Positions 1 through 64,000 of a DNA stretch of 64,000 nucleotides are shown piece by piece. The DNA is taken from assembly GCA_963802255.1 (NCBI GenBank), contig CAWDHY010000002.1, positions 183,480 to 247,479 on the forward strand, in the 5' to 3' direction. The stretch is from Candidatus Magasanikiibacteriota bacterium (GTDB lineage: Bacteria; Patescibacteriota; Patescibacteriia; Magasanikbacterales; GWA2-37-8). The notes below the pieces were generated by a model that saw nothing but the letters and a program-made list of their open reading frames with translations, did no database searches and was not told the origin of the DNA. Numbering within the stretch: the stretch's first letter is position 1; each line of letters begins with the position of its first letter. The position numbers were made by a program, and so were the translations under genes.

Positions 1-195
1 TTTCAATTTATCGGCCTGCGGATGCTTCTCCGCTTTCAGCACTTTTCCAACAACAACATTTTCCAGCAGTTCATCCTGCCGTATCATCCCTTCAACTTCA
101 ACCGTGGCCATTTTCAATTTTTCAGCAACTTCTTCAGCTGAAACTGAATCCGGCAAATTTACATACTGTTTCAACCAATTATATGAGAGTTTCAT
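1..195 (-). CDS. pheT: phenylalanine--tRNA ligase beta subunit, N-terminal fragment (continues beyond window start)
   Basis: Minus-strand ATG at 193-195 translates to MKLSYNWLKQYVNLPDSVSAEEVAEKLKMATVEVEG..., a classic PheT N-terminus; lies 1 nt downstream of the pheS stop. Confidence 0.7.
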   Translation of the reverse strand, partial: MKLSYNWLKQYVNLPDSVSAEEVAEKLKMATVEVEGMIRQDELLENVVVGKVLKAEKHPQADKLK

Positions 196-196
196 A

Positions 197-1258
197 CTAG
201 AACTGTTTAATAAATCTCAAATCCCCGCTTTCTAAAACACGGGTATCTTCAATGCCGTATTTAAGCATTACCAAACGGCTTAAGCCAAAACCAAAAGCAA
301 AACCTTGAAATTTTTCAGGATCAATTTCACCCTCTTTTAGCACATGCGGATGAATCATGCCGGCGCCGAATATTTCCATCCAGCCTGTATTTTTACACAC
401 CCGGCATCCTTTTCCATTGCACAAAAAACAAGTCACTTCGCCATTTACGCCCGGCTCGACAAACGGATAAAATTTTGGCCGCAGTCTCACTTTTGTTTCC
501 GGTCCATACAACTGTTTCGCTACTGCCTCAAGCACGCCCTTCATGTGAGCCATAGTAATATCTTTATTAATCACCAAACCTTCCAATTGGTAAAAAGTAT
601 GTTCATGCCGCGCGTCAGTCGCTTCATTCCGGTAACATTTACCCGGCATTATTACCCTTAACGGCACTCCATATTTTTGCATTGAACGTACTTGGAGCGA
701 TGATGTATGCGTTCGCATCACCCAATCAGGGTGGTCTTTAATATAAAAAGTGTCCTGTAAATCGCGGGCAGGATGCTCAGCCGGAATATTTATTGAAGAA
801 AAATTAAAATAGTCGCTCTCAAGTTCCGGACCGTCGGCAATAATAAATCCCATTGAAGAAAAAAATTCTTCCAGTTCTTTTTGCACAATCGAAGACGGAT
901 GCAAATGCCCCCGTTCACTTCTGGGAAGAACCGGCGCGGTCAGGTCAATTTTTTCAACGGCTAAGCTATTCGCCCAATCTTCTTCGCTCAGCTCATAATT
1001 TTTCTCAACAACGGCTTTTTCCACTTCTTGTTTTACTTCATTGGCCAGATGACCAATAATCTTTTTTTCTTCAGCCGATAAATCTTTGATGCTTTTCATC
1101 ATCTCGGTCAGCACACCGGATTTTCTGCCAAGATACTCATTTTCAATATCACGCAAAGAAGACCTGTCTTTTGCGGAACGGATTGCTTCAAGCGCTGTTT
1201 GCTTAATTTTTAAAATTTTGTCGTTCATATTTACCCGGCTAATAAAGAAGTGAATCAA
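197..1258 (-). CDS. pheS: phenylalanine--tRNA ligase alpha subunit (probable true start at MNDKIL, coordinate 1228)
   Basis: Class II aaRS motifs (FRNEATDARHEHTFYQLEG, GFAFGFGLSRL) and the C-terminal zinc-ribbon-like CxxC..CxxC; the ORF-track start overlaps the rseP stop. Confidence 0.9.
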   Translation of the reverse strand: MIHFFISRVNMNDKILKIKQTALEAIRSAKDRSSLRDIENEYLGRKSGVLTEMMKSIKDLSAEEKKIIGHLANEVKQEVEKAVVEKNYELSEEDWANSLAVEKIDLTAPVLPRSERGHLHPSSIVQKELEEFFSSMGFIIADGPELESDYFNFSSINIPAEHPARDLQDTFYIKDHPDWVMRTHTSSLQVRSMQKYGVPLRVIMPGKCYRNEATDARHEHTFYQLEGLVINKDITMAHMKGVLEAVAKQLYGPETKVRLRPKFYPFVEPGVNGEVTCFLCNGKGCRVCKNTGWMEIFGAGMIHPHVLKEGEIDPEKFQGFAFGFGLSRLVMLKYGIEDTRVLESGDLRFIKQF

Positions 1259-2550
1259 AAAATTCTTTTAAAGAATCCGATAAACACATCCCGAAAATTT
1301 CCAATATCCCTTATCGTTACCACCAATACCAAAAGCATAAGCAACATGAATCCGACAGCGTGCGCCGTCTGTTCATATTTTGCAAAATTTATTTTTTTGA
1401 ATTTGTTTAAAGCTAAAAACAACAACCGGCCTCCGTCCAGTGCGGGTATGGGTAAAATGTTTAACACCGCAAGGTTTAAGGATAAAATAGCCATAAACTG
1501 CAATAAATATATGGAACCCATTTTTGCCACCTGGCCGGTCATAACAGCGATTCCAATCGGCCCTGAAACACTGTCCGCCGCTCCACGGCCGGCGAATAAA
1601 CCGACTATCAAAAAGTAAAAAGCAATAAATATTTCCTTAAGATAAATGAAAGTATCAATAAAGCCACGCCAAATTGCCCTGTACCATGGGTACTTAACCA
1701 CTCCAAGCTCGGCAATACCTACGCCGATTCCGCCTTTGCCCGTCTCTTCATATATTATCGGCTGAATATTTTTAGTGATAATTTCCTCACCGCGCCTTAC
1801 GGTAATATTTATCTCTTCATTTTTATGGCTGTTAACATATTCCTGCATTTCGGACAAGCGCGGATTTTCCAAATCGCCGATTTTTACAATTACGTCCTCA
1901 CTTTTCAGTCCGGCCAATTCCGCCGGTTTATCCGGCAACACCTGCATGATCGTTAATGTGCGGTTTTTTACTTGGCTCACATCGCTCATATTATCCACCG
2001 TTGTCGGCAAACCAACCATATAACCGATAGAAAATAATACAGCCGCAAGAAGTACATTCATGGCAACGCCGGCGACGATCACAACAGCTTTCTTCCAAGT
2101 CTTTTGCGCCATAAAACTGTTTGATTCAAAACTCTCGCCATTCTCTCCTTTAATTTTAACAAACCCGCCGAGTGGCAGCCAATTTAGCGAATATACCGTG
2201 CCGAATTTTTCATCTTCCTCGTTCAGCTCCCTGTTGCCCCAGATGAAACGCCATTTTCTTTCCGCCTTTAAAACATCAATCTCTTTTTTTTCATCAACAA
2301 TTGTTTCCCTCATGATTTCATCCCCGGCTTCATTTTGGTCATGCTCGATTTGTACAGATACATTTTCTTGTTCAGAAATTTTTTCCAGCTTTATATTTTT
2401 TCTTATCTGAATACCAAAAATTCGCGGTGGAAAACCAAAGCCGAATTCCGGCGCGGCTATCCCGCTTTTTCTTGCGGCAATAAAATGACCAAGTTCATGA
2501 GTAATTACTAAAATAGCAAGAACGGCGATGAAAATAACAAGGGTCAACAT
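1255..2550 (-). CDS. rseP: RIP metalloprotease RseP (site-2 protease, M50) with PDZ domain
   Basis: N-terminal TM plus HELGHF zinc motif, central PDZ-like region, C-terminal TM helices including the LNILPIPALDGG motif. Confidence 0.85.
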   Translation of the reverse strand: MLTLVIFIAVLAILVITHELGHFIAARKSGIAAPEFGFGFPPRIFGIQIRKNIKLEKISEQENVSVQIEHDQNEAGDEIMRETIVDEKKEIDVLKAERKWRFIWGNRELNEEDEKFGTVYSLNWLPLGGFVKIKGENGESFESNSFMAQKTWKKAVVIVAGVAMNVLLAAVLFSIGYMVGLPTTVDNMSDVSQVKNRTLTIMQVLPDKPAELAGLKSEDVIVKIGDLENPRLSEMQEYVNSHKNEEINITVRRGEEIITKNIQPIIYEETGKGGIGVGIAELGVVKYPWYRAIWRGFIDTFIYLKEIFIAFYFLIVGLFAGRGAADSVSGPIGIAVMTGQVAKMGSIYLLQFMAILSLNLAVLNILPIPALDGGRLLFLALNKFKKINFAKYEQTAHAVGFMLLMLLVLVVTIRDIGNFRDVFIGFFKRIF

Positions 2551-2680
2551 AGTATATCTTTACTTTTTACACAAATAGGATAAAATATATAAGGTTTATC
2601 TGCTTCACTCAGTGAAACCAGTCCGCTTTTAGCGGTATCTAACAGAATTAATATTTATTAACCTTTAATTTACGCGATAT

Positions 2681-3247
2681 ATGGGTATATCTTACATTAT
2701 TCTCATTGTATTGGCAATAGTAGCCGTTTGGCTGATTGCCACATATAATGGCTTGGTTAAGGGCAAAAATCAAGTTGACGAAGCATACAGCGACATAGAC
2801 GTCCAGCTTAAACGCCGGTATGATCTAATTCCAAATTTGATGGAAACTGTGAAGGGTTACATGACCCACGAACAAGGCACGATGGTAAAAGTAACCGAAG
2901 CCCGGGTCGCGGCCATGGCAGTGCATGAAAACAAAAACGCAACTTTGGAACAACGCGGGCAGGCGGAGAATATGCTTTCCAACACATTGAAATCACTTTT
3001 TGCAGTAACAGAAAACTACCCGGATTTAAAGGCCAGTCAAAACTTTATGCAATTACAGGACGAACTTTCTGATACTGAAAACAAAATTCAAGCAGCCCGC
3101 CGGTTCTACAACGGCAATGTCCGGGACTTTAACACCAAAATTCAGGTGTTTCCAACCAACATGATCGCCGGTTGGCTCAAATTCACAAAATATGATTTTT
3201 TCCAAGCGGCCGAAGGTGAAAAACAAAATGTCCAAGTAAAATTCTAA
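2681..3247 (+). CDS. lemA: LemA family protein
   Basis: N-terminal TM followed by the LemA signature (NGLV...QVDEAYSDIDVQLKRRYDLIPNL...TENYPDLKA); typical pairing with the downstream M48 protease. Confidence 0.85.
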   Translation: MGISYIILIVLAIVAVWLIATYNGLVKGKNQVDEAYSDIDVQLKRRYDLIPNLMETVKGYMTHEQGTMVKVTEARVAAMAVHENKNATLEQRGQAENMLSNTLKSLFAVTENYPDLKASQNFMQLQDELSDTENKIQAARRFYNGNVRDFNTKIQVFPTNMIAGWLKFTKYDFFQAAEGEKQNVQVKF

Positions 3248-3291
3248 ATGAAAAAAACGGCCCCGATTACGGGGTCGTTTGATAATTATAT

Positions 3292-4197
3292 ATGTATTCT
3301 GAAATAGCATCCAACAAACGCAAATCCATTCTGCTGGCCATGCTTTTTATCGCGATGATTATTTTACTCGGCTGGATTTTCGACCAAGTCTATGGCGAAG
3401 GCAGAACATATACCGGCATTACAATCGCCATATTATTTTCACTCGGCATGACAGCCATCTCATATTTTTCAGGTGATAAAATTGCTTTGTCGGCTACCGG
3501 CGCCAAACCGATCTCTCATGACGAAAATAAATACGTATTTCACCTTGTGGAAAATCTTTGCATTTCCGCGGGTGTTCCTATGCCAAAAATATATTTAATT
3601 GAAGACCCGGCCATCAACGCTTTTGCCACAGGCCGAGACCCAAAAAATGCTTCCATTGCCGTCACTCGCGGCGCGGTTGAAAAATTATCTAACGAAGAAC
3701 TTGAGGGCGTGCTTGCTCATGAGCTGTCACATGTAAAAAATTACGATATCCGTTTTATGATGCTGGTCGCGGTGATGGTTGGTTCAATAACTATTCTGGC
3801 TAATTTTATGTTGCGTTCCGGAGGGCTAGTCCGTGGCGGAAAGAACAGCAACCGCGAAGGAGGCTCGCAACTTTTTGCAATTCTGATGATTGTCGGTATT
3901 GTCCTTGCCATTCTTTCGCCATTTATCGCCGAACTTATCAAATTGGCAATTTCCCGCAAACGCGAATATTTGGCCGACGCTTCCGCCGCTTTACTCACCC
4001 GCTACCCGGATGGCTTGGCAAATGCATTGGAAAAAATTGCGACGGAAAATATCCCAATGCGCAAAGCATCCACGGCTACTGCACATTTGTTTATTTCCAG
4101 TCCTTTCAATGGTGGCCGTAAAAAATTTGCTTCGTTTTTTTCCACTCACCCGCCGGTTGAAGATAGAATAAAAAAGTTAAGAACAATGGGGGTGTAG
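3292..4197 (+). CDS. htpX: M48 family zinc metalloprotease (HtpX-like)
   Basis: HELSHVKNYD HExxH motif, multiple TM segments, C-terminal FSTHPPVEDRI motif. Confidence 0.8.
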   Translation: MYSEIASNKRKSILLAMLFIAMIILLGWIFDQVYGEGRTYTGITIAILFSLGMTAISYFSGDKIALSATGAKPISHDENKYVFHLVENLCISAGVPMPKIYLIEDPAINAFATGRDPKNASIAVTRGAVEKLSNEELEGVLAHELSHVKNYDIRFMMLVAVMVGSITILANFMLRSGGLVRGGKNSNREGGSQLFAILMIVGIVLAILSPFIAELIKLAISRKREYLADASAALLTRYPDGLANALEKIATENIPMRKASTATAHLFISSPFNGGRKKFASFFSTHPPVEDRIKKLRTMGV

Positions 4198-4228
4198 GTA
4201 TAGAAATCAAAAGAAACTCAAAAAACAA

Positions 4229-4249
4229 GAGCCGCTCCGAGAGCGGCTC
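4229..4249. terminator. GC hairpin gagccgctc/gagcggctc between convergent htpX and the 4281-4508 gene
   Basis: Near-perfect inverted repeat between two converging transcription units; no strong T-tract. Confidence 0.45.
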
Positions 4250-4280
4250 ATAAGCTTAAAGAACAAATCCTTCTTGCATC

Positions 4281-4508
4281 TCATTTTCTCGATGAAATTT
4301 CATCCACCAGCCGGCGCTCTTCGGGGTTCAGCACCACTTCTTCTTGTTCGTGGCTAAAATCGTCTTCGAGCAAAAACTGCACTGCTTCCGGATGCCACGA
4401 ATCCCTAGCGCCTTCAACTCCTCCCCTTCTGCGGCTTCTCCCGCCATCTGACGAGATGCCGTCAAATCTTGGTTGGTAGAGATCCTCGCTTCTCGCCCTC
4501 TTTCTCAT
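4281..4508 (-). CDS. small Arg-rich hypothetical protein (75 aa) encoded in a GC-rich island
   Basis: ORF preceded by a strong SD (aaggagggaaaATG) and a TTGACA-N17-TAAAAT promoter at 4552-4580; local GC well above the genome background. Confidence 0.45.
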   Translation of the reverse strand: MRKRARSEDLYQPRFDGISSDGGRSRRRGGVEGARDSWHPEAVQFLLEDDFSHEQEEVVLNPEERRLVDEISSRK

Positions 4509-4551
4509 TTTCCCTCCTTTTTCCCCAATTCATTTTGGGAGTGAAAAAATA

Positions 4552-4580
4552 ATTTTATCATAAATACATAAATATGTCAA
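4552..4580 (-). promoter_or_regulatory. sigma70-type promoter (TTGACA N17 TAAAAT) for the GC-rich small gene
   Basis: Consensus -35 with 17-nt spacer and an AT-rich -10 on the minus strand. Confidence 0.5.
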
Positions 4581-4648
4581 TAAAAAACAGGCTTTTCCAG
4601 CCCGTTTTTTAATTTCTTATAAATCTATATTAGTACTTATAGTATCTC

Positions 4649-4981
4649 TCATCTCTTTCTACCACGCGTCACCGGTCCAAAAATCACGTCAAATACCCGT
4701 GCCTTTCGAACTTTTCCATTTTTTGATTTAAGCCATACACTGCCTTCTAAACGGTCTATCTTTGTAACAATGTATTCAAACATTCTCAAATCATCACCGA
4801 GCTTGGCTTTATAAACCATTTTTTCTTTTAGACCGGTATTTTTAAGCCGGTCGGAAATTTTTTGCTTTTTCTCATTTGCTAAGTCCTTTAAGCCCTCGCT
4901 GACTTTGCCAAAAGCATCTGCCCGACGTTTTTGCCACGAGCTGTCTTTATTCCCCGCGCGTAGATGTTTTTTTATTGACAT
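4649..4981 (-). CDS. hypothetical basic protein (110 aa)
   Basis: Intact ORF with native AT-rich composition, immediately downstream of the phosphohexomutase gene. Confidence 0.5.
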   Translation of the reverse strand: MSIKKHLRAGNKDSSWQKRRADAFGKVSEGLKDLANEKKQKISDRLKNTGLKEKMVYKAKLGDDLRMFEYIVTKIDRLEGSVWLKSKNGKVRKARVFDVIFGPVTRGRKR

Positions 4982-4985
4982 ATAA

Positions 4986-6350
4986 TTATAAATTAATTAC
5001 ACCGCTTATTTCTTTTGTTTTTTTCTCCATCAAATCTTTTGACCGCGCTTCCAAATTCAGACGCAACAATGATTCCGTGTTGCTTGCCCTGACATTAAAC
5101 CAAAAATCAGAATAAGTAAAAGTCAAGCCGTCCAACTCGTTCAATTTTGCGTCTGCATATTTCTTGCGTAACCTAACGAGCGCCGCTTCTTTATCTGAAA
5201 TCTTAAAATTAATTTCTCCGGAATGAAAATACCTTTTTAACGGCCGCGCGTAATCGGCTAAAGACAGTCCCGTTTCATCCAGCTCTAAAAGCAATTTTAA
5301 AATAACCAGCATCGGGGCTTCATAAACGCCGTGCGGAAACTTCACGAAAAAATGACCGGAAGATTCTCCGCCAAATACTGCCCCGACTTCCAGCATCTGT
5401 TTTTTTATCAGAGAATGCCCCACTCTTGTCACAGACGGCACACCGCCATTTTCCAGAATCATATCTTCAGTGATTTTACCCGGACGAATATCGTAGCAAA
5501 TTGTCGCCCCCGGATAATCACGCAGGAAAATTTTAGCCATAATACCCCGCAAAATAGCCGGTTCTAACAGTTCACCCTCATTATCAATAAAAAATATACG
5601 GTCGCCGTCACCGTCAGTGGCAATGCCTAAATCGGCATTTTCCTGAATTACGCGCTTTTTTAAATCAAAAATATTTTCTTCCTGAAAAGGATCCGCCTGA
5701 TGCGCCGGAAATGTGCCGTCAAGTTCAAAATTCATTTTTACAAGTTCAATTTGCGGCAAATCGGCGAATAATTTTTCCAAATATTGCGCCCCCATGGCAT
5801 TCGCCGGGTCAACGACAATTTTATATTTTAAAATTTTATTTAAATCAACGCCCCGTTCTTCATATTTTACCTGCTCATCCAAAATCCCCTCTTGTTTTTT
5901 CACGCTTCCCTTTACCGGCGCATCCGTAAAGTTGTTGTCTTCAACTAGTTGTTTAAGCTCTTCCATACCACTACCTGCTCCCAGCGACTTGGAATTTTCT
6001 CTCGTAATTTTTATGCCATTATACTCTTTGGGATTATGCGATGCCGAAACCATCAACCCTCCGTCAACACCGAGATGACAAACGGCGAAGTAAAAAGTTG
6101 GAGCTGAAACCAAACCTATATCAATTACGTCGGCCCCCTGATCGGTGAGGCCGCGTATCACGGCATCTTGAAGCGACGGCGAAGACACACGCATGTCCCG
6201 GCCGGCAACTATTATTAATTTTTCTTTTTTTTCTTCACTTTTTCTTAACACGACAAATGCCCGCGCAATTTTGTACGCTAAATCTTCGGTCAGTTCCGCG
6301 CCGTAAATTCCGCGCACGTCATAGGCCTTAAAAATATTCGGAATGCTCAT
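4986..6350 (-). CDS. phosphomannomutase/phosphoglucomutase (alpha-D-phosphohexomutase family)
   Basis: FKAYDVRGIYG N-terminus, active site SASHNPKEYNGIK, metal-binding loop GIATDGDGDR, sugar-binding GGESSGH. Confidence 0.85.
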   Translation of the reverse strand: MSIPNIFKAYDVRGIYGAELTEDLAYKIARAFVVLRKSEEKKEKLIIVAGRDMRVSSPSLQDAVIRGLTDQGADVIDIGLVSAPTFYFAVCHLGVDGGLMVSASHNPKEYNGIKITRENSKSLGAGSGMEELKQLVEDNNFTDAPVKGSVKKQEGILDEQVKYEERGVDLNKILKYKIVVDPANAMGAQYLEKLFADLPQIELVKMNFELDGTFPAHQADPFQEENIFDLKKRVIQENADLGIATDGDGDRIFFIDNEGELLEPAILRGIMAKIFLRDYPGATICYDIRPGKITEDMILENGGVPSVTRVGHSLIKKQMLEVGAVFGGESSGHFFVKFPHGVYEAPMLVILKLLLELDETGLSLADYARPLKRYFHSGEINFKISDKEAALVRLRKKYADAKLNELDGLTFTYSDFWFNVRASNTESLLRLNLEARSKDLMEKKTKEISGVINL

Positions 6351-6370
6351 AATTTAGAGAAAAATTAGCT

Positions 6371-6399
6371 TTGACTTCAAGTGCTATTCATTATATAAT
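6371..6399 (+). promoter_or_regulatory. sigma70 promoter TTGACT N17 TATAAT upstream of clpC
   Basis: Perfect spacing; the ORF-track TTG start at 6371 is actually the -35 hexamer. Confidence 0.6.
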
Positions 6400-6436
6400 A
6401 GCGAAAAATAAATATCAAATTCACCACCAATTTATT

Positions 6437-8965
6437 ATGAATATACTTGACCGTTTTTCCACTCATCTGAAAGAAATACTGGCCAAAGCGATGCAAATAG
6501 CGGCTGAATTAAAAAATCATGAAATCGAACCTCTCCATTTATTGTTTGCTTTGATAAACGAAAAGGGTTCGGTTGCAGCGGAAATTATCAACCGGGCGAA
6601 GCCGGATATTAAAGTTCTGGAACAGATGATATTCGCCGTACCGGCAGATCCTAATGCAAAAAAAGATTTCCAAGACATTTCAACCGCATCAGTTCAAATT
6701 CCTCCCCTTTCGGCGCTCTCAAAAATCGCTTTGGAAAAGGCCCTGATCGTCGCACAAAAAAATGGTCATAATTATCTTGGTTCCGAACACTTGCTGGCCG
6801 CCTTGTTAGATTTGGACGATGATAAATTGAAAGAATTTTTTAAAGTGAGCAATCTGAAAATTGAACCTATCTCAAAGGAAATTGATTCAACATTAGCAAA
6901 CGCTTCTCAATTTCCCGGTCTGAGCGAAGTAGCGGAAGCCGCTGAACATATCCAGGAAAATTTACTGGGACCATCCATGCCTCAGCCGTCCCGAAAACCA
7001 AGAAAAAATAAAAGAAAAAATGAAAAAAATTCCGACTCGGCGCTTGATTATTTTGCCGTCAATCTGACCGACCCTGCTAACCAAAAAAATATTGACCCAT
7101 TAATCGGCAGAGGGCGTGAAGTGGAAAGACTGATACAAATTTTATCCCGACGGACAAAAAATAATCCGATACTTCTTGGAGACCCGGGGGTGGGAAAAAC
7201 CGCAATCGTAGAGGGTTTGGCAAAAAAAATTATCGAAGGCGATGTTCCGGATAAATTACGCCGGAAAAAAATTTATTCCGTAGACCTGGGCCTGCTCGTA
7301 GCCGGCACCATATACCGCGGTGAATTTGAATCCCGCCTGAAAGACCTGATTGACGAAGCGATCTCCGACTCGGAAATTATTTTATTTATAGACGAAATTC
7401 ACAATATTGTTGGCGCCGGGTCGTCACAAGGATCAATGGACGCGGCCAATCTTCTTAAACCGGCGCTTGCGCGTGGTCAAATCCACTGCATCGGATCCAC
7501 CACACCGGCGGAATACAAGAAATTTTTTGAAAGTGATGCGGCTCTGGAACGCCGCTTTATGCCGATAATAGTACGCGAGCCGAATATTTCTGAAGCGGAA
7601 AAAATCCTACAAGGCATAAAAAAGAATTTTGAATTATTCCATCAGATTAAAATTGAAGACGCCGCCGCCAACGCCGCCGTCACATTATCAGCGCGCTATA
7701 TATCAGGAAAATTTTTACCTGATAAGGCAATTGATTTAATTGACGAAACCGCGGCCGCAAAAAGACTTTCCATAAAAAATTCTCCGGATGAAGAGCTATT
7801 ATTTACTTTGCATGACGAACTGAGAAAGGTTCAGACCGACAAGGAAACCGCCGCATTTGGCGACAAATTTGATGAAGCATTAAGACTTAAAGAACAGGAA
7901 ATTCATTTAGCCGCAAAAATTGAAAAAATTGAAAAATTAGCCGGTAAAAAAAACCAGACGGCGCTCGGTGTTGTTACGGCTCAGGATGTTTTGGCTCAAA
8001 TCGTTAAAATGACAGGCATAGAACCTTCGGAGTTATCCGCCAATAATGCCGATAAATTCGTCAAACTTTCCAAAAAAATCAAACAAAAAATTGTCGGCCA
8101 AGACGAAACTGTCGACCAAGTAGTCGGCTTAATCCGGCGCGCGGAACTGGGTCTTTCTAACCCGGAAAAGCCGGTCGCTTCATTTCTCTTTGTCGGCTCT
8201 TCAGGCGTAGGAAAAACTGAATTGGCGAAAACACTTTCTCAGGCACTCTATCCCGGACAAGATGCCTTAATCCGGCTAGATATGTCCGAATTCAGCGAAT
8301 CTCACGGCTCATCTAAACTACTCGGCTCTCCGGCCGGATATATCGGCTATAAAGAAGCCAACCAATTCACCGACCGACTTAAACTTCAACCCTATTCCGT
8401 AGTGCTTTTTGATGAAATTGACAAAGCCCATCCGGATATACAAAAACTGCTTTTACAGGTACTAGAGGATGGTAGTATTACCGACTCCACAGGCAAGAAA
8501 ATATCTCTAAAACATGCTATAATAGTATTAACTACGTCTTATGGTGCCGATGAGCTAAAAAAAGGCGTATTTGGGTTTTCATTGGACAGTCAGATGGCAA
8601 AAGAAAACCGTGCAAAAATTCACGATAAAATCAAAGAACGGTTCTCTCCCGAACTGATTAATCGTCTTGACTGCGTCTGTATTTTCAGCGAACTATCCTT
8701 AAATGATTTGGCAAGAATTGCCTTCTTAGAAATCGATTCACTAAATCATCAGCTAAAAAAATATCAGACAAAGATTTCCGCGGATAAATCAATTCTGCAG
8801 GAACTGGTAAAAGGACTGGAAGAAAAAAATATTAATGCCCGCGACATCCGGCAGAAAATTCGCGCAGAAATAGAAAAAATTATGGCGGAAATAATTTTAA
8901 ATAGTAAACCGAAAAAATCTTACGCGCTAATTGCCGAATCCGGAAACAAGATTAATTTGAAATAA
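6437..8965 (+). CDS. clpC: ATP-dependent Clp protease ATP-binding subunit (ClpC/ClpB-like AAA+ chaperone)
   Basis: Clp_N repeats (MNILDRFSTHLKEIL...), two AAA+ modules with Walker A GDPGVGKT and GSSGVGKT, sensor/arginine-finger region. Confidence 0.85.
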   Translation: MNILDRFSTHLKEILAKAMQIAAELKNHEIEPLHLLFALINEKGSVAAEIINRAKPDIKVLEQMIFAVPADPNAKKDFQDISTASVQIPPLSALSKIALEKALIVAQKNGHNYLGSEHLLAALLDLDDDKLKEFFKVSNLKIEPISKEIDSTLANASQFPGLSEVAEAAEHIQENLLGPSMPQPSRKPRKNKRKNEKNSDSALDYFAVNLTDPANQKNIDPLIGRGREVERLIQILSRRTKNNPILLGDPGVGKTAIVEGLAKKIIEGDVPDKLRRKKIYSVDLGLLVAGTIYRGEFESRLKDLIDEAISDSEIILFIDEIHNIVGAGSSQGSMDAANLLKPALARGQIHCIGSTTPAEYKKFFESDAALERRFMPIIVREPNISEAEKILQGIKKNFELFHQIKIEDAAANAAVTLSARYISGKFLPDKAIDLIDETAAAKRLSIKNSPDEELLFTLHDELRKVQTDKETAAFGDKFDEALRLKEQEIHLAAKIEKIEKLAGKKNQTALGVVTAQDVLAQIVKMTGIEPSELSANNADKFVKLSKKIKQKIVGQDETVDQVVGLIRRAELGLSNPEKPVASFLFVGSSGVGKTELAKTLSQALYPGQDALIRLDMSEFSESHGSSKLLGSPAGYIGYKEANQFTDRLKLQPYSVVLFDEIDKAHPDIQKLLLQVLEDGSITDSTGKKISLKHAIIVLTTSYGADELKKGVFGFSLDSQMAKENRAKIHDKIKERFSPELINRLDCVCIFSELSLNDLARIAFLEIDSLNHQLKKYQTKISADKSILQELVKGLEEKNINARDIRQKIRAEIEKIMAEIILNSKPKKSYALIAESGNKINLK

Positions 8966-8969
8966 ATCT

Positions 8970-9806
8970 ATGGCCAATCCAGCGCCACAAGATAACGAGG
9001 AATTAGACACCGGACTGTCTTTTGATAACGAGCCCAGCGATCTTGAAAAACGTGCCACTGAACTGCAAAGACAAAGGTCATTGTCCAGAAAAACACAAAA
9101 CGATTATCTGCAAAAACAAGATGAAGGACCAAAAACTGAATTCGCCGGCATGGAGCACCCGGAAATCGGCGAGCTGTCGGAAAAACCGGCGGAAGGAGAA
9201 TCTGAAGAGGAAGAAGAAGATAGTGAAGGATATGAGGAAGGAGAAAGTGGTGAAGAAGAACAAGAAATGCCAGACGAAGAACAGGCGGAAGGTCCCGCAA
9301 ACGCGAACCAGCCAAAAATTAACCAGCTACGAACGGCAAATTTAAAAATTACCAGACAAATTCAGGATATTCAAAAAGGAATTGAGAAAGGCCTTACTCC
9401 AATAAAAAGGCAGTTATCCGCATCAAAAATTGCTGACCGGTCTAAAAACGCGATGAGGGCAATAAGATACTGCGGCGCTGGTTTCGCTCTTTGGTATACC
9501 ATAATTTTACCGCTTCTTGCTCTGTTCGGTATTCTGGCAATTGCGCTGTTGTGGTTAGCCGGTTTCAATCTTGGCCCACCCTCTCCAAAAACAAGAACTT
9601 TGGAGCAACAATTAAAAAATACCAGAAAAATGCTGAAAAAGCAGATGGACCAGAGAATCCGCCCTCTTCGTCAACAACTCACGCAAATTAATAGACAGCT
9701 TAATTCATTACAAATGAGAGGCGCGCCTTCCGGAGGACGGTCTCCGGCTTGGGGAATGAGCGAAATGAGAAGAAATTATTCACCGCCAAAACAAAAAAAT
9801 ATTTAA
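8970..9806 (+). CDS. hypothetical membrane protein with highly acidic (poly-Glu) N-terminal region
   Basis: ORF starts 4 nt after clpC; E/D-rich low-complexity stretch encoded by GAA-rich DNA, then one TM helix (WYTIILPLLALFGILAIALLWLAGF). Confidence 0.5.
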   Translation: MANPAPQDNEELDTGLSFDNEPSDLEKRATELQRQRSLSRKTQNDYLQKQDEGPKTEFAGMEHPEIGELSEKPAEGESEEEEEDSEGYEEGESGEEEQEMPDEEQAEGPANANQPKINQLRTANLKITRQIQDIQKGIEKGLTPIKRQLSASKIADRSKNAMRAIRYCGAGFALWYTIILPLLALFGILAIALLWLAGFNLGPPSPKTRTLEQQLKNTRKMLKKQMDQRIRPLRQQLTQINRQLNSLQMRGAPSGGRSPAWGMSEMRRNYSPPKQKNI

Positions 9807-9839
9807 TCTTTCCAATAAAACAAATATTTAATACATAAT

Positions 9840-11066
9840 ATGTCGGACAGAACAAAAAGAATCTTACTAATTGCCGCACTTTTGGCTGTAACAGCGCTAT
9901 TAGCTTTTGCCCTATATTATTTATTCAAAAAAGCCGGCCCCTTGGCCGGTGTTATTCCAACCCCAACGGCCACACCAACTACACCGGGCGGATTGCCGTC
10001 AGCCGGCGGACGCGTTACTACTACTCTTCCGAGCGGAGAAGTTACCACGACTTTACCGGTCGCTGGATATATCCCCGGCGTTCAACCAAGCTATTACCGA
10101 GCGGAAGCTGTAACAAAAATTGCCGACACTCCGACCACCTACCCGTCACTGTCGGAAAGCGGCAATTACCGCTATTACGACGCGACCGACGGAAAATTTT
10201 ACCGCATAATGCCCGACGGTTCAATTACGGCATTAAGCGAACAAGTTTTTTATAATGTTAAAAATGTGACTTGGGCAAACAACGCCGACAAAGCCGTGCT
10301 GGAATATCCCGACAGTTCAAAGATTATCTATAATTTCGAAACACAAAAACAAGTCACCCTGCCAAAACACTGGGAAGAATTTTCTTTTTCTCCGGACAGC
10401 ACGGAAGTGGCCGCAAAAGCTATCGGATTATCTCCCGAAAACAGATGGCTTGTAACCATTAACGACGATGGTTCAGGAACAAAATTAGTTGAACCAATGG
10501 GAGAAAACGGTGATAAAGTAATTGTTGACTGGTCGCCAAGCAAGCAGGCGGTAGCATTCTCCCTTACGGCGCGGGGCTTGGGATTATACCGAAAAGAAAT
10601 TTTCTTAGTCGGCTTAAACGGTGAAAATTTTAAATCTACAATTGTGGAGGGTCTGGGTTTTGAGCCAAAGTGGTCGCCGACAGGACAAAAATTGGCTTAT
10701 AGCGTTTATAGTGACCGCAGTAATTTTAAGCCGGAACTCTGGGTCGTTAATTCATATGGACAAGAAATAGGGTCCGGACGGCAAAATCTTGGTCTGGCCA
10801 CATGGGCTGAAAAATGCACCTTTAGCGGTGATACTACAATGTACTGCGCCGTACCTCGCAATTTACCGCAGGGTGCCGGTATTAAACCGGAAATAGCATC
10901 CGGTTCAACCGATGATCTCTATAAAATCGATCTGACGACTGGATTAAAAACAACAATCAACACCGACGGAAATTATTCAATCAATAATCTTTCTTTTGAC
11001 GAAACTAACAATCGCCTCCTTTTCACCGATCCTGCACAAAGCGGAGTTTTTGAAGTTAAATTATAA
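9840..11066 (+). CDS. TolB-like beta-propeller (PD40/WD40-like repeat) protein with N-terminal membrane anchor and Pro/Thr-rich linker
   Basis: N-terminal TM, PT-rich linker, repeated DWSPSxxxxAFS and PKWSPTGQKLAYS motifs typical of PD40 repeats. Confidence 0.55.
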   Translation: MSDRTKRILLIAALLAVTALLAFALYYLFKKAGPLAGVIPTPTATPTTPGGLPSAGGRVTTTLPSGEVTTTLPVAGYIPGVQPSYYRAEAVTKIADTPTTYPSLSESGNYRYYDATDGKFYRIMPDGSITALSEQVFYNVKNVTWANNADKAVLEYPDSSKIIYNFETQKQVTLPKHWEEFSFSPDSTEVAAKAIGLSPENRWLVTINDDGSGTKLVEPMGENGDKVIVDWSPSKQAVAFSLTARGLGLYRKEIFLVGLNGENFKSTIVEGLGFEPKWSPTGQKLAYSVYSDRSNFKPELWVVNSYGQEIGSGRQNLGLATWAEKCTFSGDTTMYCAVPRNLPQGAGIKPEIASGSTDDLYKIDLTTGLKTTINTDGNYSINNLSFDETNNRLLFTDPAQSGVFEVKL

Positions 11067-11068
11067 TT

Positions 11069-11740
11069 ATGAAATCCGGCTCCAAAAAATTCATCATTCT
11101 ATTACTCATCGCGATAGTTGCAACCGCTCTCATGCTGGCCAGGCAACTCTCGATATTCAACAAAATATCTGTGGAAAAAAGCGAATTGCCATTGATTGAA
11201 ACGGCATCTGTAATGATACCTCTGGATTTGAACGACCCCCTGCTCGGCAATCAGGGATCAGCTATGACTATTATTGAATTTGTTGATATTAATTCTGCAG
11301 AAAGCCGGTTGGCGCATGAAAAATTAGCAAAATTTACCACAGAACACCCGACTGAAATCCGTTTAATATTTAAAGATTTCCCCAATAAAGGTTTTTTTAC
11401 ATCAAATAATTACCGTCCGCACTTTGCCGCATTTTGCGCGCAAAAACAGGATAAAAAGAAATTTTGGCCTTATCTGAATGAATTGATGAAATATAAAAAA
11501 GGGTTTAACGAAGACAGCGTACTGATTGCCGTCGCAGAAGCCGTTAATCTAAATACAACTACTTTAAAAACCTGTCTGGATTCGTCAGAGGCAAAATCAC
11601 GCATTGAATCATCGGTGTCGTTAGCTGAAGACCTCGGCCTGAAGAAAGCGCCGGAAATTTTTGTAAATAACAGAAAAATCAATTACGTAACAGAAATAAA
11701 TCTGGACGACTTCTTAACGGAGTTGATAAAAGAATATTAA
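11069..11740 (+). CDS. DsbA-like thioredoxin-fold protein with SxxS in place of the CxxC active site
   Basis: N-terminal TM anchor; IIEFVDINSAES aligns to the DsbA FxDxxCPxC motif with both Cys replaced by Ser. Confidence 0.5.
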   Translation: MKSGSKKFIILLLIAIVATALMLARQLSIFNKISVEKSELPLIETASVMIPLDLNDPLLGNQGSAMTIIEFVDINSAESRLAHEKLAKFTTEHPTEIRLIFKDFPNKGFFTSNNYRPHFAAFCAQKQDKKKFWPYLNELMKYKKGFNEDSVLIAVAEAVNLNTTTLKTCLDSSEAKSRIESSVSLAEDLGLKKAPEIFVNNRKINYVTEINLDDFLTELIKEY

Positions 11741-11745
11741 TTGAT

Positions 11746-13194
11746 ATGAAAAAGTTTCAGGTCATTTTAATAATTTCAGTTTCATTATTGATAAATTTTT
11801 TTTATTTATCATCTCCTGCTAAAGCGACAGACTACAAATCATGTTGTATGTGCCTGATCACGGACCCTTCCGGCATGGGAAACGATAGCTGGGTTTTGCC
11901 TATCGGCACTACAGATTTAATTACCGATGCTACTCAATGCACTAATAGCGGTGAATTTGGCGTCAGCTGTATGCTAATGCCAAATGAAAAGTGCGGAGAA
12001 GTGGTTAAAGAAATGACTAAGCTGGAAGATGAGTTTAAATTTAAGGATATTGTTTTGGGAGTAACCATCCCCAACCTGCAGTTCAGCCCGCCTCCGACCC
12101 AAGTTGACACGGAAGGAAACATCTATATCCCCTGGCTGGCGGAATATATCAAAGCCCTCTACAACTTTTTAGTTGTTGCCCTAAGCATTGTGGCTGTTGT
12201 CATGATCATTGTTGCCGGAACGCAAATAATTGCTTCTGCCGGCGGGCCGGCAAAAGCCGCGGGATATAAGCGAATTACTCAAGCCGTGATCGGCCTTCTT
12301 CTCGCTTGGGGCTCATATTTCATAATGTATACAATAAATCCAAATCTGACTTCTTTCCAACCTCTAAAAATTGCATTTGTCGAAAAGAAAGATATCACCG
12401 GTGTGGAAGAGGTCGGGCCGTCAATTTCAAAATCTGAAATACTGGCTATCATCGACCAAGTTTCGAGTGAATCAGGTGTAGACAAGTGTATTCTTGAAAC
12501 AATAGTGGCAAAAGAATCGGGTTATAAATCAAACCGAATCGGTCATGATGAAGATGTACCGCGTACCCAAGTGGGATCTCGAGTAAAATTTATTAAAAGC
12601 GGCGTAAAATATAACGGGGAAACTTTTACTCCTTCTCCCAATTTATATACTGACAAGTCGTTAAAGAATAATGACAGTTACAAACCGAATGAGCCACCAA
12701 ACTATGGTTTGGACCCCAGATTTACTCATGGTGGTGGATTAGGCCAATTTACGGTACTTATTGATAAATCAACCAAGGAGATGACCCGCTGTCCGGATGG
12801 AAATATCGGCCGGACCATCGCGGGTGAATGTTATACTTTTCCTGAATTAATGGAACCAAAAACGGCAGTCGAACTTTCTGCAAAATTAATTAAAAAAATC
12901 GGAACAACTAACGTAGAAAAATTATTCTATAGATATGCCGGCAAAGGTTGCAGCGCACGTGTTTCCCAGTGCCGAAAAATGAAAGCTTATGCTGAGTGCA
13001 AAGGAGATCCGGATATTGCGCGAAATGAAATTCCAGGCGATTGCAAAGCTTGGTTAAAAGAATCATTTGCAAACTGTTCCAACCCTTCATATAGAAATCC
13101 CATGTCTCAGCCAACGCCTGACGATAAAACGGCTGAAAAGGAAGCAGATCAAGCAATTGATGAAGAGCTCGGTCAGAGCATCCAAAATTATTAA
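11746..13194 (+). CDS. secreted Cys-rich protein with a TrbC/VirB2-like pilin hydrophobic segment fused to a lytic transglycosylase-like (SLT/VirB1-like) C-terminal domain
   Basis: Signal peptide, Cys-rich region, hydrophobic core LVVALSIVAVVMIIVAGTQIIASAGGPAKAAGYKRITQAVIGLLLAWGSYFI, then AKESGY...GGGLGQFT resembling the SLT E-S / GLMQ motifs. Confidence 0.45.
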   Translation: MKKFQVILIISVSLLINFFYLSSPAKATDYKSCCMCLITDPSGMGNDSWVLPIGTTDLITDATQCTNSGEFGVSCMLMPNEKCGEVVKEMTKLEDEFKFKDIVLGVTIPNLQFSPPPTQVDTEGNIYIPWLAEYIKALYNFLVVALSIVAVVMIIVAGTQIIASAGGPAKAAGYKRITQAVIGLLLAWGSYFIMYTINPNLTSFQPLKIAFVEKKDITGVEEVGPSISKSEILAIIDQVSSESGVDKCILETIVAKESGYKSNRIGHDEDVPRTQVGSRVKFIKSGVKYNGETFTPSPNLYTDKSLKNNDSYKPNEPPNYGLDPRFTHGGGLGQFTVLIDKSTKEMTRCPDGNIGRTIAGECYTFPELMEPKTAVELSAKLIKKIGTTNVEKLFYRYAGKGCSARVSQCRKMKAYAECKGDPDIARNEIPGDCKAWLKESFANCSNPSYRNPMSQPTPDDKTAEKEADQAIDEELGQSIQNY

Positions 13195-13324
13195 CATTCT
13201 CTGCCTTCAACCGACAATCTATTACTATGAAACAGAGCCAAATAATTTTTTCCTGCACTCACTACGGTGCTCAATTCCAAAAATGGGTCTGGCACCCCGC
13301 CATTTTTGTATATGCGAATAAAAT

Positions 13325-14668
13325 ATGAGCCGTAATAATACAGTATTTGTATGTTCGAATTGCGATGCCCAGTTTCAAAAATGGACGGGTAAATGTTTAG
13401 AATGCGGACAATGGGGCACGATTGATAAAAATCCTGTCAGCATCTCATCAAAAAATGAAAATAAACAAGAATTTGCGCCGGCTAAAATATCTGCACTTTC
13501 AGAAATAAAAAGTGAAAATATAGCACGAACGAAAACAAATATCGGCGAACTGGACCGCGTGCTCGGCGGCGGTCTTGTCCCCGGCTCTCTTATTCTTCTT
13601 GGTGGCGAGCCTGGTATCGGCAAATCAACACTGGCACTTCAACTCGCTGCCATTTTACCGCAGGCCCTTTATTTGTCCGGTGAAGAATCAGCCGAGCAAA
13701 TCAAACTGCGTTCCGATAGATTAAATATAAAATCGCAAAATCTCAAAATCGGCAATGAATCAAATATTGAAACGATTATCGCGACCATAAAAAAGGAACG
13801 GCCGGTTTTAACCGTCGTTGATTCCGTGCAAACCATCTACTCGAACGACTCCGAGGGCGAAGCAGGCAATCTCGCGCAGGTCCGCGCCTGTACCGTAAAA
13901 CTTATGGAACTGGCAAAAAGCGAACGGCTTACAATTGTTCTGGTCGGCCAGGTGACAAAAGAAGGCACGGTCGCCGGTCCAAAGACATTGGAACATCTGG
14001 TGGACACGGTTTTGTATCTTGAAGGCGACCGCTTTCATCAGTTCAGAATTCTGCGCGCCGCTAAAAATCGTTTCGGTTCAACCGATGAAGTCGGTGTTTT
14101 TTCTATGGAAGAAAATGGCTTGCAGGAAGTAAAAAATCCTTCGGCCGCATTTCTGGGCGAACGGGCGGAAAACGCCCCCGGTAATGTCGTGGCATGTTTA
14201 ATGGAAGGCTCGCGTCCCATCCTCTGTGAAGTGCAGGCACTGGTAAGTAAAACGTCTTTTGGCTATCCGGTGCGCAAATCAAGCGGCTTTGATTTAAACA
14301 GATTACATATGCTGGTTGCCGTACTTGAACGCCGTGCCGGATTAACACTTAGTCAATATGACATTCATTTAAATGTGGTCGGCGGACTTTCAGCCGATGA
14401 ACCGGCCGCAGATTTGGCAGCGGCACTGGCCATTGCCAGCGCATATAAAGACAAACCACTTGGTTCGGATATGGCCGCTTTTGGTGAAATTGGGTTATCA
14501 GGCGAAGTACGACCCGTTTCATTTACGGAAAAACGTCTTAAAGAATGTGAACAGCTTGGACTAAAACGGGCACTGACCAATTTGGGGAAAAAAAATGCCG
14601 GACTAAAAATGAAAGTGTTAAAAATAGTGGATATAAAAAATATCCAGGAAATCATAAAACATACATAA
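13325..14668 (+). CDS. radA: DNA repair protein RadA/Sms
   Basis: N-terminal C4 zinc finger (CSNCDAQF...CLECGQWG), Walker A GGEPGIGKST, KNRFG motif, Lon-like C-terminal domain. Confidence 0.9.
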   Translation: MSRNNTVFVCSNCDAQFQKWTGKCLECGQWGTIDKNPVSISSKNENKQEFAPAKISALSEIKSENIARTKTNIGELDRVLGGGLVPGSLILLGGEPGIGKSTLALQLAAILPQALYLSGEESAEQIKLRSDRLNIKSQNLKIGNESNIETIIATIKKERPVLTVVDSVQTIYSNDSEGEAGNLAQVRACTVKLMELAKSERLTIVLVGQVTKEGTVAGPKTLEHLVDTVLYLEGDRFHQFRILRAAKNRFGSTDEVGVFSMEENGLQEVKNPSAAFLGERAENAPGNVVACLMEGSRPILCEVQALVSKTSFGYPVRKSSGFDLNRLHMLVAVLERRAGLTLSQYDIHLNVVGGLSADEPAADLAAALAIASAYKDKPLGSDMAAFGEIGLSGEVRPVSFTEKRLKECEQLGLKRALTNLGKKNAGLKMKVLKIVDIKNIQEIIKHT

Positions 14669-14683
14669 ACATAAAAAAACAAA

Positions 14684-14717
14684 GCCGCCTTGGAATAAAT
14701 CCTTGGCGGCATTTTTT
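14684..14717. terminator. intrinsic terminator (gccgcc...ggcggc hairpin plus T-tract), usable by radA (+) and the convergent GC-rich gene (-)
   Basis: GC stem flanked by an A-tract upstream and TTTTTT downstream. Confidence 0.6.
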
Positions 14718-14744
14718 ATAAGAGGTTTTGGGAAGTTTTGTGGA

Positions 14745-15183
14745 TCAGTCGGCTGGAGTGGCGTGGTTTTCCGTGTCTGGCGTGAAGTCATCGACCTCGA
14801 TGCACGGATGCTTTATGACCATCAAGGCCAGGTCGTGCTTGAAAGAGTCAATGCCCGGAACGATGTGGTGGAAATCCGGCGATAAGTCGCGCTTCTTTTT
14901 GTTGCGCAACTGCAAAGCTTGGCACTCATATATCGCCTCCAGGTCGCTCAGTCTGCGAAAGACGATCCGCTCGAGTTCCACCTGCATGTCACGGCCGTTG
15001 CGTCCTGCCCTACCAAACGCCAAAACCGTTTTGCCGTTGAGCTTGAGCGGAGTGCAGCGCACCCACAGTGGTCTCATGTCTTGCCCGCCTTTGTGTTGCA
15101 CCATTGCAACCACAAAGTCATTCCCCGCAGGATCGAAAGCGTTCTCCTTTGGCGGTAAACCCGCCCATACTTGTCTGCCCATT
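14745..15183 (-). CDS. hypothetical protein (about 146 aa) in a GC-rich island; likely start MGRQVWAGL
   Basis: Strong SD (aaaggaggagagaagaATG) and promoter TTGACG N17 TATTCT at 15261-15289; the antisense plus-strand ORF is Ser-rich low complexity and was rejected. Confidence 0.5.
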
Positions 15184-15200
15184 CTTCTCTCCTCCTTTAA

Positions 15201-15212
15201 ATGAACGTTCAT
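15201..15212. promoter_or_regulatory. perfect 12-bp palindrome ATGAACGTTCAT between promoter and SD of the GC-rich gene (candidate operator)
   Basis: Self-complementary dodecamer in the 5-prime UTR. Confidence 0.3.
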
Positions 15213-15260
15213 GCTCCTGTCAGTGCAGTACATCCGCACCGACTTGAAAGCACAAAGGAG

Positions 15261-15289
15261 AGAATAGCATAAAAAAACATCGTCGTCAA
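15261..15289 (-). promoter_or_regulatory. sigma70-type promoter TTGACG N17 TATTCT
   Basis: Hexamers with 17-nt spacer on the minus strand, overlapping the 3-prime end of recG. Confidence 0.45.
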
Positions 15290-15296
15290 TACTTCA

Positions 15297-17390
15297 CTAT
15301 TCCAGATGGGTGGTTTCGCCCCATTTCGCTATCAAACGGCTAATTATCGGATATTTATCCAAATTTTTTGCGATATAAACAGCCGCTTCCCGTGTTTTCT
15401 TAATAATTTCTTTATCAGTAAGCTTGGCTAATCTCAAATTCATTAAGCCGCTCTGAACAGTTCCGTACACTTCTCCGGGCCCACGGGTCTCCAAATCTTT
15501 TTCCGCAAGTTTAAAACCATCAATATTTTTTTCAAAAAAAGATAGCCGGTCTCTGGTTTTGTCCGAATTTGATCCGGAAAACAGGAAACAATACGACTGA
15601 TAAATAGAACGACCAACACGACCGCGAAATTGATGAAGCTGAGCCAAGCCAAATCTTTCGGCTCCTTCTATCATCATCACGGAAGCATTTGGCACGTCAA
15701 CGCCAACCTCGACCACCGAAGTGGACACCAGAATATCAATTTCTTTTCCTTTAAACTTTTTCATCATCAGTTCTTTTTCAGCCGATTTTAATTTTCCGTG
15801 CAAAAAACCTACGCGTAAATCCGGAAAAATATTTTTTGATAATTTTTCATATTCATTCATCACACTTTTTTTCTCATACTGTGAAGCCGGAAAAAAATCA
15901 TAATTAACCGGCACAAAATCATCCGTCTGCGCGGTTTCAATTAAAGGACAAATCACAAATACCTGTCTTCCGCGCTTCACTTGGCCGCGAATAAATTCAT
16001 ACGCTTTCTCCCGGTTATTAGGATCTACCAATCGGGTGATGATCGGTTTTCGCCCGGCAGGCATTTCATTGATCATGGATAAATCAAGATCCCCGTAAAT
16101 CATTAAAGCCAATGAGCGTGGAATGGGAGTGGCAGTCATGCTTAAATAGTGGGCGGAAATATCAGCGGTCTTGTCCTTGATGGCTTTTCTTTGAGCAACA
16201 CCGAATCTATGCTGTTCATCAACTATTATTAAACCGACATCTTTAAACAAGATTTTTTCCGAAAGCAAAGCATGTGTTCCAATTATAATTTTTATTTTCC
16301 CGCTATTTATCAAATCAGTCATTTTTTTCTTTTTCACCTCTTCTTCCCCAAAAAAAATCTGTGATCTGGTAAAAAGGCCTGTTTTTATCTTAGAGCCTAA
16401 TATTTTTTTGATTGATTCAAAATGCTGACGGGCTAAAATTTCTGTCGGTGCCATTAGCACGGCCTGATACCCGTTCAGCACTGTATTTAGTATGGCGATT
16501 GCTCCCACGATTGTTTTACCCGAGCCAACGTCGCCTGAAAGCAGACGGTTCATTGGCGATTCACTGCCCAAATCTTTTAATATTTCCCAGGCCGAAACCT
16601 TTTGGCTTTTCGTTAGTTTAAACGGCAAATTTTCAACAAGATTTTTAACGGCGCTTTCTTTGAACTCCATGGCAGGCGCTTTGCTTAAAGACAATTCACT
16701 GCGCGTAAGTTCAGCCCTGATATGCAGACGAAATAATTCATTAAATTTCAAGCGGTCAGTGGACTGTTTTAAATCTATTTCATCTTTGGGGAAATGAATA
16801 CCGCGCAATGCGTCTTCAAGCGGAATAAGATCAAAATGATCTAACATCTCATCCGGTAAAAAATCCTTCATACCTTGGATTGCCGGCAATGATTGTGTAA
16901 TTAAAAATCTTAATTGCTTTTGAGTTACACCCTCGGTTGATGGATATATCGGAATAAGCCGCACAATATTAGCCGTCTCCGTATTATTAACTTTTTCATA
17001 CATCGGACTGACAAACTGCGGGCCAAGCATGTCAGCTTTCACTTTACCGGATAAAAAAAGCATGTCTCCAGGTTTTAAATTTTTTGCGATAAACGGCTGA
17101 TTAAACCAGACTACCCGCACACTGCCGCTGTCATCGGTTACCATGGCGTTAGTCACAATTTTTCTGCTGCGAAAACTGCGCCTATTCGCCACAAGTTCAA
17201 GACGTCCGCAGACTGTTATTGAATCACCTTCGCTTATTTTGCCAATCGGCACAATACGACGGTAATCTTCATAGCGGAAAGGATATAAATTCAATAAGTC
17301 ACCTGTATTTCTTATACCAAGACGTCCCAGCCGTCTGGCCAGGGTTGTTCCTACTCGATTGAGTTTTATAATCGGCGTTGATAAATCCAT
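15297..17390 (-). CDS. recG: ATP-dependent DNA helicase RecG
   Basis: Wedge domain, helicase motifs (GDVGSGKT, DEQHRFG, QLHQFRGRVGR), 697 aa. Confidence 0.9.
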   Translation of the reverse strand: MDLSTPIIKLNRVGTTLARRLGRLGIRNTGDLLNLYPFRYEDYRRIVPIGKISEGDSITVCGRLELVANRRSFRSRKIVTNAMVTDDSGSVRVVWFNQPFIAKNLKPGDMLFLSGKVKADMLGPQFVSPMYEKVNNTETANIVRLIPIYPSTEGVTQKQLRFLITQSLPAIQGMKDFLPDEMLDHFDLIPLEDALRGIHFPKDEIDLKQSTDRLKFNELFRLHIRAELTRSELSLSKAPAMEFKESAVKNLVENLPFKLTKSQKVSAWEILKDLGSESPMNRLLSGDVGSGKTIVGAIAILNTVLNGYQAVLMAPTEILARQHFESIKKILGSKIKTGLFTRSQIFFGEEEVKKKKMTDLINSGKIKIIIGTHALLSEKILFKDVGLIIVDEQHRFGVAQRKAIKDKTADISAHYLSMTATPIPRSLALMIYGDLDLSMINEMPAGRKPIITRLVDPNNREKAYEFIRGQVKRGRQVFVICPLIETAQTDDFVPVNYDFFPASQYEKKSVMNEYEKLSKNIFPDLRVGFLHGKLKSAEKELMMKKFKGKEIDILVSTSVVEVGVDVPNASVMMIEGAERFGLAQLHQFRGRVGRSIYQSYCFLFSGSNSDKTRDRLSFFEKNIDGFKLAEKDLETRGPGEVYGTVQSGLMNLRLAKLTDKEIIKKTREAAVYIAKNLDKYPIISRLIAKWGETTHLE

Positions 17391-17473
17391 ATTTATTAGC
17401 TTTTATCATTATATCATATCAAAAAATATATAGTCGGCTTTCATCCTTTTACGTCCGACTCCGGCACGGTCGC

Positions 17474-17500
17474 AAAACCACGCCTTTCGGCGTGGTTTTT
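17474..17500. terminator. bidirectional intrinsic terminator aaaaccacgcc-tttc-ggcgtggttttt
   Basis: Perfect 9-bp stem with A-tract and T-tract; lies just downstream (minus direction) of tRNA-Arg. Confidence 0.7.
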
Positions 17501-17501
17501 G

Positions 17502-17573
17502 TGCTCCCGCTAGGAGTCGAACCTAGATCTCCAGCTTCGCAGGCTAGTGTCCTATCCATTGAACGACGGGGGC
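17502..17573 (-). tRNA. tRNA-Arg (anticodon GCG)
   Basis: Cloverleaf on the minus strand: acceptor GCCCCCG/CGGGAGC with one C-A mismatch, D arm GTTC..GGAC, anticodon loop CU-GCG-AA, T arm CTAGG-TTCGACT-CCTAG; CCA not encoded. Confidence 0.75.
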
Positions 17574-17634
17574 TGTAATGAATTTTGGAAAAAAATATCT
17601 CACCCGCAGGTGAGACACGCGGCCTGTGCGGCAA

Positions 17635-18141
17635 TTACTGAATTTTTAACAAACGTCCCAGACGGTCACTCAACGGTTCTTCTTCCTTGTCTAAATCTTC
17701 AATTAAATATTGATTTAAAAAATCACGCAAAACAACCGGGTCTGAGTCCAATAATGGAATATGCAATCTGTGTTTAATCGCGGTCTTTGGCTCAAAATAT
17801 AATACTTTAACCAATGGTGGATTGTAAACAATCCAATATTTCTCAAGCTCATTAAACGGATAATATTTTGTACCCACCACAATACCGGTATCGGTAATGC
17901 CGAAGTCTAATTCAACGGGTTCATTAATTTCCTGTAAAAAAATTATTATGCCAAACAAAACAATAATAAGTGCAAAAAGATAATTGGCGGTAAAAACAGC
18001 GTAAGCAATTAACGCGGCGGCCAAGAGAGCCATTATCCAATACCAGCGCTTGCCACGGCTGAATTTTTCGTATTCCTTAAAAGACCAGCTATAAACGATA
18101 TTGCCAAAATTTACATCTTGCTTTAGCAAATCTTGAGGCAT
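17635..18141 (-). CDS. hypothetical membrane protein (two TM helices)
   Basis: Intact 168-aa ORF with two hydrophobic helices near the N-terminus. Confidence 0.5.
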   Translation of the reverse strand: MPQDLLKQDVNFGNIVYSWSFKEYEKFSRGKRWYWIMALLAAALIAYAVFTANYLFALIIVLFGIIIFLQEINEPVELDFGITDTGIVVGTKYYPFNELEKYWIVYNPPLVKVLYFEPKTAIKHRLHIPLLDSDPVVLRDFLNQYLIEDLDKEEEPLSDRLGRLLKIQ

Positions 18142-18165
18142 AAAATGGGTAATGAATTAACCCGG

Positions 18166-18239
18166 TGGCCACTACAGGATTCGAACCTGTGGCCTCTTCG
18201 ATGTGAACGAAGCGCTCTAACCAACTGAGCCAAGTGGCC
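18166..18239 (-). tRNA. tRNA-Val (anticodon CAC)
   Basis: Minus strand: acceptor GGCCACT/AGTGGCC, D loop AGTTGGTTA, anticodon stem CTTCG/CGAAG with loop TT-CAC-AT, T arm ACAGG-TTCGAAT-CCTGT. Confidence 0.8.
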
Positions 18240-18371
18240 GATTAACGGGGCCGATCCCTCAAAAACGGCCATTTTTATAAGGTTATTTTGAGTATAACAC
18301 GCAAATTACAAAAAATCAATACCCAGTTGAAAAGGGCATTTCACTATGATATAATCTACCTGTTGTAACTT

Positions 18372-19979
18372 ATGAAGGAACCGAAACCAGAAAAACCGTC
18401 AGTTGACTTTTTATCGCCAGGCAATGAAAAGAAATTATTGACGCCAAGTGATGCAATAAAGCCGGGAAAAAACAAACCCTGGCTGCTTTATTTTTTTATC
18501 GGTCTGTTTGCTTTCATGCTCATCCTTCTCGGAGCGCGCACCCTAATGATTCCTCCTCAAAGCGACCCGGACACATACGGCATGCTTAGTCCAAAAAAAA
18601 TTGGGTTTTTTCAGACTGTAAAAAATTTCCTCTTTTCGCAGGATAATCCGGTTATCGGCGAGGAAAATGACCGAATAAATATTTTGCTTCTTGGCATCGG
18701 CGGTCCCGGTCATGAAGGGCCATACTTAAGCGACACAAACATCATTTTAAGCGTTAAGCCGAGCACGAAAGAAGTGGCAATGATTTCAATACCGCGCGAT
18801 CTTAGTGTAAAAATTGAAAATTATGGCGTCTATCGCGTCAATTATGCCGACGCGCTCGGTGAGAGTAAAAACCCGGGTGAAGGCGGAGAATATGCCAGAA
18901 AAATCTTTTCTCAGACCTTTAGTTTAGATATCCCCTATTATGTACGCGTGAATTTTGATGCATTTGAACAGTTGATCAACGCCGTTGGCGGCGTGGATGT
19001 CAATGTCACAAAACCTTTTGTCGATTATTCTTTTCCAGGGCCAAACTATTCTTATCAAACAGTTTCATTTACATCCGGAACAGAACATATGGAAGGCGAA
19101 CGCGCCTTGCAGTATGCCCGCTCAAGACATGGCACAAACGGAGAAAATTCCGATTTTGCCCGTTCAAGGCGCCAACAACAAATAATCTCCGCTCTAAAAG
19201 ATAAAGTTTTTTCGTTTGGCACCATTACAAACCCCGCCACGCTCCAAAAAATTTGGAGCTCTTTAAGCAGCAATATCGCAACCAATCTTGAATTCAGCCA
19301 AATGCTTTATCTGGCTTCCCTGGCTAAAAATATTGATACGGAAAATATTAAAAATCTGGTATTAGACAGCGGGCCAAACGGCTATTTATACTCGTTTATC
19401 GCACCAAGCGGCGCTTTTATGCTCGCTCCCAAGGGCGGTGGTTTCAATGCGATTAACCTGGCAATAATAAATATTTTTGAGCCATCATTTGTTCCGTCAG
19501 TACCTGTAGAAACCGCGCTAGCAATTTCTGAAAAAAATACTATTTCTACCGCCTCTTCAACAGTTAGTGGCACTGCACAGAGCGCGCGCATACCAACCAG
19601 TTCAGAATTCACAAATTCCGACCAACGCCTGGATTTTGCTTCAGAAGCAAAAATTGAAATACAAAACGGTACCTGGCGGGCCGGATTAGCCAGCCGCCTA
19701 CAAAGTCGTCTATCCGACCAAGGCTTTAATATTATTACCATCGGCAACAGCATCAAGAGGCCAATCGCCACAACAACGATGTATCTGATCAATCAGTCAA
19801 TTTCAAATGAAATAGTAAATTATTTGACAAAACAAGTACGCGGAAAACTGGAAATGAATCTGCCCGATTGGCTTCATGACGATTTTGATGACTCAAAAAC
19901 AATAGAAAATGAAATGGGTGCAAAATTTAATCCTGAAACAGATATTTTAATAATCCTCGGAGCTGATTCCACCGAATAA
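18372..19979 (+). CDS. LytR-CpsA-Psr (LCP) family cell-envelope phosphotransferase with LytR_C domain
   Basis: N-terminal TM; NILLLGIGGPGHEGPYLSDTNIIL...ISIPRDL core typical of LCP. Confidence 0.8.
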   Translation: MKEPKPEKPSVDFLSPGNEKKLLTPSDAIKPGKNKPWLLYFFIGLFAFMLILLGARTLMIPPQSDPDTYGMLSPKKIGFFQTVKNFLFSQDNPVIGEENDRINILLLGIGGPGHEGPYLSDTNIILSVKPSTKEVAMISIPRDLSVKIENYGVYRVNYADALGESKNPGEGGEYARKIFSQTFSLDIPYYVRVNFDAFEQLINAVGGVDVNVTKPFVDYSFPGPNYSYQTVSFTSGTEHMEGERALQYARSRHGTNGENSDFARSRRQQQIISALKDKVFSFGTITNPATLQKIWSSLSSNIATNLEFSQMLYLASLAKNIDTENIKNLVLDSGPNGYLYSFIAPSGAFMLAPKGGGFNAINLAIINIFEPSFVPSVPVETALAISEKNTISTASSTVSGTAQSARIPTSSEFTNSDQRLDFASEAKIEIQNGTWRAGLASRLQSRLSDQGFNIITIGNSIKRPIATTTMYLINQSISNEIVNYLTKQVRGKLEMNLPDWLHDDFDDSKTIENEMGAKFNPETDILIILGADSTE

Positions 19980-19992
19980 CTTTAAAACATTT

Positions 19993-21366
19993 ATGTCAAC
20001 GCCAGCAAAAATAATTGAAACGAACTCCCCTGTAGCAGTGCTTGTCGGACGGGTTAATGTCGGCAAATCAACGCTCTTCAACCGTCTGACGGAAACTGCG
20101 CACGCTCTAGTTTCTGATATCCCCGGAACGACCCGCACCAGAAATATCGGTACGGTACACTGGCGCGGAAAATCATTCCAGCTTGTTGACACCGGCGGTT
20201 TAACTTTTGACGAAACTGTCCCGCTTGAGAAAGATATAATCGAACAAACTGAAATTGCCATAAAAAATGCGGATTTGATATTATTTGTCGTCGATCTTCA
20301 AGATAATCTTTTGCCGCAGGAAAAAGAATTAGCCAAAAAATTGCTGACAAAATATCGCGGAAAAAAACAAATCATTCTGATCGGCAACAAAGCCGATTCG
20401 ACCACGGAAAGACAATACATTTATAACACCGAATGGAAGAAACTCGGACTTGGCGAGCCCATGCCCGTATCCGCAACAAATGGCAGTAATATCGGAGACC
20501 TGCTGGATGTGATATATAAAAATCTTGGCAAGAGCAAAAAGCGTCCAAAAAAGATGATTGAAAAAAAAGCGCTAAAGGTTGCCATTATCGGAAAACCAAA
20601 TGTGGGAAAATCTTCACTCTTTAATAAGCTTATTGGTGAACCTCGCGTTATCGTTTCAGACATGCCACACACAACGCGTGAACCGCATGACACACTGATT
20701 GAAATAGACGGTTCATATATTATTTTTATTGACACCGCCGGAATAAGACGAAAAACTAAAGTGTCCGGAAATCTCGAAAAGCAAGGTATCGGCAAAAGTT
20801 TGGAAGCCATCAAGCGGGCAAACATTGTCCTTTTTGTAATCGATGCCGGAGAGCCGATCACTGATCAAGATAAACAACTTGGCGGCTTTCTGGAAGAACA
20901 TGCCAAGAGCGTCATTATCGTTGTAAACAAATGGGACCTGTCCGAAGATAATGAAGATAGTTTCCGCAATGATGTAAAAAAGAAAATTTACAAATATTTC
21001 CCTCACTTAAATTACGCTCCGATAGTTTTTGTCAGCGCAAAAACAGAATATCGTGTCCATCAAATTTTTCCCATTATTCAGCAAGCGGCCACGGAAAAAC
21101 AGATGGAAATTCCGGCTCACGAACTTAACGAATTTTTTAAGCATGTTATTGCATTGCACAAACCATCCAGAGGCAAAGGCGTCCGTCATCCAAAGATTAT
21201 TAGTTTTCAACAAATTGCCTCTGACCCGCCTGTATTTGAAGCGGTTATTAAACAAAAAACTTCACTTCACACATCATACATTCATTTTCTTAAGCACCGT
21301 TTACGCGAGCAATATGGTTTTTTTGCATCGCCAATAATCATTAAACTTAGAAAAGTAAGAAGATAG
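19993..21366 (+). CDS. der: ribosome biogenesis GTPase Der (EngA)
   Basis: Two tandem GTPase domains (GRVNVGKSTLFN, GKPNVGKSSLFN; DTGG/DTAG; NKAD/NKWD) plus KH-like C-terminus. Confidence 0.9.
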   Translation: MSTPAKIIETNSPVAVLVGRVNVGKSTLFNRLTETAHALVSDIPGTTRTRNIGTVHWRGKSFQLVDTGGLTFDETVPLEKDIIEQTEIAIKNADLILFVVDLQDNLLPQEKELAKKLLTKYRGKKQIILIGNKADSTTERQYIYNTEWKKLGLGEPMPVSATNGSNIGDLLDVIYKNLGKSKKRPKKMIEKKALKVAIIGKPNVGKSSLFNKLIGEPRVIVSDMPHTTREPHDTLIEIDGSYIIFIDTAGIRRKTKVSGNLEKQGIGKSLEAIKRANIVLFVIDAGEPITDQDKQLGGFLEEHAKSVIIVVNKWDLSEDNEDSFRNDVKKKIYKYFPHLNYAPIVFVSAKTEYRVHQIFPIIQQAATEKQMEIPAHELNEFFKHVIALHKPSRGKGVRHPKIISFQQIASDPPVFEAVIKQKTSLHTSYIHFLKHRLREQYGFFASPIIIKLRKVRR

Positions 21367-21367
21367 T

Positions 21368-21892
21368 ATGAAACTTATTGTCGGTTTAGGAAATCCTGGA
21401 TCTGAATATTCGGCGACACGCCACAATGCCGGCTTTTTAGCCGTTGAAGTATTAGCACAGAAATCTGGCGCAATTTTTAGTATGAATAAAAAATTTAGTG
21501 CGGAAATCGCTGAAATGAAAAAAGGCAGAAAAAAAATTATTCTCGCCAAACCTCAGACTTATATGAACGATTCGGGAATAAGCGTTAGAGTGATCGCCTT
21601 TTTTTACAAGATTAAACCGTCAGATATCATCGTATTACATGATGATAAGGATATTAACTTGGGAGAATATAAAATTCAGCTGAACAGATCAGCTGCCGGC
21701 CACAACGGAGTGCAGTCTATTATTAATCATTTGGGGACACAAAATTTTTACCGCCTCCGTATCGGTATCAAACCAAAAAAACAAATTTCCGATACTGCTG
21801 ATTTTGTGCTGGGGAAAATTTCAAAAACTGAGTCCGTTTTGCTGAATAAAATTGTTGAAGAGGCTACTGAAAAAATTTTTGAGACGCTATGA
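21368..21892 (+). CDS. pth: peptidyl-tRNA hydrolase
   Basis: MKLIVGLGNPGSEYSATRHNAGF N-terminal signature. Confidence 0.9.
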   Translation: MKLIVGLGNPGSEYSATRHNAGFLAVEVLAQKSGAIFSMNKKFSAEIAEMKKGRKKIILAKPQTYMNDSGISVRVIAFFYKIKPSDIIVLHDDKDINLGEYKIQLNRSAAGHNGVQSIINHLGTQNFYRLRIGIKPKKQISDTADFVLGKISKTESVLLNKIVEEATEKIFETL

Positions 21893-22971
21893 ATCCATTG
21901 GTTAGCTACTCATTTTTTTCAAAAATAAATAACCGCCGGTTAAAAAAGCTGGCGGATTATTTTTCTGATTATTCAAAAATCGGCAATGCGGAATTTACCG
22001 ATCTGGTTCAAGCCGGATGGGAAGAAGGCGTGGCGCATGAATTTGTCAGTTGGCGTGAAAATTTTTCCACTGATAAAATTGCCGCCATCCTTGATCAGGA
22101 AGGCATCTGGACGGTTTCAATAGATGAACCGTCTTACCCTGCTTTGCTTAAACATATTGCCGACCCTCCTTACACGCTATTTATACGCGGCACGCTGCCG
22201 GCAAATGACCTTCCAGCTCTTGGCGTAGTCGGTACCCGTAAAATTTCTTCATATGGCGCGGCCGCTTGCGCATCAATAATCCCGCCAATCGCAAAATCCG
22301 GGATGGTTATTGTCAGCGGGCTTGCTTTAGGCCTGGACGGATTGGCGCATGAAGAAACGTTAAAAGCAGGCGGAATCACTGTCGCAATTTTAGGCAGTGG
22401 TGTTGACCGCAATACCATATATCCGGCCGCCCACCATTCTCTTTCCGAGCGTATTATTAAATCCGGCGGGGCAATTATTTCGGAATATCCACCTGAATTC
22501 AAACCGACTAAATACTCATTCCCCGCACGTAATCGCATTATTGCCGGCCTGACTCTTGGCACTTTAGTTATTGAAGCTCCCGAAGGTTCCGGCGCTCTCA
22601 TCACTGCCCGCGCCGCCCTTGATTACAATCGTGAAGTTATGGCTGTCCCGCATCCGATAAACACGCTAAATGGCGAAGGAAATAACCGCCTGATAAAACA
22701 AGGCGCCCGGCTGGTGAGCGAAGCTGAAGATGTTATTGAAACATTAAATCTGTCTATCGTTTTTGAAAAAAAATCCGAGGAAAAAACCTGTTCCGGGCTT
22801 ACTCCTGATCAACTCGCAATCTATCAACTTTTGAGTTTTGAACCGAAGACCATTGATCAAATCGCATCTGAAATCAACAAGCCCAGCAGTTCCGTTAGTG
22901 GCGCACTGTCGATTCTTGAAATCAAGGGATTGGTGAAAGGTGCCGGTAATTCATGCTATATTAAGGTATAG
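21889..22971 (+). CDS. dprA: DNA processing protein DprA (Smf)
   Basis: Rossmann-like DprA core (GTRKISSYG...VSGLALGLDGLAHEETLKAGG...AILGSGVD); overlaps the pth stop by 4 nt. Confidence 0.85.
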   Translation: MNPLVSYSFFSKINNRRLKKLADYFSDYSKIGNAEFTDLVQAGWEEGVAHEFVSWRENFSTDKIAAILDQEGIWTVSIDEPSYPALLKHIADPPYTLFIRGTLPANDLPALGVVGTRKISSYGAAACASIIPPIAKSGMVIVSGLALGLDGLAHEETLKAGGITVAILGSGVDRNTIYPAAHHSLSERIIKSGGAIISEYPPEFKPTKYSFPARNRIIAGLTLGTLVIEAPEGSGALITARAALDYNREVMAVPHPINTLNGEGNNRLIKQGARLVSEAEDVIETLNLSIVFEKKSEEKTCSGLTPDQLAIYQLLSFEPKTIDQIASEINKPSSSVSGALSILEIKGLVKGAGNSCYIKV

Positions 22972-23121
22972 GGGTCAATTTGACATTATTTTAGCTCTCG
23001 GCTAATATAATTGGCATCAAATCACATATATATCTGTAATATAAACTATAGAGCCATTTACAAGCTCTTCCACTCGTAAATGCCCGCATTTGCAGGCATT
23101 CCCGTTCAACTGTATTCGCTT

Positions 23122-25368
23122 ATGAAAACACTTGTAATTGTAGAGTCCCCGGCAAAAGCCAAAACAATATCCAAATTCCTCGGTGGTAAATATGCGGTCA
23201 AATCTTCATTTGGCCATATTCGCGACCTACCAAAACGCGAGCTGGGTATTGATGTTGATAAAAATTTTGAACCCAAATATGTAGTCAGCCGGGACAAAGC
23301 AAAAATAGTCAAAGAATTAAAAACTGCAGCCGCAAAAGTCAAAGAAGTGCTATTTGCAACTGATGAAGACCGTGAAGGAGAAGCTATTTCCTGGCATCTG
23401 GCAAATGTCCTCAACATTGATCCAAATAAGGTCAGCCGCATAGCTTTTCACGAAATCACAAAAGAAGCGATTGAAAAAGCGTTGGAAAACCCGCGCAAGC
23501 TTGATATGAAATTAGTTGATGCCCAGCAAGGCCGTCGTATTCTTGACCGTTTAGTCGGATACAAACTATCCCCTTTTCTATGGCGAAAAGTAGCCAAAGG
23601 ATTATCTGCGGGTCGGGTACAATCGGTAGCTGTTCGTCTTATTGTTGAACGCGAACGCGAAATCAAAGATTTTAAACCGGAAGAGTACTGGTCTGTTGAA
23701 GGAAATTTTTCCGAGGGAAACAGCGATTCATTTATCGCCAAACTTACCACCACGCCCGACGGCAAACTTGATAAAATGGATTTGAAAAATCAATCAGCGG
23801 TTGACGGAATACTTTCAAATCTAAAAAGTGCCACCTATACGATTTCAAATACGGAAGAAAAATTGACTAACCGACAGCCTTCTCCCCCTTTTATTACTTC
23901 CACTCTTCAGCAGGAGGCCAATCATCGCTTGGGTTTTTCCGCCAAGCAAACAATGCGTATCGCTCAACAGTTATATGAAGGCGTAGAACTCGGGCCCGAA
24001 GGATCTGTGGGCTTAATCACCTACATGCGTACCGATTCTACAAACTTATCCGAAAAATTTTTACAAGATGCAAAAACCGCCATCACCGAAGGCTACGGAG
24101 CAAAATTTTATAACGGCGAACCACGGATTTTTAAAACAAAAAATAAAAATGCTCAGGAAGCGCATGAGGCAATCAGACCAACTGAAGCCTCCCGCAATCC
24201 AGATTCCATCGAGACATTTTTAGAGCGCAATCAATATAAATTATACGACTTGATTTGGCGCCGGGCGCTGTCATCGCAGATGGCCGCGGCGAAAGTAAAT
24301 AACGCCGTTATTGATATTGAATCAAACAATAAATATGTTTTCCGCGCAAACGGACAAAATCTTGTTTTTGAAGGATTTTTAAAATTATATCCGGAAAAAA
24401 CTAAAGAAAATTTATTGCCAAAAGTTGAAAATGGCGCTGTGGTAAAATGCGACGAACTTAAACCTGAACAGCATTTTACCGAACCACCGGGAAGATATTC
24501 CGACGCGACATTGGTCAAAGCACTGGAAGAATTCGGCATTGGCCGCCCATCTACTTATGCGCCAACAATCGCCACTATTGAAGACCGCGGCTATGTTATG
24601 CGCGATGAAAAGAAAAAACTTTTTCCACGCGATATCGCCTATTTGGTAAATGACCTGCTGGTCGCTCACTTTCCAAATATTGTCGATTTTAAATTTACGG
24701 CTCAAATGGAAGAAAATCTCGACCAGGTTGCCGAGGGTGAAAAAGAATGGCAACCTGTAATCGCCGAATTTTATGGCCCATTTAAGGATAATCTTGAGCA
24801 AAAAGACAAGGAACTGTCTAAAAAAGAATTAACTGAAGAAAAGACCGATGAAGTATGCGATAAATGTGGATCTCCTATGGTCATACGCGTTGGAAGATTC
24901 GGCAAATTTATGGCTTGTTCCGATTATCCCCAATGCAAAAATACTAAACCACTGCCGGGCGAAGAAGGCGCTGAATCAGCTTCAGTTATTGAAGCAACAA
25001 GTGAAGCATGCGAAAAATGCGGAGCGCCGATGGTAAGAAAAGTCGGGCGTTTTGGGCCGTTTATCAGCTGCAGTGCTTATCCGAAGTGCAAAAATATAAA
25101 AAGTATTGAAATTAAGATAAATCTAAAATGTCCAAAATGCTCCGAAGGGGATGTTATACAACGAAAGACTAAAAGAGGTAAAATATTCTTTGGTTGTAAC
25201 CGTTATCCAAAATGCGATTTTGCCCTTTGGGACAAACCGACCGGAGAAAAATGCCCGGCCTGCGATAGCCCTATGGTCCAAAACAAAAAAGAAGATACAA
25301 TTTGCAGTAACAAAGAATGTCCATCCTCCGGCTCAAAGAAAAAGAAGGATGTTAAAACCAAAAAATAA
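23122..25368 (+). CDS. topA: DNA topoisomerase I with C-terminal Cys4 zinc-ribbon repeats
   Basis: TOPRIM MKTLVIVESPAKAKTI, active-site region, several CxxC..CxxC zinc ribbons at the C-terminus; true start at MKTLVIV rather than the ORF-track 23080. Confidence 0.9.
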   Translation: MKTLVIVESPAKAKTISKFLGGKYAVKSSFGHIRDLPKRELGIDVDKNFEPKYVVSRDKAKIVKELKTAAAKVKEVLFATDEDREGEAISWHLANVLNIDPNKVSRIAFHEITKEAIEKALENPRKLDMKLVDAQQGRRILDRLVGYKLSPFLWRKVAKGLSAGRVQSVAVRLIVEREREIKDFKPEEYWSVEGNFSEGNSDSFIAKLTTTPDGKLDKMDLKNQSAVDGILSNLKSATYTISNTEEKLTNRQPSPPFITSTLQQEANHRLGFSAKQTMRIAQQLYEGVELGPEGSVGLITYMRTDSTNLSEKFLQDAKTAITEGYGAKFYNGEPRIFKTKNKNAQEAHEAIRPTEASRNPDSIETFLERNQYKLYDLIWRRALSSQMAAAKVNNAVIDIESNNKYVFRANGQNLVFEGFLKLYPEKTKENLLPKVENGAVVKCDELKPEQHFTEPPGRYSDATLVKALEEFGIGRPSTYAPTIATIEDRGYVMRDEKKKLFPRDIAYLVNDLLVAHFPNIVDFKFTAQMEENLDQVAEGEKEWQPVIAEFYGPFKDNLEQKDKELSKKELTEEKTDEVCDKCGSPMVIRVGRFGKFMACSDYPQCKNTKPLPGEEGAESASVIEATSEACEKCGAPMVRKVGRFGPFISCSAYPKCKNIKSIEIKINLKCPKCSEGDVIQRKTKRGKIFFGCNRYPKCDFALWDKPTGEKCPACDSPMVQNKKEDTICSNKECPSSGSKKKKDVKTKK

Positions 25369-25377
25369 TTATAAAAA

Positions 25378-25403
25378 CATCCGCTTGAGGGCGGATGTTT
25401 TTA
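25378..25403 (+). terminator. intrinsic terminator for topA (catccgc-ttgagg-gcggatg-ttttt)
   Basis: 7-bp stem followed by a T-tract. Confidence 0.7.
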
Positions 25404-25569
25404 TTGCAGGGGCGAAAGGCGAACCTTAATGCCTTTGGTGATGTTAAGGGCCGATCGCCTCCTGCAAATAATACCTTAGCATAAAAAACTAAAAATATCA
25501 ATGGGCGGCTCCCTCTCAACTACTTGTGTCAATCCTATATTTCGACGCCTAAATTTAAGAAATAAAAAA

Positions 25570-25805
25570 GGGGCCACTCCGAAAAACGATCGGAGGGGCC
25601 CCATACCTGTATCTTGCCGCTAATCTTGTCTGTGACACTGCCCGTCATGTTTTGACAACAACCTGGGAGGGTTTTGACGCGACACTGCCGCTAGCGGTCT
25701 TTTCCGGGCGATTTCTTCCATGACTTCTTCCACGGTCGCCCAGCGCACTCCAACAGGCATGGAGCGCCTTTGTAAAGGAGCGGTACTTGCTCTGACCTGC
25801 TGCAA
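25570..25805 (-). ncRNA. GC-rich transcription unit of about 235 nt bounded by promoter and terminator; candidate small ncRNA, or alternatively a 46-aa small ORF (MPVGVRWATV...)
   Basis: Minus-strand promoter TTGACG N17 TAGACT (25811-25839); terminator ggggccactccg...cggaggggcccc plus T-tract (25563-25604); internal hairpins and direct repeats of GGCAGTGTC and GTCAAAAC; no ORF starts downstream of the predicted transcription start with a good SD. Confidence 0.3.
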
Positions 25806-25810
25806 CAAAT

Positions 25811-25839
25811 AGTCTATCACAGAGCTTTTTTGTCGTCAA
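25811..25839 (-). promoter_or_regulatory. sigma70-type promoter TTGACG N17 TAGACT
   Basis: Hexamers with 17-nt spacing on the minus strand. Confidence 0.45.
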
Positions 25840-26008
25840 GAAAAGCTATAAAAAGCAAAAACCCCGTGTCCAGAGGGCACGGAGTTTTGCAGCACTAAGT
25901 TCTTAACATCACGAAAATACTATAGCACAAATTATCCATCTTGTCAAGTCCGGCAAATAGAGATAGAATAAAAAATGGGCCATATCAGGGCTTTTATTTT
26001 ACAGAACT

Positions 26009-27514
26009 ATGATAAGCCAGATAGTATTACCACAAAAAGTTACACTCGATTCTTTGGTTGATGAGCTAAAGAAATATTGCATAAAATCCGACCTTGAGAT
26101 GGTCCGGATGGCTTATGATTTTGCCGCTGAAGCCCACAAAGGCCAGGTACGCTTTAATGGAGAACCATACATCTCTCATCCGCTCACCGCCGCCTATATT
26201 CTTGCCATGATGCATATTGATATCAACATTATTATCGCGGCTCTTCTTCATGACGTTCCTGAGGATACCGACATTACTTTAGATGCTATTGAAAAAAAGT
26301 TCGGCCGTGACGTGGCCAATATGGCGAGAGGTATAACAAAATTAGGAAAATTGAAATACCGCGGAGTTGAACGCTACTTGGAAAATTTGCGAAAAATGTT
26401 TGTGGCTATGGCCGAAGATATCCGGGTGATGATTATAAAATTTGCCGACCGCATCCACAATCTTCTTACCCTTGAGGCTCAGCCACCTAACAAGCAATAT
26501 CGTATTGCATTGGAGAGCCTGGAGATTTATGCACCAATTGCCAACCGTCTCGGCATGGGAGAATTTAAAGGCATACTTGAGGATCTTTCTTTTCAATATG
26601 TTTTTCCGAAAGAATATGAACGCGTCAAAGAAATTAGCGATGAAACCATTGCCGAAGAAGAGCCTTATTTAGATCAGATAATGGTGGAATCAAAAAAAGA
26701 AATCAGGGATGCCGGCATAAAAATTATTGACATACATGGAAGAAAAAAACGGCTGTATAGCTTATTTCAAAAATTGAAACAAAAAGATTGGGACGTGGAT
26801 CAGATACACGATATTGTAGCCGTGCGTATTTTAGTCCCGGGTATAAGCGATTGCTATGCCGCTCTTGGAATTATTCATAAATTATGGCGCCCTCTTAAGG
26901 GAAGGATAAAGGATTATATTTCACAGCCGAAACCAAACGGATACAAGTCTTTGCATACGACGGTTTTTTGCGACGACGGAAAAGTGGTGGAATTTCAAAT
27001 CCGCACGCCTGAAATGCATGAGGCTGCTGAATTCGGTATTGCCGCGCATTGGCATTATGACGAAAAGAAAGGCCCGCCCCGCGCCATGGCTAAAGACGTT
27101 AGCTGGGCGAAAGAACTGGCGCGCATACAAAAGGAAGTTTTAAACAATCTTTCCGATCTGGATTCATTAAAAATTGATTTCTTTCAGAATCGAATTTTTG
27201 TTTTTACTCCGAATGGAGATGTCATAGACCTGCCGGAAAATGCCACTCCGGTTGATTTTGCATATCATATTCACACTGATATCGGTAACAAATGTAACGG
27301 CGCTCTGGTTAACGAACAGATGGTATCGCTCGACACCGCACTGCGAAGCGGAGACGTCGTTGAGGTGATTGTTGACAAAAACCGCAAGGGCCCAAGCCGC
27401 GATTGGCTAAAATTTGTTAAAACGCATGTGGCAAAATCCCGCATCAGACAATATCTTAATACGCAGAAAAAAAACTGGCTGGCGACAATTTTGCCGATGC
27501 CATTAAAAAAATAA
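26009..27514 (+). CDS. short RelA/SpoT homolog: bifunctional (p)ppGpp hydrolase/synthetase with TGS domain, no ACT/CC domains
   Basis: HD domain (HDVPEDT), synthetase core (RILVPG...YKSLHTTV), TGS segment; only 501 aa. Confidence 0.85.
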   Translation: MISQIVLPQKVTLDSLVDELKKYCIKSDLEMVRMAYDFAAEAHKGQVRFNGEPYISHPLTAAYILAMMHIDINIIIAALLHDVPEDTDITLDAIEKKFGRDVANMARGITKLGKLKYRGVERYLENLRKMFVAMAEDIRVMIIKFADRIHNLLTLEAQPPNKQYRIALESLEIYAPIANRLGMGEFKGILEDLSFQYVFPKEYERVKEISDETIAEEEPYLDQIMVESKKEIRDAGIKIIDIHGRKKRLYSLFQKLKQKDWDVDQIHDIVAVRILVPGISDCYAALGIIHKLWRPLKGRIKDYISQPKPNGYKSLHTTVFCDDGKVVEFQIRTPEMHEAAEFGIAAHWHYDEKKGPPRAMAKDVSWAKELARIQKEVLNNLSDLDSLKIDFFQNRIFVFTPNGDVIDLPENATPVDFAYHIHTDIGNKCNGALVNEQMVSLDTALRSGDVVEVIVDKNRKGPSRDWLKFVKTHVAKSRIRQYLNTQKKNWLATILPMPLKK

Positions 27515-27529
27515 TTTTTACGCCAAATA

Positions 27530-27560
27530 AAAAAGTCCCGGTTAGATCCGGGACTTTTTT
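27530..27560. terminator. bidirectional intrinsic terminator aaaaagtcccgg-ttagat-ccgggactttttt
   Basis: Perfect 9-bp stem with flanking A- and T-tracts between convergent rel and parB. Confidence 0.75.
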
Positions 27561-28425
27561 ATTCACCGATAATTTTTTTGACCACTCTGGCCAGTTCTTC
27601 TTTTGAGAAATAATTTATCGCCACTATTCCGCTTTCTCCTTTTTGAGTAATATTAACTTTTGTACCGAGTGCGGTCCTGAGTTTTTGCTCAATATACGCT
27701 AAATTAGGATCTCGGCGTGAAAAACCGCCTGGCTTCATTTTTTGCACAATTTTTTCCATCTCACGAACGGAAATCTTCTGACCCAGCATTGAAGAAAGTG
27801 CATCAAGCTGTTCCTTTTCATTTTTCAAAGATAGCAACGCCCGGGCTTGACCCATATTAATTCTCTTTTCTATCAGAGCCTTCTGGACTTCATCCGGCAG
27901 CTCAAGCAATCTTATAATATTGGCTACCGCCGGTCTGCTTTTTCCAAGCTTGTCAGCCACTTGTTGCTGAGTTAAATTAAATTCATCAATTAAACGTTTA
28001 TAGGCAAACGCTTCCTCAATCGGATCCAAATCGGCTCGCTGAATATTTTCTATTAAAGAAATCTCCAATTTCGCCAACTCAGGCAACTGCTTAACTAAAG
28101 CCGGGACTGACGGTAAACCAGCTAATTTCGCTGCTCGCCAACGCCTTTCTCCGGCAATCAGTTCATATCCCCCGTCGCGCTTTTCTGCCACCAATATAGG
28201 CTGTAATACTCCATGTTCCTTTATTGACACAGATAACTCCTGCAACGCTTCAGGGTCAAAGTGCTTTCGTGGCTGGTTGGCGTTAGGAAATATTTCAGAA
28301 ATCGGAATAATCCAAATTTTTGACGAATTTGTCGCTTCACCCGCCTTCGATCCTGTTTCATATTCTTTTTTTTGTCTGGATGTTGTCGGCGTAATTAACG
28401 CCCCCAATCCGCGTCCTAATGACAT
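27559..28425 (-). CDS. parB: chromosome partitioning protein ParB (Spo0J)
   Basis: ParB box GERRWRAAKLAGL, HTH region, C-terminal dimerization domain. Confidence 0.85.
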   Translation of the reverse strand: MSLGRGLGALITPTTSRQKKEYETGSKAGEATNSSKIWIIPISEIFPNANQPRKHFDPEALQELSVSIKEHGVLQPILVAEKRDGGYELIAGERRWRAAKLAGLPSVPALVKQLPELAKLEISLIENIQRADLDPIEEAFAYKRLIDEFNLTQQQVADKLGKSRPAVANIIRLLELPDEVQKALIEKRINMGQARALLSLKNEKEQLDALSSMLGQKISVREMEKIVQKMKPGGFSRRDPNLAYIEQKLRTALGTKVNITQKGESGIVAINYFSKEELARVVKKIIGE

Positions 28426-28460
28426 AAATTATTAAATCAAAATTCTATTAATATTTATTA

Positions 28461-29225
28461 TTATTCAAATCTATCTAAAAATTCCCGCGACAATCGTTCA
28501 TACGCTTTAGCCCCCTTGCCGCTTGATTCATAGTGAAATATACTCTGACCGTAACTTGGCGCCTCGGCCAGACGGACAGTCCGCGGTATTACGGTTCGAA
28601 ATATATTGTTGGGAAAAAATTTATATAGTTCATGTAGTACTTCTTCGGAAAGGCGATTGCGCGAATCAAACATGGTGAGCACAGCACCTAATACGTTTAA
28701 TTCGGGTTTGATATTGTCCCGCACTAGATCAATTGTTTTTAATAGCTGGCCCAGCCCTTCCAGGGCATAATATTCGGCTTGCACCGGAATAAGTACATGA
28801 TCGGCCGCGACAAGGCCATTCAAAGTCAACAGACCTAGCGATGGAGGGCAATCAATAATAATATAATCATAAGCATGCTTCGCTTCGCTCAATACATCTG
28901 ATAATTTTTTTTCACGACCCTCAATATTGACCAGTTCAACATTGGCACCTGCAAGATCCGGAGTGGCGGGAGCAACGCGCAAGCCTGTATGCGCCGTATT
29001 TCTGACAATATCATGAATGCGCGACGTGCCGATAATTGTATGATATAGGCCTTCAGCCACTTCGTCCGGCCTGATACCCAGCCCGGAAGTTGCATTGCCT
29101 TGCGGGTCTAAATCAACAAGCAAAACAAACTTACCGGCCTCAGACAGGCCAGCTGCAAGGTTTACGGCCGTAGTGGTCTTTCCCACCCCGCCTTTTTGAT
29201 TGACAATTGATATTACTGGAGGCAT
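28461..29225 (-). CDS. parA: chromosome partitioning ATPase ParA (Soj)
   Basis: Deviant Walker A KGGVGKTTTAVNLAAGL. Confidence 0.9.
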   Translation of the reverse strand: MPPVISIVNQKGGVGKTTTAVNLAAGLSEAGKFVLLVDLDPQGNATSGLGIRPDEVAEGLYHTIIGTSRIHDIVRNTAHTGLRVAPATPDLAGANVELVNIEGREKKLSDVLSEAKHAYDYIIIDCPPSLGLLTLNGLVAADHVLIPVQAEYYALEGLGQLLKTIDLVRDNIKPELNVLGAVLTMFDSRNRLSEEVLHELYKFFPNNIFRTVIPRTVRLAEAPSYGQSIFHYESSGKGAKAYERLSREFLDRFE

Positions 29226-29231
29226 AATTAG

Positions 29232-29261
29232 GTGTTATTGTACCATAAATAAATATTTTAT
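29232..29261 (-). promoter_or_regulatory. candidate parAB promoter TTGATA N16 TGgTACAAT
   Basis: Minus-strand hexamers with extended -10. Confidence 0.4.
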
Positions 29262-29287
29262 CAAAGAGAAAAGATTGTTGATATATT

Positions 29288-29316
29288 AGCCAATATTTGA
29301 CAAAAACCTGTAATTT
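29288..29316 (+). promoter_or_regulatory. consensus sigma70 promoter TTGACA N17 TATAAT driving tRNA-Leu
   Basis: Perfect consensus hexamers 24 nt upstream of the tRNA 5-prime end. Confidence 0.7.
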
Positions 29317-29339
29317 CAATATAATATTAGCACTATTTT

Positions 29340-29424
29340 GCCCGGGTGGCGGAATTGGTAGACGCGCACGACTCAAAATCGTGTTCCTTCGGGAGTGAGA
29401 GTTCGATTCTCTCCTCGGGCACCA
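29340..29424 (+). tRNA. tRNA-Leu (anticodon CAA), type II with long variable arm, CCA encoded
   Basis: GCCCGGGTGGCGGAATTGGTAGACGC...anticodon loop CT-CAA-AA...variable arm TTCCTTCGGGAGTGA...T arm GAGTTCGATTCTC...GGGCACCA. Confidence 0.85.
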
Positions 29425-29511
29425 AAAAAGTCAAAAAATTATTTATTAACCGTGAAACTTGACTTAATATCAATAATCTATTGATTTAGTTAATATTCAC
29501 ACAAAAAATCT

Positions 29512-29889
29512 ATGGAAAATGGATCAGAAATTAATAGAAGAGAGGGCCAAAAAGAAGAAGCACAGCGGAAAATCGATGCTCTGGTGGATCGGTTACCGAA
29601 CCTCGACTTCAGCAACCAAGAAGCCGTGCTCGACTGGATTTGTGAATTTCAAGACCCAAGCGATCACATCGGCGTCGTAAAGGATCAACAAAAGATACTC
29701 GAGACTTTTGCGGAGCATGGTTATCAGCCGAGCGTGAACACGGGCGAAGCTTTGGATAGAGAAAATAGCAACAATGTCGCTCGCTATATCATCGGCCAAG
29801 CACTCGATGGTTTGCAAGACGACGCTGGCGCCATTCGCCATGTCATTCACAAATTGACGGACGACTGGAAGAAAAAGTTCGCTTCCTAA
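29512..29889 (+). CDS. hypothetical protein (125 aa), moderately GC-enriched
   Basis: Intact ORF; palindrome ATCAATAatcTATTGAT 25 nt upstream; an imperfect hairpin plus T-tract follows. Confidence 0.4.
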   Translation: MENGSEINRREGQKEEAQRKIDALVDRLPNLDFSNQEAVLDWICEFQDPSDHIGVVKDQQKILETFAEHGYQPSVNTGEALDRENSNNVARYIIGQALDGLQDDAGAIRHVIHKLTDDWKKKFAS

Positions 29890-30039
29890 TCGCTTTGCCC
29901 CCAAAAGAGTTCTTCGCGGGCAATACGCGCAGGGCTCTTTTTTTGATTTTTTCTCCAATTTTTTATAGAATTTATTTGCATTAAATCTGCAAATGCTGAA
30001 TTGGATACCATTCCACCAAAGAAAAATTTGAAATTGTCA

Positions 30040-30167
30040 GCGGTGCGGCTCGGCCGCCTTTTCCAATTTTTGCTGGGGTGATCCGCCCACCGCCACAGGC
30101 GGCGAAATATATTCGGCCTAATTCAAAAGTACTGCGCATATTAAAAAACCGCGAAAGCGGGTTTTTT
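30040..30167 (+). promoter_or_regulatory. GC-rich multi-hairpin leader ending in an intrinsic terminator, upstream of the metallophosphoesterase gene (candidate riboswitch or attenuator)
   Basis: Hairpins gcggc-tcg-gccgc, ggtg...cacc, ccgcc-aca-ggcgg, then aaaaaaccgc-gaaa-gcggtttttt about 40 nt before the ATG. Confidence 0.25.
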
Positions 30168-30208
30168 CTTTTGCTTTTTTCATTATTATCAAGTAAAATA
30201 CGTCCATT

Positions 30209-31177
30209 ATGATTTTTCTATTAACAATTGTTTACGGCTATATTTTGGTGGCCGGATTAATGATTTTTTTTATCTATCGTGATTCACGCCGGCCGGAATT
30301 ATTTTTCGCTCGTCATAGATGTTTATCAATTTTTTGCGTTGCCATATTAGCGTTGGGCATACTTACCGGATTATATTCTACATTGATTGAACCGTTTATT
30401 TTACAGACAACATCTGTTGCTATCCATTCGGCAAATATTAAATCTGAAATTAAAATCGCTTTTGTTTCCGACATTCAGGTTGGGCAATGGAAAAAAGCTG
30501 GATGGGTAGAAAAAATTGTTGAACATATTGAAAATGCGAAGCCGGACATAATAATTCTTGGCGGCGATTTGATTGACAACGAAGGAACATTTGAGGATGA
30601 AAGCAAATATTTAGAACCTCTAAAAAAATTAGTTGGCCGTTATCCTATTCACTATGTACTGGGCAACCATGAATATGGTATTGGTGGAACAGTCCGGACA
30701 AAGCCGGAAAAATATACCGGCGACAGGTCTCAGTTGGTGATTGACCGGATGACGGCACTCGGCATTCCCCTGCTTCGTAATAATTTAATCTGTCTGACAA
30801 TTAAAGATCAGGACATCTGCATTTTTGGTATTGATGATATTTGGAAAAACAATCCAGATTTCACTGGTTTGCAAGATTGGGATAAAAAAATACCACTTAT
30901 ATATATCACACATAATCCGGATGGCATTTTGTATTATCCGACCAATCTACCGCCGCCATTTTTGGTTTTATGCGGTCACACTCACGGCGGACAAATTTGG
31001 CTTCCCTTTTGGGGACCTTTGGCGAGCGCACAAACAATCTTGGATAGACAATATTATCGGGGATTAAATTTTTTTAATAATATTCCGATATACACTTCGG
31101 TCGGCGCCGGTGAGTCCGGTGCACCATTACGACTTTTCGCCTGGCCCGAGATTGTGATAATTAATCTGGAAAAATAA
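30209..31177 (+). CDS. membrane-anchored metallophosphoesterase (calcineurin-like)
   Basis: N-terminal TM helices; phosphoesterase motifs GDLIDN, GNHEY, GHTHGG. Confidence 0.75.
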   Translation: MIFLLTIVYGYILVAGLMIFFIYRDSRRPELFFARHRCLSIFCVAILALGILTGLYSTLIEPFILQTTSVAIHSANIKSEIKIAFVSDIQVGQWKKAGWVEKIVEHIENAKPDIIILGGDLIDNEGTFEDESKYLEPLKKLVGRYPIHYVLGNHEYGIGGTVRTKPEKYTGDRSQLVIDRMTALGIPLLRNNLICLTIKDQDICIFGIDDIWKNNPDFTGLQDWDKKIPLIYITHNPDGILYYPTNLPPPFLVLCGHTHGGQIWLPFWGPLASAQTILDRQYYRGLNFFNNIPIYTSVGAGESGAPLRLFAWPEIVIINLEK

Positions 31178-31208
31178 AAAACCGCCGGATATTCCCAGCG
31201 GTTTTTTT
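31176..31208. terminator. bidirectional intrinsic terminator aaaaaccgc-cggatattcccag-cggttttttt
   Basis: Stem plus T-tract between convergent genes. Confidence 0.65.
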
Positions 31209-31210
31209 GG

Positions 31211-32605
31211 CTAAAACTCGGCATTCTTTGGTGTTCTGGGGAATGGTATTACATCGCGTATATTATCCATACCGGTCAAATACATGATTAACCTCTCAAA
31301 ACCGAGGCCAAACCCTGCGTGCGGTACGCCTCCATAACGGCGCAAATCCAAATACCACCAATAATCTTGAAGTTCAAGGTTCATTTCTTTCATTCTTGCC
31401 TCTAACCTATCCACCCGCTCTTCACGCTGACTGCCACCAATTATTTCGCCAATACCCGGCACAAGCAAATCCATAGCCGCCACAGTTTTTCCATCATCAT
31501 TTTGACGCATATAAAACGCCTTAAAATCTTTTGGATAGTCGGTCACAAAGACCGGCTTTTTATAGACCATCTCTGTCAGATATTTTTCATGTTCGGTTTG
31601 CAGTTCCTTGCCCCAGTCAACCGGAAATTCAAATTTCTGCCCTGATTTTTTCAAAATTTCCACTGCCTCAGTATAGGTTATATGTTCAAACGGCGTACCT
31701 GAAACAATATCCAATCTTTCAGATAAACCGGTATCTATAAACTTATTAAAAAATGTCATTTCCTCGGGCGCGTTCTCGCGCACATAAGAAATAATATATT
31801 TCACAAACTCCTCCGCAAGTGCTTTGTCATCATCCAAATCTGCAAAAGCAATTTCCGGTTCAATCATCCAAAACTCAGACGCATGACGCTTGGTATTAGA
31901 ATTCTCGGCGCGGAAAGTCGGACCAAAAGTATATACTTTGCGGAAGGCCATAGCGAACGATTCAGCTTCCAGCTGGCCACTAACAGTGAGACCAACTCGC
32001 TTGCCGAAAAAATCATCGGTGAAATTGATTTCGCCTTCATCTGTTTTAGGCGCACTTTTTAAATCTAAAGTTGTTACTTGAAACATCTCCCCTGCTCCTT
32101 CACAATCGGAACCGGAAATAATCGGCGAATGCGTATAAATAAAACCCCGTTCATTAAAAAATTTATGTATGGCAAATGCAGCTAATGACCTCACCCGAAA
32201 AACAGCGGAAAAAGTGTTTGACCGCGGACGCAAATGCGCAATCTCACGCAAAAATTCAAATGAATGTCTTTTTTTCTGCAAAGGATAATCAGGGTTCGAC
32301 TCACCAATTACTTCAATCAATATAGCCTTTAATTCAAATGGCTGCTCAGCACCGCTGGACTCAACCAGCTCGCCTTCGACTCTTACGGAAGCACCAATAC
32401 TTATTTTTTTTATGTTTTCTGAATTTGGTAAGTCATCATCAAACACTATCTGTAAATTCTTAAAAAACGTGCCATCGTTTAATTCAATAAACGAGGCATT
32501 TTTTGATTCACGGGTCGTTCTAACCCAGCCACTAACAGATATCTTTTTTCTTAAAAAATTTGCCTGATTGCTGAAAATGTCCTTAATTTCGAGCGTTTTC
32601 TTCAT
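31211..32605 (-). CDS. asnS: asparagine--tRNA ligase
   Basis: 464 aa class IIb aaRS with OB anticodon-binding N-terminus, motif 2 [21 protein letters not shown], motif 3 GFGLGFERL. Confidence 0.8.
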
Positions 32606-32632
32606 ATGATATGGATAATTTGTTTCCTAATT

Positions 32633-33355
32633 CTATAATATTTTGCTTATTATATCAAGTTTTTTATGACTATGATGCTTTACGAAAGATTGTACCGCAA
32701 TTTCAAGCGCTCTGGAACAGCTGTTCGGCCAGTTATCCACCTGATCATTCAAAAATACGCGCCAAATTTCCATATCATTTGCATTTAATTCTACGATCTT
32801 AACAATGGTATTATTTTGTCTGCACTCCGAACAGATAAGACCGCCATCAGAAGGAGAAAAAAAATAACGCGTATTATTTTTCTTTTCCGGAACAATTTTA
32901 CCGCAAAATATGCATTTCTCAATAGACGGAGCAAGCCCAAGAATCTTAAATAACCGCGTTATAAAACCAAAAAAATATCCGTTTTTAAAATCAATTTCTT
33001 CCAGGGTTTCCAGCCAATTCACAATAAATTTAAAAACAGGGGCATCGGCTTCATGTTCTTCAATAAGCTTATCCGCTAAAGCCATAATTCTTTGTGCCGC
33101 GATACTTTTTGACAGATCCATTCTAACTTTTTTAAAGCTGTTTAATCCGACGACTTTTGTAATATGTTTTACCTCCTTGCCTGGTATAATTTCTATCTCA
33201 ACCAAAAAAAACGGCTCTAAATAAGCCGAATTCTTGCTAACAATCTTCTTTACACCCCGAGCCAGAGCTGTGATTTTACCTTGTTCAGGTGTTAGAAGTG
33301 TAATTAGCTGATCATAATCTCTATAATCCACTCTCTTTAACACTAAAGCTAACAT
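32633..33355 (-). CDS. recO: DNA repair protein RecO
   Basis: N-terminal OB fold and C-terminal Cys4 zinc motif (CIFCGK...CSEC). Confidence 0.8.
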   Translation of the reverse strand: MLALVLKRVDYRDYDQLITLLTPEQGKITALARGVKKIVSKNSAYLEPFFLVEIEIIPGKEVKHITKVVGLNSFKKVRMDLSKSIAAQRIMALADKLIEEHEADAPVFKFIVNWLETLEEIDFKNGYFFGFITRLFKILGLAPSIEKCIFCGKIVPEKKNNTRYFFSPSDGGLICSECRQNNTIVKIVELNANDMEIWRVFLNDQVDNWPNSCSRALEIAVQSFVKHHSHKKLDIISKIL

Positions 33356-33358
33356 ATA

Positions 33359-33760
33359 TTATTTTCTATTTACACAAAGCCAATCCTCCAGAATAATCAT
33401 AGCTGATTTTTCATCCCGACTGACGCCACCCATCATTCTATCGGCTGCTTGCGAACTGAATCGTTCATCAAAAAATTCCACACCCACTCCGGTCTTCTCC
33501 TGAACTTCCCCGCCAAATTTTCTAATTCGTTCCGTATTCATATTTTCTCTTCCGTCTGTGCCGACCGGTAAGCCAATTATTATTTTATTAATTTTTTCGT
33601 CTGAAATTATTTTTATAACCTCGATAATATTTTTTGCAACGCCAAAAGGCAGGGGCGCGCCAATGCCGGTGTCGCACCATGCCAATCCAATATTTTTTGT
33701 TCCGTAATCAATTGCTAAAATATTCATAATCGATATGAGTAAGGGAAATAATGTGTTCAC
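33359..33760 (-). CDS. ruvX: Holliday junction resolvase-like protein RuvX/YqgF (pre-16S rRNA nuclease)
   Basis: ILAIDYGTKNIGLAWCD RNase H-like signature. Confidence 0.8.
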   Translation of the reverse strand: MNTLFPLLISIMNILAIDYGTKNIGLAWCDTGIGAPLPFGVAKNIIEVIKIISDEKINKIIIGLPVGTDGRENMNTERIRKFGGEVQEKTGVGVEFFDERFSSQAADRMMGGVSRDEKSAMIILEDWLCVNRK

Positions 33761-33813
33761 ATATTATTTCCGAGCAAATGAGGTTATGTCCTTTACACGG
33801 CAAAGGATATAGT

Positions 33814-34617
33814 TCATAGTTCTTCAGGTCTGCGGGTTATTACCTCACACCCTTTTGTTGTCACCACAACTGTATGCTCAAAATGCGCGCATAAAGAATT
33901 GTCAGTGGTTTTAATCGTCCAGCCATCCGGCGCCGTTATAATGTGCCAGCCCCCCATTGTTATCATCGGTTCAAGTGCCAGGACCATTCCTGGTTCCATA
34001 ATAAAGTCATCCAGTCGCTTATCATAATAATTTGGTATCCAGGGCTCCTCATGCACGGCATAACCGACCCCATGGCCCGATAAATCGCGGATAATACCAT
34101 ATTTTCCCTGTGATTTAACATATTTCTCTATTTCTCTTCCTATTTCAGAAACACCTATGCCTGGCCTTATTGCTTTGATACCCACCTCAAGTGCCTGTGC
34201 GGTTACGTTAAGCAACTCATATGAAGATTTTTTTACAGCCTTTCCCACAATTATTGTAATTGCTGTATCGGTAAACATACCTACTGTTCTCTTGCCAAAC
34301 GGATATTCCATACCGATATCAATACTAAACAAATCCCCTTTTTTTAACAGGGAATCCTTTTTCGGAATACCATGAACAATTTCATCATTAAAAGAAGCGC
34401 AAATAGTTGAAGGAAACGGCGGCTCGGTCGGATGGTTTTTAAAATACTTAAAAGCCGGTCGTCCTCCGGCCTTTACAATCATTTCCTCAGCCGCTCGGTC
34501 TATTTCCCAAGTGGAGACGCCCGGTTTACACATTTTTACTAAGTCCGACAAAATGCGGCCAAGAATTTTTCCGCCCTTCTTTAACGTTCTGATATCTTCC
34601 GGCTTCTTTATTAACAT
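33814..34617 (-). CDS. map: type I methionine aminopeptidase
   Basis: Metal-ligand context (FSIDIGM, GHGVG, EPMIT) for a pita-bread fold. Confidence 0.9.
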   Translation of the reverse strand: MLIKKPEDIRTLKKGGKILGRILSDLVKMCKPGVSTWEIDRAAEEMIVKAGGRPAFKYFKNHPTEPPFPSTICASFNDEIVHGIPKKDSLLKKGDLFSIDIGMEYPFGKRTVGMFTDTAITIIVGKAVKKSSYELLNVTAQALEVGIKAIRPGIGVSEIGREIEKYVKSQGKYGIIRDLSGHGVGYAVHEEPWIPNYYDKRLDDFIMEPGMVLALEPMITMGGWHIITAPDGWTIKTTDNSLCAHFEHTVVVTTKGCEVITRRPEEL

Positions 34618-34620
34618 AAA

Positions 34621-35292
34621 TTATTTTATCACGGCCTTTTCCACATCTCTCGCGACCTTTTCAATTTTTTGTTCACCATTAATAATCTTTAAAATACCGA
34701 GCTTAGAATAATAATCTAAAATTGGAGCCAAGGACCTATTTCCCTGTTCAATGATCCTTGCTTTAATTGTCTTTTCCTTGTCATCCGGCCGGTATTTTAA
34801 AGCTCCCCCGCATTTTGGACAAACTGTTAATTTCATCGTTTCTTTTATCCACGGTATTATTTCCCTGCATTCACCGCAAATACGCCTTTTTGTTAAACGA
34901 TTAAATGACTCATCGTCACTAATCACAATTGCCAATATCAGAGTATCGCGGTCCAAATCTTTTGTCTCCAAATATTGATTCACGCGCGCCGCTTGCTCTA
35001 TCGTGCGAATCGCTCCGTCAAAAACAATACCATGATAATTTCTTTCCTTGATAAATCTTTCAACCGCTCTGATAACAAGCCCGCAAATAAACCAGTCGGG
35101 CGCTAATTGGCCGGCAAAATTTACATCGTGCAATATTTGTTTTTCTTCCTTCGTCGCTTCCGGGTCAATCGCCATAGACCTGATTAAATCGCCGGTTGAT
35201 ACATGGCGATAGTGATATTTCTCGGCAATCTTCTTGGCCTGAGTCCCTTTACCTGATCCCGGAGGACCGACGAAGATTAATATTTTTTTCAT
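34621..35292 (-). CDS. adk: adenylate kinase with Cys4 zinc LID
   Basis: P-loop GPPGSGKGTQ; LID CGECREI...CPKCGG; the ORF-track N-terminal extension covers the promoter, so the true start is MKKILIF. Confidence 0.9.
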   Translation of the reverse strand: MKKILIFVGPPGSGKGTQAKKIAEKYHYRHVSTGDLIRSMAIDPEATKEEKQILHDVNFAGQLAPDWFICGLVIRAVERFIKERNYHGIVFDGAIRTIEQAARVNQYLETKDLDRDTLILAIVISDDESFNRLTKRRICGECREIIPWIKETMKLTVCPKCGGALKYRPDDKEKTIKARIIEQGNRSLAPILDYYSKLGILKIINGEQKIEKVARDVEKAVIK

Positions 35293-35332
35293 TGTTTTTA
35301 CCTTTAAAATTAGCCAAATTTTTGGCGTAATT

Positions 35333-35361
35333 ATTATAGCAAAAAAACTGGTAAATTTCAA
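35333..35361 (-). promoter_or_regulatory. sigma70 promoter TTGAAA N17 TATAAT for adk-map
   Basis: Consensus hexamers on the minus strand between the secY terminator and the adk start. Confidence 0.55.
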
Positions 35362-35391
35362 TGCTTTGTATTTTAGTGATACTTCTCATAC

Positions 35392-35426
35392 AAAAAAACT
35401 CCGGATTAACTTATCCGGAGTTTTTT
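35392..35426. terminator. intrinsic terminator after secY (ctccggat-taactt-atccggag plus T-tract)
   Basis: Perfect 8-bp stem with flanking A- and T-tracts. Confidence 0.7.
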
Positions 35427-35436
35427 AAATAATAAT

Positions 35437-36726
35437 TTATATATGATCGTATTCGTGCATAGTTAACTGAGCTTCAAGCTGTTTTGCCGTTTCAATAGCT
35501 ACAGATACAACGATAAGAAGCGATGTGCCGCCGATTGTTAATACTTGTGAACCGCTGACTGAACGAAGTAAGAGCGGTAATACGGCGATTAAGCCCAAAA
35601 AACTGGCGCCGATCAAATTGATACGGCTGACAATCGCCGAAAGATAACCCTCTGTTTCTTTTCCCGGTCTGATACCAGGAACAAATCCGCCGTTTTTCTG
35701 TAAATTCTCCGCAATTTTTTGCGGATGAAAAATGACCGAGGTGTAGAAAAAAGTAAAACCAAAAACCAAAAGGAAGTATGAAATACCGTAAAAAGCCTGA
35801 TTATTAAATAATCTGATTATAAACATGGCAAAATTTTTCAGCCATTCCGCGTTTGCTGATACAAAAAATTGCGCGATCATCGGCGGAATTACCACGAGTG
35901 AGATGGCGAAGATAATCGGGATAACTCCGGCCATATTAACACGGATGGGCAAATGTGTTGATCCGCCTCCAAAAATGCGCGAACCGCGCACTTGCTTGGC
36001 GTAATTGACCGGAATTTGACGCTGACCTTCGCTGATAAAAACCACGCCGACGACAGTCACAAGAGCGATTAAACCAAACATTACAAATGTATAAAAATCG
36101 GCCGCAGTATAGTTTGCAACTGCTTGCCCGATGGTAGACGGCAAGGAGGCCACGATACCGGAAAAGATTAACAATGAAATACCATTACCCACTTTTCTTT
36201 CAGAAATCAATTCACCAATCCAGACAAGAAACATGGTGCCTGCGGTAATACTGACCATTATGGTAAACATATCTAAACCGGTCAAACTTGCAGGAAGAAT
36301 ATCCCGTGATGAATTCGCCAAAAAACGAATCATAGCAAAGGACTGTAAAAACGCGAGCGGAACTGTAAGCCAGCGCGTATACATGTTTATTTTTGCCTGG
36401 CCAGACTCACCTTCTTTTTGCATTTCCTCCAGTTTCGGCACAATCATGGCTAGAAGCTGAAAAATAATTGACGAAGTAATGTATGGAGCAACGCCAAGCA
36501 TTATCAATGAAAAATTCTTTACAGTGCCCCCGGAAAAAACATCGAGCAATTGAAATACTTGCTGACCGGATAAAAATTCACGCAATGCTTGCACATTGAC
36601 GCCTGGCACAGGAATATGCGCCACTAAACGATAAATTACCAAAAGCCCGAGGACAATAAAAACATTTTTTCTTATATCCTTAATTTTCCAGACTTTTTGA
36701 ATTTTTTCCCACATATATTGTATCAA
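35437..36726 (-). CDS. secY: preprotein translocase subunit SecY
   Basis: Ten TM segments, 429 aa, position after rplO. Confidence 0.9.
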   Translation of the reverse strand: MIQYMWEKIQKVWKIKDIRKNVFIVLGLLVIYRLVAHIPVPGVNVQALREFLSGQQVFQLLDVFSGGTVKNFSLIMLGVAPYITSSIIFQLLAMIVPKLEEMQKEGESGQAKINMYTRWLTVPLAFLQSFAMIRFLANSSRDILPASLTGLDMFTIMVSITAGTMFLVWIGELISERKVGNGISLLIFSGIVASLPSTIGQAVANYTAADFYTFVMFGLIALVTVVGVVFISEGQRQIPVNYAKQVRGSRIFGGGSTHLPIRVNMAGVIPIIFAISLVVIPPMIAQFFVSANAEWLKNFAMFIIRLFNNQAFYGISYFLLVFGFTFFYTSVIFHPQKIAENLQKNGGFVPGIRPGKETEGYLSAIVSRINLIGASFLGLIAVLPLLLRSVSGSQVLTIGGTSLLIVVSVAIETAKQLEAQLTMHEYDHI

Positions 36727-36775
36727 GCTAATTTACCTCTTCGGTAATATACCAGGGACAAGATATTCAATCAAA

Positions 36776-37216
36776 TTATTTTATCTCTCCGCCGGCTTTC
36801 TCAATTGCTTCTTTTGCCGATTTTGTGCAGGCTACACCCTCAACAATCAGCTTCTTTGTCAGATCGCCTTTCAATAATATCTTAGCCGATAAATCTCTGG
36901 CGCCAATAATTTTCTTCTCTTTCAAACCGGACAAATTAATTACCGCACCATCATTAAAATGTTTTTCCAAATCAGAAAGATAGACCTCAGACGGTTTGTT
37001 AAAACGACTTTTAAAACCGCGTAATTTCGGAGTTGACTGCATCATACGCTTGAATGCTTTCAAACGCAAACGATGGCTACCGCCGGCGCGCGCTGTTTGG
37101 CCCTTTCCGCCTCGGGTTGAGTAAGTGCCATGACCGGATGCATTGCCTCGACCAATACGCTTAGGCGCATGTTTCGCCCCTTTTGCCGGTTTAATTGTAT
37201 GAACTGCTAATTTCAT
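36776..37216 (-). CDS. rplO: 50S ribosomal protein L15
   Basis: Gly/Arg-rich N-terminus and operon position. Confidence 0.9.
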   Translation of the reverse strand: MKLAVHTIKPAKGAKHAPKRIGRGNASGHGTYSTRGGKGQTARAGGSHRLRLKAFKRMMQSTPKLRGFKSRFNKPSEVYLSDLEKHFNDGAVINLSGLKEKKIIGARDLSAKILLKGDLTKKLIVEGVACTKSAKEAIEKAGGEIK

Positions 37217-37224
37217 ATAGTCTT

Positions 37225-37773
37225 TTATTTATTTTCTTCCAAAACAATCTGTTTTTCTTCAGCCGGTTTGACTGCCACCGAAACAGCCGCATTCTTTGAT
37301 TTTTTCATAAAACTCTGCAGGGCGGTAAATGTAGCTTTAACAATCACAATTTTATTTTTTGTTTTTGCCAAAATTTTTGCTGAAACATTTGGAATACCCG
37401 CGAGGTCTAATACTACGCGCACTGCGCCGCCGGCAATAATACCGGAACCAACCGGAGCCGGCTTAAGAAGCACTCTTGCCGCTTTAAATTTTGCCAGTAC
37501 AGCGTGCGGTATAGTTTCTTTTACAATTGGCACATGAATTATATTTTTCTTTGCCTGTCGGGCCGCTTTCTCAACGCCAATTTGGACATCTTTACCCTTA
37601 GCAACGCCAAAACCGACACGCCCAGCGCGATCCCCCAAAATTACACAAGCCCGGAAGCTAAGGTGCTTTCCGCCTTTTGTAACACGAGTGACTCGGGCAA
37701 GGTCAAGGATATATTGATCAAATTCCTTGCGCTCTTCCTTCGCTCTGTTGTCTTTTCTACGCATGGGCTTCAT
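37225..37773 (-). CDS. rpsE: 30S ribosomal protein S5 with C-terminal extension
   Basis: S5 dsRBD and C-terminal domain; followed 8 nt later by rplO, so no L30 gene. Confidence 0.9.
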   Translation of the reverse strand: MKPMRRKDNRAKEERKEFDQYILDLARVTRVTKGGKHLSFRACVILGDRAGRVGFGVAKGKDVQIGVEKAARQAKKNIIHVPIVKETIPHAVLAKFKAARVLLKPAPVGSGIIAGGAVRVVLDLAGIPNVSAKILAKTKNKIVIVKATFTALQSFMKKSKNAAVSVAVKPAEEKQIVLEENK

Positions 37774-37804
37774 ATTGCGATATGTTTATTCCAAATATTA
37801 TTAT

Positions 37805-38179
37805 TTAAAATGTAAGGCCGCCTTCACGGGCGCCGTCAGCCGCAGCCGCAACCCGACCATGATACCGATACCCTCCGCGGTCAAATACCGCGTGGCTAAT
37901 TTTTTTCTCTTTTGCTTTTTCTGCGAGTAATTTACCGGCCAAAAAAGATTCAGAAACTTTTCTGGTACGGCCCTCTGCTTTGCTTTTCTTTACTTCTCCT
38001 GTGGTTGATTGGCAAATTGTTTTGCCGGATACATCATCGATAAGCTGAAGGGTCATACTCTTCAAACCGCGGAACACAGACAAACGGGGCACTTCAGATG
38101 TGCCTTTTAATACCGCACGCACGCGATTGTGGCGAACTGCGCGACGCTCACCTTTGCTTTTATTAAACAATCTTTTCAT
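37805..38179 (-). CDS. rplR: 50S ribosomal protein L18
   Basis: Operon position and L18 length. Confidence 0.9.
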
Positions 38180-38206
38180 ATAATAAATACTTTTAACTAT
38201 GGGAAA

Positions 38207-38755
38207 TTATGCCGCTGCTTTAGATGCCGTTTTTCCGGCTTTTCGTCTGATCACTTCATCAATATATTTAATTCCTTTTCCCTTGTAAGGTTCAGGTTTT
38301 CTGATACTTCTGATCTGAGCCGCCGTTTCGCCGACAATCTGTTTGTCTGCGCCTTCAATACTAATAACATTTTTATCAACAGAAATTTTTATTCCCTGCG
38401 GAGCGTTATACTCAACCGAATGAGAATATCCCACTTCTAAAACGAGCGTTTCACCTTTCATGTTGACTTTAAAACCAACACCGTTAATTTCCAATTGTTT
38501 TTTAAAGCCTTCGGTAACACCCTCAATCATGTTGCCGGCGATAGAAGAAAAAGTGCCCCAAAGCGCGCGGTCTTTCTTTAAACTTTCATTGGCAACGGTG
38601 ATAACCAGTTCATTGTCATTTACGGCCACAGTAACACGCGGATGCAGCTTCAAGCGCAACTCGCCTTTTGGCCCTTTGACAACCAATTCTCCATTTATCA
38701 CTTCTGCGGTGACACCGTTCGGAATCAGTCGAATTTTTTTACCAATACGTGACAT
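38207..38755 (-). CDS. rplF: 50S ribosomal protein L6
   Basis: Two-domain L6, 182 aa. Confidence 0.9.
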   Translation of the reverse strand: MSRIGKKIRLIPNGVTAEVINGELVVKGPKGELRLKLHPRVTVAVNDNELVITVANESLKKDRALWGTFSSIAGNMIEGVTEGFKKQLEINGVGFKVNMKGETLVLEVGYSHSVEYNAPQGIKISVDKNVISIEGADKQIVGETAAQIRSIRKPEPYKGKGIKYIDEVIRRKAGKTASKAAA

Positions 38756-38780
38756 ACTATTTTATGGTTAATGTGGTTCA

Positions 38781-39170
38781 TTAATATATCTCGCACAAAA
38801 GCTCTCCGCCTATTTTTTCCTTCTTTGCTTCTGCGTCTGTCATCACTCCCTTTGGCGTAGATAAAATCGCAAAACCAAATCCATTTAAAACTCTGGCCAA
38901 TTCGTCATTTTTGACATACATCCGGTGTCCGGGCTTGCTGATTCTCTTGATAGAATGAATCGCCGGTTCGCGGTCGTCGTATTTAAGAGATAAGGCAATC
39001 TGAGGTTTTGTACCTTCAACCGGCTCAGCTTTAGACAGATACCCCTCACGAACCAAAATACCGGCGATTGCCATTTTTATTTTTGAAAATGGAACAATCA
39101 CCTCGCTCTTATGAACCATCGAGGCGTTGCGGATTCTGGTTAGCATGTCAGCAATAGGATCAGTCATCAT
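38781..39170 (-). CDS. rpsH: 30S ribosomal protein S8
   Basis: 129 aa, operon position. Confidence 0.9.
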   Translation of the reverse strand: MMTDPIADMLTRIRNASMVHKSEVIVPFSKIKMAIAGILVREGYLSKAEPVEGTKPQIALSLKYDDREPAIHSIKRISKPGHRMYVKNDELARVLNGFGFAILSTPKGVMTDAEAKKEKIGGELLCEIY

Positions 39171-39238
39171 AACGTAAGAAATTTATTTTTTATTTGTTAT
39201 TTTTATTGATTATTTTTTGTCTTTGAGCTCAGGATAAT

Positions 39239-39430
39239 TTACCAGCTTGATTTGCGGACTCCCGGAATCTTCCCGTCATTGGCCAATTCTCTGAAACAAA
39301 TTCTGCATAAACCGAACTTTCTAAAAAAACCGTGCTGACGTCCGCATTTCCAGCAGCGTCTGACAATTCTTGTAGAAAATTTCGGTACGCGTTTTGACTT
39401 GGCTATTTGTGATTGGGTGGCCATAAACAA
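39239..39430 (-). CDS. rpsZ: 30S ribosomal protein S14 type Z (zinc-binding)
   Basis: 61-63 aa with CWKCGR...CRIC. Confidence 0.9.
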
Positions 39431-39433
39431 TAA

Positions 39434-39976
39434 TTATTTTACAAAAGGAAAGCCCAATGTTTTAAGAAGCGCCTTTCCCTGTTCTAGATTTTTTGCGGTA
39501 GTGGAAATATTTATCTGCATACCATGGCTTTTATCCGCTTCACCGGCTTTGATTTCCGGAAAAGCGATATTTTCCTTGAACCCTAAACTATAGTTGCCAC
39601 GCCCGTCAAAGGCTTTATCTGAAATTCCTCGAAAGTCGCGCGTACGTGGCAGGGTAACATTCAACAATTTTTCCAAAAAGTAATACATTTTAGCGCCCCG
39701 TAATGTAACGACCACGCCGATATCCATATTTTCGCGTATTTTAAAATTTGAAATAGCCTTCTTTGATTTGGTGCGCACAGTTTTCTGCCCGGTTATTTTA
39801 GACAAGCTTTTTTCAACATTTTCAATATAATTCGGCTCTTTTAAAAATTTTCCAACTCCAACATTAATCACCACTTTGGTAATTCTTGGCACCTGCATCA
39901 CGTTCTTGAAACCGAACTCCTTTTTCAAGGCCGGTACCGCTTCCTTTTTGTAATAACTATATAAATTTGGAGTCAT
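39434..39976 (-). CDS. rplE: 50S ribosomal protein L5
   Basis: 180 aa, operon position. Confidence 0.9.
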   Translation of the reverse strand: MTPNLYSYYKKEAVPALKKEFGFKNVMQVPRITKVVINVGVGKFLKEPNYIENVEKSLSKITGQKTVRTKSKKAISNFKIRENMDIGVVVTLRGAKMYYFLEKLLNVTLPRTRDFRGISDKAFDGRGNYSLGFKENIAFPEIKAGEADKSHGMQINISTTAKNLEQGKALLKTLGFPFVK

Positions 39977-40038
39977 ATTTAGCCTGTTAAATAAAATTTT
40001 TCGTTACTGACATTATTCTTTAATATGATTTAACAATA

Positions 40039-40347
40039 TTATGCGATAAATTCTTTGCATTTTCTACAAATTCTTTTCTTCTTATCTCCGTCAAGCCGAT
40101 AACCGATCCTGGTCGGTTTTCCGCATTTTTCACAGATTACAAGGGCATTGGCGGCATAAAATGGGGCGGCTAATTCAATAATCTGGCCTTTTTCACCGCG
40201 GTTTTTCGGTCGCAAATGCTTCTTCATTATATTAAGCCCTTCAACTACAATCTTACCCGCAGACGGAAAAACCTGGATCACCTTTCCCTCCTTCCCCCGG
40301 TCCTTCCCGGCCACTATTTTAACTTTGTCATTGGTTTTTATTTTCAT
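40039..40347 (-). CDS. rplX: 50S ribosomal protein L24 (KOW) with C-terminal CxxC...CxxC zinc-ribbon-like tail
   Basis: KOW motif KVKIVAGKDRGKEG; tail CEKCGKPTRIGYRLDGDKKKRICRKCK. Confidence 0.85.
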   Translation of the reverse strand: MKIKTNDKVKIVAGKDRGKEGKVIQVFPSAGKIVVEGLNIMKKHLRPKNRGEKGQIIELAAPFYAANALVICEKCGKPTRIGYRLDGDKKKRICRKCKEFIA

Positions 40348-40379
40348 AATCGTATTATGTGAGCGAATGGAAATGTAAT

Positions 40380-40751
40380 TTACAACACCTCAGGCGCAAG
40401 AGAAATAATTTTCTGAAATCCCTTGGTGCGCAATTCACGCGCCACCGGTCCAAAAATGCGCGAACCGCGCGGCTCCTTGGTTTTTCTGTCTACAACCACC
40501 GCCGCATTTTCATCAAAACGGATATAAGTTCCATCTTTTCTGCGGGTTTCTTTTCTCTCGCGAACCAACACCGCATGAACAACTTCACCTTTCTTAACCA
40601 TGCCTCGCGGAGCGGCAATCTTTACAGAACAAGTGACAATATCACCAAGTCGGGCATATCTCTTTTTATAACCGCCAAGAACGCGCAAACATTGCAGGCG
40701 TTTTGCACCTGTATTGTCTGCCACACTTAGCATTGATCGATGTTGTATCAT
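40380..40751 (-). CDS. rplN: 50S ribosomal protein L14
   Basis: [17 protein letters not shown] signature. Confidence 0.9.
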
Positions 40752-40778
40752 ACAATTTTCTGATTACGCAAAGAGTAA

Positions 40779-41039
40779 TTAGCTCGCTACTTTAACCAAT
40801 CTCCAACGCTTTGTCTTTGATATCGGGCGACACTCAACAAACAAAACTTTCTCGCCAACTTTTGAAATACCCTTCTCATCATGAACGTGGTATTTCTTGC
40901 TCACCCTGTAATATTTTTTATACTTTGGGTGTAATTTGCGGCTTTCCACTTTTACGACAACCGTCTTATTCATGTTTGCGGAAACAACAGTTCCGGAAAA
41001 TTGGCGTTTAACCGTCTTTTTTTTATTTTCAGAATTCAT
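40779..41039 (-). CDS. rpsQ: 30S ribosomal protein S17
   Basis: 86 aa OB fold, operon position. Confidence 0.9.
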   Translation of the reverse strand: MNSENKKKTVKRQFSGTVVSANMNKTVVVKVESRKLHPKYKKYYRVSKKYHVHDEKGISKVGEKVLFVECRPISKTKRWRLVKVAS

Positions 41040-41051
41040 ATAATATATTGA

Positions 41052-41261
41052 TTATTCTACGCTATTTGGTTTTACAGCATTTCTTAACGCTGTCTTCAAC
41101 CTGGCAATCGTTTTCTTCGTGTCCTTCATTTTATGCATTGCTTTTAACTGCTGACTCTGTAATTTAAAACGCAGATCGCGCAGTTCTTCGCTCTTCTCCA
41201 GAACTAAATCTTTTATTTCTGCTGCATCCTTAGTTTTAATTTCTTGATAATCCATAATCAA
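41052..41261 (-). CDS. rpmC: 50S ribosomal protein L29
   Basis: 69 aa helical, operon position. Confidence 0.85.
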   Translation of the reverse strand: MIMDYQEIKTKDAAEIKDLVLEKSEELRDLRFKLQSQQLKAMHKMKDTKKTIARLKTALRNAVKPNSVE

Positions 41262-41672
41262 TTATCTAACAATAAATTTCATTTTAAGGCCAAATTTATA
41301 ACTGGCCAATTTCATCGCTTCAACTGCCGCTTCACGGGTAATACCGGCCATTTCAAATAACACAGTACCCGGCTTTACCACGGCCACAAAATGATCCGGT
41401 GCGCCTTTTCCACCACCCATCGGCTGTTCATTGCCTTTTCTCGTAACCGGCTTATCAGGAAATATACGAATCCAAATCTTACCGCCACGTCGAACATAAC
41501 GGGTTAAAACCCGACGGCCGGCTTCAATCTGCCGACTGGTCACCCATCCGTGCGTTTCCGTTTTCAAGCCAAACTCACCGAAAGCCAAGCTGTTGGCTCT
41601 GGTAGCAATACCCTTCTCGCGTCGGCGCCCTTTGTGCCATTTGCGATGTAATACTTTTTTTGGCAATAACAT
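41262..41672 (-). CDS. rplP: 50S ribosomal protein L16
   Basis: 136 aa, operon position. Confidence 0.9.
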
Positions 41673-41684
41673 ATCTGTCGGTTT

Positions 41685-42383
41685 TTAGTTTTGATAATTA
41701 TTTTTTCCGGTTTCTTTCTCACTTTTCTTTTCAAATTTATCACGACGCCCAAACGCTTCTCCGTGATAGACCCAAACCTTAACTCCAATTTTTCCATAAA
41801 TAGTCTGCGCTTCGGTAAAAGCATAATCAACATCACTACGCAGAGTAATCAAAGACATTTTTCCCGCAGATAAAACCTCACGACGGGCGATTTCTACACC
41901 GTTTAAGCGGCCGGACATTTTGATTTTAACTCCTTTTGCCCCGGCAGCCATAACCTTTTCTATTGATTGTTTCATTATCCGGCGGAAAGGCATGCGTTTT
42001 TCAATTTCCGCAGCGCAATTTGCCGCCACAATCGTGGCTGAAAGCGCCGGTTGCTTTACCGGCAAAATATTTAATTTAACTTTTTGCTTTTGTTCTAAAT
42101 ATTTTTTCTCAATATCTTTTCTGATAACGTCCAAACCCTGCCCGGAACGGCCGATTACAACACCGGGTTTTGCGGCCAGAATCGTAATTTGCATATCCTT
42201 CGGCGAACGCTCGATAGAAATGGCGTCAATGCCTGCGTCTTTAAGTTTTTTACCAAGATATTCGCGTATGCCAATTTCCTGCTTAAGATAAAGCGGGAGA
42301 TTTTCCTTTTTGGCAAACCACTTTGAATCCCAGGCAAAAATGTAGGGAGTGCGGTGTATTCTTGGATGTACTTTATGACCCAT
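41685..42383 (-). CDS. rpsC: 30S ribosomal protein S3
   Basis: KH domain, 232 aa. Confidence 0.9.
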   Translation of the reverse strand: MGHKVHPRIHRTPYIFAWDSKWFAKKENLPLYLKQEIGIREYLGKKLKDAGIDAISIERSPKDMQITILAAKPGVVIGRSGQGLDVIRKDIEKKYLEQKQKVKLNILPVKQPALSATIVAANCAAEIEKRMPFRRIMKQSIEKVMAAGAKGVKIKMSGRLNGVEIARREVLSAGKMSLITLRSDVDYAFTEAQTIYGKIGVKVWVYHGEAFGRRDKFEKKSEKETGKNNYQN

Positions 42384-42419
42384 ATTTATGAATTATTTTC
42401 TGGTAATATGCGTGCAAAC

Positions 42420-42821
42420 TTACTTTTTTGTCTCCTTCTTAGCTTTAATTGCTTTTTTTACTTTTTTCGCTTTTTCAATTTTTTCTTCGGAAATCAAAAC
42501 TATATTAATATGTGAAGTGCGCTGTCTGATCGGAGTGGCGCGTCCATGCGCTTTCGGCATCCAGCGTTTCACCACCGGTCCGCCATCCACAGTAATACTT
42601 TTTAAGCGGAGCGTATCCATCTCAAATTTAAAATTTGTTTTTGCATTGGCGACTGCCGATTTCAAAAGCTTAAGCAAAGGATATGCAGCCCGCTTATCTG
42701 AAAGAGGCAGGCGCTCCAAAAGTTTTATCACTTTGTGGCCACGCATGGTATCAGCAACAAGCCGGACCTTGCGGGGAGCCATTTTCAAAAAATTTAATTT
42801 TGCTTTTACTTCCTGTGACAT
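42420..42821 (-). CDS. rplV: 50S ribosomal protein L22 (start at MSQEVKAK; the ORF-track N-terminal extension overlaps rpsS)
   Basis: L22 core KLNFLKMAPRKVRLVADTMRG. Confidence 0.85.
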   Translation of the reverse strand: MSQEVKAKLNFLKMAPRKVRLVADTMRGHKVIKLLERLPLSDKRAAYPLLKLLKSAVANAKTNFKFEMDTLRLKSITVDGGPVVKRWMPKAHGRATPIRQRTSHINIVLISEEKIEKAKKVKKAIKAKKETKK

Positions 42822-42831
42822 ATTGTTATTA

Positions 42832-43167
42832 TTATTTCTTTTTTTCCGCCTTCGCCGCCGGAGCCGGAGCACCAGTTGCCGCCGTCTTGCTCTCCTGATC
42901 CTTAGCCATTTTGCCTCCGTGTCTCACGAATTTACGGGTTGAAGAAAATTCTCCAAGCCGGTGGCCGACCATATTTTCATCTACATATACGCTGATAAAA
43001 TCTTTTCCATTATGAACAAGAAATGTCATGCTGACCATCTCCGGTGAGATAACACAAGCACGCGACCAGGTTTTAATCGGCGATTTTTTTCCGCTTGCCT
43101 TCATTGCCAAAACTTTACTTAAAACTCTCGGATCAATATAAGGGCCTTTTTTCAAACTTCTGGACAT
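42832..43167 (-). CDS. rpsS: 30S ribosomal protein S19 with Ala/Lys-rich C-terminal tail
   Basis: [12 protein letters not shown]...[11 protein letters not shown] signature. Confidence 0.9.
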
Positions 43168-43183
43168 ATATTATAGTATGCGC

Positions 43184-44023
43184 TTACTTTTTACGGCGCG
43201 ACTTAATAATAAACTTATTACTCCATTTCTTGTTTCCGCGAGTGCGCACTCCCTGCGCCGTTTTTCCATAAACAGTCTGCGGGCCTCTCTTCTGACCAAT
43301 TGGCGAATGGCCTTCACCGCCCCCATGTGGATGGTCAACCGGATTCATATTTTTACCTTTAACAGTCGGTTTAATACCGCGATGGCGCATTCGTCCGGCT
43401 TTGCCCCAGCGTATCAGTCTGCGGTCCGCGTTTCCAAGCGCTCCAATTGAGGCGGCGCACTGCTTTCGCACTAAACGAATCTCGCCTGATGGTAGTTTTA
43501 TCTGGGCATATTCACCCTCAACACCTACCAGCTGAGCGCTGAGACCTGCTCCGCGAACCAGCTGTCCGCCTTTCCCGGCGGTTAATTCAATATTATGTAT
43601 AAATAAACCAATCGGCATGTGTTCAAGCGGTATTCTTACTCCCGGCTTCGCTTCAATCGCCTGATCCGAGGAAATAACCTTATCGCCCACCTTTAAACCT
43701 TCGGGACATAAAATATATGATTTTACTCCATCATTATACTGAATCAATGCGATCCTCGGACCGCGATTCGGATCATATTCAATTGCCAGAACTTCCGCTT
43801 CAACATTAAATTTTTGCTGTTTAAAATCAACCAACCGGTATAATTTTTTTGCTCCGCCTGATTTGTGGCGGACCGTGATTTTTCCCTGATTATTGCGACC
43901 GGATTTTGGCTTCAAAATTGTCACCAATGATTTTTCCGGTTCAAATTTTGTAAGATCGGAAAAAGCGTCGACACTTGAATTGCGGCGTCCCGGCGATGTT
44001 GGTTTGTAAACTTTAATTGGCAT
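43184..44023 (-). CDS. rplB: 50S ribosomal protein L2
   Basis: 279 aa, GGGEGHSPIG motif. Confidence 0.9.
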   Translation of the reverse strand: MPIKVYKPTSPGRRNSSVDAFSDLTKFEPEKSLVTILKPKSGRNNQGKITVRHKSGGAKKLYRLVDFKQQKFNVEAEVLAIEYDPNRGPRIALIQYNDGVKSYILCPEGLKVGDKVISSDQAIEAKPGVRIPLEHMPIGLFIHNIELTAGKGGQLVRGAGLSAQLVGVEGEYAQIKLPSGEIRLVRKQCAASIGALGNADRRLIRWGKAGRMRHRGIKPTVKGKNMNPVDHPHGGGEGHSPIGQKRGPQTVYGKTAQGVRTRGNKKWSNKFIIKSRRKK

Positions 44024-44044
44024 ATTCTTTTTTCAATACTCTTT

Positions 44045-44432
44045 TTACACGCCCTCGTGGATGGCGATGGTTTTGCCTTTTGGCAATGTAACAAACGCTT
44101 TTTTAAAATCTCCGCGGCGACCGGTATATTTTCCGTATCGACGCGCTTTGCCTTCCATGTGAATAACGTTTACTGATGCCGGCATTACTCCATAGATATC
44201 ATTTACAGCTTTCTTAATCTGTTCTTTTGTTGCATCACGACGCACTACAAAGGCATATTTGTTTAAGCTCTGCGCGACAGCCGCCTTTTCAGTTACCAAA
44301 GGTCTGATTATAACCTGGCTGGAAACAACCTTTGTCGCAGAGCTCTTTTTTATTTCAACTGGAGCTCTCAATCTTCTCAGCCTGAACAGCCGGTTTGTCT
44401 TCCTTAGTTTTCTTACGGTTAAGTAATCCCAT
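44045..44432 (-). CDS. rplW: 50S ribosomal protein L23 with apparent +1 frameshift near 44358-44372 (or alternative TTG start at 44371)
   Basis: ATG 14 nt after the rplD stop gives a Lys-rich MGLLNRKKTKEDKPAVQAEKIESSS then a stop; the L23 body (VVSSQVIIRPLVTEKA...) continues in the +1 frame. Confidence 0.7.
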
Positions 44433-44444
44433 ATATCTATGCAA

Positions 44445-45080
44445 TTAAGCCTTTTTTGATAATATATTTTCCAATTCCGCAATGCCGGATTTACTCGTTA
44501 TTATCGCCTGTTTGTTTAATACGGCTACTACGCTCGCATCGCGGGCTGAAATAGATTCAATCTTTTTCAAATTTTTTGTCATGCGGTAAACCTGCCCGTC
44601 CGCCTCGCCGGTTAAGATCAAGAATGACTTTTGTTCGATCGGCATTTTTTTCATAAAAGACGCAAAGATTTTTGTTTTCGGTTCGGCAAAATCAAAATTT
44701 TCCAACACCCACAAAGCGCCTGACTGGGCTTTATCGCTTAAACACATCTTTAGCGCGACACGTCGGGTTTTCTTATTGATTTTACTCTTATAATTGCGTG
44801 TGGAAAGTGGGCCAAAAGTCACGCCTCCGCCTACCCAAATCGGTGAACGGATAGAACCATGACGCGCCCTGCCTGTACCTTTCTGTCGCCAAGGTTTTTT
44901 ACCGCCGCCCCGCACTTCTCCTTTAGTCTTTGTGTCAGCCCACGGTTCACGGCTATTATTCATTTGAGCGACAAAAACTTCATGCACGACTTCCGGTTTA
45001 ATTTTCACGTCAAAAATCTTATCGTCTAAATTCATCTCTGACGATTCCTTGCCTTCTAAATTGTATACTTTAATTTTCAT
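44445..45080 (-). CDS. rplD: 50S ribosomal protein L4
   Basis: 211 aa, operon position. Confidence 0.9.
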   Translation of the reverse strand: MKIKVYNLEGKESSEMNLDDKIFDVKIKPEVVHEVFVAQMNNSREPWADTKTKGEVRGGGKKPWRQKGTGRARHGSIRSPIWVGGGVTFGPLSTRNYKSKINKKTRRVALKMCLSDKAQSGALWVLENFDFAEPKTKIFASFMKKMPIEQKSFLILTGEADGQVYRMTKNLKKIESISARDASVVAVLNKQAIITSKSGIAELENILSKKA

Positions 45081-45086
45081 ATATGA

Positions 45087-45806
45087 TTATGAAATGCTTT
45101 CCGGCACGGCTTCTGTCTGAGTCTCCGGCGCTACCATTTCCACTGCCGGCTCTTCTACCGGTTTAACTTCTTCTGCTATGGTAATAATCAATTCACCCGG
45201 ACAAGATATTTTTAAAATTCCATTTCTGGCACCTGGAACTGCACCCTTGATATAAAGTTCATTGGTTTCCGGATGTACTTCCATAATTTCCAGATTCTTT
45301 ACAGTTACCGGGGCACCGCCCATTCTTCCGGCCATTCGCATGCCTTTGAACACCCGCTGTACGCCACCCGCGCCGATTGAACCTGGGGCTCGCAAATCAT
45401 GCTTGTGGCCGTGCGTAGCCGGAGCACCTCGGAAATGATGCCGTTTAACAACACCGGCAAAACCTTTTCCTTTTGAGACACCCTCTACAGTAACGACATC
45501 ACCGGCTGAAAATACGGCCGCTGTAATTGTTGTTCCGCGATCAATACCCTCAATCTTATCTACAGTAAACGAACGCAATTCTCTGACCGGGGACAAACCT
45601 TTCAAATGACCTGCGCGAGGTTTATTTAAACGAAAATCCTTTGTTTCTCCAAAACCAATCTCAACTGACTGGGCATTATTTTTGTCCGTATTTTTAACTT
45701 GTACGACCTGACACGGTCCGGCTTGCACCCGGGTAACCGGAATCATTTCGCCCCCTGACGAAAATACTTGTGTCATGCCAATTTTTTTTCCTATTATAAA
45801 CTTCAT
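45087..45806 (-). CDS. rplC: 50S ribosomal protein L3 (start MKFIIGKKIGMTQVF)
   Basis: L3 N-terminal signature. Confidence 0.9.
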   Translation of the reverse strand: MKFIIGKKIGMTQVFSSGGEMIPVTRVQAGPCQVVQVKNTDKNNAQSVEIGFGETKDFRLNKPRAGHLKGLSPVRELRSFTVDKIEGIDRGTTITAAVFSAGDVVTVEGVSKGKGFAGVVKRHHFRGAPATHGHKHDLRAPGSIGAGGVQRVFKGMRMAGRMGGAPVTVKNLEIMEVHPETNELYIKGAVPGARNGILKISCPGELIITIAEEVKPVEEPAVEMVAPETQTEAVPESIS

Positions 45807-45865
45807 ATAATTCGCGTCATTGCTCCGCACCCATCCCATTTAGGCGGAGATAACCTGTTAATTTA

Positions 45866-45918
45866 ACAAAAAACTAGAAGCAATAACATTGAAATAAATT
45901 CAATTCTATTGCTTCTAG
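45866..45918 (-). terminator. long hairpin (12-bp perfect stem ctagaagcaata / tattgcttctag with nested palindromic loop) plus T-tract on the minus strand, between rpsJ and rplC
   Basis: On the rpsJ to rplC transcript direction the stem-loop is followed by TTTTTTG; sits in an unusual 300-nt rpsJ-rplC spacer. Confidence 0.5.
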
Positions 45919-46153
45919 CCATGAACAATCCGTCAAAAAACTGCGGATTAAAATGGCCTTTTTACTTGATTTTTCAATATTTATCTCCTTGTCGCTAAAA
46001 CTCGTTTAAATGTTTTTCATCCGCCTTGGGCGAAGAATCTTATTTACTTGAGTTTTTTCAACAAATTACTATGTGGCGATTTTACTAGAAATATTCTATC
46101 CTGTCAAGCCCCGACGGGAGCGACTACCGGCTCTACGCAAGGCAAACCAGTAT

Positions 46154-46495
46154 TTACATCTTAATCTCAATATCCACGCCAGAAGGCAAGCTCAAACTCA
46201 TAAGAGCATCCACGCATTTTGGCGAAGCGTTCATAATGTCAATCAAACGCTTGTGTACGCGCATTTCAAATTGCTCACGTGCATCCTTATGCACGAAAGT
46301 TGAGCGATTAACTGTAAATTTGCTTTTTTCCGTAGGAAGCGGTACTGGCCCGATTACTTTTGCATCATTTCTTTCCGCGGTTTCAATAATCATCCTAGTT
46401 GCCTGATCAATAATCTTGTTATCATACGCGCGAATTTTGATGCGAATTCTGGTTGCTTCAACCGCTTTCTTTACTGTCGCTGTTGCTGAAGTCAT
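46154..46495 (-). CDS. rpsJ: 30S ribosomal protein S10
   Basis: Conserved S10 core [16 protein letters not shown]... Confidence 0.9.
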
Positions 46496-46521
46496 GGTAA
46501 AGAACGTTATTCCACGACAAA

Positions 46522-46544
46522 GGGGGGTGATAATTTCACCCCCC
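46522..46544. promoter_or_regulatory. very stable hairpin ggggggtga-taatt-tcacccccc between tuf and rpsJ
   Basis: Perfect 9-bp stem with six G-C pairs in the 59-nt tuf-rpsJ spacer; no T-tract. Confidence 0.35.
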
Positions 46545-46554
46545 TCGTCAGGAT

Positions 46555-47745
46555 TTATTTAATAATTTTTGTTACCACGCCAGCGCCGACGGTTCTGCCG
46601 CCTTCGCGGATGGCGAATTTCATTTTTTCTTCAATGGCTACCGGTTTAATCAACTTCACGTTGAAATTGATAGTGTCACCCGGCATAACCATTTCTGTTC
46701 CTTCCGGCAAAATAACTTCACCGGTAACATCGGTAGTTCTGATATAGAACTGCGGTTTATAACCTTTGAAGAATGGTTTGTGCCGACCGCCTTCTTCTTT
46801 GGTCAACACAACGACCTGGGCCTCAAATTCAGTATGAGGATTGATAGTGCCCGGTTTGGCCAAAACCATACCGCGCTCTACTTCTTCTTTCTTGGTACCG
46901 CGAAGTAAAATGCCTGCGTTATCACCGGCCTGACCTTCTTTCAAGCTCTTATTAAACATTTCAATGCCGGTAACAACTGATTTCATTTTTTCTTCATTCA
47001 AGCCAACGATTTCAATTTCATCGTTGACATGAATAATACCGCGCTCAACGCGTCCGGTAACCACCGTTCCTCTACCTTCAATAGAAAAGACATCTTCTAC
47101 TGGCATAAGGAAAGGCTGGTCAACAGCGCGAACAGGTTCCGGGATATATTCATCAACAACTTTCATCAACTCCATAATCGGCTTAGTGGCCGCTTCATCG
47201 GTCGGATTCTGCAAAGCTTGCAGAGCTGAACCGCGGATAATCGGAGTGGTGTCGCCCGGAAAATCGTATTTTTTTAGTAAGTCGCGAATTTCCGCTTCAA
47301 CTAAATCAATCAGTTCCGGATCAGAAACTTGATCAACTTTATTTAAGAATACAACGATGTGCGGTACGCCCACTTGTCGGGCAAGCACAATGTGCTCCCG
47401 AGTCTGCGGCATCGGTCCGTCAGCAGCGGAAACAACTAAAATCGCGCCGTCCATTTGAGCCGCGCCGGTAATCATGTTCTTCACATAATCGGCATGACCG
47501 GGACAATCTACGTGCGCGTAGTGTCTCTTTTCCGTTTCATACTCAACATGGGCGGTGGAAATGGTAATGCCTCGAGCTTTTGACTCTGGCGCTTTATCCA
47601 AATCATCAACGCCTTTTGTTTGCGCGGTCATACCGCGCGCGCTTAAAACCGCCAAAATAGCAGCGGTAAGAGTTGTCTTACCGTGGTCAACATGGCCAAT
47701 AGTACCAATGTTGACATGTGGCTTGGTTCTTACAAACTCAGCCAT
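46555..47745 (-). CDS. tuf: elongation factor Tu
   Basis: [22 protein letters not shown] motifs. Confidence 0.95.
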
Positions 47746-47886
47746 ATGGTTCAATTTTTACGGCACTGCCGCCAAGTGGTTGGTGCAGATTTGTTAACCA
47801 GCCGCTTCACAAATATGTATATAAAATTAAATTGTTCAGATTCGGCACTAAAAACCTTAGAGCCGCCTGCTCCAATTTATTACGAG

Positions 47887-47914
47887 ATTATAGCAGATTT
47901 GAGGAATTTGGCAA
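47887..47914 (-). promoter_or_regulatory. tuf promoter TTGCCA N16 TGcTATAAT (extended -10)
   Basis: Minus-strand hexamers about 130 nt upstream of the tuf ATG. Confidence 0.5.
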
Positions 47915-47930
47915 GGGGGTGGATTGTGGA

Positions 47931-48467
47931 TTACTCAACCGGTTCCAAATAGAACCTTTCTTCTTCATGCGGAACAGTGGAAAGATTCTCTTCTTCTATC
48001 CATCCAACCCTTGGCTTGTCATCAAATTTTCTTTCCCGATACACTACGTCATTCAGCACATCGGCAACCCGGGGAATCATTGTCGCTTTTTTATCAGTCA
48101 CCAATTCTTTTTCTTCCACGGTTTTTTCCTTTTCATCTTCAGCAGTATCTTCAATTGTATTATTATCCTCCACCATATCATCCGCCTCCAATTCTTCCTC
48201 ATCCTTCTTTTGAAGACCTCGCCAATCAGCAATATCACGATTTATTTTTTCCAACATTTCCTGTTCCGATAAATCACTAATTTTTTGAAAATTATGATTT
48301 GGCAATTCTTCAGGGGTCCAATCAATTTGCCTCAACTGAGCCAAATTTTCATACTCGTCCAAAGACATTACAGCAAAGACCTCGTCTGATTCGCTATCTG
48401 CGATTACCAGTCTGTCTCCTGTTTCTCTTATTAAATTGAATAGGCGTTTTAATTGTTTTGAATTCAT
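47931..48467 (-). CDS. Phd/YefM antitoxin-like N-terminal domain fused to a long highly acidic C-terminal tail (178 aa)
   Basis: The N-terminus (RLVIADSESDEVFAVMSLDEYENLAQLRQ) resembles the Phd/YefM fold; the remainder is about 35% Asp/Glu; promoter-like TTGACA N16 TAACAT upstream. Confidence 0.45.
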   Translation of the reverse strand: MNSKQLKRLFNLIRETGDRLVIADSESDEVFAVMSLDEYENLAQLRQIDWTPEELPNHNFQKISDLSEQEMLEKINRDIADWRGLQKKDEEELEADDMVEDNNTIEDTAEDEKEKTVEEKELVTDKKATMIPRVADVLNDVVYRERKFDDKPRVGWIEEENLSTVPHEEERFYLEPVE

Positions 48468-48525
48468 AAAAAATATTGTATTGATGAGTGCCGTTATGTT
48501 ATCAATTTTTCAAGAAATGTCAAAC

Positions 48526-48564
48526 AGAAAAGAAAAACCCCTGTGCTTTGAAGAAACACAGGGG
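48526..48564 (-). terminator. intrinsic terminator for the coiled-coil gene (cccctgtg...cacagggg plus T-tract on the minus strand)
   Basis: Perfect 8-bp GC stem followed on the minus strand by TTTTTCTTTTCTGTTT. Confidence 0.65.
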
Positions 48565-48589
48565 CAAAATGTTTGAAGAAAAACTTTGG

Positions 48590-49828
48590 CTAGCTTGAGG
48601 GGGAATGTTGCTTGAGGGTGGACATGGCCGCCGCGATCTCGTCCTGTAGGGTCGTTTGCAAAGCCTCTTTCGCTTTGGCCATCCTGTTCCTGGCCTCAAC
48701 GATCGCCTTCTGCATGGCAGCGGTTTCCATATCACACTCGGCCACGACGGCCAGCTTTTCATCCTGCTTTTGTTTCAGAATGGACCGACGGGAAGAGAGG
48801 TCTGCGAAGAGACTGGAAAGCTCGGACTCGACGCTCCTGATGTCCTGCATGACTTTGGCATGCGATACGCGCAAGCCCGCGAGCTCCTTGCTTTTGTCAA
48901 CCAGGTCTTCGCGCACAGTCGCCAGCTCTCGCGTCTCGTAGGTCAGCCTGGAAATCACTCCCCGAAGCAGGTCGTTCACCAGCTGCCTCGCCACGATCAC
49001 CGCGTTGTTCTCGTTGACCTCATCGGCCATTACTGCAAGCGACTCGTTGTCGGGGAAAATGATACCCACTTCGGAAAGAGCCTGACTGATCAGGCGGCTG
49101 TCGCGCAAACGACCGCCTTCGGTCGCCGAATTGGCGACTACGATTCTTTCTTCGGCTGACTCCATCTGACGGAAAGCCGCCGCTTCTGCCGCTTCTGCTT
49201 CGCGCAGACGCGTTTCGGCTTGCTCTCTCCGCGCGGAAGCCGCCTCGAATTTCTCTTGAGAGAGAATCTCGGTCGCAATCGCGTCACGCTCGGCGTTTTC
49301 AATATCCGCCTTCAATTGGTCAATCTGATGATAGACTTCTTCGAGCTCGATACGCTTCTGTCCGATGGCCTGATGGCCCTGCATGATCTTGTTGGCCAGC
49401 ATGTCCAATTCCTGAACACGCTTGTCCATTTCTTCGAGCGCTTTCTCACGGCTTCTTTTGGAAGTCGATCCGGCCATCAGCCGTTCAACGGTTTCCTGAA
49501 GCGCCACGAACTCTTCCGATTCCTTGCCGATCTTGAGGATGAAAGCGACATACGAACAGACCTGGGGTGGCTTTACCAGCCGGACGTTCTTGGCGATGAA
49601 TTGCCGAATAACCCATATCGCATCATCTTTTTCCACCCGTTCGGGCTGAAAAATATGCGCGAACACCTCACAAAGGTTGTGCTCGAATTCCTTGTTGACA
49701 CTGCGTAGGAGGCCTAGCAAGCGGTCGGCGTCATCGTTCGTGGGCGGTCTGGGCATCTGAGCGAAGAGCATTACCAGCAAGCTGATAATCTCGTCTTTTG
49801 AGTACTCCGTTTCCCTGTTTTTTGCCAT
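48590..49828 (-). CDS. GC-rich (about 53-57% GC) 412-aa protein: about 110-aa N-terminal globular region followed by an about 300-aa coiled coil
   Basis: Single long ORF across the GC-rich island; SD aaagggtga 5 nt before the ATG; heptad-like E/A/R/L-rich sequence. Confidence 0.6.
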   Translation of the reverse strand: MAKNRETEYSKDEIISLLVMLFAQMPRPPTNDDADRLLGLLRSVNKEFEHNLCEVFAHIFQPERVEKDDAIWVIRQFIAKNVRLVKPPQVCSYVAFILKIGKESEEFVALQETVERLMAGSTSKRSREKALEEMDKRVQELDMLANKIMQGHQAIGQKRIELEEVYHQIDQLKADIENAERDAIATEILSQEKFEAASARREQAETRLREAEAAEAAAFRQMESAEERIVVANSATEGGRLRDSRLISQALSEVGIIFPDNESLAVMADEVNENNAVIVARQLVNDLLRGVISRLTYETRELATVREDLVDKSKELAGLRVSHAKVMQDIRSVESELSSLFADLSSRRSILKQKQDEKLAVVAECDMETAAMQKAIVEARNRMAKAKEALQTTLQDEIAAAMSTLKQHSPSS

Positions 49829-49898
49829 TGATTCACCCTTTCCGCAAGTTTTTCTTGCTTTGTTAAAAGATCATTTTCAGCCCTTTGCCGAACGCCTA

Positions 49899-49927
49899 AC
49901 CCTAACACAGCTGTGAATCATTGTCAA
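49899..49927 (-). promoter_or_regulatory. candidate promoter TTGACA N17 TAGGGT for the coiled-coil gene
   Basis: Good -35, weak -10. Confidence 0.3.
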
Positions 49928-49988
49928 TATCACAAAATCATATAGATAAAAAATGTAATAAATAGCTAACCTTAGCCAAATAACAAGG

Positions 49989-50017
49989 TTGACAAAAGTG
50001 CAAAAATGTGCTATAAT
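49989..50017 (+). promoter_or_regulatory. consensus sigma70 promoter TTGACA N17 TGcTATAAT
   Basis: Perfect hexamers with extended -10, 27 nt upstream of the 50045 ORF. Confidence 0.65.
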
Positions 50018-50044
50018 ATATATTGTCTTTAAATAATATTTAAT

Positions 50045-50443
50045 ATGCCAACACCTGAAAAAGGCGGCCATGACTGGTCAAATTGGAAGGCGAAAAAATC
50101 TGACACAACAGGACTAGATTTAGAACAGCAGGTTGCCAGAGCGACTGATGCAGCTGTTGTTGAAGGAGCGGAAGCTATTTTCCAAGATAACATCACCACC
50201 CGTAGCAGTATAGGCAGAAAAGAAATTTTAGATTACGATCCGAACGAAGAGGGAATCGCAATGCCGGACGAAAAAGCCATAAATATTAAAACAAAAACTT
50301 TTAAAGAAATACAAAATGAAAATATCAGCAATCTAAAACACAATGTTGATATGAGCGGAGCTGTGGAGCTTGGGGCGACCGGCACTGATGATGAACCATT
50401 TGAAATTGAACATGACCCGCAAATATATAAACAAGCGGGCTGA
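50045..50443 (+). CDS. hypothetical acidic protein (132 aa)
   Basis: ORF directly downstream of the consensus promoter; native AT-rich composition. Confidence 0.45.
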   Translation: MPTPEKGGHDWSNWKAKKSDTTGLDLEQQVARATDAAVVEGAEAIFQDNITTRSSIGRKEILDYDPNEEGIAMPDEKAINIKTKTFKEIQNENISNLKHNVDMSGAVELGATGTDDEPFEIEHDPQIYKQAG

Positions 50444-50471
50444 TAAATTAATAATTAATTTTAAAAATAAT

Positions 50472-50711
50472 ATGGAAAAAGAAAATTCTTTTTATAGTGG
50501 CAGTATGGAGGAAACAGGTGCTCATTTAATTGATATCCGAGAGTTTAGTCAATGGGACCCAATTCAAGAAATGCAAGAACAAATAAACCATGAAATTGAT
50601 GAAAATTTGGAAAAAGAGGCGCAATTGAGAGAATACAAAGAAGATAAAGCCAGATCAAAAAAATTATGGGAAGAAATAATGGCGAAAATCAAAAATGAAA
50701 AAGAAATCTAA
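50472..50711 (+). CDS. hypothetical small acidic protein (about 79 aa; start MEKENSFYSG)
   Basis: ORF-track 50370 start overlaps the previous gene in another frame; an internal ATG gives a non-overlapping gene. Confidence 0.35.
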   Translation: MEKENSFYSGSMEETGAHLIDIREFSQWDPIQEMQEQINHEIDENLEKEAQLREYKEDKARSKKLWEEIMAKIKNEKEI

Positions 50712-50756
50712 ATAGAGAAAATACCAGTTTGATAAAGCCATATAAAAACTAGAATT

Positions 50757-50785
50757 AAAAGAACCCCCGTTTCGGGGGTTCTTTT
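50757..50785. terminator. bidirectional intrinsic terminator gaacccccg-tttc-gggggttc with flanking A/T tracts
   Basis: Perfect stem; serves fusA (-) and the small ORFs (+). Confidence 0.75.
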
Positions 50786-50796
50786 AATATATCCGA

Positions 50797-52872
50797 TTAT
50801 TTCTTTTTACCCTCAATAATTTGTTGCGCTACATTGTTCGGCACATCGGCATAATGTGAAAATTCCATTGTTGAGCTCGCTCTGCCTTGCGTCATATTGC
50901 GCAAGGAAGTGACATAACCGAACATGCTCGCAAGCGGCACTTTGGCTTTCACCACTTTCATCTGTCCGCGGTCAAACATTTCTTCCACTTGGCCGCGTTT
51001 TGAATTTAAGTCGCCAATAACATCACCCATAAACTGTTCCGGGGTCAAAACTTCAACCTTCATCACCGGCTCCATAATCACCGGGTTGGCTTTTTTACAA
51101 GCCGTCTGGAAGGCCATTGAACCGGACATTTTAAAGGCAGCTTCAGACGAATCAACCTCATGATACGAACCGTCATAGCACGTCACCTTCACATCCACCA
51201 CCGGATAACCAGCCTGAACACCGCGAGTCAGAGATTCTTTTACACCCTTTTCCACTGCCGGAATATATTCACGGGGAATCACGCCACCCTTAATTTCATC
51301 AACAAACTCAAAACCCTTGCCCGATTCCTGCGGTTCAACACGCAACCAGCAATGACCATATTGACCGCGGCCTCCGGACTGCTTAACATATTTACCTTCA
51401 GCTTCGGCCGAGGTGCGGATGGTTTCTTTATACGCGACTTGTGGATTGCCGACATTGGCTTCCACTTTAAATTCGCGCTTCATGCGGTCCACAATAATGT
51501 CCAAATGCAATTCGCCCATGCCGGAAATAATTGTTTGCAGTGTCTCTTCATCGGTATGCACTTTAAATGTCGGGTCTTCTTCAGCCAACTTTTGCATGGC
51601 CATACCGATTTTTTCCTGATCGGCTTTCGTCTTCGGTTCAATAGCAATTGAGATGACCGGTTCAGGAAAAGTAATTTTCTCCAAAATTATCTGATGATTT
51701 TCATCGCAGAGAGTATCGCCGGTCACGGTCGCCTTCAAGCCAATGGCCGCGGCGATTTCACCGGCGAAGACTTCATCCACGTCTTCACGGTGATTGGCGT
51801 GCATGCGGACAATTCGTCCGATGCGTTCCTTCTCACAGCTGGTGGAATTATATATATATGAACCGGCGCTGACCTTGCCTGAATATACGCGGAAGAAAAT
51901 TAAACGGCCGACGAACGGATCGGTGGCAACTTTAAAAGCCAAAGCGGAAAAATGTTCATCATCATCAGCGCGCCTGGTAATTTCAGCGTTTGTGTCCGGA
52001 TCAATCCCCTGAATCGGAGGCAAATCAGTTGGAGCCGGCAAATACCAAACTACAGCATCAAGCATCAACTGTACGCCCATATTTGAAAGAGCCGAACCGC
52101 ACATTACCGGAAAGATATCTCCGCGCAAAATCATCTCACGGATGTTGTTTTTTATTTCATCAACAGATAATGTTTCGCCGTTCAAAAAATGATTCATCGT
52201 TTCATCATTTGCTTCAGCCACTTTTTCTAACATGATATTGCGAAATTTCTGAACTTTTTCCGTCAGGTCATCAGGAATAGAAATTTCCGTTACATTTTCG
52301 CCATTCTTACCTTCAAATTGAAACGCTTTATTTTCAATCAAATCAATAATGCCGGTATAGGATCCCTCTGCCCCAATCGGTAGCTGGATGGCTATGGCAT
52401 TTTTTGATAATCGTTCCTGAATGGAATCCAGACTCATATAAAAATCAGCTCCCATTTTGTCCATCTTATTGATGAAGGCAATACGCGGAACATCATATTT
52501 GTCAGCCTGATGCCAGACTGTTTCCGATTGCGGTTCCACGCCCTGTGAGCCGTCAAATACAGCCACAGCGCCATCAAGCACGCGCAAAGAGCGCTCCACC
52601 TCCACGGTAAAGTCAACATGGCCGGGAGTATCAATCAAATTTATACGGTGACCCTTCCAAAAACAGGTAGTCGCGGCTGAAGTAATAGTAATACCGCGCT
52701 CTCTTTCCTGCTCCATCCAATCCATCTCTGCCGCACCTTCGTGTACTTCACCGATTTTATGTTTTTTTCCGGTGTAAAAAAGCACGCGCTCGGAGATAGT
52801 GGTTTTACCGGCATCAATGTGGGCCATAATGCCGATATTTCTTGTCTTATCCAATGGATATTCACGAGGCAT
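50797..52872 (-). CDS. fusA: elongation factor G (start [25 protein letters not shown])
   Basis: GTPase motifs [21 protein letters not shown]; five-domain length. Confidence 0.95.
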
Positions 52873-52888
52873 ATATATGTGATTAATT

Positions 52889-53365
52889 TTATTTTGCGAA
52901 TCTTGCAAAGTGAGCGAAGGCCTTGTTGGCTTCAGCCATACGATGTACATCATCGCGCTTTTTTATGGCATCACCTAATCCTTGCGACGCTTCATTTAAT
53001 ACAGTAGCAAGCTTCTCCAGCATCGGCTGGCCTTTTTTGGCGCGTGCCGCATCAATAATCCAGCGGAAGGCAAGCGCGTTCTGTCGTTCGCCGCGCACCG
53101 GCAACGGCACCTGATAGTTGGCGCCACCGACGCGTTTGGAACGGACTTCCACTTGCGGGGCGACAGTGCGGATTGCTTCTTCAAAAATTTTCACCGCGTC
53201 CTTCTTGGTTTCCGCGGAGATTTTATCCAAAGCACCATAAACGATAGCTTGTGCAGTTGATTTTTTACCGCCAAGCATTACATAATTGATAAATTTTCCG
53301 AGCAAAGCGTTGCCGTATTTTGCATCCGGCTGTGGCAGTCGCTTTGGGGCTTTTTTTCCACGCAT
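52889..53365 (-). CDS. rpsG: 30S ribosomal protein S7
   Basis: 158 aa, S7 signature. Confidence 0.9.
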
Positions 53366-53386
53366 AGTATTATATGTTATGTATCA

Positions 53387-53816
53387 TTACGCTTTCTTCG
53401 CTTTCGGACGCTTGGTGCCGTAGACGCTTCGACCGCGTCGGCGCGATTCAATTCCTTGGGTATCATAAACACCGCGCACAATGTGATAGCGCACGCCCGG
53501 AAGATCTTTTACACGACCACCGCGCAAAAGCACAATTGAGTGCTCTTGAAGGTTGTGTCCTTCACCCGGAATATAGGCGATTACTTCCATGCCATTTACT
53601 CAAACGGACTTTGGCGACTTTACGAAGAGCCGAGTTCGGTTTTTTTGGAGTGGTGGTGTACACCTTGGTGCACACTCCGCGTTTAAAAGCCGAACCCTTA
53701 CTGAGCACGGTTTTCTTGCGGTGCAGATTATCGGTCATGAACTGCAAAGCCGGGGTCTTTGATTTGGTGACCTTGTCTTTACGGCCATGGCGCAACACTT
53801 GATTGATTGTTGGCAT
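53387..53816 (-). CDS. rpsL: 30S ribosomal protein S12, interrupted by a single-base frameshift near 53595-53597
   Basis: N-terminal part ([13 protein letters not shown]...KVRLS) and C-terminal part ([20 protein letters not shown]...) lie in different frames; removing one A from an AAA run restores the consensus [14 protein letters not shown] junction. Confidence 0.8.
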
Positions 53817-54028
53817 AGATAAATTTAAATAAAAAAGCTGACCTTTGTAAAAATCAGCCACGATTTTAAGCTAAAGGTTGCTTCCGCTTTGGTTTAGATA
53901 GACCAAAACGAAGTTGACGTTCTAGAAACAGGATATATGACAGCAAAAGATTTGTCAAGTCCAGCCTGCCATTCCTTATATAATAATATTTACAAAAAAT
54001 AATCATTAAGCTATTATATAAAAAATAT

Positions 54029-54397
54029 ATGAACAAAGAAAATTCCACATTTGAATATGAAAATCCGGAAGGGCAAATAAAGACCGGTGATGTTTTGCCC
54101 CCGGTCAAAGATTTGGATAGAATCCGGAATAATTTAATTTTAGAGGATGAAAAAATTGAAACGGAAAAACATGTTAATCTTTTGCATTTGAATAAAAACG
54201 GGGAAAGCGAAACTTATTTAATTCTTACTGACGTAAAAAATGATGCTATCCAGCGTTATCAAAAAATGTTTGGCGCCGCGCCGGACCCGGTGCCAATAGG
54301 CATATTTCTTGACCGGGTCTTTGAAAACAACGCCGTAAGCAAATTGCCGGAAAGTTTTAACGATAGCCGCAGCCAAATTTTCAAAATAGTTACATAA
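54029..54397 (+). CDS. hypothetical protein (122 aa)
   Basis: Intact ORF with upstream TTGTCA...TATATAAT promoter-like sequence and a perfect downstream terminator. Confidence 0.45.
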   Translation: MNKENSTFEYENPEGQIKTGDVLPPVKDLDRIRNNLILEDEKIETEKHVNLLHLNKNGESETYLILTDVKNDAIQRYQKMFGAAPDPVPIGIFLDRVFENNAVSKLPESFNDSRSQIFKIVT

Positions 54398-54402
54398 AAA
54401 AT

Positions 54403-54431
54403 AAAAACGGGCCAGAACGGCCCGTTTTTTT
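54403..54431. terminator. bidirectional intrinsic terminator aaaaacgggcc-agaa-cggcccgttttttt
   Basis: Perfect stem with flanking A- and T-tracts. Confidence 0.75.
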
Positions 54432-56637
54432 ATAAATCACCAACATCTCTTAAAAAACTTCCCGGACTTATTTTTATTTGCGAATCTTCGTCTATATATT
54501 CTACTTCGTCTGAATCATCGAGCGACAAACTCCGCCCATTGCCGAGAAGTGATTTATCGTCCAAAAGTTCACTGTCAATTTCTTCCAAAAATATACTTGG
54601 TCCTGGCAATGCGTCGCCCCAGCCCGAGGCTGGCCGGCCTTGGGCCGGGCCGTTCTCCATCGGATAAGTTAAAAATAAATTTTTCTTGGCGCGGGTGATA
54701 GCGACATAAAATAATCGCCGTTCTTCTTCAATCCCGCCCCGTTCACTTGCCGCCCTGCTATTTGGGAACGCTCCGCTCGCCAGGTTGATCATAAATACGG
54801 CCGACCATTCCAGCCCTTTCGCCTGATGCACGGTAGAAAGTACTATTTTTTTGTCTGTCGGCACTTTGTTATTTTGATTTTTTTGACCATAATCCTCCGT
54901 CAAATTCGCTTCAGCTAAAAACTCGGCTAAATCATTAAACTTCCCGGCATAAATCACCAATTGTTCAACATCGCCACGGCGGTCCCGGCTGTCAAAATAT
55001 TCAGCCTCCAGATAGTCATTATAGCCGGTCTCCAAAATCGTCCGCACCAGTTCAGCCGGGTGGCTGGTGCCGATACCAAGAAGCTCATCCCATATCCGCG
55101 TAAAATTTTGCCAGCCAACTTTTGCTTTTTCGCCCAACATATCAAGACCGATTGATTTGATTTCAGATACATTTGCCGCACCGCGAACCGCCTGATAAAT
55201 TTTTTGCGCCGCCACCGGCCCAATTCCTTCTTCTTTTAACAATATGCGCATCCACGCTGCTTCATCAGCCAGATTACTTAGCAAACGCAAATAAGCAAGC
55301 ACATCTTTCACGTGCGCCCGCTCAAAAAAGCGCACACCACCGCGATAGTCATAGGCAATGCCGGATTGCGCCAGTGCCATTTCCAATTGTTGAGAATGGT
55401 GTGAAGCACGAAACAAAACGGCGATTTCTTTAGGCGCGACACCTCCGTCTAAAATTTCAGAAATTTTTCTTACCACAAAATCCGCTTCTGCTGCCTGGTC
55501 TGCTTGCGGTCTTAACTCCGGTTTTACTCCGCTTTGAAAAATTGTTTTTAAATTTTTCTGATATTGATTTATGTTATTAGCGATGACATCGTTAGCTAGC
55601 GACAAAATCTCCTGGCTGGAACGATAATTTGTTTCCAGTTTAAAAATTTTAGCATCAGGATAATCTTTCCCAAAGCTCAAAATATTTTCAATGTCAGCGG
55701 CGCGAAAAGAATAGATGCTCTGCGCGTCGTCGCCTACCGCTAACAGGTTGCCGTGTATTGATGCCAATTTTTTAATAATGCTTGCCTGAAGGCGGTTGGT
55801 ATCCTGATATTCGTCAACTAAAATGTATTTGAATTGATTCGCGTATTTGGCCAAAATCATATTGTCATCCTGAACTTGTTTCAGGATCCTTTTTTCTGTT
55901 TTATCAGATGCTGAAATAAATTCAGCATGACCTGGACGCTGTAAAAGCAAAAGTAAATTCGCCAATAAATCATCAAAATCCATTGAATTCGACGCGCGCT
56001 TTCTTTTTTCATAATCACCGGCAATCTGTTTTATTTCTTCAGACCATCTGAACCAGCTCGGATATTTTATATCTAAAACATCTTCAATTGTTGTTTCAGC
56101 ATTACGGGCATAGCTTATTATGCCTTTTATCACGCCAGCCGAAGGAAATTTTTGTCCGCCTGTTTCCAAATTTAAATTTTTCAAGCTAAGTTTTACCAAC
56201 GCTTCGCTGTCATCGGCGTCTAAAATTGTAAAATTTTGTTGATAACCGATTACGCCGGAATATTTTCGTAAAATTTTGTAGGCAATATGATGAAAAGTTC
56301 CGGCCCAAGGCAAAACGTTCATCGTTTTGTCATTCCGACCGACCCGCCAGCTGGCGGGGAGCGGAGGAATCCCTTCGGAAACGCCGGAGGGATCCCTCGG
56401 CTTCGCTCGGGATGACAATTCGGCGACGCGTTTTATCATCTCCCCTGCCGCCTTGTTGGTAAATGTAACCAACAAAATATTTTCTGGGGATACGCCCTGC
56501 TCCAAAAGATAAGCCACGCGATAAGTGATAGTCCGCGTCTTGCCCGAGCCGGCGCCGGCCAATACTAAACAAGGGCCATCGCCTGTGAGGACGACGGCCA
56601 ATTGTTCCTGATTAAGTTCTGATGAAAAATCAGTCAT
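54430..56637 (-). CDS. UvrD/PcrA-type superfamily 1 DNA helicase carrying a 30-aa in-frame insertion from a palindromic repeat element
   Basis: Motifs AGAGSGKT, TFTNKAA, TFH, DEYQDTN, VGDDAQSIY; the GC-rich insert encodes RAKPRDPSGVSEGIPPLPASWRVGRNDKTM between motifs I and Ia. Confidence 0.85.
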   Translation of the reverse strand: MTDFSSELNQEQLAVVLTGDGPCLVLAGAGSGKTRTITYRVAYLLEQGVSPENILLVTFTNKAAGEMIKRVAELSSRAKPRDPSGVSEGIPPLPASWRVGRNDKTMNVLPWAGTFHHIAYKILRKYSGVIGYQQNFTILDADDSEALVKLSLKNLNLETGGQKFPSAGVIKGIISYARNAETTIEDVLDIKYPSWFRWSEEIKQIAGDYEKRKRASNSMDFDDLLANLLLLLQRPGHAEFISASDKTEKRILKQVQDDNMILAKYANQFKYILVDEYQDTNRLQASIIKKLASIHGNLLAVGDDAQSIYSFRAADIENILSFGKDYPDAKIFKLETNYRSSQEILSLANDVIANNINQYQKNLKTIFQSGVKPELRPQADQAAEADFVVRKISEILDGGVAPKEIAVLFRASHHSQQLEMALAQSGIAYDYRGGVRFFERAHVKDVLAYLRLLSNLADEAAWMRILLKEEGIGPVAAQKIYQAVRGAANVSEIKSIGLDMLGEKAKVGWQNFTRIWDELLGIGTSHPAELVRTILETGYNDYLEAEYFDSRDRRGDVEQLVIYAGKFNDLAEFLAEANLTEDYGQKNQNNKVPTDKKIVLSTVHQAKGLEWSAVFMINLASGAFPNSRAASERGGIEEERRLFYVAITRAKKNLFLTYPMENGPAQGRPASGWGDALPGPSIFLEEIDSELLDDKSLLGNGRSLSLDDSDEVEYIDEDSQIKISPGSFLRDVGDL
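56329..56418. repeat. GC-rich palindromic repeat element of about 90 bp (copy U) inserted in frame in uvrD/pcrA; RPE-like
   Basis: Terminal inverted repeats TTGTCATTC ... GGATGACAA; internal palindromes cccgccagctggcggg and gagggatccctc; about 75% identical to the copy in tgt. Confidence 0.6.
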
Positions 56638-56642
56638 AGTAA

Positions 56643-57275
56643 TTATTCGTCCATCCCGACCACCCGAAGCGGCGCATCAAGTTCATTTATTTTTTTCTCC
56701 AGCTTATCCACTATCTCCGAATACGACCCGATAAAATTGACTTTGTGCTTGCCATTTTTGTACAAATCATCCTCAAAAACCACAGACAACATAAATAATA
56801 AATCTTTTGTTTTAGATTTCATGGCGCGCACATTCCAGCCGAGAATTTTGCTTCTAAACCAAGGATCAGAGTCAAAATATTCCGATAAAATATTTTCCAG
56901 CGATCTCACATCTTTTACCTTTGGCCCTTCCTCGCGCATACCGGTCAATCGTCTGACAACTCTTTTATGGATTTCCTTTGTCACTTGTGATCCCCGGGTA
57001 AATTTCTCCCTCATACTCTGCTTAAACTCTTCTTCATTTTTGTATCTGGCTTTAATATATTTTCCATTTTCATCTTTGACAACATCAAGAAAACGCTCCA
57101 CCCTGCTCAGCCCTTCGTCGTCCGGCTCATGGGCATCCGCATTATATGGTTCATTGATATCACCAAACCACGGAACATGAAGTTCACCGTTTGGATCAAT
57201 GACGAACGGGTACTCTTTTTCACTTTTTTCCCGGTCTCCTCCCTCCAATATAACCGGCCTAAATTTTTCACTCAT
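56643..57275 (-). CDS. hypothetical protein (210 aa) co-directional with the helicase, 6 nt downstream
   Basis: Intact ORF; charged soluble protein. Confidence 0.45.
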   Translation of the reverse strand: MSEKFRPVILEGGDREKSEKEYPFVIDPNGELHVPWFGDINEPYNADAHEPDDEGLSRVERFLDVVKDENGKYIKARYKNEEEFKQSMREKFTRGSQVTKEIHKRVVRRLTGMREEGPKVKDVRSLENILSEYFDSDPWFRSKILGWNVRAMKSKTKDLLFMLSVVFEDDLYKNGKHKVNFIGSYSEIVDKLEKKINELDAPLRVVGMDE

Positions 57276-57308
57276 AATATTTACTTAGCGTCACTATCCT
57301 ATCAAATA

Positions 57309-57337
57309 TTGATTCACCGGTCAAAATGTGATATATA
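57309..57337 (+). promoter_or_regulatory. promoter TTGATT N17 TGaTATATA upstream of tgt
   Basis: Hexamers with extended -10, 30 nt before the ATG. Confidence 0.45.
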
Positions 57338-57366
57338 TGTCCCGTAAGGACATCTAACCAGCTATC

Positions 57367-58587
57367 ATGCCAGCATTTTTTGAACTAATTCACGAAGACA
57401 AAAAAACCGGCGCGCGCGCCGGAATTATACATACCGACCACGGGGACATACCAACCCCTTGTTTTATGCCGGTCGGAACTCAGGCGACTGTTAAAACTCT
57501 GGACCAAACCGATTTAGAAAAACTGGACGCGCCAATCATCCTCGGAAATACTTACCATCTTCATCTGCGCCCGGGTGAGGACCTCATCCATGAGCTCGGC
57601 GGACTGCATGAATTTATGAATTGGAAACATCCAATTCTAACTGACTCCGGAGGCTTCCAGGTTTTTAGCCTGGGATTGCAAAAAGAAGGAAAAGGACAAG
57701 GAGGACTAGTGGAAATTGATGAAGATGGCGTGGCTTTCAAATCGCATATCGACGGCTCCACGCATCGTTTCACTCCGGAATCAGCCATCCAAATTCAACA
57801 CAAACTCGGCGCGGATATAATTATGGCCTTTGATGAATGCACGCCTGACAGCGCGCCATACGAATATACAAAAGAAGCAATGGAGCGGACACATCGCTGG
57901 GCCGAGAGATGCTTGGCCGAACATGAAAAGCTCGGCCGTGTCATTCTGAATGGAGCGAAGCGAAGTGAAGAATCCCTTGCGGCTCGCAATAAGGGATCCT
58001 TCGCTAACGCTCAGGATGACAAACCGCATAACCAATTTCTTTTTGGCATCATTCAAGGCGCCAAACACAAAGATCTGCGCGAAGAGTCGGCCCGATATAT
58101 TTCTTCGCTTGATTTTGACGGCATCGCTATCGGCGGAGAATCAATCGGATATAATATGGAGGCGACCGCAGAAATAATGAACTGGTTAAAACCGATTTTG
58201 CCGAAAGACAAACCGCGCTACACAATGGGCGTCGGACTTTCCCCAAGTGATTTGCTGAAAGTAGTGTCAAATGGCGCGGATATGTTTGACTGTGTGGCGC
58301 CGACCCGCCTAGCCCGCCACGGTATGCTGTTTATCAAAAATGATGAAGAAAGAATAAATATTAATAACGCGCAATTTGCCAAAGATTCATCACCGATTGA
58401 TAAAAATTGCGATTGTCCGGTATGCGCAAAATATTCTCGCGCCTATATTCACCATCTATTCAATGCCGGGGAAATGACCGGCCAGCGTCTGGCAACAATT
58501 CACAACATTCACTTTATGCTGAATCTGATGCGTGAAGCGCGACGGGCTATTTTGGAAGACAAATTTGAAAAAATGATAAAATTATAA
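57367..58587 (+). CDS. tgt: queuine tRNA-ribosyltransferase (tRNA-guanine transglycosylase) with an about 28-aa in-frame insertion from the palindromic repeat element
   Basis: TIM-barrel motifs (DSGGFQ, zinc site CDCPVC...H); the GC-rich insert encodes GRVILNGAKRSEESLAARNKGSFANAQDDKPHN before the conserved QFLFGIIQG. Confidence 0.85.
   Translation: MPAFFELIHEDKKTGARAGIIHTDHGDIPTPCFMPVGTQATVKTLDQTDLEKLDAPIILGNTYHLHLRPGEDLIHELGGLHEFMNWKHPILTDSGGFQVFSLGLQKEGKGQGGLVEIDEDGVAFKSHIDGSTHRFTPESAIQIQHKLGADIIMAFDECTPDSAPYEYTKEAMERTHRWAERCLAEHEKLGRVILNGAKRSEESLAARNKGSFANAQDDKPHNQFLFGIIQGAKHKDLREESARYISSLDFDGIAIGGESIGYNMEATAEIMNWLKPILPKDKPRYTMGVGLSPSDLLKVVSNGADMFDCVAPTRLARHGMLFIKNDEERININNAQFAKDSSPIDKNCDCPVCAKYSRAYIHHLFNAGEMTGQRLATIHNIHFMLNLMREARRAILEDKFEKMIKL
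57940..58022. repeat. GC-rich palindromic repeat element of about 83 bp (copy T) inserted in frame in tgt; same family as the copy in uvrD
   Basis: Shares gtcattc..gaatccctt..agggatcc..cgctc.ggatgacaa blocks with copy U; internal stem gaatccctt / aagggatcc. Confidence 0.6.
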
Positions 58588-58592
58588 TTTTC

Positions 58593-58628
58593 AAAAAAAA
58601 TAGCGGCCCATGAAACAGGCCGCTTTTT
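58593..58628 (+). terminator. intrinsic terminator after tgt (agcggcc-catgaaaca-ggccgct plus T-tract)
   Basis: Perfect 7-bp stem plus TTTTTT. Confidence 0.7.
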
Positions 58629-58700
58629 TAATGCAAGAACAATGGACTCGCCAACCCTTTAATCGCAATATAGAGATCACGATGAGTTAACGACGGGTCG

Positions 58701-59021
58701 TTATAATCCAGGGAATGGCGGGTCGCTATAATCCGGCTCGTCGCCATATTTGCGGTATGATTGAACCGCCTTTTCAAAACGAGGATAAGCACTCGCAACC
58801 GCAAAAATAATTATCCGCCTAAACAAAAAACCGATCACAAAAATAGAAGGCACAATGATGAAAGCAAAATATTTCGAACCAGCAACCTCCGCCGCCAAAA
58901 TAATACCGGCAATAAAGGAAATCGCAAAAAGTAAAAAAACACCCCACCTAATGAAAAAAAATTCGTAGAGACCGGCGAGCACATCAACGGCGTCACTGCA
59001 GGATTCTTCATCTTTTGACAT
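58701..59021 (-). CDS. hypothetical small membrane protein (two TM helices)
   Basis: Intact 106-aa ORF with two hydrophobic segments. Confidence 0.4.
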   Translation of the reverse strand: MSKDEESCSDAVDVLAGLYEFFFIRWGVFLLFAISFIAGIILAAEVAGSKYFAFIIVPSIFVIGFLFRRIIIFAVASAYPRFEKAVQSYRKYGDEPDYSDPPFPGL

Positions 59022-59113
59022 TTTGTCCTCCTCGTTTTGTATTTAAAAAGTGCCATCTTTCATGGTATCATTCGGATCTGCGGCTGTCAAAAAATTTTAT
59101 TAAATAGAAAATA

Positions 59114-59521
59114 TTATTGCCCGATACAATCTCCCGCTTTAAACAAGTCCATAGCCGATGGGGTTGCTCCAGCAACCAATTCATTTGCCCGTTCCGGTCC
59201 GAGTTTTTCTACAAAACACATCTGCATCGCCGGAGTAATCTCTGTCGGAAGTTTGCTCACATCCACACCCAAGTTTTCCAACGTACTCTCCTGGTCAGAT
59301 GTCAGCAAAGGATTTTTATCAACAGTGGCACCACCGGTATCAGTCGTGGCCGGCGCGCTCTCTAACGGCGTATACCCTTCAATTTTCGCGCTTAAATAAC
59401 TGTTGATGATACCGCCGATCAATTTTGTTCTTAAATTAAAAGGGTTAAAAACTAAAACAATAATTAACACGAAAATAGCTGCTAAAATCGCTGTCGCCAA
59501 ACCCCAAAATATTTTTTTCAT
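59114..59521 (-). CDS. hypothetical membrane-anchored protein (135 aa)
   Basis: N-terminal TM helix, then soluble domain. Confidence 0.4.
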   Translation of the reverse strand: MKKIFWGLATAILAAIFVLIIVLVFNPFNLRTKLIGGIINSYLSAKIEGYTPLESAPATTDTGGATVDKNPLLTSDQESTLENLGVDVSKLPTEITPAMQMCFVEKLGPERANELVAGATPSAMDLFKAGDCIGQ

Positions 59522-59593
59522 AAAAAAATAATTAATAATTTACTATTGTTATTTAACCATAAAAAAAGTATAATTTCAATAAACAATAAGCAT

Positions 59594-60073
59594 ATGCTAC
59601 ATATTACCATAATTTGCTTGGGAAAACTCAAAGAAAAGTATTGGCGCTCAGCCGAGGCCGAATATTTGAAACGGCTCTCCCCTTTTGCCAAAATAGAAAT
59701 CAAAGAACTAAAAGAGGAATCATTTGGAGAAAAAGATGACCCAATTGAAATTAAAAGAAAAGAAGCGGAAAAAATAAAAAAGGCGTTAGTCGGGAAAGCC
59801 GACGGTTTTATCATTGCTCTTGATGAAAACGGCGAACCATTTTCCTCAATACGATTTGCCGATAAAATTAATTCGCTGGGTGAAAATAGAAAAACCGATA
59901 TTGTTGTTATTATCGGCGGACCGCTGGGTTTAAACGATTCAATATTAAATATCGCGGATATGACACTGTCCTTGTCTTCATTCACTTTCACTCATCAAAT
60001 GGCACGCGTAATATTACTCGAACAAATTTACCGGGCAATGATGATAAACAGCGGAAGAAAATATCATTATTGA
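59594..60073 (+). CDS. rlmH: 23S rRNA (pseudouridine1915-N3)-methyltransferase RlmH (SPOUT)
   Basis: MLHITIICLGKLKEKYW start and SPOUT knot motifs (IGGPLGL...FTHQMARVILLEQIYRA). Confidence 0.8.
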   Translation: MLHITIICLGKLKEKYWRSAEAEYLKRLSPFAKIEIKELKEESFGEKDDPIEIKRKEAEKIKKALVGKADGFIIALDENGEPFSSIRFADKINSLGENRKTDIVVIIGGPLGLNDSILNIADMTLSLSSFTFTHQMARVILLEQIYRAMMINSGRKYHY

Positions 60074-60146
60074 TCTAGCGCTATTTTTGACCTTTAACCG
60101 ATAATAAGCTAAAATACGAACCATAAATCATTCATCTAAACCCTTT

Positions 60147-61124
60147 ATGTCCCGCGTTTTTTCCGGCATCCAGCCGACAAACATTCTCCATATCGGCAAC
60201 TACCTTGGCGCCATAAAAAATTGGATTGAACTGCAAGATAAATACGATTGTGTTTTTTCGGTTGTTGATTTGCACGCCATGACCGTCAAAACCAACCCGA
60301 AAACATTCAACGATAATATATTAATGATGGCCAAAACATATCTGGCGTTTGGAATTGACCCAAATAAATCTTTAATATTTCGCCAGTCCGATGTGCCAGC
60401 CCATACAGAACTCACCTGGATATTGAATACCATTACTAAAATATCCGAGTTGGAAAGAATGACTCAATTCAAGGACAAGGCAAAACAACATAAAGAAAAC
60501 GTGAACGTGGGTTTATTCGGCTATCCGGTTCTAATGGCCGCCGATATCCTTCTTTACGACACCAATCTGGTGCCGGTGGGCGAAGATCAGGTTCAGCACA
60601 TTGAGCTCACCCGCACGCTGGCAGAAAGATTTAATAAATTATATGGCGAAACATTTGTTCTGCCCGAGCCGTTGGTTAAAAAACACGGGGCGCGTATTAT
60701 GGGGTTGGATGATCCAAGCAAAAAAATGAGTAAGTCATCATCAAATGCCGGCAGTTATATTGCCCTGCTTGATGACCCTGCCGTTGCCTCAAAAAAAATA
60801 ATGCGGGCAGTGACGGATTCGGGTAGTGAAATAAAATCAGGGGCTAGTAAGCCGGCGCTAACCAATTTGCTCACTATTTATTCCCTTCTTTCCAATCGTG
60901 AAATCAAAGATATTGAAAAAGAATATGCGAACAAAGGATATGCCGACTTCAAAAAAGGATTGGCTGAAACAGTTACAAATTTCCTTTCAGATTTTCAGAC
61001 AAAATTTAATGCCATAAAAAACAACGAAGTGCTTGATATTCTTCTGGACGGCGGAAAAAAAGCAAATGCAATTGCTGATAAAAAAATGCTGGATGTCAAA
61101 GCCAAGGTCGGCATAACTTTATAA
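60147..61124 (+). CDS. trpS: tryptophan--tRNA ligase
   Basis: Class I HIGN and KMSKS motifs, 325 aa. Confidence 0.9.
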   Translation: MSRVFSGIQPTNILHIGNYLGAIKNWIELQDKYDCVFSVVDLHAMTVKTNPKTFNDNILMMAKTYLAFGIDPNKSLIFRQSDVPAHTELTWILNTITKISELERMTQFKDKAKQHKENVNVGLFGYPVLMAADILLYDTNLVPVGEDQVQHIELTRTLAERFNKLYGETFVLPEPLVKKHGARIMGLDDPSKKMSKSSSNAGSYIALLDDPAVASKKIMRAVTDSGSEIKSGASKPALTNLLTIYSLLSNREIKDIEKEYANKGYADFKKGLAETVTNFLSDFQTKFNAIKNNEVLDILLDGGKKANAIADKKMLDVKAKVGITL

Positions 61125-61126
61125 AA

Positions 61127-61390
61127 ATGGAAAATGATTTAAACCCGGTGCCGCTAATGTTGCCCGAACCGGGACTCGGCCAAAAATTATTTAAACAGCT
61201 CATTATCCTTGGCGCCGCGTTAATTATTATCATAGCCGGTTGTATTTTTGTTTATTTAAAAAAACAACCCCCAAAAGAGGATGACCGCGCGCAGATAATT
61301 ATTCCCATACCTACAATTCCTATGATACTTGCATCTGAAGCGTTTCAAAACGAAGGATATATCCCAGGCAAGTTCACTTGTGACGGACTA
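61127..61390 (+). pseudogene. N-terminal fragment of a membrane-anchored PEBP/YbhB-like protein, truncated at the compositional junction
   Basis: TM helix then YIPGKFTCDG (PEBP signature start); the reading frame then runs into GC-rich DNA with non-protein-like translation. Confidence 0.35.
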
Positions 61391-61750
61391 AATATCAACT
61401 CCCACGGGCACAGACTCGGATGTTATCCTCAGTGGCGCTCCGACAGTGGATTCATCAATGCCAAGGTGATGCAGAACTTGTGTTTGCCCCTCAACATTGC
61501 CTCCGCCATGGCTTCCCATGGCTGCTACAATAAATGGCTGCGCTCCCATGGCATGCAGAGAATCGACAACTGTTTTCAATACAGACGGGATGCCCGTGAT
61601 TCCCCTGCTCCCGGCCGTAACAGCAACGCTCATGCCGGGATGCACGCTGGATGCAAATCTTTGCATCTGCTGCTCAATCACAGCGGCAACATTATCGATG
61701 CGCGGCCTTGGGAAATGCTGTCGTATTTTTGCAAGCGCCAACTGTTTCAT
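61388..61750 (-). pseudogene. N-terminal 120-aa fragment of a LarA-like (DUF2088, lactate racemase N-terminal domain) protein, truncated
   Basis: MKQLALAKIRQHFPRP...MSVAVTAGSRGITGIP...AAMGSHGG pattern like the LarA N-terminus; ends at the junction with AT-rich DNA. Confidence 0.3.
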
Positions 61751-61821
61751 CGCTATAGTTTGTCCTTATCATAGAGTCTTTGCAGGATTACCGTTCGGAA
61801 ATCCTGCAAATAATCGCTTCC

Positions 61822-62796
61822 TTACTTCAGCTTCATCAATTTTTCTTCAGATAGAAGCTGTTTTATCAGCTCCGTCTGCTCCTGCATATATTTCGTTGCC
61901 TGCGCCATGTTCATGGGGTTGGGCACAAAGCCAGCGTCTGTTAATTTGGCCTGGACTTCCTTGTCGGTAACAACTGCATAGAACGCTTTGTCAAGCTTCT
62001 GTTTGATATCCTCCGGAAGATTCTTCGGCGCAATTATGCCACGGTCAATACGCGGATAAATCTTGTACCCCATTTCAGCGAATGTGGGAACATCCGGCAA
62101 TTGTTTCATCCGCTGTTCCGTGCCTACCGCAAGAATTTCCACCCCGCTTCCTTGCATTTCAACTGCAGCAGGTGAGTTTGTAAACGCCGCATCGACGTGT
62201 CCACCCATGATTTGCGGTTTTACCTGTCCGGTCCCCTGCAGCGGGATATACGTCAGTTGAATGCCGGCCAGCTTCATGAACTGGAGCACATTCAGATGTG
62301 GCCCTGAAAATTTTCCTACGGCGGATATCGTTATTTTCCCCGGGTTTTTCTTTGCGTAGTCGATAAATTCTGTCAGCGTCTTTGCCGGAAACCCTTTCTT
62401 CACAACGAGCGTTGCCGGGGTGTTCTCAATCATCGTAAGATATGTGAAATCCTCTGTCTTGTACTGAACATCCTCCATCGTAAGCGGCTGCGTGATAACA
62501 TGCGGCGAATTGAAGCCCGCAAGCGTATATCCATCCGCCTTTGCATTCGCCAGGGTCTGCCATGCGAGCGCACCACCGGCAGCCGGCTTATAATCCGGAG
62601 CAAAACGGACGCCGAGCGCCTTTTCAAAATACGGTTGCATGGCCCGGAATTCGATATCCGACTCGCCCCCGGGATTGAATGCGATGATGTACGAGATTTC
62701 TTTTGCCGGATACGTTTCGCCTGCTGCCTGGACTGCGGTTACTGAAAAAACAAGAACAACTGACAGGATGATGCTGACAAAATGTTTTCTTTTCAT
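61822..62796 (-). CDS. tctC: tripartite tricarboxylate transporter substrate-binding protein (TctC/Bug family), GC-rich
   Basis: Signal peptide, 324 aa periplasmic binding protein typical of the Bug family. Confidence 0.7.
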   Translation of the reverse strand: MKRKHFVSIILSVVLVFSVTAVQAAGETYPAKEISYIIAFNPGGESDIEFRAMQPYFEKALGVRFAPDYKPAAGGALAWQTLANAKADGYTLAGFNSPHVITQPLTMEDVQYKTEDFTYLTMIENTPATLVVKKGFPAKTLTEFIDYAKKNPGKITISAVGKFSGPHLNVLQFMKLAGIQLTYIPLQGTGQVKPQIMGGHVDAAFTNSPAAVEMQGSGVEILAVGTEQRMKQLPDVPTFAEMGYKIYPRIDRGIIAPKNLPEDIKQKLDKAFYAVVTDKEVQAKLTDAGFVPNPMNMAQATKYMQEQTELIKQLLSEEKLMKLK

Positions 62797-62844
62797 TGCG
62801 ACTCCTTTCTCTTTAAGGTGAGGTTATTAAGAGGTCCTAACGTT

Positions 62845-64000
62845 TCATACATCATCATCGCCGATCTTTTCCTTGAGCTTTGACCTTCTGTTGCGGATCG
62901 ACGGAAGCATTGTCGACATGATCAGCAGGGCAGACACAGTCATGAATGTTGCTGAAATCGGTTTTGTTAAAAAAACGCTCGCGTCGCCCTGATTGATCAG
63001 CAGCGAGAGGCGGAGATTGCTTTCCATCATCGGTCCAAGAACAAGGGCGAGAATGAGTGGCGCCATCTCGAACTTGAACTTTCGCATCAGGTATCCAAGA
63101 ACTCCGAATCCGATCATCAGGCCTATTTCGACCTGACTGAAGTTCAGGCTGTAGACGCCGATGAGGCAGAAGATAAGGATGAGCGGGAACAAAATTGAAT
63201 AGGGAATTTTCAAAACCTTTATCCAAATGGGGATTAAAGGCAGATTCAGTACGAGCAGCATGGCGTTGCCTAGATACATGCTTATGATCGTTCCCCAGAA
63301 AATATCCGGATATTTTGAAATGAACATGGGTCCCGGCTGTAACCCATGTACCATGAATGCACCGAGAAGAACAGCAATAACCGAATTTGCCGGAATACCG
63401 AGCGTAAAGAGCGGAATCATGGCGCCGCTGGAGGCCGCATTGTTCGCAGCCTCCGGACCCGCGACTCCGGCGATGAAGCCGGTCCCGAATCTTTCAGGGG
63501 TTTTTGAAAGTTTCTTCTCCAATGCATAGGATGCGTAGGTGGAAATAACCGGCGAAGGGCCCGGCAGCACGCCGATCAGAAAACCGAGCCCGCTTCCGCG
63601 CAATATCGGCATAATGGCGTCTTTCCAGTCCTGAAGATTCGGGAAAAGGTTCTTCACCTTTTCCGTAACAAGCGTTGTTGGGATAATCCGTTCCACGTTC
63701 ATCAGGATTTCTGAGATGCCGAAGAGCCCCATCACCGCGGGGATAAAGCCGATTCCGTCAGCTAGCTCAAGAACTCCGAACGTAAGCCGCTGCGTTCCTG
63801 CGATGGTATCCATGCCGATGGTGCCGAGCAGCAGACCAAACACGGCGGTCATAAAATCTTTTAGAATCGTACCGGACGACATGTAAATGATGATGACAAT
63901 ACCCATCAGCAGCATCGAAAAATATTCAGGCGGACCGAAGGCGAGCGCAAACTCCGCCATGGGAGGCGCCAGAAGCACTATACCGACAATGCCCAACGTG
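62845..64000 (-). CDS. tctA: tripartite tricarboxylate transporter permease TctA, C-terminal about 383 aa (gene continues beyond window end)
   Basis: Multi-TM permease with TctA-type sequence; GC-rich composition continuous with tctC. Confidence 0.7.
   Translation of the reverse strand, partial: TLGIVGIVLLAPPMAEFALAFGPPEYFSMLLMGIVIIIYMSSGTILKDFMTAVFGLLLGTIGMDTIAGTQRLTFGVLELADGIGFIPAVMGLFGISEILMNVERIIPTTLVTEKVKNLFPNLQDWKDAIMPILRGSGLGFLIGVLPGPSPVISTYASYALEKKLSKTPERFGTGFIAGVAGPEAANNAASSGAMIPLFTLGIPANSVIAVLLGAFMVHGLQPGPMFISKYPDIFWGTIISMYLGNAMLLVLNLPLIPIWIKVLKIPYSILFPLILIFCLIGVYSLNFSQVEIGLMIGFGVLGYLMRKFKFEMAPLILALVLGPMMESNLRLSLLINQGDASVFLTKPISATFMTVSALLIMSTMLPSIRNRRSKLKEKIGDDDV

Follow-up and report, generated by a model that had tools for sequence, protein, structure and literature searches.

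Variable accessory loci with deeply divergent alleles are known to occur between core genes, examples being the streptococcal emm/M-protein genes and the central regions of flagellin genes. In the CPR, a Gracilibacteria genome has been reported to contain a hypervariable gene whose codon usage is shifted to GC-ending codons; the gene product is extracellular, rich in repeats (PTD repeat) and variable within a population (Sieber et al. 2019, PMC6851277). The gene described here is similar in being one locally hypervariable gene of a CPR genome, with synonymous usage leaning toward GC-ending codons, but this fusA–tuf coiled-coil gene differs in being non-repetitive and in varying between lineages. 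A literature search found no paper on the fusA–tuf coiled-coil locus or on Shine-Dalgarno (SD) usage in Patescibacteria. The analysis concerned a window of 64,000 nucleotides from Candidatus Magasanikiibacteriota bacterium (contig CAWDHY010000002.1), and all positions given below are those of this window.

Anatomy of the gene and its product

The stretch 48590..49828 of the minus strand was confirmed as a genuine and self-contained gene whose product is an uncharacterised coiled-coil protein, located between fusA (EF-G) and tuf (EF-Tu). Its coding sequence (CDS) specifies 412 aa (46.5 kDa, pI 5.2, no TM segment) and is the most GC-rich of all window genes, at 55.1% (0.551) versus a mean of 0.426 (sd 0.035) for the 64 other ORFs of the window (z 3.6). 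GC3 is likewise elevated, at 67.8% (0.678) versus 0.410 (sd 0.051; z 5.2), and the comparison of codon usage with native genes that an earlier note on this DNA had proposed marks the gene as an outlier, its native-usage synonymous-codon log-likelihood giving a z of -4.0. That note had also set the local GC contrast against a background of 36-38%; the contrast is real, but the background figure fits the immediate flanks only (0.374 at 48001-48500 and 0.36-0.38 at 50001-51000), the mean for the window being 42.6%. GC moves from 0.35 to 0.58 at the stop of the CDS and from 0.56 through 0.42 to 0.30 at its start, a step that tracks the CDS ends to within 100 bp. The codon shift of the gene correlates with that of tctC/tctA and a 145-aa ORF (r 0.34-0.44); translational selection as its source was considered and rejected, the correlation with the shift of tuf, fusA and the ribosomal-protein genes being 0.12 (p 0.37). 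Because a Logan contig independent of the window assembly carries the identical protein with identical neighbours, and the relatives likewise come from independent assemblies, the locus is no assembly chimera.

The promoter, SD and terminator that the earlier note had assigned to the gene were all borne out. The predicted promoter (49899..49927, minus strand) consists of a -35 TTGACA (49927..49922), a 17-nt spacer ending in TGn and a -10 TAGGGT (49904..49899); TTGACA is invariant, and TGn and TA(G/T)(G/T)(G/T)T stand at equal spacing, in the window and in loci L001, L003, L005 and L007. A consensus promoter scan overlooked it because the -10 fits at only 3 of 6 positions. Both promoter and leader are AT-rich and native-like, and they are conserved in five loci. 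The SD-like GGAAAGGGTGA (49833..49843, minus strand) lies 4 nt ahead of the ATG and forms a duplex of -12.7 kcal/mol with the canonical 16S 3' tail (anti-SD), whereas the other window genes average -2.9 (sd 2.8); energies below -11 kcal/mol are rare (just 3 of the 65 window genes). In L001, L003, L005, L007, L012, L014 and L016, too, the counterpart gene has an SD-like motif ahead of it, and an SD was found at every slot locus whose 5' end is available. At the other end of the gene, a private intrinsic terminator (48527..48565, minus strand) has a 12-bp stem (6 G-C) followed by a T run (48565..48537), with equivalent hairpins after the gene in L009, L003, L005, L007, L012 and L016.

The 85-nt leader is predicted to be structured, with an MFE of -16.9 kcal/mol (z -3.2) that none of 200 shuffles equalled. 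Its 5'-proximal hairpin, TTCGGC-AAAGG-GCTGAA (49876..49892, minus strand), is followed by a U-rich run and was flagged as terminator-like; it forms in the single-sequence MFE and also in the consensus fold of the window, L001 and L003, where a G-C pair turns into G-U once and no change is compensatory. Downstream, the anti-SD-like GAUCUUUU (49865..49872, minus strand) is predicted to pair with the SD. In the MFE structure it is joined to GGAAAGGG, and the same pairing recurs in the three-locus alignment fold, a prediction that lacks covariation support and a structure of which L005 and L012 show no clear sign. A second hairpin, GCAAG-AAAAA-CTTGC (49844..49858, minus strand), folds directly 5' of the SD; L001 has it unchanged, and L003 retains it in part. 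Other GC-rich, SD-bearing genes of the window are tctCA and the 145-aa ORF, and an SD-masking fold is likewise predicted for the second GC-rich, SD-bearing gene, at 14745..15182 (z -3.1).

The product has the N-terminal domain and coiled coil that the earlier note had recognised. The N-terminal domain (49463..49828, minus strand, as for the parts that follow; residues 1-122) is modelled by AF2 as six helices at residues 11-118 (pLDDT 84.7, pTM 0.80) and is the one part of the protein for which sequence comparison picks up the distant relative P0003. It is followed by coiled-coil helix 1 (49115..49459; residues 124-238; hydrophobic periodicity 3.50, z 5.3), an apex or linker (49043..49114; residues 239-262) and coiled-coil helix 2 (48605..49042; residues 263-408; periodicity 3.55, z 2.4), with AF2 modelling both helices as such. 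In alignments, the best-conserved stretch comprises the apex and the beginning of helix 2 (LSEVGIIFPDNESLAVMADEVNENNAVIVARQLV); dN reaches its minimum of 0.138 in residues 238-300, the apex motif is recognisable in P0003, and AF2 confidence at the apex is low (pLDDT <50 for residues 233-271).

Searches of Pfam, NCBIfam, PHROG and PADLOC gave the protein no family membership and returned sub-threshold coiled-coil noise only, a PDB sequence search gave nothing at E <0.28, and the top Foldseek matches, antiparallel coiled-coil fragments of Smc, RipA and Rad50, were not significant (E >=0.02, pTM 0.35). No TM or signal-like segment was found (N terminus MAKNRETEYSKDE...; top 19-residue Kyte-Doolittle mean 1.02), and the lack of a signal peptide, anchor or TM segment leaves surface exposure unsupported. 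The likeliest function, to which no homology points, is that of a scaffold or adaptor in the cytoplasm, and the coiled-coil protein would bind partners through its six-helix head and apex.

Neighbours and relatives in the fusA–tuf interval

Around the gene lie fusA, tuf and small genes that are conserved in CPR. Immediately upstream of tuf, p178 (47931..48467, minus strand) encodes an acidic conserved protein and has its own promoter (48523..48496) and native composition; its 89 relatives are spread across Patescibacteria, and it stands upstream of tuf both with and without the coiled-coil gene. A type II toxin-antitoxin pair, with a Phd/YefM-like p178 as partner of the coiled-coil gene, was considered and rejected, with PF02604 scoring 16.4 bits versus a cut-off of 29.8. 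Co-transcription as such a pair was likewise dismissed, given the terminator and separate promoter between the two genes and the occurrence of p178 alone. Divergent from the coiled-coil gene is p132 (50045..50443, plus strand), which encodes a small acidic protein, is native in composition and accompanies the coiled-coil gene in related genomes (67% identity to L001, 44% to L003); its consensus promoter (49989..50017, plus strand), a perfect TTGACA-17-TATAAT with TG, is kept in 5 of 5 aligned loci. Next to it, p80 (50472..50711, plus strand; MEKENSFYSG...) encodes a small protein homologous to that of an 80-aa gene in L012. GC3 of p178, p132 and p80 is 0.34-0.49, native or lower. As for hallmarks of mobility, there is no integrase or transposase, no tRNA within 17 kb, and only short chance repeats at the locus.

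Orthologues occupy the same slot in related genomes. The orthologue of L001/L002, a Magasanikbacteria MAG, has 62% aa identity, a GC of 60.9% and a GC3 of 78.7%, with flanks of ~45%; that of L009 has 70% identity and a GC3 of 73%; and the slot gene of L003/L004 was matched through the N-domain (E 2.9e-5) and has a GC3 of 69%. A coiled-coil gene lies at the fusA–tuf slot in eight further loci, and all eight are GC-rich (55-63%). The counterparts in L005, L016, L007, L012 and L014 have a GC of 57-63%, a GC3 of 63-80%, GAGGAGG-type SDs and terminators, and their products are Ala-, Glu- and Arg-rich, with R/(R+K) at 0.56-0.63 versus 0.37 for native proteins. Orthologues and positional counterparts are each GC-rich against their own genome. 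Sequence comparison gave no significant homology of the counterparts of L005, L007, L012 and L014 to the window family (hmmsearch E >1; hhalign E 0.008, probability 5%). The argument for a family trait draws in part on shared position and architecture.

What lies between fusA and tuf demonstrably changes from one close relative to another, which makes the gap a variable slot. For example, L005 and L012 have flanks of 85-86% DNA identity and p178 proteins of 84% identity, and their coiled-coil genes are unalignable as DNA, 22-27% identical as proteins and different in architecture. Between L005 and L016, fusA is 99% identical, p178 identity is as for L005 and L012, and the coiled-coil gene is 53% identical; between L005 and L007, the coiled-coil gene is 28% identical, with conserved termini. 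In L014, the slot includes a GC-rich, SD-bearing purF-like gene, and in L011, where fusA is 95% identical to that of L001, it has no coiled-coil gene, the only such absence.

The homologue search that the earlier note had suggested as a check produced no relative of the coiled-coil protein beyond a narrow Patescibacteria clade, whether among ~15 billion proteins, in 5.8 billion 90% clusters or in 1.84 billion representatives. Apart from the protein itself, only P0002 (from Magasanikbacteria) and P0003 (in the same syntenic context) were matched. A search for a donor in GTDB genomes, JGI metagenomes (two scans), IMG/VR (2.9 million viral contigs), phages and plasmids returned nothing beyond the Magasanikbacteria MAG.

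Origin and maintenance of the composition

Versus its orthologues, the coiled-coil gene has a dS of 0.94-1.18, with tuf at 0.91, p178 at 1.95 and p132 at 1.75, and a dN/dS of 0.16-0.23, indicative of purifying selection. Codons of identical amino acids differ at a fraction of 0.42 (0.26-0.46 in flanking genes), the 412-aa frame is equally long in relatives, and third-position divergence is twice that of first and second positions. A dS of ~1 that is in line with the flanks, together with a dN/dS of ~0.2, indicates that the gene co-diverged with its genome. With each lineage having taken up ~0.5 substitutions per synonymous site, neutral decay should by now have removed ~57% of a GC3 excess, so neutral amelioration would need an ancestral GC3 >1. 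Since neutral amelioration fails, we infer that the composition is being maintained, most plausibly by selection. Polarised third-position changes (S>W : W>S), counted as a test for compositional equilibrium, number 24:10 in the window copy, 8:12 in L001 and 22:6 in L009, from few sites and in mixed directions; because S>W exceeds W>S in the window and L009 copies, these two may be slowly losing GC.

We favour, with a probability of about 0.55, a resident, lineage-restricted accessory cassette of a Magasanikbacteria-like Patescibacteria clade, maintained in its composition and occasionally replaced or lost. The cassette is self-contained, comprising an extended -10 promoter, a ~65-nt hairpin leader, the SD, the CDS and the intrinsic terminator, and sits in the variable fusA–tuf slot beside conserved small genes, with p132 and p80 on the opposite strand and p178 upstream of tuf. 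In the window lineage it would have been inherited vertically from before the split with at least two sampled relatives, and over longer times it would be lost or replaced, probably through recombination in the highly conserved flanks. Its GC richness and SD would not be the leftovers of a foreign donor, and their maintenance would most plausibly come from selection on expression of the coiled-coil mRNA: a structured, GC-rich message would need an SD that the leader may be able to mask, against a background of other genes that start from A/U-rich, SD-less leaders. The product would be acidic and cytoplasmic, its small head of six helices carrying a ~115-residue two-helix coiled-coil arm with the conserved apex.

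The earlier note had read the contrasts in composition and translation signals as horizontal acquisition from a GC-richer, SD-using donor. If recent and confined to the window lineage, with donor composition and signals retained, such an event could explain why the gene stands far apart in composition and codon usage and has a strong SD, why the GC boundaries coincide with the CDS, and why most CPR genomes have no relatives of the protein and the close relative L011 has no gene. It is very improbable all the same, and largely refuted by co-divergence, as the orthologues are syntenic, with flank-like dS and a dN/dS of ~0.2. The promoter and leader are moreover native-like and AT-rich across five loci, a donor homologue appeared in none of the databases searched, mobility genes, tRNA and flanking repeats are absent, and the aligned loci do not have the different junction sequences expected of independent insertions in L001 and L009. 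With a GC-rich, SD-bearing make-up in every related genome that has a slot gene, there is no footprint of recent foreign acquisition. Of the note's claim, then, the contrasts stand and the slot is variable, but acquisition from such a donor gained no positive support, and syntenic orthologues with a dS like that of tuf are among the results against a recent event. A composition typical of the genome, or clear CPR homologues with native codon usage, had been named as evidence to the contrary; neither applies cleanly, as homologues are indeed conserved in related CPR, but their codon usage is not native. An ancient transfer into the ancestor of the clade is conceivable.

It is possible, although doubtful, that the origin was ancient or recurrent, with the cassette circulating among these CPR lineages from an unsampled, GC-richer reservoir and its GC reflecting repeated re-seeding, not selection. 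The reservoir could be the host bacterium, a different lineage of Patescibacteria, or a phage or mobile element of CPR, and the cassette would land in the fusA–tuf slot through recombination within the ultra-conserved flanks. Replacement between close relatives, patchy presence and absence, the purF-like gene of L014 and the S>W excess in the window and L009 lineages would all fit, as would the foreign look of the GC-rich, SD-bearing tctC/tctA and 145-aa ORF, which the gene resembles in its codon shift, unlike the highly expressed genes. On the other hand, no member of the reservoir was seen in ~15 billion proteins, 2.9 million viral contigs, phages and plasmids; the window, L001 and L009 trio kept the bias over ~1 substitution per synonymous site alongside the flanks; and conservation of promoter, leader and terminator while the CDS changes would require precise CDS-only swaps. 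Elevated GC3 is established for recombining bacterial genes (Lassalle et al. 2015), and since the slot is recombinationally active, GC-biased gene conversion at a recombination hot spot between fusA and tuf could have caused the enrichment as a side effect. This is improbable, and we reject it because the slot neighbours are not GC-enriched (GC3 0.34-0.49 in p178, p132 and p80) and the boundaries follow the CDS, whereas conversion tracts would ignore gene boundaries; flank-anchored recombination should also enrich the flanks, not the cargo. Finally, GC-rich segments of AT-rich genomes are often RNA genes, and long antisense ORFs (109-167 aa) are present, so the stretch might be a structured RNA, a dual-coding region or an assembly artefact and no protein gene at all. 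The chance of this is slight in the extreme, given a 412-aa frame kept at equal length with twofold third-position divergence and a dN/dS of ~0.2, the absence of any Rfam match, by which a structured RNA at the locus was dismissed, and the agreement of independent assemblies. A dual-coding or antisense gene was discarded too, the longest antisense ORF (182 aa) being what synonymous-codon shuffles predict (176 +/- 45).

Significance and comparison with known systems

If the gene is a resident cassette, atypical GC and an SD are no reliable flag of HGT in SD-poor CPR genomes, and a compositionally deviant gene can be inherited vertically with a bias that outlasts about one substitution per synonymous site. 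It would also raise the question of dual translation initiation in Patescibacteria, with SD-dependent, structured, GC-rich mRNAs versus A/U-rich, SD-less leaders. A bolder proposal, which we hold to be unlikely, is that a clade of Magasanikbacteria-like CPR sets aside a slot of the str operon for dedicated expression, into which deeply divergent GC-rich coiled-coil genes are swapped. With a few other GC-rich genes of the genome they would make up a special, SD-translated class, and the fast-changing protein would act in a conflict with either a host cell or a phage. The slot would then provide the conserved promoter, the SD-masking leader and the terminator, the swaps would occur by recombination, and composition and SD would mark a regulated translation regime in an otherwise SD-independent organism, not a foreign origin. 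Were the origin instead recurrent, the slot would be a hot spot for HGT, fed by a pool of donors so far unsampled. The locus is also of interest as a variable site inside one of the most conserved operons of bacteria, its fusA and tuf flanks easing recovery from metagenomes, and as the source of a family with a six-helix head and coiled-coil arm that has no annotated relatives.

Among described systems, the gene shares with horizontally acquired genomic islets an atypical GC, GC3 and codon usage, sharp boundaries and a patchy distribution, but unlike them it has no donor homologues or mobility machinery, it has co-diverged with its flanks, and its anomaly has lasted for ~1 synonymous substitution per site. 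The likeness to emm/M-protein loci includes a coiled-coil product, a CDS that evolves far faster than its flanks, unalignable versions in close genomes, and conserved expression signals and termini. Unlike M proteins, the product has no signal peptide, wall anchor, export signal or TM segment and no sequence relationship to them, and its dN/dS of 0.2 shows no whole-gene diversifying selection of the M-protein type.

The two long heptad helices and conserved apex recall the arms of SMC, Rad50 and MukB, including Lamassu LmuB and Wadjet JetC, which gave the best, albeit non-significant, matches. These HMM matches to SMC/Rad50/LmuB-type proteins cover coiled-coil columns only, at about 14-18 bits versus cut-offs of 567-1087. 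The protein also differs from SMC, Rad50 and LmuB in having no Walker A/B ABC-ATPase head, hinge, zinc hook or CxxC hook motif, and in place of an SMC-type head it has a 120-aa helical bundle without a relative. Finally, no sequence similarity was detected to bacterial coiled-coil-rich (intermediate-filament-like) proteins such as crescentin, FilP and Scy, and AF2/Foldseek favours an intramolecular hairpin over a parallel dimer rod; even so, judged from AF2 and periodicity, it resembles these proteins in its head-rod-linker-rod layout, in a rod rich in Ala, Glu, Arg, Gln and Leu, and in being cytoplasmic.

A constrained coiled-coil gene between fusA and tuf

The target gene (48590..49828, -; ATG start, 412 aa) is the sole ORF within 48590..49927 and lies in the gap bordered by fusA (50797..52953, -) and tuf (46555..47754, -), a stretch just upstream of the S10 ribosomal-protein operon. 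Relative to its closest homologue, P0002 (also 412 aa, 62% identical), codon position 3 differs at 0.47 of sites and positions 1 and 2 at 0.25 and 0.20, and dN/dS is 0.16-0.23; judged by this substitution pattern, the target is a real, constrained protein gene. An Rfam search returned no match, and its long antisense ORFs (longest 182 aa, against 176 +/- 45 in synonymous shuffles) are as predicted from GC-rich codon usage. An assembly chimera was ruled out because independent assemblies carry the same arrangement.

The N-terminal domain and coiled coil proposed in an earlier note from sequence alone are both recovered by AF2, which predicts a six-helix domain at residues 11-118 (pLDDT 84.7 and pTM 0.80 when modelled alone), a helix at 124-238, a low-confidence apex and a second helix at 263-408. 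The two long helices are heptad-periodic, with hydrophobic periods of 3.50 and 3.55 residues (z 5.3 and 2.4), and no TM segment was found in the protein. Conservation peaks in LSEVGIIFPDNESLAVMADEVNENNAVIVARQLV, where the apex runs into helix 2; dN is lower there than anywhere else in the protein, and the stretch can still be recognised in P0003, a homologue from the same syntenic context. As a tentative best guess, the product could be a cytoplasmic scaffold or adaptor that would attach to partners with its helical head and with the conserved tip of a coiled-coil arm roughly 17 nm long.

Three small genes share the gap. One of them, p178 (47931..48467, -), is an uncharacterised, widely conserved CPR gene of the str operon, and in many Patescibacteria (89 relatives) it immediately precedes tuf whether or not a coiled-coil gene is present; its acidic product has conserved N-terminal (MNSKQLKRLFNLIRETGDRLVI..., weakly Phd/YefM-like) and C-terminal (VPHEEERFYLEPVE) ends. 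The other two, p132 (50045..50443, +) and p80 (50472..50711, +), are divergent from the target, encode small acidic proteins and are served (50045..50711, +) by a perfect consensus sigma-70 promoter, TTGACA-17-TATAAT with TG (49989..50017, +), that is kept in five of five aligned loci. Wherever a coiled-coil gene is present, a p132-like gene is found with it. A near-consensus promoter, TTGCCA-16-TATAAT, precedes the tuf leader (...GGCAGTGCCGT..., 47775..47914, -); this leader shows strong conservation at every locus compared, distant ones included, and possibly regulates tuf.

Expression signals

The private promoter, terminator and Shine-Dalgarno (SD) sequence that the earlier note had described are all borne out. 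The promoter comprises TTGACA (49927..49922), a 17-nt spacer ending in TGn, and TAGGGT (49904..49899, -), a weak -10 that a generic promoter scan missed; the -35, spacing, TGn and TAnnnT are kept in five related loci. A 12-bp hairpin and T run (48565..48537, -) follow the target's stop codon. Together with the fusA terminator (50788..50754) and the separate promoters of p178 (48523..48496) and tuf (47914..47887), these signals make the target an autonomous unit. The SD-like GGAAAGGGTGA at 49843..49833 can form a -12.7 kcal/mol duplex with a canonical anti-SD, where the other genes average -2.9, and only three of 65 window genes fall below -11; upstream of native start codons stand A/T-rich strings such as AATAATAT.

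Folding of the roughly 65-nt leader is predicted with z = -3.2: the structure has a hairpin near the 5' end (49892..49876) and a helix that would pair GAUCUUUU (49872..49865) with the SD and enclose a small hairpin (49858..49844). An alignment fold of the window with L001 and L003, two related fusA–tuf loci, gives the same SD-pairing scheme, with no compensatory changes. Between radA and recG, the window carries a second GC-rich gene (14745..15182, -; 145 aa, GC about 54.5%, GC3 about 0.68); its leader extends to about 15262, its SD (AAAGGAGGAGAGAAGA-ATG) is very strong and its promoter, TTGACG-N17(TGn)-TATTCT, resembles the target's. In its leader, CUCUCCUUUG is predicted to pair with the SD (-33.4 kcal/mol, z -3.1), masking it more clearly than at the target; the gene had no match in Pfam, NCBIfam, PHROG, PADLOC or plasmids. 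Given these two predicted SD-masking leaders, SD-dependent, maskable initiation on structured, GC-rich messages may form a distinct regime in an otherwise SD-poor genome. SD use and GC-richness do not always coincide here, since a gene for a 106-aa predicted membrane protein (58701..59021, -) pairs a perfect GAGGAGG SD with native GC (0.42).

Relatives and the variable slot

Among 5.8 billion 90% clusters, the target protein matches only itself and P0002, and searching 1.84 billion representatives with a profile built from these two sequences added a single protein, P0003 (E 2.9e-5, N-terminal domain only), which as a query found nothing further. GTDB genomes, two JGI metagenome scans, IMG/VR and phage and plasmid collections contributed no more relatives. 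Around every relative the order is fusA, small opposite-strand gene(s), coiled-coil gene, p178 homologue, tuf. With p178 as a handle, its 89 relatives across Patescibacteria yielded further fusA–tuf intervals. L009 has a 5'-truncated orthologue of the target (70% identity), and L005, L016, L007, L012 and L014 each carry one coiled-coil gene of 377-579 aa, without a Pfam match, in the target's position. Sequence comparison does not statistically demonstrate that these counterparts and the window family are homologous (hmmsearch E above 1; hhalign E 0.008); by eye, L012 and L014 share its N-terminal motif pattern, and all the counterparts share composition and layout.

Cargo in this slot differs even between close genomes. 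The fusA of L001 is 95% identical in L011 and 89% in the window, and despite the former figure L011 lacks a coiled-coil gene and its p178 is only 46% identical. The L011 gap (4423..5606) holds a non-homologous 145-aa opposite-strand gene, its whole content being out of step with the flanks. L005 and L012 are 97% identical in fusA and tuf, 84% in p178 and 85-86% in flanking DNA; DNA similarity breaks off at the fusA terminator and does not resume until the coiled-coil CDS has ended, and the proteins are 22-27% identical with differing layouts. L005 and L016, with the same p178 identity, encode coiled-coil proteins 53% identical and alike in layout. L005 and L007 can be aligned in the leader (74%) and past the stop codon (80%) but not in the CDS, only the termini and a central motif of the protein being retained. 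L014 has an additional GC-rich, SD-bearing purF-like gene, and L013, a Parcubacteria genome, has unrelated genes in the interval. These locus differences (L011, L005/L012, L005/L007, L014) indicate that slot cargo has been lost, replaced or added over longer times. The L014 gene (3373..4758, +; between coiled-coil gene and p178) encodes a purF-like amidophosphoribosyltransferase that scores 332 bits against TIGR01134, slightly short of the 350-bit cut-off; its GC is 58.7%, its GC3 0.70 and its SD AAAGGAGG. For a CPR genome this gene is unusual, and it has the look of imported cargo.

Origin and probable maintenance of the GC bias

The earlier note attributed the target's composition to horizontal acquisition from a GC-richer, SD-using donor. 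The contrast itself is real: GC is 0.551 and GC3 0.678, against 0.426 (sd 0.035) and 0.410 (sd 0.051) in 64 other ORFs (z 3.6 and 5.2), synonymous codon choice lies 4 sd below the average in its likeness to native usage, and in 100-bp steps the GC jump falls at the target's stop and start codons. The background of 36-38% assumed there fits only the adjacent 1-2 kb, the window mean being 42.6%. A recent import was rejected. Between the window and L001, a Magasanikbacteria MAG, codons at unchanged residues differ in 0.42 of cases in the target and 0.26-0.46 in nine flanking genes, and Nei-Gojobori dS of the target is 1.18 (window-L001), 1.13 (window-L009) and 0.94 (L001-L009), compared with 0.91 for tuf and 1.75-1.95 for p132 and p178. 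The target thus diverged in step with its surroundings since the common ancestor of window, L001 and L009. A single unbroken BLASTN alignment spans the leader and the CDS and reaches into tuf, and no tRNA, integrase or flanking repeats were found at the locus. The closest genome to the window is Candidatus Magasanikbacteria MAG JAPLWQ01 (tuf 95% aa identity), which places the window in a Magasanikbacteria-like member of the Patescibacteria/CPR.

The anomaly is also persistent. In nine loci every copy is GC-rich relative to its own background, with GC3 of 0.68 against 0.41 in neighbours (window), 0.79 against about 0.34-0.52 (L001), 0.73 against 0.52-0.54 (L009), 0.69 against 0.36-0.54 (L003), 0.63 against 0.42-0.53 (L005), 0.66 against 0.37-0.51 (L016), 0.80 against 0.48-0.57 (L007), 0.76 against 0.25-0.56 (L012) and 0.75 against 0.48-0.57 (L014). 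All copies avoid TTA, raise GAG, AAG, TTC and AAC, and encode proteins high in Ala, Glu and Arg, R/(R+K) being 0.56-0.63 against a native 0.37 +/- 0.09. With about 0.5 synonymous substitutions per site per lineage, about 84% of them changing GC class, neutral two-state relaxation to native GC3 would have erased approximately 57% of the excess since the window/L001 split, so by this approximate calculation the ancestor would have needed a GC3 above 1. Polarised changes are too sparse to establish equilibrium, and S>W changes outnumber W>S changes in two of three lineages. Biased gene conversion is argued against by the native composition of p178, p132 and p80, which shows that the bias is not regional; an exaggerated preference of highly expressed genes was rejected (r = 0.12, p = 0.37). 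With other causes eliminated, we infer that selection on the gene or its mRNA maintains the bias, and the GC and SD anomaly is probably functional.

Co-divergence with the flanks and the persistence of the anomaly thus make acquisition from a GC-richer donor not the best account, and of that idea only the longer-term turnover of slot cargo survives. The target is an accessory cassette, confined to one clade, that occupies a variable slot in the str operon, and the sequence comparisons place its inheritance in the window's lineage as vertical. A more conventional HGT candidate is tctC/tctA, a tripartite tricarboxylate transporter pair (61822..63996, -; GC 0.50-0.51, GC3 0.56-0.62; tctC SD AAAGGAG), whose codon usage is further from native than that of any other window gene except the target; the adjoining 61127..61774 (+) is mildly GC-shifted. 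The target stands as a warning against composition-based HGT calls in CPR genomes, the fusA–tuf slot is a tractable variable locus, and the gene points to a possible second translation-initiation regime.

Follow-up and report, generated by a model that had tools for sequence, protein, structure and literature searches.

A one-nucleotide frame break in the rpsL gene of a Magasanikbacteria-like Patescibacteria genome as a probable error of the deposited sequence

The ribosomal protein uS12 (gene rpsL) is essential, and in CPR genomes of roughly 1 Mb it is normally encoded by a single gene copy. Intact uS12 proteins of Magasanikbacteria/Patescibacteria MAGs, such as MCX6782289.1 (assembly GCA_026396515.1) and PIT88472.1, consist of 142 amino acids, and we know of no split uS12. 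Essential translation genes may involve a change of reading frame, and for the release factor gene prfB (RF2) this is a programmed +1 frameshift at CUU UGA C with an upstream Shine-Dalgarno element. At the AAA-UAA frameshift sites of Euplotes, tRNA re-pairing keeps two of the three base pairs. When a frame is rescued by transcriptional slippage, about 7–9 or more identical bases are needed, as in the poly(A) tracts of endosymbionts and at the IS element or dnaX sites. Local errors may be introduced by assembly, and for a curated 1.13-Mb CPR genome 13 of them have been described (Chen et al., 2020, Genome Res, PMC7111523), which corresponds to about one error per 87 kb.

Here, we analyzed a stretch of 64,000 nucleotides of a Patescibacteria contig (referred to as the window), in which rpsL is located on the minus strand. 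The gene heads an rpsL-rpsG-fusA cluster downstream of uvrD and the same arrangement is found in relatives. An earlier note on this DNA had described S12 as split across two overlapping frames, and this description was borne out by our data. The gene starts with the ATG at 53816 and follows its normal frame up to Ser73 (AGT). Past this residue, the frame encodes an out-of-frame tail of 11 amino acids and is closed by a premature TGA. The remaining part of S12 (67 amino acids) is encoded in the +1 frame between the ATG at 53590 and the stop codon at 53389–53387, and it ends with the C-terminal sequence KAKKA. The two open reading frames share an overlap of 29 nucleotides. It can be seen from Table 1 that the break involves a single base, exactly where it had been placed before, and that the Pfam family PF00164 (Ribosom_S12_S23) is divided over the two reading frames.

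Table 1. Coordinates of the rpsL frame break and of the adjacent genes in the window
Feature	Coordinates	Strand	Evidence
rpsL codons 1–73, original frame	53598..53816	-	PF00164 positions 6–43 (ORF 1); 98–99% amino acid identity to intact relatives
AAA run with one extra base; AAC or AAT (Asn74) in relatives	53595..53597	-	Alignments, codon table, L092
rpsL Gly75–Ala142 and TAA stop, +1 frame; Asn74 is AAT after repair	53387..53594	-	PF00164 positions 47–109 (ORF 2); synonymous/non-synonymous counts
Premature TGA closing the 11-aa out-of-frame tail	53562..53564	-	Sequence read
+1-frame TGA, upstream limit for any rescuing frame change	53600..53602	-	Read from sequence
rpsG (uS7), intact, directly downstream of rpsL; str-operon context	52889..53365	-	S12-S7-EF-G order common to relatives
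fusA (EF-G), intact; likely start MPREYPLDK	50797..52872	-	691-aa orthologues in relatives

The minus-strand sequence around the break reads CGT TTG AGT AAA TGG CAT GGA, and removal of one A from the AAA triplet converts it to CGT TTG AGT AAT GGC ATG GAA, which encodes RLSNGME. As deposited, the site is GAGTAAATGGC directly 5′ of the ATG at 53590, and its counterpart without the extra A is GAGTAATGGC. Deletion of one A from this triplet had already been suggested as repair, and this suggestion was exactly right. The deletion yields a uS12 of 142 amino acids with a full-length PF00164 domain. The repaired protein scored 124.6 bits against this profile (the gathering score used as cut-off is 22.3 bits) and covered positions 7–109 of its 110 positions. 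It carries two conserved uS12 blocks (10 and 12 residues) and its gene is located in a str-operon context. The best solved relative is uS12 of the Bacillus subtilis 30S subunit (3j9w_AL), with which the repaired protein aligns over the full length (residues 1–140 vs. 1–138, E = 4.7e-56). All hallmark uS12 blocks are present, and there is no functional difference between the two proteins but only the frame break at the DNA level. We found a single S12 copy within the 64-kb window. The 67-aa reading frame and the neighboring UvrD are both contained in a public protein collection, where they are assigned to a single NCBI/ENA contig with a length of 255,295 bp, and these data indicate that the extra base belongs to the deposited record and was not made by cutting the window.

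When we compared the repaired protein with intact S12 of Magasanikbacteria/Patescibacteria MAGs (e.g., P0003 and P0129, the latter being MCX6782289.1), we observed 98–99% amino acid identity. MCX6782289.1 and PIT88472.1 share with it the length, the same 14-residue N-terminal insertion and the rpsL-rpsG-fusA order downstream of uvrD, but the window alone has an extra nucleotide after codon 73. The flanking DNA of these relatives is only about 80% identical, and thus they represent species different from that of the window. Truncated S12 fragments were absent from the best 120 of 8000 scored homologues, each of which was either an intact S12 of full length or a tandem chimera formed in assembly. 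In the 90% cluster around the nearest relative (31 members), all 15 listed members were intact, and each of the 13 related loci that were read at the DNA level encodes Arg-Leu-Ser-Asn-Gly (R-L-S-N-G) without the extra base. A frame break conserved in orthologues, as it would be expected for programmed +1 frameshifting, was therefore found neither in the 120 best homologues nor in the 15 cluster members nor in the 13 DNA loci. One of these relatives (L092) reads CGT TTG AGT AAC GGC ATG GAA GTA ATC GCC. Over the 30 nucleotides around the site, it is identical with the window except for AAC vs. AAAT, so that it corresponds to the window minus one base. A pattern scan of JGI metagenome contigs, in which one or two bases were allowed at the site, retrieved two contigs of other species, both without the extra base. 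Scanning genome contigs with the repaired S12 gave at least 600 matches, mostly from distant phyla, and among those listed there was one close relative (L002). A UvrD homology search for further assemblies of this species yielded only the source contig at 100% identity, the next-best UvrD being 80% identical, and exact look-ups of the 67-aa reading frame, S7, EF-Tu and UvrD gave no independent (Logan) assembly.

In L001, the nearest relative identified first, the site reads CTG TCG AAC vs. TTG AGT AAAT in the window, which amounts to five substitutions plus an indel, and this pair raised the suspicion that a shift site had evolved here or that the patch was scrambled. We rejected this idea because other relatives use TTG/TTA AGC/AGT AAC/AAT at this place and because L092 equals the window minus one base. 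Judged from these alignments, the rpsL lesion is a plain one-nucleotide insertion.

To the five closest relatives, rpsL of the window shows 88–92% nucleotide identity. Upstream of the break, we counted 15–18 synonymous vs. 1–2 non-synonymous codon differences, and downstream of it 9–24 synonymous vs. 0–1 non-synonymous differences. No second lesion was detected in rpsL in this comparison and the frame break is the sole lesion. Several lesions and relaxed constraint, as they are characteristic for a decaying pseudogene, were not observed for rpsL, and since almost all codon differences after the break are synonymous, the gene is not decaying. These counts argue that rpsL is under full purifying selection essentially until the present. 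Such a pattern is compatible with an artefact, with a mutation that occurred very recently or with a frameshift that is decoded, but incompatible with an old pseudogene.

The second of these options requires that the insertion is real and the allele non-functional. It might then represent a recent mutation (e.g., in non-viable cells), a variant miscalled as consensus or a gene backed up by a second rpsL. The deposited sequence has the base, and a single recent-looking lesion without further decay is as compatible with a very young mutation as with an error. However, S12 is essential, and a lethal allele cannot be in the majority in a population of sufficient abundance to yield a 255-kb contig, and a second rpsL that could serve as back-up is absent from the 64-kb window. 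For these reasons, we consider a real but non-functional allele unlikely.

A decoded frameshift would be confined to a short interval. Any rescuing shift must occur after the +1-frame TGA (53602–53600) and before the 0-frame TGA (53564–53562), and if the invariant Asn74-Gly75 is to be kept, it must fall within 53600–53594. This shift window is open in both frames, and in the +1 frame the downstream half of the protein shows perfect conservation. Both observations would be compatible with a lineage-specific programmed +1 frameshift after CGU UUG AGU, during which either one A is skipped (AAU GGC) or tRNA-Lys slips from AAA to AAU. The product would be full-length S12, possibly autoregulated by ribosome accuracy. 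The slip from AAA to AAU is the sole tRNA re-pairing on offer at the site and it retains two of three base pairs, as at the Euplotes sites.

However, other properties of the site argue against such recoding. None of the relatives has the extra base, not even those sharing 90–92% identity in rpsL DNA. The 0-frame codon following AAA is UGG, which is a sense codon and not a stop, and with 0.77% of codons it is not rare either. A slippery P-site codon followed by a stop or a rare codon was not found at the rpsL site. In-frame AAA-TGG occurs seven times elsewhere in the genes of the window, with two ribosomal protein genes (rplP, rplB) among them. This number is close to the expected value of 8.7 and indicates that the codon pair is not avoided as a shifty site. 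Neither a GGAGG-like nor another Shine-Dalgarno-like stimulator was detected within 25 nucleotides upstream of the site, and Shine-Dalgarno usage was not seen at any of 29 gene starts of this organism. The 141 nucleotides around the site did not form a significant RNA fold (z = −1.23, 21 of 200 shuffled sequences folded as well), and the break site contains no repeats. A stimulatory element, whether Shine-Dalgarno-like or a downstream structure, was hence not found at this locus. Moreover, S12 is needed stoichiometrically, which would require near-100% shifting. In prfB there is likewise a +1 shift in an essential translation gene, but in contrast to prfB the rpsL site lacks a fully re-pairing P-site codon, an in-frame stop in the A-site, a Shine-Dalgarno-like stimulator and conservation in orthologues. 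Our literature search retrieved no published report of rpsL frameshifting. One paper pairing rpsL with frameshifting terms was discarded, since it concerns the CTG start codon of rpsL in Deinococcus and not frameshifting. Considering these data, we regard lineage-specific programmed frameshifting as very improbable. The same low probability is assigned to the more explicit scenario, in which the extra A would be real and fixed, and one Magasanikbacteria-like lineage would make full-length S12 by an efficient +1 frameshift at AGU-AAA-U that has recently arisen without a known stimulatory signal. Recoding would then affect a core protein of the decoding centre.

The overlap of the two reading frames brings up another scenario, in which residues 1–73 with the 11-aa tail and residues 76–142 synthesized from the internal ATG at 53590 would assemble on the 30S subunit as a split S12. 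The ATG of ORF 2 is located exactly at Met76 and the overlap of 29 nucleotides could permit coupled re-initiation. However, Met76 is ancestral in intact relatives and the ATG is therefore no adaptation. In addition, the GAGTAAATGGC-ATG context does not resemble the leaders at the 29 inspected gene starts, which are AT-rich, and a split gene was present in none of the relatives examined. A functional split S12 thus appears extremely improbable. The extra base sits in an A run, and RNA polymerase slippage on this run might drop one A from some transcripts and restore the frame. However, the run comprises only three A residues, whereas about seven or more would be required for slippage, and we consider this mechanism extremely improbable at rpsL.

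In our opinion, the extra A most probably goes back to a sporadic local error, made in assembly, consensus or sequencing, and the essential rpsL is otherwise normal. The earlier note had preferred an error of a single base in sequencing or assembly, and this preference is supported by our finding that no relative examined has the extra base. It also fits the strong purifying selection on both halves of the gene and the absence of recoding or slippage features. According to this explanation, the metagenome-derived genome of this Magasanikbacteria-like member of the Patescibacteria has an ordinary single-copy rpsL at the head of its rpsL-rpsG-fusA operon. One spurious A would have entered the deposited consensus, so that AGT AAT GGC was written as AGT AAAT GGC, and the gene in the cell would most likely be intact and encode a normal 142-aa S12. 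We infer that the extra base is missing from the real DNA.

Other frameshifts were not found in about 50 further open reading frames of the window that were scanned with Pfam, and all reading frames with domain matches are consistent with intact genes. All ribosomal protein genes of the window that were tested by Pfam are intact, and the sole truncated Pfam match (TctA) runs off the window end. The coding density of the window is 93%. The window contains over 300 A or T runs with a length of six to eight, one of them an A7 run inside rpsL, and none has led to a visible frame break. Since no other frame breaks were observed in the window, the assembly is not generally indel-prone and the rpsL break is isolated. 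Two properties count against the error explanation, namely that the extra base lies outside any long homopolymer and that the assembly is not generally indel-prone. On the other hand, the error frequency of about one per 87 kb in the curated CPR genome (PMC7111523) makes one error in 64 kb unremarkable. The errors described there resemble the one proposed here in that they are isolated in an otherwise clean CPR contig and in that their frequency has the same order (13 in 1.13 Mb vs. 1 in 64 kb). The two cases differ in that the published errors were recognized from missing read support, whereas the proposed error in the window was deduced without reads.

Among the homologues, the top-scoring “S12” proteins (P0001, P0002, P0004–P0011; 197–231 amino acids) each consist of two S12 sequences that are joined head to tail via a conserved block of 11 residues. 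They are encoded on ENA contigs, most of which are shorter than 1.5 kb while one has a length of 4.4 kb. These tandem joins look like de Bruijn-graph assembly chimeras in a hyper-conserved gene and not like biology. The rpsL gene, the near-invariant blocks of which are common to co-occurring populations, is demonstrably prone to metagenome misassembly.

If the frame break is an artefact, it matters for bookkeeping only. In the public record, rpsL would appear either as a pseudogene with a frameshift or in the form of two fragments, and a split rpsL lowers marker-gene completeness estimates and causes S12 to drop out of concatenated ribosomal protein trees. A spurious 67-aa “protein” enters the databases, and this reading frame is already present in the protein collection. 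If the base were real, recoding would be seen for the first time in the gene of a universal ribosomal protein, but the evidence leaves little room for this possibility.

Some additional properties of the window were observed in the course of this analysis. When the 25 nucleotides upstream of each gene start were inspected (e.g., 53817–53841 and 53366–53390), a Shine-Dalgarno-like sequence was present at none of the 29 starts and the leaders were AT-rich (...ataat ATG). The lack of such sequences suggests Shine-Dalgarno-independent initiation in this organism. The uvrD gene (54430–56637, minus strand) encodes a UvrD-type helicase of 735 amino acids, whereas the protein of most relatives comprises 673–702 residues. 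Part of the additional length is due to an insertion within the N-terminal helicase domain (Pfam UvrD-helicase), which extends over residues 8–327 and is described by a 271-position profile. The interval between tuf and fusA (47760–50790) contains lineage-specific reading frames without Pfam match, among them those for an acidic protein of 178 amino acids and for a 412-aa protein. Two small plus-strand reading frames of this interval (50045–50443 and 50370–50711), which also lack a Pfam match, overlap in different frames, and in relatives a glutamine-amidotransferase gene is located in the interval. Between topA and a relA/spoT-like gene, a stretch of 640 bp (25369–26008) carries no long reading frame but only an open frame of 71 codons on the minus strand, and neither an Rfam nor a tRNA match was obtained for this stretch.

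The spacer between rpsJ and rplC (45807–46153, minus strand) is an untranslated stretch of roughly 350 nucleotides inside the S10 operon, for which no Rfam family was found at the gathering score. Its predicted folding is far superior to that of shuffled sequence (z = −5.3). A long hairpin at about 45869–45920 is followed by T6 and is terminator-like. A second stem at about 45816–45854 (TTATCTCCGC...GCGGAGCAATGA) is located just upstream of the probable true start of rplC (ATG 45806, MKFIIGKK). Both elements are kept almost base for base in three relatives (L091, L092, L094), although the flanking genes are only 67–70% identical, and the spacer of the relatives has an additional inner hairpin (CTCTG..CAGAG). 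The spacer is a candidate ribosomal protein leader or attenuator in these Patescibacteria.

Follow-up and report, generated by a model that had tools for sequence, protein, structure and literature searches.

The closest described relatives of the element considered here are the REP sequences of the CGTC/TGTC-tagged superfamily defined by Di Nocera, De Gregorio and Rocco (2013, BMC Genomics 14:522; PMC3733652). According to that paper, each unit carries an unpaired, terminal tag (CGTC, often TGTC or CCTC), a stem of 8–9 bp opening with A-T and T-A, a loop of 4–5 nt, and an unpaired 3-nt tail with the consensus CCA, and most units are arranged as HH dimers with spacers of 20–100 bp. RPE-6 of R. 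conorii is assigned to family CGTC-1 and RPE-4 to family CGTC-4. In-frame units had already been reported in UvrD/REP helicase genes, intragenic dimers of 20–30 residues were described in other repair genes, and tRNA-modification genes also carry units. The hosts reported there belong to five phyla, mostly Alphaproteobacteria, with no Patescibacteria among them.

We analysed a stretch of 64,000 nucleotides (the window) from a member of the Patescibacteria, in which a sequence-only reading had flagged a GC-rich palindromic segment within a helicase gene. We propose, with a probability of roughly 0.75 that includes the account of its spread given below, that this segment is an intragenic dimer of two inverted REP-like units with the architecture of the CGTC/TGTC superfamily.

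The flagged dimer and its host gene

The features of the window to which the text refers are as follows.

54430..56637, minus strand: host gene for a UvrD/PcrA-type superfamily-1 helicase, 735 aa, from the ORF list
55863..55932, no strand assigned: second, AT-richer helicase dimer, approximately residues 236-260 (GHAEFISASDKTEKRILKQVQDDNM)
56328..56417, no strand assigned: flagged dimer of two TGTC-tagged REP-like units, tags outside (HH), recognised from sequence, folding, and empty and filled orthologous sites
56328..56370, plus strand: left REP unit, tag TGTC, stem ATTCC/GGAAT
56371..56391, no strand assigned: self-complementary spacer of 21 nt including the 3-nt tails, CCC-TTCGGAAACGCCGGA-GGG
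56392..56417, minus strand: right REP unit, TGTC-ATCCC-GAGCGAAGCCGA-GGGAT, apex containing GCGAAGC
57367..58587, plus strand: second host gene, tRNA-guanine transglycosylase (Tgt), 406 aa
57939..58021, no strand assigned: tgt dimer, read on the plus strand as V192-D218 (VILNGAKRSEESLAARNKGSFANAQDD)

The helicase ORF matches PcrA (1pjr) at an E-value of 1e-101 and is longer than its orthologues, the median length of which is about 684 aa in a sample of 120 Patescibacteria/Magasanikbacteria sequences. The matches listed from the helicase alignment are mostly distant helicases, only L144-L147 reaching at least 46% identity. The insert lies after motif Ia (TFTNKAA, residues 58-64) and before the WAGTFHH block (residues 111-117), labelled motif Ib by the naming adopted here, with PcrA residues 82-87 corresponding to query residues 77-110. 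This alignment corrects the sequence-only reading, which had placed the segment between motifs I and Ia. The 30 in-frame codons that it counted do coincide with 56329-56418, exactly helicase codons 74-103, but the net insertion relative to empty orthologous sites is 29 codons (S75-D103, window positions 56329-56415), L74 being a host codon. Translated in frame on the minus strand, the insert reads SSRAKPRDPSGVSEGIPPLPASWRVGRND, preserves the helicase reading frame and contains no stop codons; an example of an insert-encoded peptide is AKPRDPSGVSEGIPPLPASWR.

The letters at 56329-56418 read as had been described, and their GC content (62% in 90-nt windows, versus 42.6% for the whole window) agrees with a GC-rich segment; a further correction is that the genome is not strongly AT-rich. 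Of the nine positions in the near-perfect terminal inverted repeats TTGTCATTC and GGATGACAA, eight are complementary, and both internal perfect palindromes are present (cccgccagctggcggg, 56343-56358; gagggatccctc, 56387-56398). Folding, which had been suggested as a check, revealed a strong outlier on both strands: the flagged segment folds at -66.8 kcal/mol (z = -6.5), none of 200 shuffles folding as well, and the opposite strand gives z = -6.3. In a scan of the entire 64 kb with 80-nt windows, 56329-56416 was the top GC-corrected outlier at -5.3 SD. As an observation, the flagged element is confirmed. Rfam covariance models produced only chance-level matches (E of at least 2) in 55500-58300.

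Each unit consists of an unpaired TGTC tag, a short stem-loop opening with A-T and T-A, and a 3-nt tail, the single-stranded form being TGTC-ATCCTGAGCGAAGCGAAGGAT-CCC. In the flagged and tgt units the stem-loop is built from five Watson-Crick pairs, tandem G.A/A.G, two G-C pairs and a GAA loop of 3 nt, or else has an expanded apex, as in the flagged left unit, where it forms a perfect 16-nt palindrome CCCGCCAGCTGGCGGG (56343-56358). The copies in the orthologous locus L001 also have an expanded apex. The tails observed were CCC, CCC, CCT and CTG, and the two tails of the flagged element pair with each other.

A second copy within tgt and membership in a family had also been claimed. The tgt copy is indeed in frame, at 57940-58020, at an identity of 61% over aligned columns of the multiple alignment and not about 75%; more copies are found elsewhere in bacteria, in relatives and in the window itself, where a third dimer (55863-55932) lies in the same helicase. 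The total for the window is three HH dimers, all in frame: besides the tgt dimer there are two in the helicase, and the spacers measure 20-22 nt. Five of their six units are tagged TGTC and one GGTC, and all six start with AT and end with AT. The units of the dimer at 55863-55932 are ATCCTGAA-CTTGT-TTCAGGAT and ATGCTGAA-TTTAT-TTCAGCAT, with 8-bp stems (8/8), 5-nt loops (5/5) and a 20-nt spacer. In the tgt dimer the apex of the left unit contains GCGAAGC and that of the right unit GCGTTAGC. Residues 183-210 of the Tgt query are extra relative to the Z. mobilis TGT, and the median length of Tgt orthologues is 386 aa versus 406 aa in the window.

In the AlphaFold2 model of the helicase, pLDDT falls below 50 at residues 79-106 (insert 1) and 236-258 (insert 2), ten-residue blocks beside these two inserts mostly scoring 87-94. 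The 29 added residues fall, in this model, within a loop of low confidence. A third helicase stretch with pLDDT below 50 comprises residues 659-682, around which the flanking values are lower.

Occupied and empty orthologous sites

In the codon alignment the first helicase site is filled in the window and in L001, and empty in L002 and L003, whose proteins are 77% and 70% identical, respectively. The second site (55863-55932) is filled in the window only, being missing from all three. At the tgt site, L003 is empty and the window, L001 and L002 each hold a different element. Because close orthologues have an empty site, the flagged element was inserted into a pre-existing helicase gene. Among 120 orthologues of each protein, 58 helicases carry at least 12 extra residues and 36 Tgt proteins at least 10, in both cases at recurrent positions. 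Several repeat families have therefore entered the same permissive loops of these orthologues time and again; besides selection, a preference for repeats already in place could contribute to such recurrence.

Two other readings, a variable helicase loop of ancestral origin and an artefact of assembly or chimerism, deserve almost no credence. Homologues do differ in the length of the loop that joins motif Ia to the TFHH block. Against an ancestral loop or artefact, tgt, other genes and unrelated phyla all contain the same DNA unit, and the peptide of the tgt insert is nearly unchanged in orthologue P0123, which comes from a separate data source. The same insert fills the same site in the independent assembly L001 (GCA_026396515.1), which argues against an assembly artefact. 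All three checks proposed with the original flag, for an ancestral 30-aa segment, for a lack of further copies and for an artefact, came out in its favour.

Peptides that Di Nocera et al. list for family CGTC-1 (PMC3733652), such as VIPAKAGI, CHSRESGNP and DSRFRGND, are encoded by inserts in both helicase and Tgt orthologues from the CPR. The 3' end ...RATGAC is read as N/D-D in approximately 38 of 38 helicase inserts. The generalisation that it is always read in this way was rejected, seven Tgt-orthologue inserts reading ...GMT or ...RMT, so that there is a strong bias and no rule; the R. conorii table in the same paper includes both N/D-D and MT-type end readings.

It is also conceivable, though we rate it as unlikely, that the insert is adaptive, either tuning the helicase and Tgt proteins or acting in the mRNA as a structure by which translation or decay is controlled. 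Since the window and L001 split, the orthologous copy has been kept, with 84.5% nucleotide identity in the element against a gene mean of 79.9 (SD 5.3); the element is as conserved as the gene, and therefore constraint on it could exist. The very stable structure on both strands would also fit a function, as would the recurrent REP insertions recorded in UvrABCD, RecBCD and polymerase genes; Di Nocera et al. speculate that such insertions in repair genes could modulate mutation rates (PMC3733652). However, presence and absence vary in close relatives, unrelated families occupy the same loop, and in other phyla the unit family is mostly intergenic or at gene ends. Non-synonymous changes make up 5 of the 9 differing codons in the element and 99 of 305 further downstream in the gene, a comparison of small numbers, and the insert residues are modelled as low-confidence coil.

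The preferred reading, a REP-like dimer, would regard the insert as a passenger rather than a functional domain, translated as a tolerated and probably disordered surface loop. In gene-dense genomes, presumably only insertions that are a multiple of three, free of stops and located in loops would survive.

The unit family across bacteria and its spread

A genome scan for the unit family revealed at least 120 stretches, versus about one expected by a uniform-base estimate. The matches listed come from more than 10 host phyla, cultured isolates among them, and the unit sequence is nearly identical across phyla. The family with the GCGAAGC apex occurs in many bacterial phyla and is not specific to the CPR. 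Other searches were negative: the subfamily core GGAATCCCTTCGG...GAGGGATCCCTC gave no matches in metagenomes, a search for other host proteins with the concatenated 59-aa insert peptide gave no candidate, and Pfam and NCBIfam contained no family for the insert-encoded peptides. The single match in a peptide search of the representative library, P0121, was discarded as an irrelevant repeat protein.

Pairing within the unit covaries almost perfectly. In 97 canonical units from many phyla, positions 6 and 22 are T-A in 49 and C-G in 48, with no mismatches (p = 8e-29), and positions 8 and 20 are T-A in 71, C-G in 25 and T.G in one (p = 3e-22). Pairing between units is often broken, position 6 paired between two units being mismatched in 51 of 125 copies. 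The conserved unit is the hairpin of each arm and not a long hairpin joining both ends. For the central region a simple symmetric pairing test did not work, since one of the arms is altered by indels or side hairpins in many copies. At the boundaries, the base at position -1 is most often T (97 of 122 copies) and that at +1 most often A (104 of 122); no target-site duplication of 3 nt or more was found above chance in these 122 copies, nor any at the three window copies.

These observations point to a route of spread that would recognise each unit as a folded hairpin of single-stranded DNA, as in the chemistry of REP/REPIN and IS200/IS605, since target-site duplications are lacking, since pairing covaries within units while that between units is often broken, and since the apices GCGAAGC and GCGTTAGC are exceptionally stable DNA mini-hairpins, with melting temperatures of 76.5 C and 69.5 C, respectively (PMC13037366). 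Relative to such a route, cut-and-paste DDE transposition would be disfavoured. A classical MITE, that is, a deletion derivative of an IS whose terminal inverted repeats are bound by a DDE transposase and which moves in double-stranded form, would account for the inverted termini TTGTCAT...ATGACAA, the small size and the many copies. We nevertheless consider it very unlikely given the missing duplications and the fact that each terminus is itself a covarying hairpin, terminus-to-terminus pairing often being broken. Moreover, no transposase with such ends was present at any fetched locus, and the published superfamily is described as having no dedicated or associated transposase (PMC3733652).

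Three RAYT/TIRYT sequences, used as tblastn queries on the window and on 223 loci, gave no significant match to a RAYT-like ORF, and no transposase lay between the paired copies in L141, L119 and L042, where the intervening ORFs are phage or ordinary genes. Perhaps the TGTC family with GCGAAGC or GCGNNAGC apices is one sequence-conserved element present in most bacterial phyla and some phage contigs, maintained and moved through its unit hairpins by a widely distributed enzyme acting on single-stranded DNA; in Patescibacteria, where intergenic space is scarce, it and its sister families might still be supplying essential proteins with many of their new surface loops. We put this forward as a tentative possibility, doubtful as a whole. 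The within-unit covariation and the sameness of sequence across phyla offer a handle on what moves CGTC-type REPs, for which we know of no transposase.

Comparison with known systems

Three aspects are new: Patescibacteria as a host phylum for CGTC/TGTC-type REPs, the extra residues at recurrent loop sites (58 of 120 orthologues for the helicase, 36 of 120 for Tgt), and the GCGAAGC-apex unit family over many bacterial phyla with its almost perfect within-unit covariation. A full-text literature search with the DNA arms and encoded peptides found no paper describing this unit family, and a literature search found none on CGTC/TGTC-type repeats in Patescibacteria. A poorly understood class of REPs, which includes RPE-4 and RPE-6, is hereby extended to the candidate phyla radiation, in whose small, gene-dense genomes the repeats lie largely within essential genes. 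For annotation, this accounts for unusual GC-rich tracts and for loops of CPR proteins that are modelled with low confidence; many short ORFs that are spurious, with VILSEAKDL, ASLRMT or similar peptides, have the same explanation.

Coding palindromes in the mitochondria of Nematomorpha are similar in being hairpin repeats within coding sequence that are read through, and differ in that, according to the available text of that report, their sequences and hosts are unrelated (PMC6649704). REPINs (Bertels and Rainey 2011) share two inverted REP units forming one hairpin of about 70-110 nt, a non-autonomous nature, an unpaired tag on each unit hairpin, and the lack of target-site duplication. Unlike REPINs and their RAYTs, the flagged element has the tag TGTC and not GTAG, with no RAYT found nearby in the sequence available; in addition, the REPIN/RAYT system is lineage-specific and vertically inherited, whereas the flagged unit is nearly identical across phyla.

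The RPEs (Ogata et al. 2000, 2002) are likewise in-frame palindromic repeats tolerated in housekeeping proteins, with empty orthologous sites, in another host phylum. The earlier interpretation as an RPE-like mobile palindromic element that enters ORFs in frame is supported by the empty sites and further copies, and the likeness is closer than analogy, the element being a dimer of TGTC-tagged REP units. As far as a comparison by description can tell, the element is unrelated to classical RPE-1, which has a length of about 150 bp, and the encoded peptides set the flagged units apart from CGTC-1 (RPE-6) and CGTC-4 (RPE-4).

By its sequence, the flagged element matches the architecture of the CGTC/TGTC-tagged REP superfamily as given by Di Nocera et al. 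(PMC3733652): the TGTC tag, the A-T/T-A start of the stem, a 3-nt tail (though one that is paired in the flagged element), the HH dimers, the spacers of about 20 nt with complementary ends, the intragenic dimers of 20-30 residues, and the UvrD/REP helicase and tRNA-modification genes as hosts. In stem length (8 bp) and loop length (5 nt), the dimer at 55863-55932 agrees with family CGTC-2. The flagged units differ in their GCGAAGC-type or expanded apex and in having only five Watson-Crick pairs, and their peptides VILSEAKDL, CHPERSEGS, SSRAK... and RFAQDD are missing from the paper's table of intragenic REPs. As a member of an already described class of palindromic repeats, the element is therefore not a new kind of thing.

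Insertions in the helicase and tgt genes

The helicase that carries the flagged GC-rich element has PcrA (1pjr, E 1e-101) as its best solved relative, and the closest relatives of the protein are labelled Candidatus Magasanikbacteria or Patescibacteria. The gene order tgt, small ORF, helicase, and then rpsL, rpsG and fusA is common to three syntenic loci of close relatives (L001-L003). Two scans, one for GTCAT...ATGAC combined with folding and the other for tagged stem-loops, agreed on three dimers in the window, all of which are read through in frame (0/3 intergenic):

54430-56637, minus: ORF, UvrD/PcrA helicase, 735 aa
~56329-56416: dimer in the helicase gene (flagged element), found by both scans
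~55863-55932: dimer in the helicase gene, found by both scans
57367-58587, plus: ORF, Tgt
~57939-58021: dimer in tgt, found by both scans

The dimer at 55863-55932 has 8-bp stems and 5-nt loops, the geometry given for CGTC-2. Filled and empty sites were judged from a codon alignment of the window with L001 (80% identity), L002 (77%) and L003 (70%).

Table. Occupancy of the three sites in the window and the syntenic loci
Helicase site 1: window filled; L001 filled; L002 empty; L003 empty
Helicase site 2: window filled; L001, L002 and L003 empty
tgt site: window filled; L001, different element; L002, unrelated GC-rich family; L003 empty

At helicase site 1, L002 reads GAA CTG / AAA ACT, and the window GAA TTG [TCATCC...AATGAC] AAA ACG. 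The insert is absent from the L002 and L003 helicases, as the sequence-only reading had anticipated for orthologues, and the alignment shows that the flagged element was inserted into a pre-existing gene. These empty and filled sites contradict an origin as ancestral sequence or as an assembly artefact; the latter is also unlikely because the same site is filled in L001, a different assembly (GCA_026396515.1). Between the window and L001 the element shows 84.5% DNA identity, compared with a gene-wide mean of 79.9 (SD 5.3), and the shared helicase copy is therefore older than the split between the two.

Positions 56329-56418, first described as an exact in-frame insertion of 30 codons, do correspond to codons 74-103, but relative to the empty sites 29 codons were inserted (S75-D103). 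The placement between helicase motifs I and Ia has to be corrected. The PcrA alignment breaks at a gap (query residues 76 to 111 against PcrA residues 81 to 88), and the insert therefore lies after TFTNKAA (58-64), which we take to be motif Ia of superfamily-1 helicases, and before the WAGTFHH block. Tgt residues 183-210 have no counterpart in Z. mobilis TGT, and the L003 protein, with its empty site, has 378 aa. The second copy reported in tgt exists and is in frame (nhmmer E = 0.002), but its identity over multiple-alignment columns is 61%, not 75%. The tgt-site element of L001 belongs to the subfamily of the window's flagged helicase copy.

Median length among the 120 helicase orthologues is 684.5 aa (range 668-822); in 58/120, at least 12 residues fall in rare alignment columns, and the extra residues concentrate at about ten positions. 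Among 120 Tgt orthologues (median 386 aa), 36 have at least 10 extra residues, concentrated at three or four positions, and the window's own tgt site holds inserts of several families in about 23. Recurring insert peptides are LSSRAK...GIPPL...GRND, CHPERSEGSL...RDSS..QND, VILSEAKDL...PQNDN, VIPAKAGIQ...DSRLRGND and CHSRESGNPE. Insertions have struck the same helicase and Tgt loops repeatedly.

Several further observations were made on these inserts. A reading-phase bias is seen, in counts of events that are not mutually independent: the ...RATGAC 3' end is read as N/D-D in ~38/38 helicase inserts (P0001-P0120) and ~24/31 Tgt inserts (P0122-P0241), and 7 Tgt inserts read it as ...(G/R)MT; a TGA stop occurs in the third phase, and all three phases are used at the 5' end. 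In L002 tgt (4151-5419, minus) and helicase and in orthologues P0005-P0011, P0048, P0054, P0128 and P0140, the same loops hold other GC-rich families that have no relation to the GTC-tagged units; their peptides include SPNPSL..PPLTKRG / SPYKGEG..PLLTKERxEVR, STVYGLQ..KTEDRR and GGPASGGE. A fourth, small in-frame insert in the window helicase (residues 663-671, GPAQGRPAS, 54625-54651) is a palindrome with 77% GC, GGCCCGGCCCAAGGCCGGCC, whose type differs from that of the flagged element; L002 has it, and L001 and L003 lack it. A more distant helicase (48% identity; L146, 9420-9472) contains a compact 53-nt heterodimer with a 6-nt spacer, composed of a CGTC-1-type unit, ATTCCCGC-GGAA-GCGGGAAT, and a second unit type, ATCCCCGG-CTTGA-CCGGGGAT. 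Upstream of rpsL, L002 (9831-10156) has an intergenic cluster of four tandem GTC-tagged units in the same orientation, with apices that vary (GAGCGGAGCGA, plus expanded CCGCCAG..GGCGG hairpins), so that intergenic and head-to-tail arrangements occur too in this CPR clade.

Structure and distribution of the unit

Reading of the window DNA bore out the original description of 56329-56418 as to sequence: the terminal inverted repeats, TTGTCATTC / GGATGACAA, are complementary at 8/9 positions, and the two perfect palindromes are confirmed (CCCGCCAGCTGGCGGG at 56343-56358 and GAGGGATCCCTC at 56387-56398). The element has a GC content of 62% (90-nt windows); the entire window has 42.6% GC, a background that is not strongly AT-rich. 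Its single strand folds at -66.8 kcal/mol (z = -6.5; 0/200 dinucleotide shuffles as stable), the opposite strand gives z = -6.3, and the element is the top GC-corrected folding outlier of the whole 64 kb (-5.3 SD, 80-nt windows). It resolves into two units and a spacer:

Right unit, 56392-56417, minus-strand reading: TGTC-ATCCC-GAGCGAAGCCGA-GGGAT
Left unit, apex expanded: TGTC-ATTCC-...CCCGCCAGCTGGCGGG...-GGAAT
Spacer: CCC-TTCGGAAACGCCGGA-GGG

The mismatch first seen in the terminal repeats arises because the two units differ at position 6. Elsewhere in the window, a 412-aa ORF (48590-49828, minus), which has many Ala, Glu and Arg residues and by eye looks coiled-coil-like, is located in a 706-nt stretch whose GC reaches 0.70, well over the window mean of 0.43. 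It may have a foreign origin.

Copies elsewhere, which the sequence-only reading had called for, were abundant. One genome per species was scanned for GTCATYCYGAGCGAAGC N{42,72} GRATGAC, for which we estimate about one chance match under uniform base composition, and at least 120 matching stretches were recovered, again contradicting ancestral sequence or artefact. Hosts among the matches listed include Acidobacteriota, Nitrospirales, Bacteroidota, Gemmatimonadota, Verrucomicrobiota, Chloroflexota, Planctomycetota, Bacillota, Cyanobacteria, Saccharimonadales, several Proteobacteria classes, Desulfovibrio and Bdellovibrionales, with the cultured isolates Hymenobacter, Mucilaginibacter and Helicobacter marmotae. 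Most of these genomes have the listed copy between ORFs or at the end of a gene. The unit family is not CPR-specific. Matches were also found in 19 IMG/VR viral contigs (L125-L143), one of which, L141, has two copies (3989-4071 and 5388-5470) between small ORFs, adjoining a large ORF of ~556 codons which, from its sequence, we read as a putative terminase. Phages may therefore carry this pan-bacterial unit family between hosts.

The outer ~25 nt of the arms are nearly constant and the centre is variable (118 distinct 10-mers among 125 copies). The unit takes the form (T)GTC - ATYCY GA GC GAA GC GA RGRAT - C, which the flagged element fits, and two of its pairs covary almost perfectly, all four combinations being observed:

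Pair 6-22: T-A 49, C-G 48, other 0 (Fisher p = 8e-29)
Pair 8-20: T-A 71, C-G 25, other 1 (T.G) (Fisher p = 3e-22)

Between the arms, position 6 is mismatched with position 6 in 51/125 copies. What is conserved is therefore the stem-loop within each arm rather than a long inter-arm hairpin. The unit apices (56392-56417; 57939-58021) are documented DNA mini-hairpin sequences, GCGAAGC and GCGTTAGC, with Tm values of 76.5 C and 69.5 C, which occur at single-strand replication origins and primase sites (PMC13037366). The apex of CGTC-1 units in the orthologues, GCGAAAGC, is also a documented DNA mini-hairpin; no literature linking REP units to these three mini-hairpins was found.

Proposed tolerance and movement of the inserts

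In an AlphaFold2 model of the helicase, built from 30 orthologues (mean pLDDT 69.6), residues 79-106, 236-258 and 659-682 are among the segments below 50. The adjacent ten-residue blocks are mostly at 87-94 beside the first two and lower around 659-682. These three segments coincide with the two helicase dimers and the small palindrome insert at 663-671, and the model thus shows the inserts as unstructured loops on a helicase core that is otherwise predicted with confidence. The reading frame is kept, stop codons are lacking, and the inserts fall in low-confidence loops of the model; they would be translated as tolerated surface loops, with selection purging any insertion whose length is no multiple of three, that contains a stop or that falls outside loops. 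An adaptive role may also be considered, given that the orthologous copy is retained and well conserved and that Di Nocera et al. speculate on effects in repair genes (PMC3733652). However, presence varies between close relatives, inserts of unrelated families are found in these loops too, and the residues are modelled as coil.

In the flanks of 122 copies, T is found at -1 in 97/122 and A at +1 in 104/122, with no target-site duplication of 3 nt or more above chance. A DDE-type MITE is disfavoured by this missing duplication and by the hairpin inside each arm. Movement may instead proceed through recognition of the folded unit in single-stranded DNA, as suggested by the analogy with REP/RAYT and IS200/IS605, the lack of duplication and the mini-hairpin apex. 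With three RAYT/TIRYT sequences as tblastn queries, no mobilising enzyme was found: neither the window nor any of 223 loci gave a significant match.

Comparison with CGTC-tagged REPs and Rickettsia palindromic elements

Di Nocera, De Gregorio and Rocco (2013) divide REPs into two superfamilies by their unpaired end tag, GTAG or CGTC, the latter frequently being TGTC or CCTC. In that paper (PMC3733652), CGTC units have stems of 8-9 bp, nearly always with complementary A-T at the first and second positions, loops of 4-5 nt and a 3-nt tail, and form mainly tags-outside dimers with spacers of 20-100 bp whose ends are often complementary; they are reported to have no associated transposase. Intragenic dimers encode 20-30 residues, and many of the genes they interrupt serve replication or repair, UvrD/REP helicase being named, as are queA and truB (PMC3733652). 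The flagged element has the tag, A-T start, dimer and spacer features of this superfamily, as does the tgt copy; their 3-nt tails (CCC, CCC, CCT and CTG) resemble the published unpaired tail (consensus CCA) in part, the two in the flagged element pairing with each other, and both copies differ from the superfamily by their apex.

The intragenic REP table lists VIPAKAGI, SFPRKRES, CHSRESGNP, DSRFRGND and IPAFAGMT for CGTC-1, to which RPE-6 of R. conorii is equated, RPE-4 being CGTC-4 (PMC3733652). Several of the tabulated CGTC-1 (RPE-6) peptides, or near variants, also occur in the CPR orthologue inserts. The peptides of the flagged element and tgt copy are absent from this table, where 'SEAK' has no match (PMC3733652). 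Literature searches, including those with the arm sequences and the encoded peptides, gave no paper describing this unit family or repeats of this kind in Patescibacteria, and nothing relevant on CPR MITEs or palindromic elements; Patescibacteria go unmentioned in a 2025 REP survey, and no Rfam family matches the flagged element. As far as this table and the literature searched extend, the host phylum is new, as is a unit family for which no description was found; how widely genes have been colonised in CPR and the cross-phylum conservation of the unit are worth following. The initial comparison with Rickettsia palindromic elements is supported and can be sharpened: the flagged element is a dimer of TGTC-tagged REPs, and its superfamily includes RPE-4 and RPE-6.

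Follow-up and report, generated by a model that had tools for sequence, protein, structure and literature searches.

The stretch of DNA analysed here (the window, 64 kb from a member of the Patescibacteria, Candidatus Magasanikiibacteriota) carries tgt, the gene for queuine tRNA-ribosyltransferase, and on the opposite strand a gene for a helicase of the UvrD/PcrA type. As shown in Table 1, one palindromic segment, E1, lies inside tgt, and two further ones, E2 and E3, lie inside uvrD. Pfam domain PF01702 was found in homologues of the window Tgt.

Table 1. Coordinates of the host genes, of the three palindromic elements and of the parts of E1, with the assignments argued for in the text.
Feature	Position	Strand	Remarks
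uvrD/pcrA-type helicase gene (735 aa), containing E2 and E3	54430..56637	-	ORF; PcrA match E = 1e-101
E3, REP dimer in uvrD	55862..55931		core 55864-55931 (68 nt); net insert 72 nt
E2, REP dimer in uvrD	56328..56417		core 56329-56416 (88 nt); net insert 90 nt
tgt (queuine tRNA-ribosyltransferase), 406 aa, host gene	57367..58587	+	ORF; PDB TGT match E = 6e-102
E1, inverted REP dimer	57939..58021		core 57940-58020 (81 nt); flanks T57939 and mirror A58021
E1 left arm	57939..57976	+	TGTC tag, CCC tail; arm profile E = 1.8e-3
E1 spacer	57974..57995		inner stem CCCTT/AAGGG around loop GCGGCTCGCAAT
E1 right arm	57993..58021	-	arm profile E = 9.8e-7

Read in the tgt frame, E1 corresponds to residues 192-218 of the protein (VILNGAKRSEESLAARNKGSFANAQDD), and solved TGT structures have no counterpart of it; the alignment of the window Tgt with the TGT of Z. 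mobilis breaks in this region, passing from residue 182 to 211 in the query and from 182 to 185 in the chain. An earlier note on this DNA, made from its letters, had pointed to extra residues with respect to the usual Tgt and had attributed them to an in-frame palindrome of about 83 bp; the residues and the palindrome were both found, but the size is 81 nt, equivalent to 27 residues. The internal stem that had been noticed in it pairs GAATCCCTT (57970-57978) with AAGGGATCC (57991-57999), and the whole segment was predicted to fold into a hairpin with a free energy of -22.9 kcal/mol (z = -5.7, with DNA folding parameters). In the left arm ATTCT (57943-57947) pairs with AGAAT (57969-57973), leaving an enlarged loop that contains GCGAAGC, and the same long-loop variant is present in the tgt copy of a relative (L125) and in other phyla. 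On the minus strand the right arm reads TGTC-ATCCT-GA-GCGTTAGC-GA-AGGAT-CCC, which is near the family consensus, and its predicted fold agrees. The description of the palindrome as GC-rich holds mildly for E1 (51.9% GC vs. 46.4% in the rest of tgt); the GC content of E2 is 68%, and that of E3 is 35%.

Related copies in uvrD

When the tgt segment was used as a query in nhmmer, its own reverse complement (E = 0.002) and positions 56364-56422 of uvrD (E = 0.005) were matched. E1 and the uvrD copy E2 were best aligned in the same orientation, on the plus strand, so they are read in opposite orientations in the two host genes. A nhmmer/blastn match at 28877-28895 was discarded as a short chance match in a ParA-type gene, with no palindrome around it.

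The insert of E2 corresponds to residues 75-104 of UvrD (SSRAKPRDPSGVSEGIPPLPASWRVGRNDK) and that of E3 to approximately residues 237-260, and the alignment of this protein with PcrA breaks at 76->111 and 234->261. The arms of E2 are ATTCC..GGAAT and ATCCC..GGGAT, with a CCCGCCAGCTGGCGGG hairpin in place of one loop, and the element shows a hairpin z of -6.0. Both arms of E3 are canonical CGTC-type REPs, with a stem of 8 bp, a loop of 5 nt and a tail of 3 nt (ATGCTGAA-TTTAT-TTCAGCAT and ATCCTGAA-CTTGT-TTCAGGAT). Instead of the two copies within 2 kb that had been reported, there are three within 2.2 kb, the third one being the AT-richer E3.

The three elements have common ends, T-GTCATyCyGA…TCrGrATGAC-A, in agreement with what had been claimed for the tgt copy and one uvrD copy. 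The window contains five occurrences of the end motif GTCATYCYGA where 0.38 are expected; none of 100 shuffles reached five, and all five occurrences are element ends. The tag of the arms in the window is TGTC in five of the six and GGTC in the other one. A generic repeat finder applied to the whole window left these copies unpaired, because E1, E2 and E3 differ by indels, and the families that it did report were low-complexity or chance ones.

The arm as a unit and its relation to known repeats

Intact copies of the element, at least 124 of them in 120 loci, were detected in many phyla, and those in other phyla are mostly intergenic. The scan pattern demanded both arms and could find dimers only; solo arms and direct tandem arrays of arms also exist. 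The three copies of the window and the intact copies are all inverted dimers with self-pairing spacers, 29 of them being heterodimers at position y6. The arm sequences are nearly invariant across phyla, and a profile built solely from arms of other phyla recognises both arms of E1 (E around 1e-6 and 2e-3) and an arm of E2 (E = 0.045). Within the arm, positions y6 and r22 covary (Fisher p = 3e-52), with bases that can pair in 224 of the 229 arms, and in the dimers with unlike arm alleles at y6 the within-arm pairing is kept in 28 out of 29 cases; the predicted arm folds are consistent with such pairing.

In the arms of E1 and E2, as in the cross-phylum consensus, five Watson-Crick pairs are followed by a tandem G·A, two more pairs and a 3-nt GNA loop, or else the loop is enlarged; the loop region is GCG-N-AGC, with all four bases occurring at N. 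Such arms retain the nine positions of the stem and its AT start, but are variant in stem and loop. Among the at least 124 intact copies, GTC is preceded by T in 84% and by C in 14%, and the tails are CCC, CTC, CTG or CCT. Each arm combines a (T/C)GTC tag left unpaired, a stem with A-T and then T-A as its initial pairs, a very stable GCGNAGC mini-hairpin as its loop, and a 3-nt tail.

This organisation was compared with that of the CGTC/TGTC-tagged REP superfamily (Di Nocera, De Gregorio and Rocco 2013, BMC Genomics 14:522; PMC3733652), in which an unpaired CGTC tag, often TGTC or CCTC, stands at one end of a hairpin with a stem of 8-9 bp, A-T and T-A as first pairs, a loop of 4-5 nt and a 3-nt CCA tail. 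The members of the superfamily form mostly inverted dimers, often heterodimers, with spacers of 20-100 bp that have complementary ends, and they are mainly intergenic, near the 3' ends of genes, with no associated transposase gene. Dimers inside genes add 20-30 residues, notably in UvrD/Rep helicase, tRNA-modification and aminoacyl-tRNA synthetase genes. The superfamily was reported in five phyla, Patescibacteria not being covered (PMC3733652). The elements of the window share with it the tag, the A-T/T-A start of the stem, a 3-nt tail, the inverted dimers and the uvrD and tRNA-modification gene hosts, and the E3 arms match the published description in stem and loop length. By contrast, the main arm found here has a GCGNAGC/GNA triloop with tandem G·A, or enlarged loops, and a CCC/CTC tail instead of CCA; the peptides VILSEAK…, HPERSEG…, …AQDDK and …LRMT are missing from the supplement of that paper (PMC3733652), and the present subfamily occurs in many more phyla than the five published. 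In L002, a locus with a syntenic tgt orthologue, a canonical CGTC REP, which ends in CCA, adjoins a GNA-type arm.

Rickettsia palindromic elements (RPE; Ogata et al. 2000, Science 290:347; reviewed in PMC10969869), such as the Rickettsia-specific RPE-1 of around 150 bp, are likewise palindromes placed in frame in numerous genes with no relation to one another, in a host-dependent bacterium with a reduced genome, where they are read through as extra, fold-compatible peptide segments, but the host lineage here is Patescibacteria. The proposed kinship of the window elements with RPEs rests on the assignment of RPE-4 as a CGTC-4 REP and of RPE-6 as a CGTC-1 REP in PMC3733652. In-frame inserts of the REP/RPE type have been described already (PMC3733652, PMC10969869), and Patescibacteria are a new lineage for them.

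The likeness to REPINs and their RAYT transposases (Bertels and Rainey 2011; Nunvar et al. 2010, PMC2817692; Quentin et al. 2018, PMC6006769) consists of an inverted REP doublet that folds into a single long hairpin, with a tetranucleotide on the 5' side of its foot, the "guide" of the Y1/HUH model. The tag of REPINs is GTAG/GTGG (GT[AG]G), whereas it is TGTC/CGTC here, and their cognate RAYT gene is flanked by REPs, whereas none is known for the CGTC superfamily. Intragenic MITEs such as ERIC/RU elements (Delihas 2007, PMC2759123) and the QMITE of Coxiella (PMC5896051) are also small non-autonomous repeats with open frames, occasionally fused in frame to host genes, but they are longer and of the TIR type, whereas the unit here is a hairpin of around 28 nt without target-site duplication.

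Insertion sites in relatives and probable translation of the inserts

The insert in tgt is present in the window and in two relatives, L123 and L001, and a divergent copy occupies the same site in L124. In L002, the syntenic tgt orthologue lacks exactly these 81 nt, and the insert is also absent from orthologues that are 76-78% identical. The E2 site of uvrD is filled only in the window and L124, being empty in L001 and L002, and the E3 site is filled only in the window, being empty in L001, L002, L124, L125 and L126; the uvrD genes of L001, L125 and L126 carry inserts of their own at other sites. The net inserts, measured between filled and empty syntenic orthologues, are 81, 90 and 72 nt for E1, E2 and E3. 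Different subfamilies were found independently at the same loop of tgt and of uvrD. In the L126 genome, genic and intergenic copies are near-identical, and the intergenic copy at 4765-4844 has arms identical to those of E3.

These data show that tgt received E1 in a genome ancestral to the window, L123 and L001, and that in other Patescibacteria loops of tgt and uvrD acquired related elements independently on several occasions. The earlier suggestion of a mobile family tolerated in frame is thus supported by the polymorphism of the sites, the independent hits on the same loop, the cross-phylum profile and the genic/intergenic pair of L126; "mobile" is used here on comparative evidence only. 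The host genes had been called essential as well, which is too strong, tgt and uvrD being dispensable in E. coli.

All the genic copies are in frame, free of stops in the frame of the host and of a net length that is a multiple of three, and only 59 of the 744 possible combinations of copy, orientation and frame (around 8%) are open. In the AlphaFold model of Tgt, the insert falls in a low-confidence α→β loop (pLDDT 43-49) between helix 165-190 and strand 224-229, and the core shows mostly pLDDT values of 85-97 by blocks of 10 residues, with a few other low-confidence loops. Very probably, E1 is translated with tgt as an extra, disordered loop of 27 residues, which would lie on a TIM-barrel face remote from the active site.

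The presence of inserts was also counted among Patescibacteria homologues, in censuses made of representatives of 90%-identity clusters, which are phylogenetically non-independent. Inserts of at least 12 residues were found in 29 of 120 Tgt (24%) and 41 of 120 UvrD (34%) proteins, against 0 of 120 in the TrpS control (Fisher p = 5e-10 and 1e-14, respectively). We interpret the observed copies as the survivors of a selective filter, retained in tolerant loops of dispensable or robust genes such as uvrD and tgt, although the strong bias towards these two genes could also reflect targeting instead of tolerance. Tolerated selfish or neutral DNA appears as the best reading of the insert. The constraint on its protein sequence is relaxed, pN between the window and L001 being 0.19 in the insert vs. 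0.11 in the rest of tgt.

Origin and maintenance of the inserts

Taken as a whole, the segment in tgt is probably a non-autonomous inverted REP dimer (REPIN-like) of the CGTC/TGTC superfamily that was inserted in an ancestor and is translated as a tolerated passenger. Two REP hairpins in inverted orientation, joined by a short self-pairing spacer, make up a single palindromic repeat, which entered tgt before the window, L123 and L001 lineages separated; transcription and translation of the host gene would carry the copies along, and selection would remove those that close the ORF or hit intolerant sites, in such a way that tolerant loops keep theirs. By analogy with the GTAG-REPs and RAYT and with IS200/IS605, the folded single-stranded DNA might be recognised in trans by a candidate enzyme of the HUH/Y1 type, as suggested by the position of the tetranucleotide 5' of the hairpin foot, and the conserved GCGNAGC arms of many phyla offer a well-defined bait for the mobilising enzyme.

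We know of no gene linked in the literature to the mobilisation of the CGTC/TGTC superfamily. A Pfam scan of the 40 larger ORFs of the 64-kb window revealed no transposase, nor did the L098 locus, which has clusters of arms. Around the 120 loci, the clustering of ORFs of at least 110 residues gave generic families only, with no recurrent transposase-like ORF, and a search for RAYT (Y1 HUH) enzymes with a RayT-like probe, which is approximate and weak, and with a scan for the HUH…Y motif in around 1 Mb of the other loci gave nothing credible. Intact or similar copies were found on only 11 viral contigs and 3 plasmids, which gives no evidence for phages or plasmids as the main carriers.

The comparison of the window with L123 revealed an unexpected degree of conservation. 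E1 is 95% identical between them, against 77% for the surrounding tgt, and it is the most conserved stretch of 81 nt in the gene, with 4 differences (three in the spacer and one in the loop of the left arm) whereas the other stretches of this length have 8 or more, with a median of 20 (binomial p = 1.4e-5); pS was 0.11 in E1 vs. 0.68. Against L124, the E2 core has a similar but less marked excess of identity. The 95% vs. 77% identity is not predicted for a purely neutral passenger. One tentative and rather unlikely explanation is that copies are no passive passengers but are actively homogenised or re-introduced, whether by gene conversion, by recombination over short patches or by some form of homing, and are directed to particular uvrD and tgt loops, in a branch of REPs that spans many phyla without an element-encoded transposase. 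If true, it would account for this identity, for the repeated, independent hits at the same codons and for the near-invariance of the arms across phyla. The spacer specific to E1, looked for as a trace of a shared master copy, gave zero matches at other loci in the metagenome scan.

The same conservation, in E1 and more weakly in E2, together with the near-invariant arms and the uvrD and tgt loops struck repeatedly, could mean instead that E1 is kept for a function, either as a DNA or RNA site (a hairpin bound by a protein, a structure in the mRNA, or a site of recombination or homing) or as a useful peptide loop, and is thus domesticated and maintained. We consider this improbable, as the L001 copy has diverged as much as the gene, with indels and a decaying hairpin, close orthologues work without the insert, a single site can hold inserts of different subfamilies, whose peptides are unrelated, the insert is predicted to be disordered, and short-patch recombination or gene conversion could give the same high identity.

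Terminal inverted repeats, short length, many copies and presence/absence polymorphism are also expected of a classical MITE, that is, a deletion derivative of an IS that a DDE transposase moves in double-stranded form, recognising its terminal inverted repeats and duplicating the target site. This origin is very unlikely: no target-site duplication was detected in the comparisons of filled and empty sites or in the flanks of the at least 124 copies, where position -2 is not A, hence there is no TA duplication, and the T/A that is conserved at -1/+1 is nothing other than the palindromic tag; conservation extends over the single arm as a unit, which occurs solo and in tandem too, and no related IS or transposase was found near 120 copies or in the window.

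It is scarcely credible that E1 is an ordinary lineage-specific loop of Tgt, palindromic by chance and unrelated to the uvrD segments: the insert is common to the window, L123 and L001 and the length of this loop varies among Tgt proteins, but the 76-78% identical orthologues that lack it and the arm-profile matches (E = 1e-6) already contradict this explanation, the hairpin z is -5.7, the end motif is confined in the window to the three elements, and the outcome that would have spoken for it, a Tgt stretch conserved within the lineage and without kinship to the uvrD insert, was not found. Equally hard to sustain is the removal of the insert before the protein is made, by intron-like or RNase-processed RNA, translational bypass or an intein; the strong single-stranded hairpin (with DNA parameters) would suit the RNA-level excision raised in the earlier note, but length and frame would then be free, which is at odds with genic copies that are all stop-free multiples of three (around 8% expected), no Rfam match was found, and 81 nt, or 27 residues, is far below the size of group I/II introns or inteins.

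Regarding previous records of the inverted REP dimers, no Rfam family matched the window region or ten loci with intact copies, a literature search with the DNA of the arm and the peptides found no paper on bacterial repeats, and the 2025 RepRanger survey of REPs mentions neither this family nor Patescibacteria. Two further inserts had been suspected from protein length, in fusA (718 vs. 691 residues) and in the rpsL of L001 (171 vs. 142 residues), and both were start-codon artefacts of longest-ORF calling.

The notion of selfish DNA inside proteins, known from the RPEs of Rickettsia, is extended by these inserts to the Patescibacteria (CPR), which are also reduced-genome, host-dependent bacteria, and in which a quarter to a third of the Tgt and UvrD homologues have such loop inserts. 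For annotation, repeats can be the source of low-complexity loops and of unexplained length differences among CPR proteins, and the ubiquitous "hypothetical" peptides VILSEAKDL…, HPERSEGS… and …AQDDK correspond to one repeat family read in open frames.

The tgt insert and its relatives in uvrD

The extra segment that the earlier note had noticed in Tgt, here called E1, was borne out in two ways: in the alignment with the Z. mobilis TGT, query residues 182->211 correspond only to residues 182->185 of the solved chain, and the tgt orthologue of the syntenic patescibacterial locus L002 is exactly 81 nt shorter. Its palindromic character was also confirmed, as E1 folds into a single long hairpin (-22.9 kcal/mol, z = -5.7, equalled by 0 of 200 shuffles) and matches its own reverse complement (E = 0.002), and its relatedness to uvrD is supported by a match to positions 56364-56422 (E = 0.005) and by a common 10-nt end motif. 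This motif occurs five times against 0.38 expected, always at the ends of E1 or of the two uvrD elements, E2 and E3, and paired GTCAT…ATGAC ends define exactly these three elements in the 64-kb window. The two copies within 2 kb that had been claimed are thus three copies in 2.2 kb, the clustering itself being upheld (chance around 0.004 in a uniform placement model). The description as GC-rich holds only mildly for the tgt copy (52% vs 46% in the remaining gene); the uvrD copies have 68% (E2) and 35% (E3). Another GC-rich stretch of uvrD, 24 nt encoding GPAQGRPA, is missing in L001 and L002; it folds into two small hairpins and lacks GTCAT ends.

Coordinates of the elements, host genes and additional repeats
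Feature	Locus	Position	Strand	Description
tgt	window	57367-58587	+	ORF, 406 aa
uvrD/pcrA	window	54430-56637	-	ORF, 735 aa
E1	window	57940-58020		element in tgt, GTCATTCTGAATGGAGCGAAGCGAAGTGAAGAATCCCTTGCGGCTCGCAATAAGGGATCCTTCGCTAACGCTCAGGATGAC
E2	window	56329-56416		element in uvrD
E3	window	55864-55931		element in uvrD
GC-rich stretch	window	54640-54680		in uvrD
32-nt direct repeat	window	35968-35999; 40449-40480		TCCAAAAATGCGCGAACCGCGC…
Seven dimers	L126	4765-4844; 6637-6713; 7900-7979; 9208-9279; 9890-9981; 13983-14083; 15135-15210		in 20 kb
CGTC REP plus GNA-loop arm	L002	5360-5414		upstream of rpsL
Tandem arrays	L112	1700-1780		single arms or tail fragments
Tandem arrays	L098	3530-3660; 500-800		single arms or tail fragments
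PglX copy	L138	2470-2610		in-frame copy, Planktothrix agardhii PCC 7805 p1

The closest Tgt homologues are from Patescibacteria (Magasanikbacteria-like), with lengths of 377-463 aa and a mode around 385. Six syntenic loci were compared, all carrying tgt and five of them also uvrD. The tgt site, after residue ~188, is filled in the window, L123 and L001, contains a divergent copy in L124 and is empty in L002. The first uvrD site (net 90 nt) is filled in the window and L124, and by a different, well-preserved copy in L126, and is empty in L001 and L002; the second (net 72 nt) is filled only in the window and empty in the remaining five uvrD-bearing loci. Private copies at further uvrD and tgt sites were found in L001, L125 and L126. 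Insertion events have therefore occurred, and by this sequence comparison the tgt segment is an insertion that is polymorphic among syntenic orthologues. No target-site duplication was visible between filled and empty syntenic sites, nor in the flanks of the intact copies listed.

Of the seven dimers of L126, uvrD and tgt have two each, and the other three lie immediately 3' of a gene. One uvrD copy (at 6637) is near-identical to an intergenic one (at 15135) and shares its spacer CTCTGTCCGTTCGGCGATTGAGACAGAG, with the C/G-type and T/A-type arms of the two swapped, which suggests a recent spread with arm-to-arm exchange.

A REP family with a variant arm

A pattern scan of species-representative genomes yielded at least 120 loci, and those listed include Chloroflexota, Acidobacteriota, Planctomycetota, Bacteroidota (with cultured Hymenobacter and Mucilaginibacter), Verrucomicrobiota, Proteobacteria, Firmicutes, Nitrospirota and Saccharimonadales, among others. 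At least 124 intact copies have near-invariant outer arms of ~25 nt (T followed by GTCATyCT-GA-GCGNAGC-GA-AGrAyCT; the base before GTC is T in 84% and C in 14%) and a lineage-specific spacer that pairs with itself. The conserved structural unit is the arm and not the whole palindrome: among the copies listed, 224 of 229 arms have complementary bases at the opposed stem positions y6 and r22 (p = 3e-52), and in the 29 dimers with unlike arm alleles the long hairpin is broken there, within-arm pairing being kept in 28. The E2 arms contain compensated C-G pairs (ATTCC..GGAAT and ATCCC..GGGAT). The loop is GCG-N-AGC, with any of the four bases at N in the copies listed, which is how the very stable GCGNAGC mini-hairpin is built (PMC13037366). 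Solo arms and direct tandem arrays were both found; the arrays of L112 and L098, with …GCGCTCAGGATGACATAGGGTGT… repeated three times, look like BIME clusters. A profile made only from arms of other phyla recovered the right (E = 9.8e-7) and left (E = 1.8e-3) arms of the tgt copy and an arm of E2 (E = 0.045), and no other credible match within the window.

These properties recall the CGTC-tagged REP superfamily (Di Nocera et al. 2013, PMC3733652), in which an unpaired tag, CGTC or often TGTC, adjoins a hairpin with 4-5 nt in the loop and 8-9 bp in the stem, where A-T pairs come first; the tail has 3 nt. Its members, among them Rickettsia RPE-4 and RPE-6, lack an associated transposase and are mostly inverted dimers, often heterodimers, with complementary spacer ends; intragenic dimers encode 20-30 aa, notably in UvrD/Rep helicase and other repair genes and in tRNA-modification and aminoacyl-tRNA synthetase genes (PMC3733652). 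Tag, AT-start stems, dimer layout, lack of transposase and host-gene classes are shared. The E3 arms, both with an 8-bp stem and a 5-nt loop, agree with the published description, whereas E1, E2 and the cross-phylum consensus depart from it in loop and stem detail. The element is therefore best classed as a variant-arm member of the known CGTC/TGTC REP kind. The phenomenon as such is known from intragenic REP dimers and from the RPEs of Rickettsia; a 2024 MITE review puts the latter forward as the extreme example of insertion in frame (PMC10969869). The peptides encoded by the GNA-type subfamily, which has the GCGNAGC loop, are absent from the supplement of PMC3733652, neither arm DNA nor encoded peptides occur in the searchable literature, and Rfam holds no matching family. 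In L002, the canonical CGTC REP TGTCATTCCCGACCTGATCGGGAATCCA (TGTC-ATTCCCGA-CCTGA-TCGGGAAT-CCA) directly adjoins, head-to-tail, an intact GNA-loop arm, TGTCATTCTGAGCGTAGCGAAGAATCCC.

Placement in genes and tolerance of the inserts

Intact copies in other phyla avoid ORFs: only 4% of those listed have an open frame of at least 60 aa on both sides, vs 60% of random positions in the same loci. In seven Patescibacteria loci all genic copies are in uvrD or tgt, by our count at least 11 independent events at ~7 sites; fusA, rpsG, rpsL, trpS, the SPOUT methyltransferase gene and hypothetical genes of these loci have none, and the four intergenic copies are each immediately 3' of a gene. Internal inserts of at least 12 aa were counted in 120 homologues per protein, taken as 90%-identity cluster representatives, which are phylogenetically non-independent, and were found in 29 Tgt (three main sites), 41 UvrD (71 inserts) and none of the TrpS controls (Fisher p = 5e-10 for Tgt and 1e-14 for UvrD vs TrpS). 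Both uvrD sites of the window are recurrent hot spots, with 22 and 9 proteins. The copies of this genome are biased to uvrD and tgt specifically, and not to repair genes at large, since radA, recG, dprA, topA, recO and ruvX (13325-33760 of the window) are free of them.

None of the genic copies shifts the frame or brings in a stop. On both strands of the copies listed, frame 1 is always closed by a TGA, and ~44% of the copies are open in frame 0 and ~44% in frame 2. Only 59 of 744 combinations of copy, orientation and frame would keep the ORF, and the genic copies observed would thus be survivors of a filter. Their complete ORF compatibility speaks against excision from the RNA or the protein, and we infer from the reading frames that the element is translated together with its host gene. 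The mobile, in-frame-tolerated family proposed in the earlier note is supported by these recurring copies and by the filled and empty orthologues.

The structure prediction placed the insert in a low-confidence α→β loop (pLDDT 43-49) between helix 165-190 and strand 224-229 of the AlphaFold Tgt model (mean pLDDT 82.5, pTM 0.84). By the topology of TIM barrels such a connection, and with it the insert, would lie at the barrel face away from the catalytic βα loops. Between window and L001 its nonsynonymous difference is 0.19 vs 0.11 elsewhere in tgt, which fits a relaxed protein-level constraint. Both uvrD and tgt are dispensable in model bacteria, and selection is weak in reduced-genome symbionts, as argued for Rickettsia; the uvrD/tgt bias is therefore most simply explained by tolerance of inserts.

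Other inserts recur after Tgt residues ~323-326 (P0007, P0017, P0019, P0067) and after UvrD residue ~583 (P0245, P0246, P0249, P0251); their peptides (SPLTPPFKKEGDALPPL…, YKGEGGESGRPLLTKERSEVR) lack the GTCAT signature and possibly represent a second, unrelated repeat family landing in the same loops. In the cultured cyanobacterium Planktothrix agardhii PCC 7805, the family copy within the BREX methyltransferase gene PglX of plasmid p1 is read through by the RefSeq CDS ("…VILSETKDLSGVVKDNRDSSQAQNDRNNAQNDK…"). Extra tail units that follow it encode AQNDK/PQNDK repeats. Matches also occur on two further Planktothrix plasmids, within the genes of an MmeI-type enzyme and of a hypothetical protein.

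Conservation of E1 and putative mobilisation

Between the window and L123, tgt shows 77.4% nucleotide identity and a synonymous difference of 0.68, vs 95.1% and 0.11 in the element, its most conserved 81-nt stretch (p = 1.4e-5). The four differences in the element are all at loop or spacer positions, and a DNA-level constraint on the arms is a possible explanation; the L001 copy has diverged as much as the tgt gene itself. The high-identity tract, ~57916-58020 (L123 1933-2037), comprises the element and ~25 nt to its left, and gene conversion or short-patch recombination may also account for it; the E1 spacer had no match at other loci in the metagenome scan. In the comparison with L124 the same pattern returned in weaker form for the E2 core, where a 55-nt sub-window, picked post hoc, has 3 differences vs a median of 11.

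Y1/HUH enzymes recognize substrates made of a guide and a hairpin (PMC6006769), and by resemblance to this layout an enzyme of this type could mobilise the folded tag and hairpin. Neither a Y1/HUH-type nor other transposase gene was found among the 40 larger window ORFs or in the neighbourhoods of the at least 120 loci. What is new here is the lineage of the hosts, a GNA-loop subfamily that spans phyla, the measured preference for uvrD and tgt and the unexpectedly high conservation of the element. One copy of a 32-nt direct repeat of the window (88% identity) falls inside the secY ORF, its partner among the ribosomal-protein genes.
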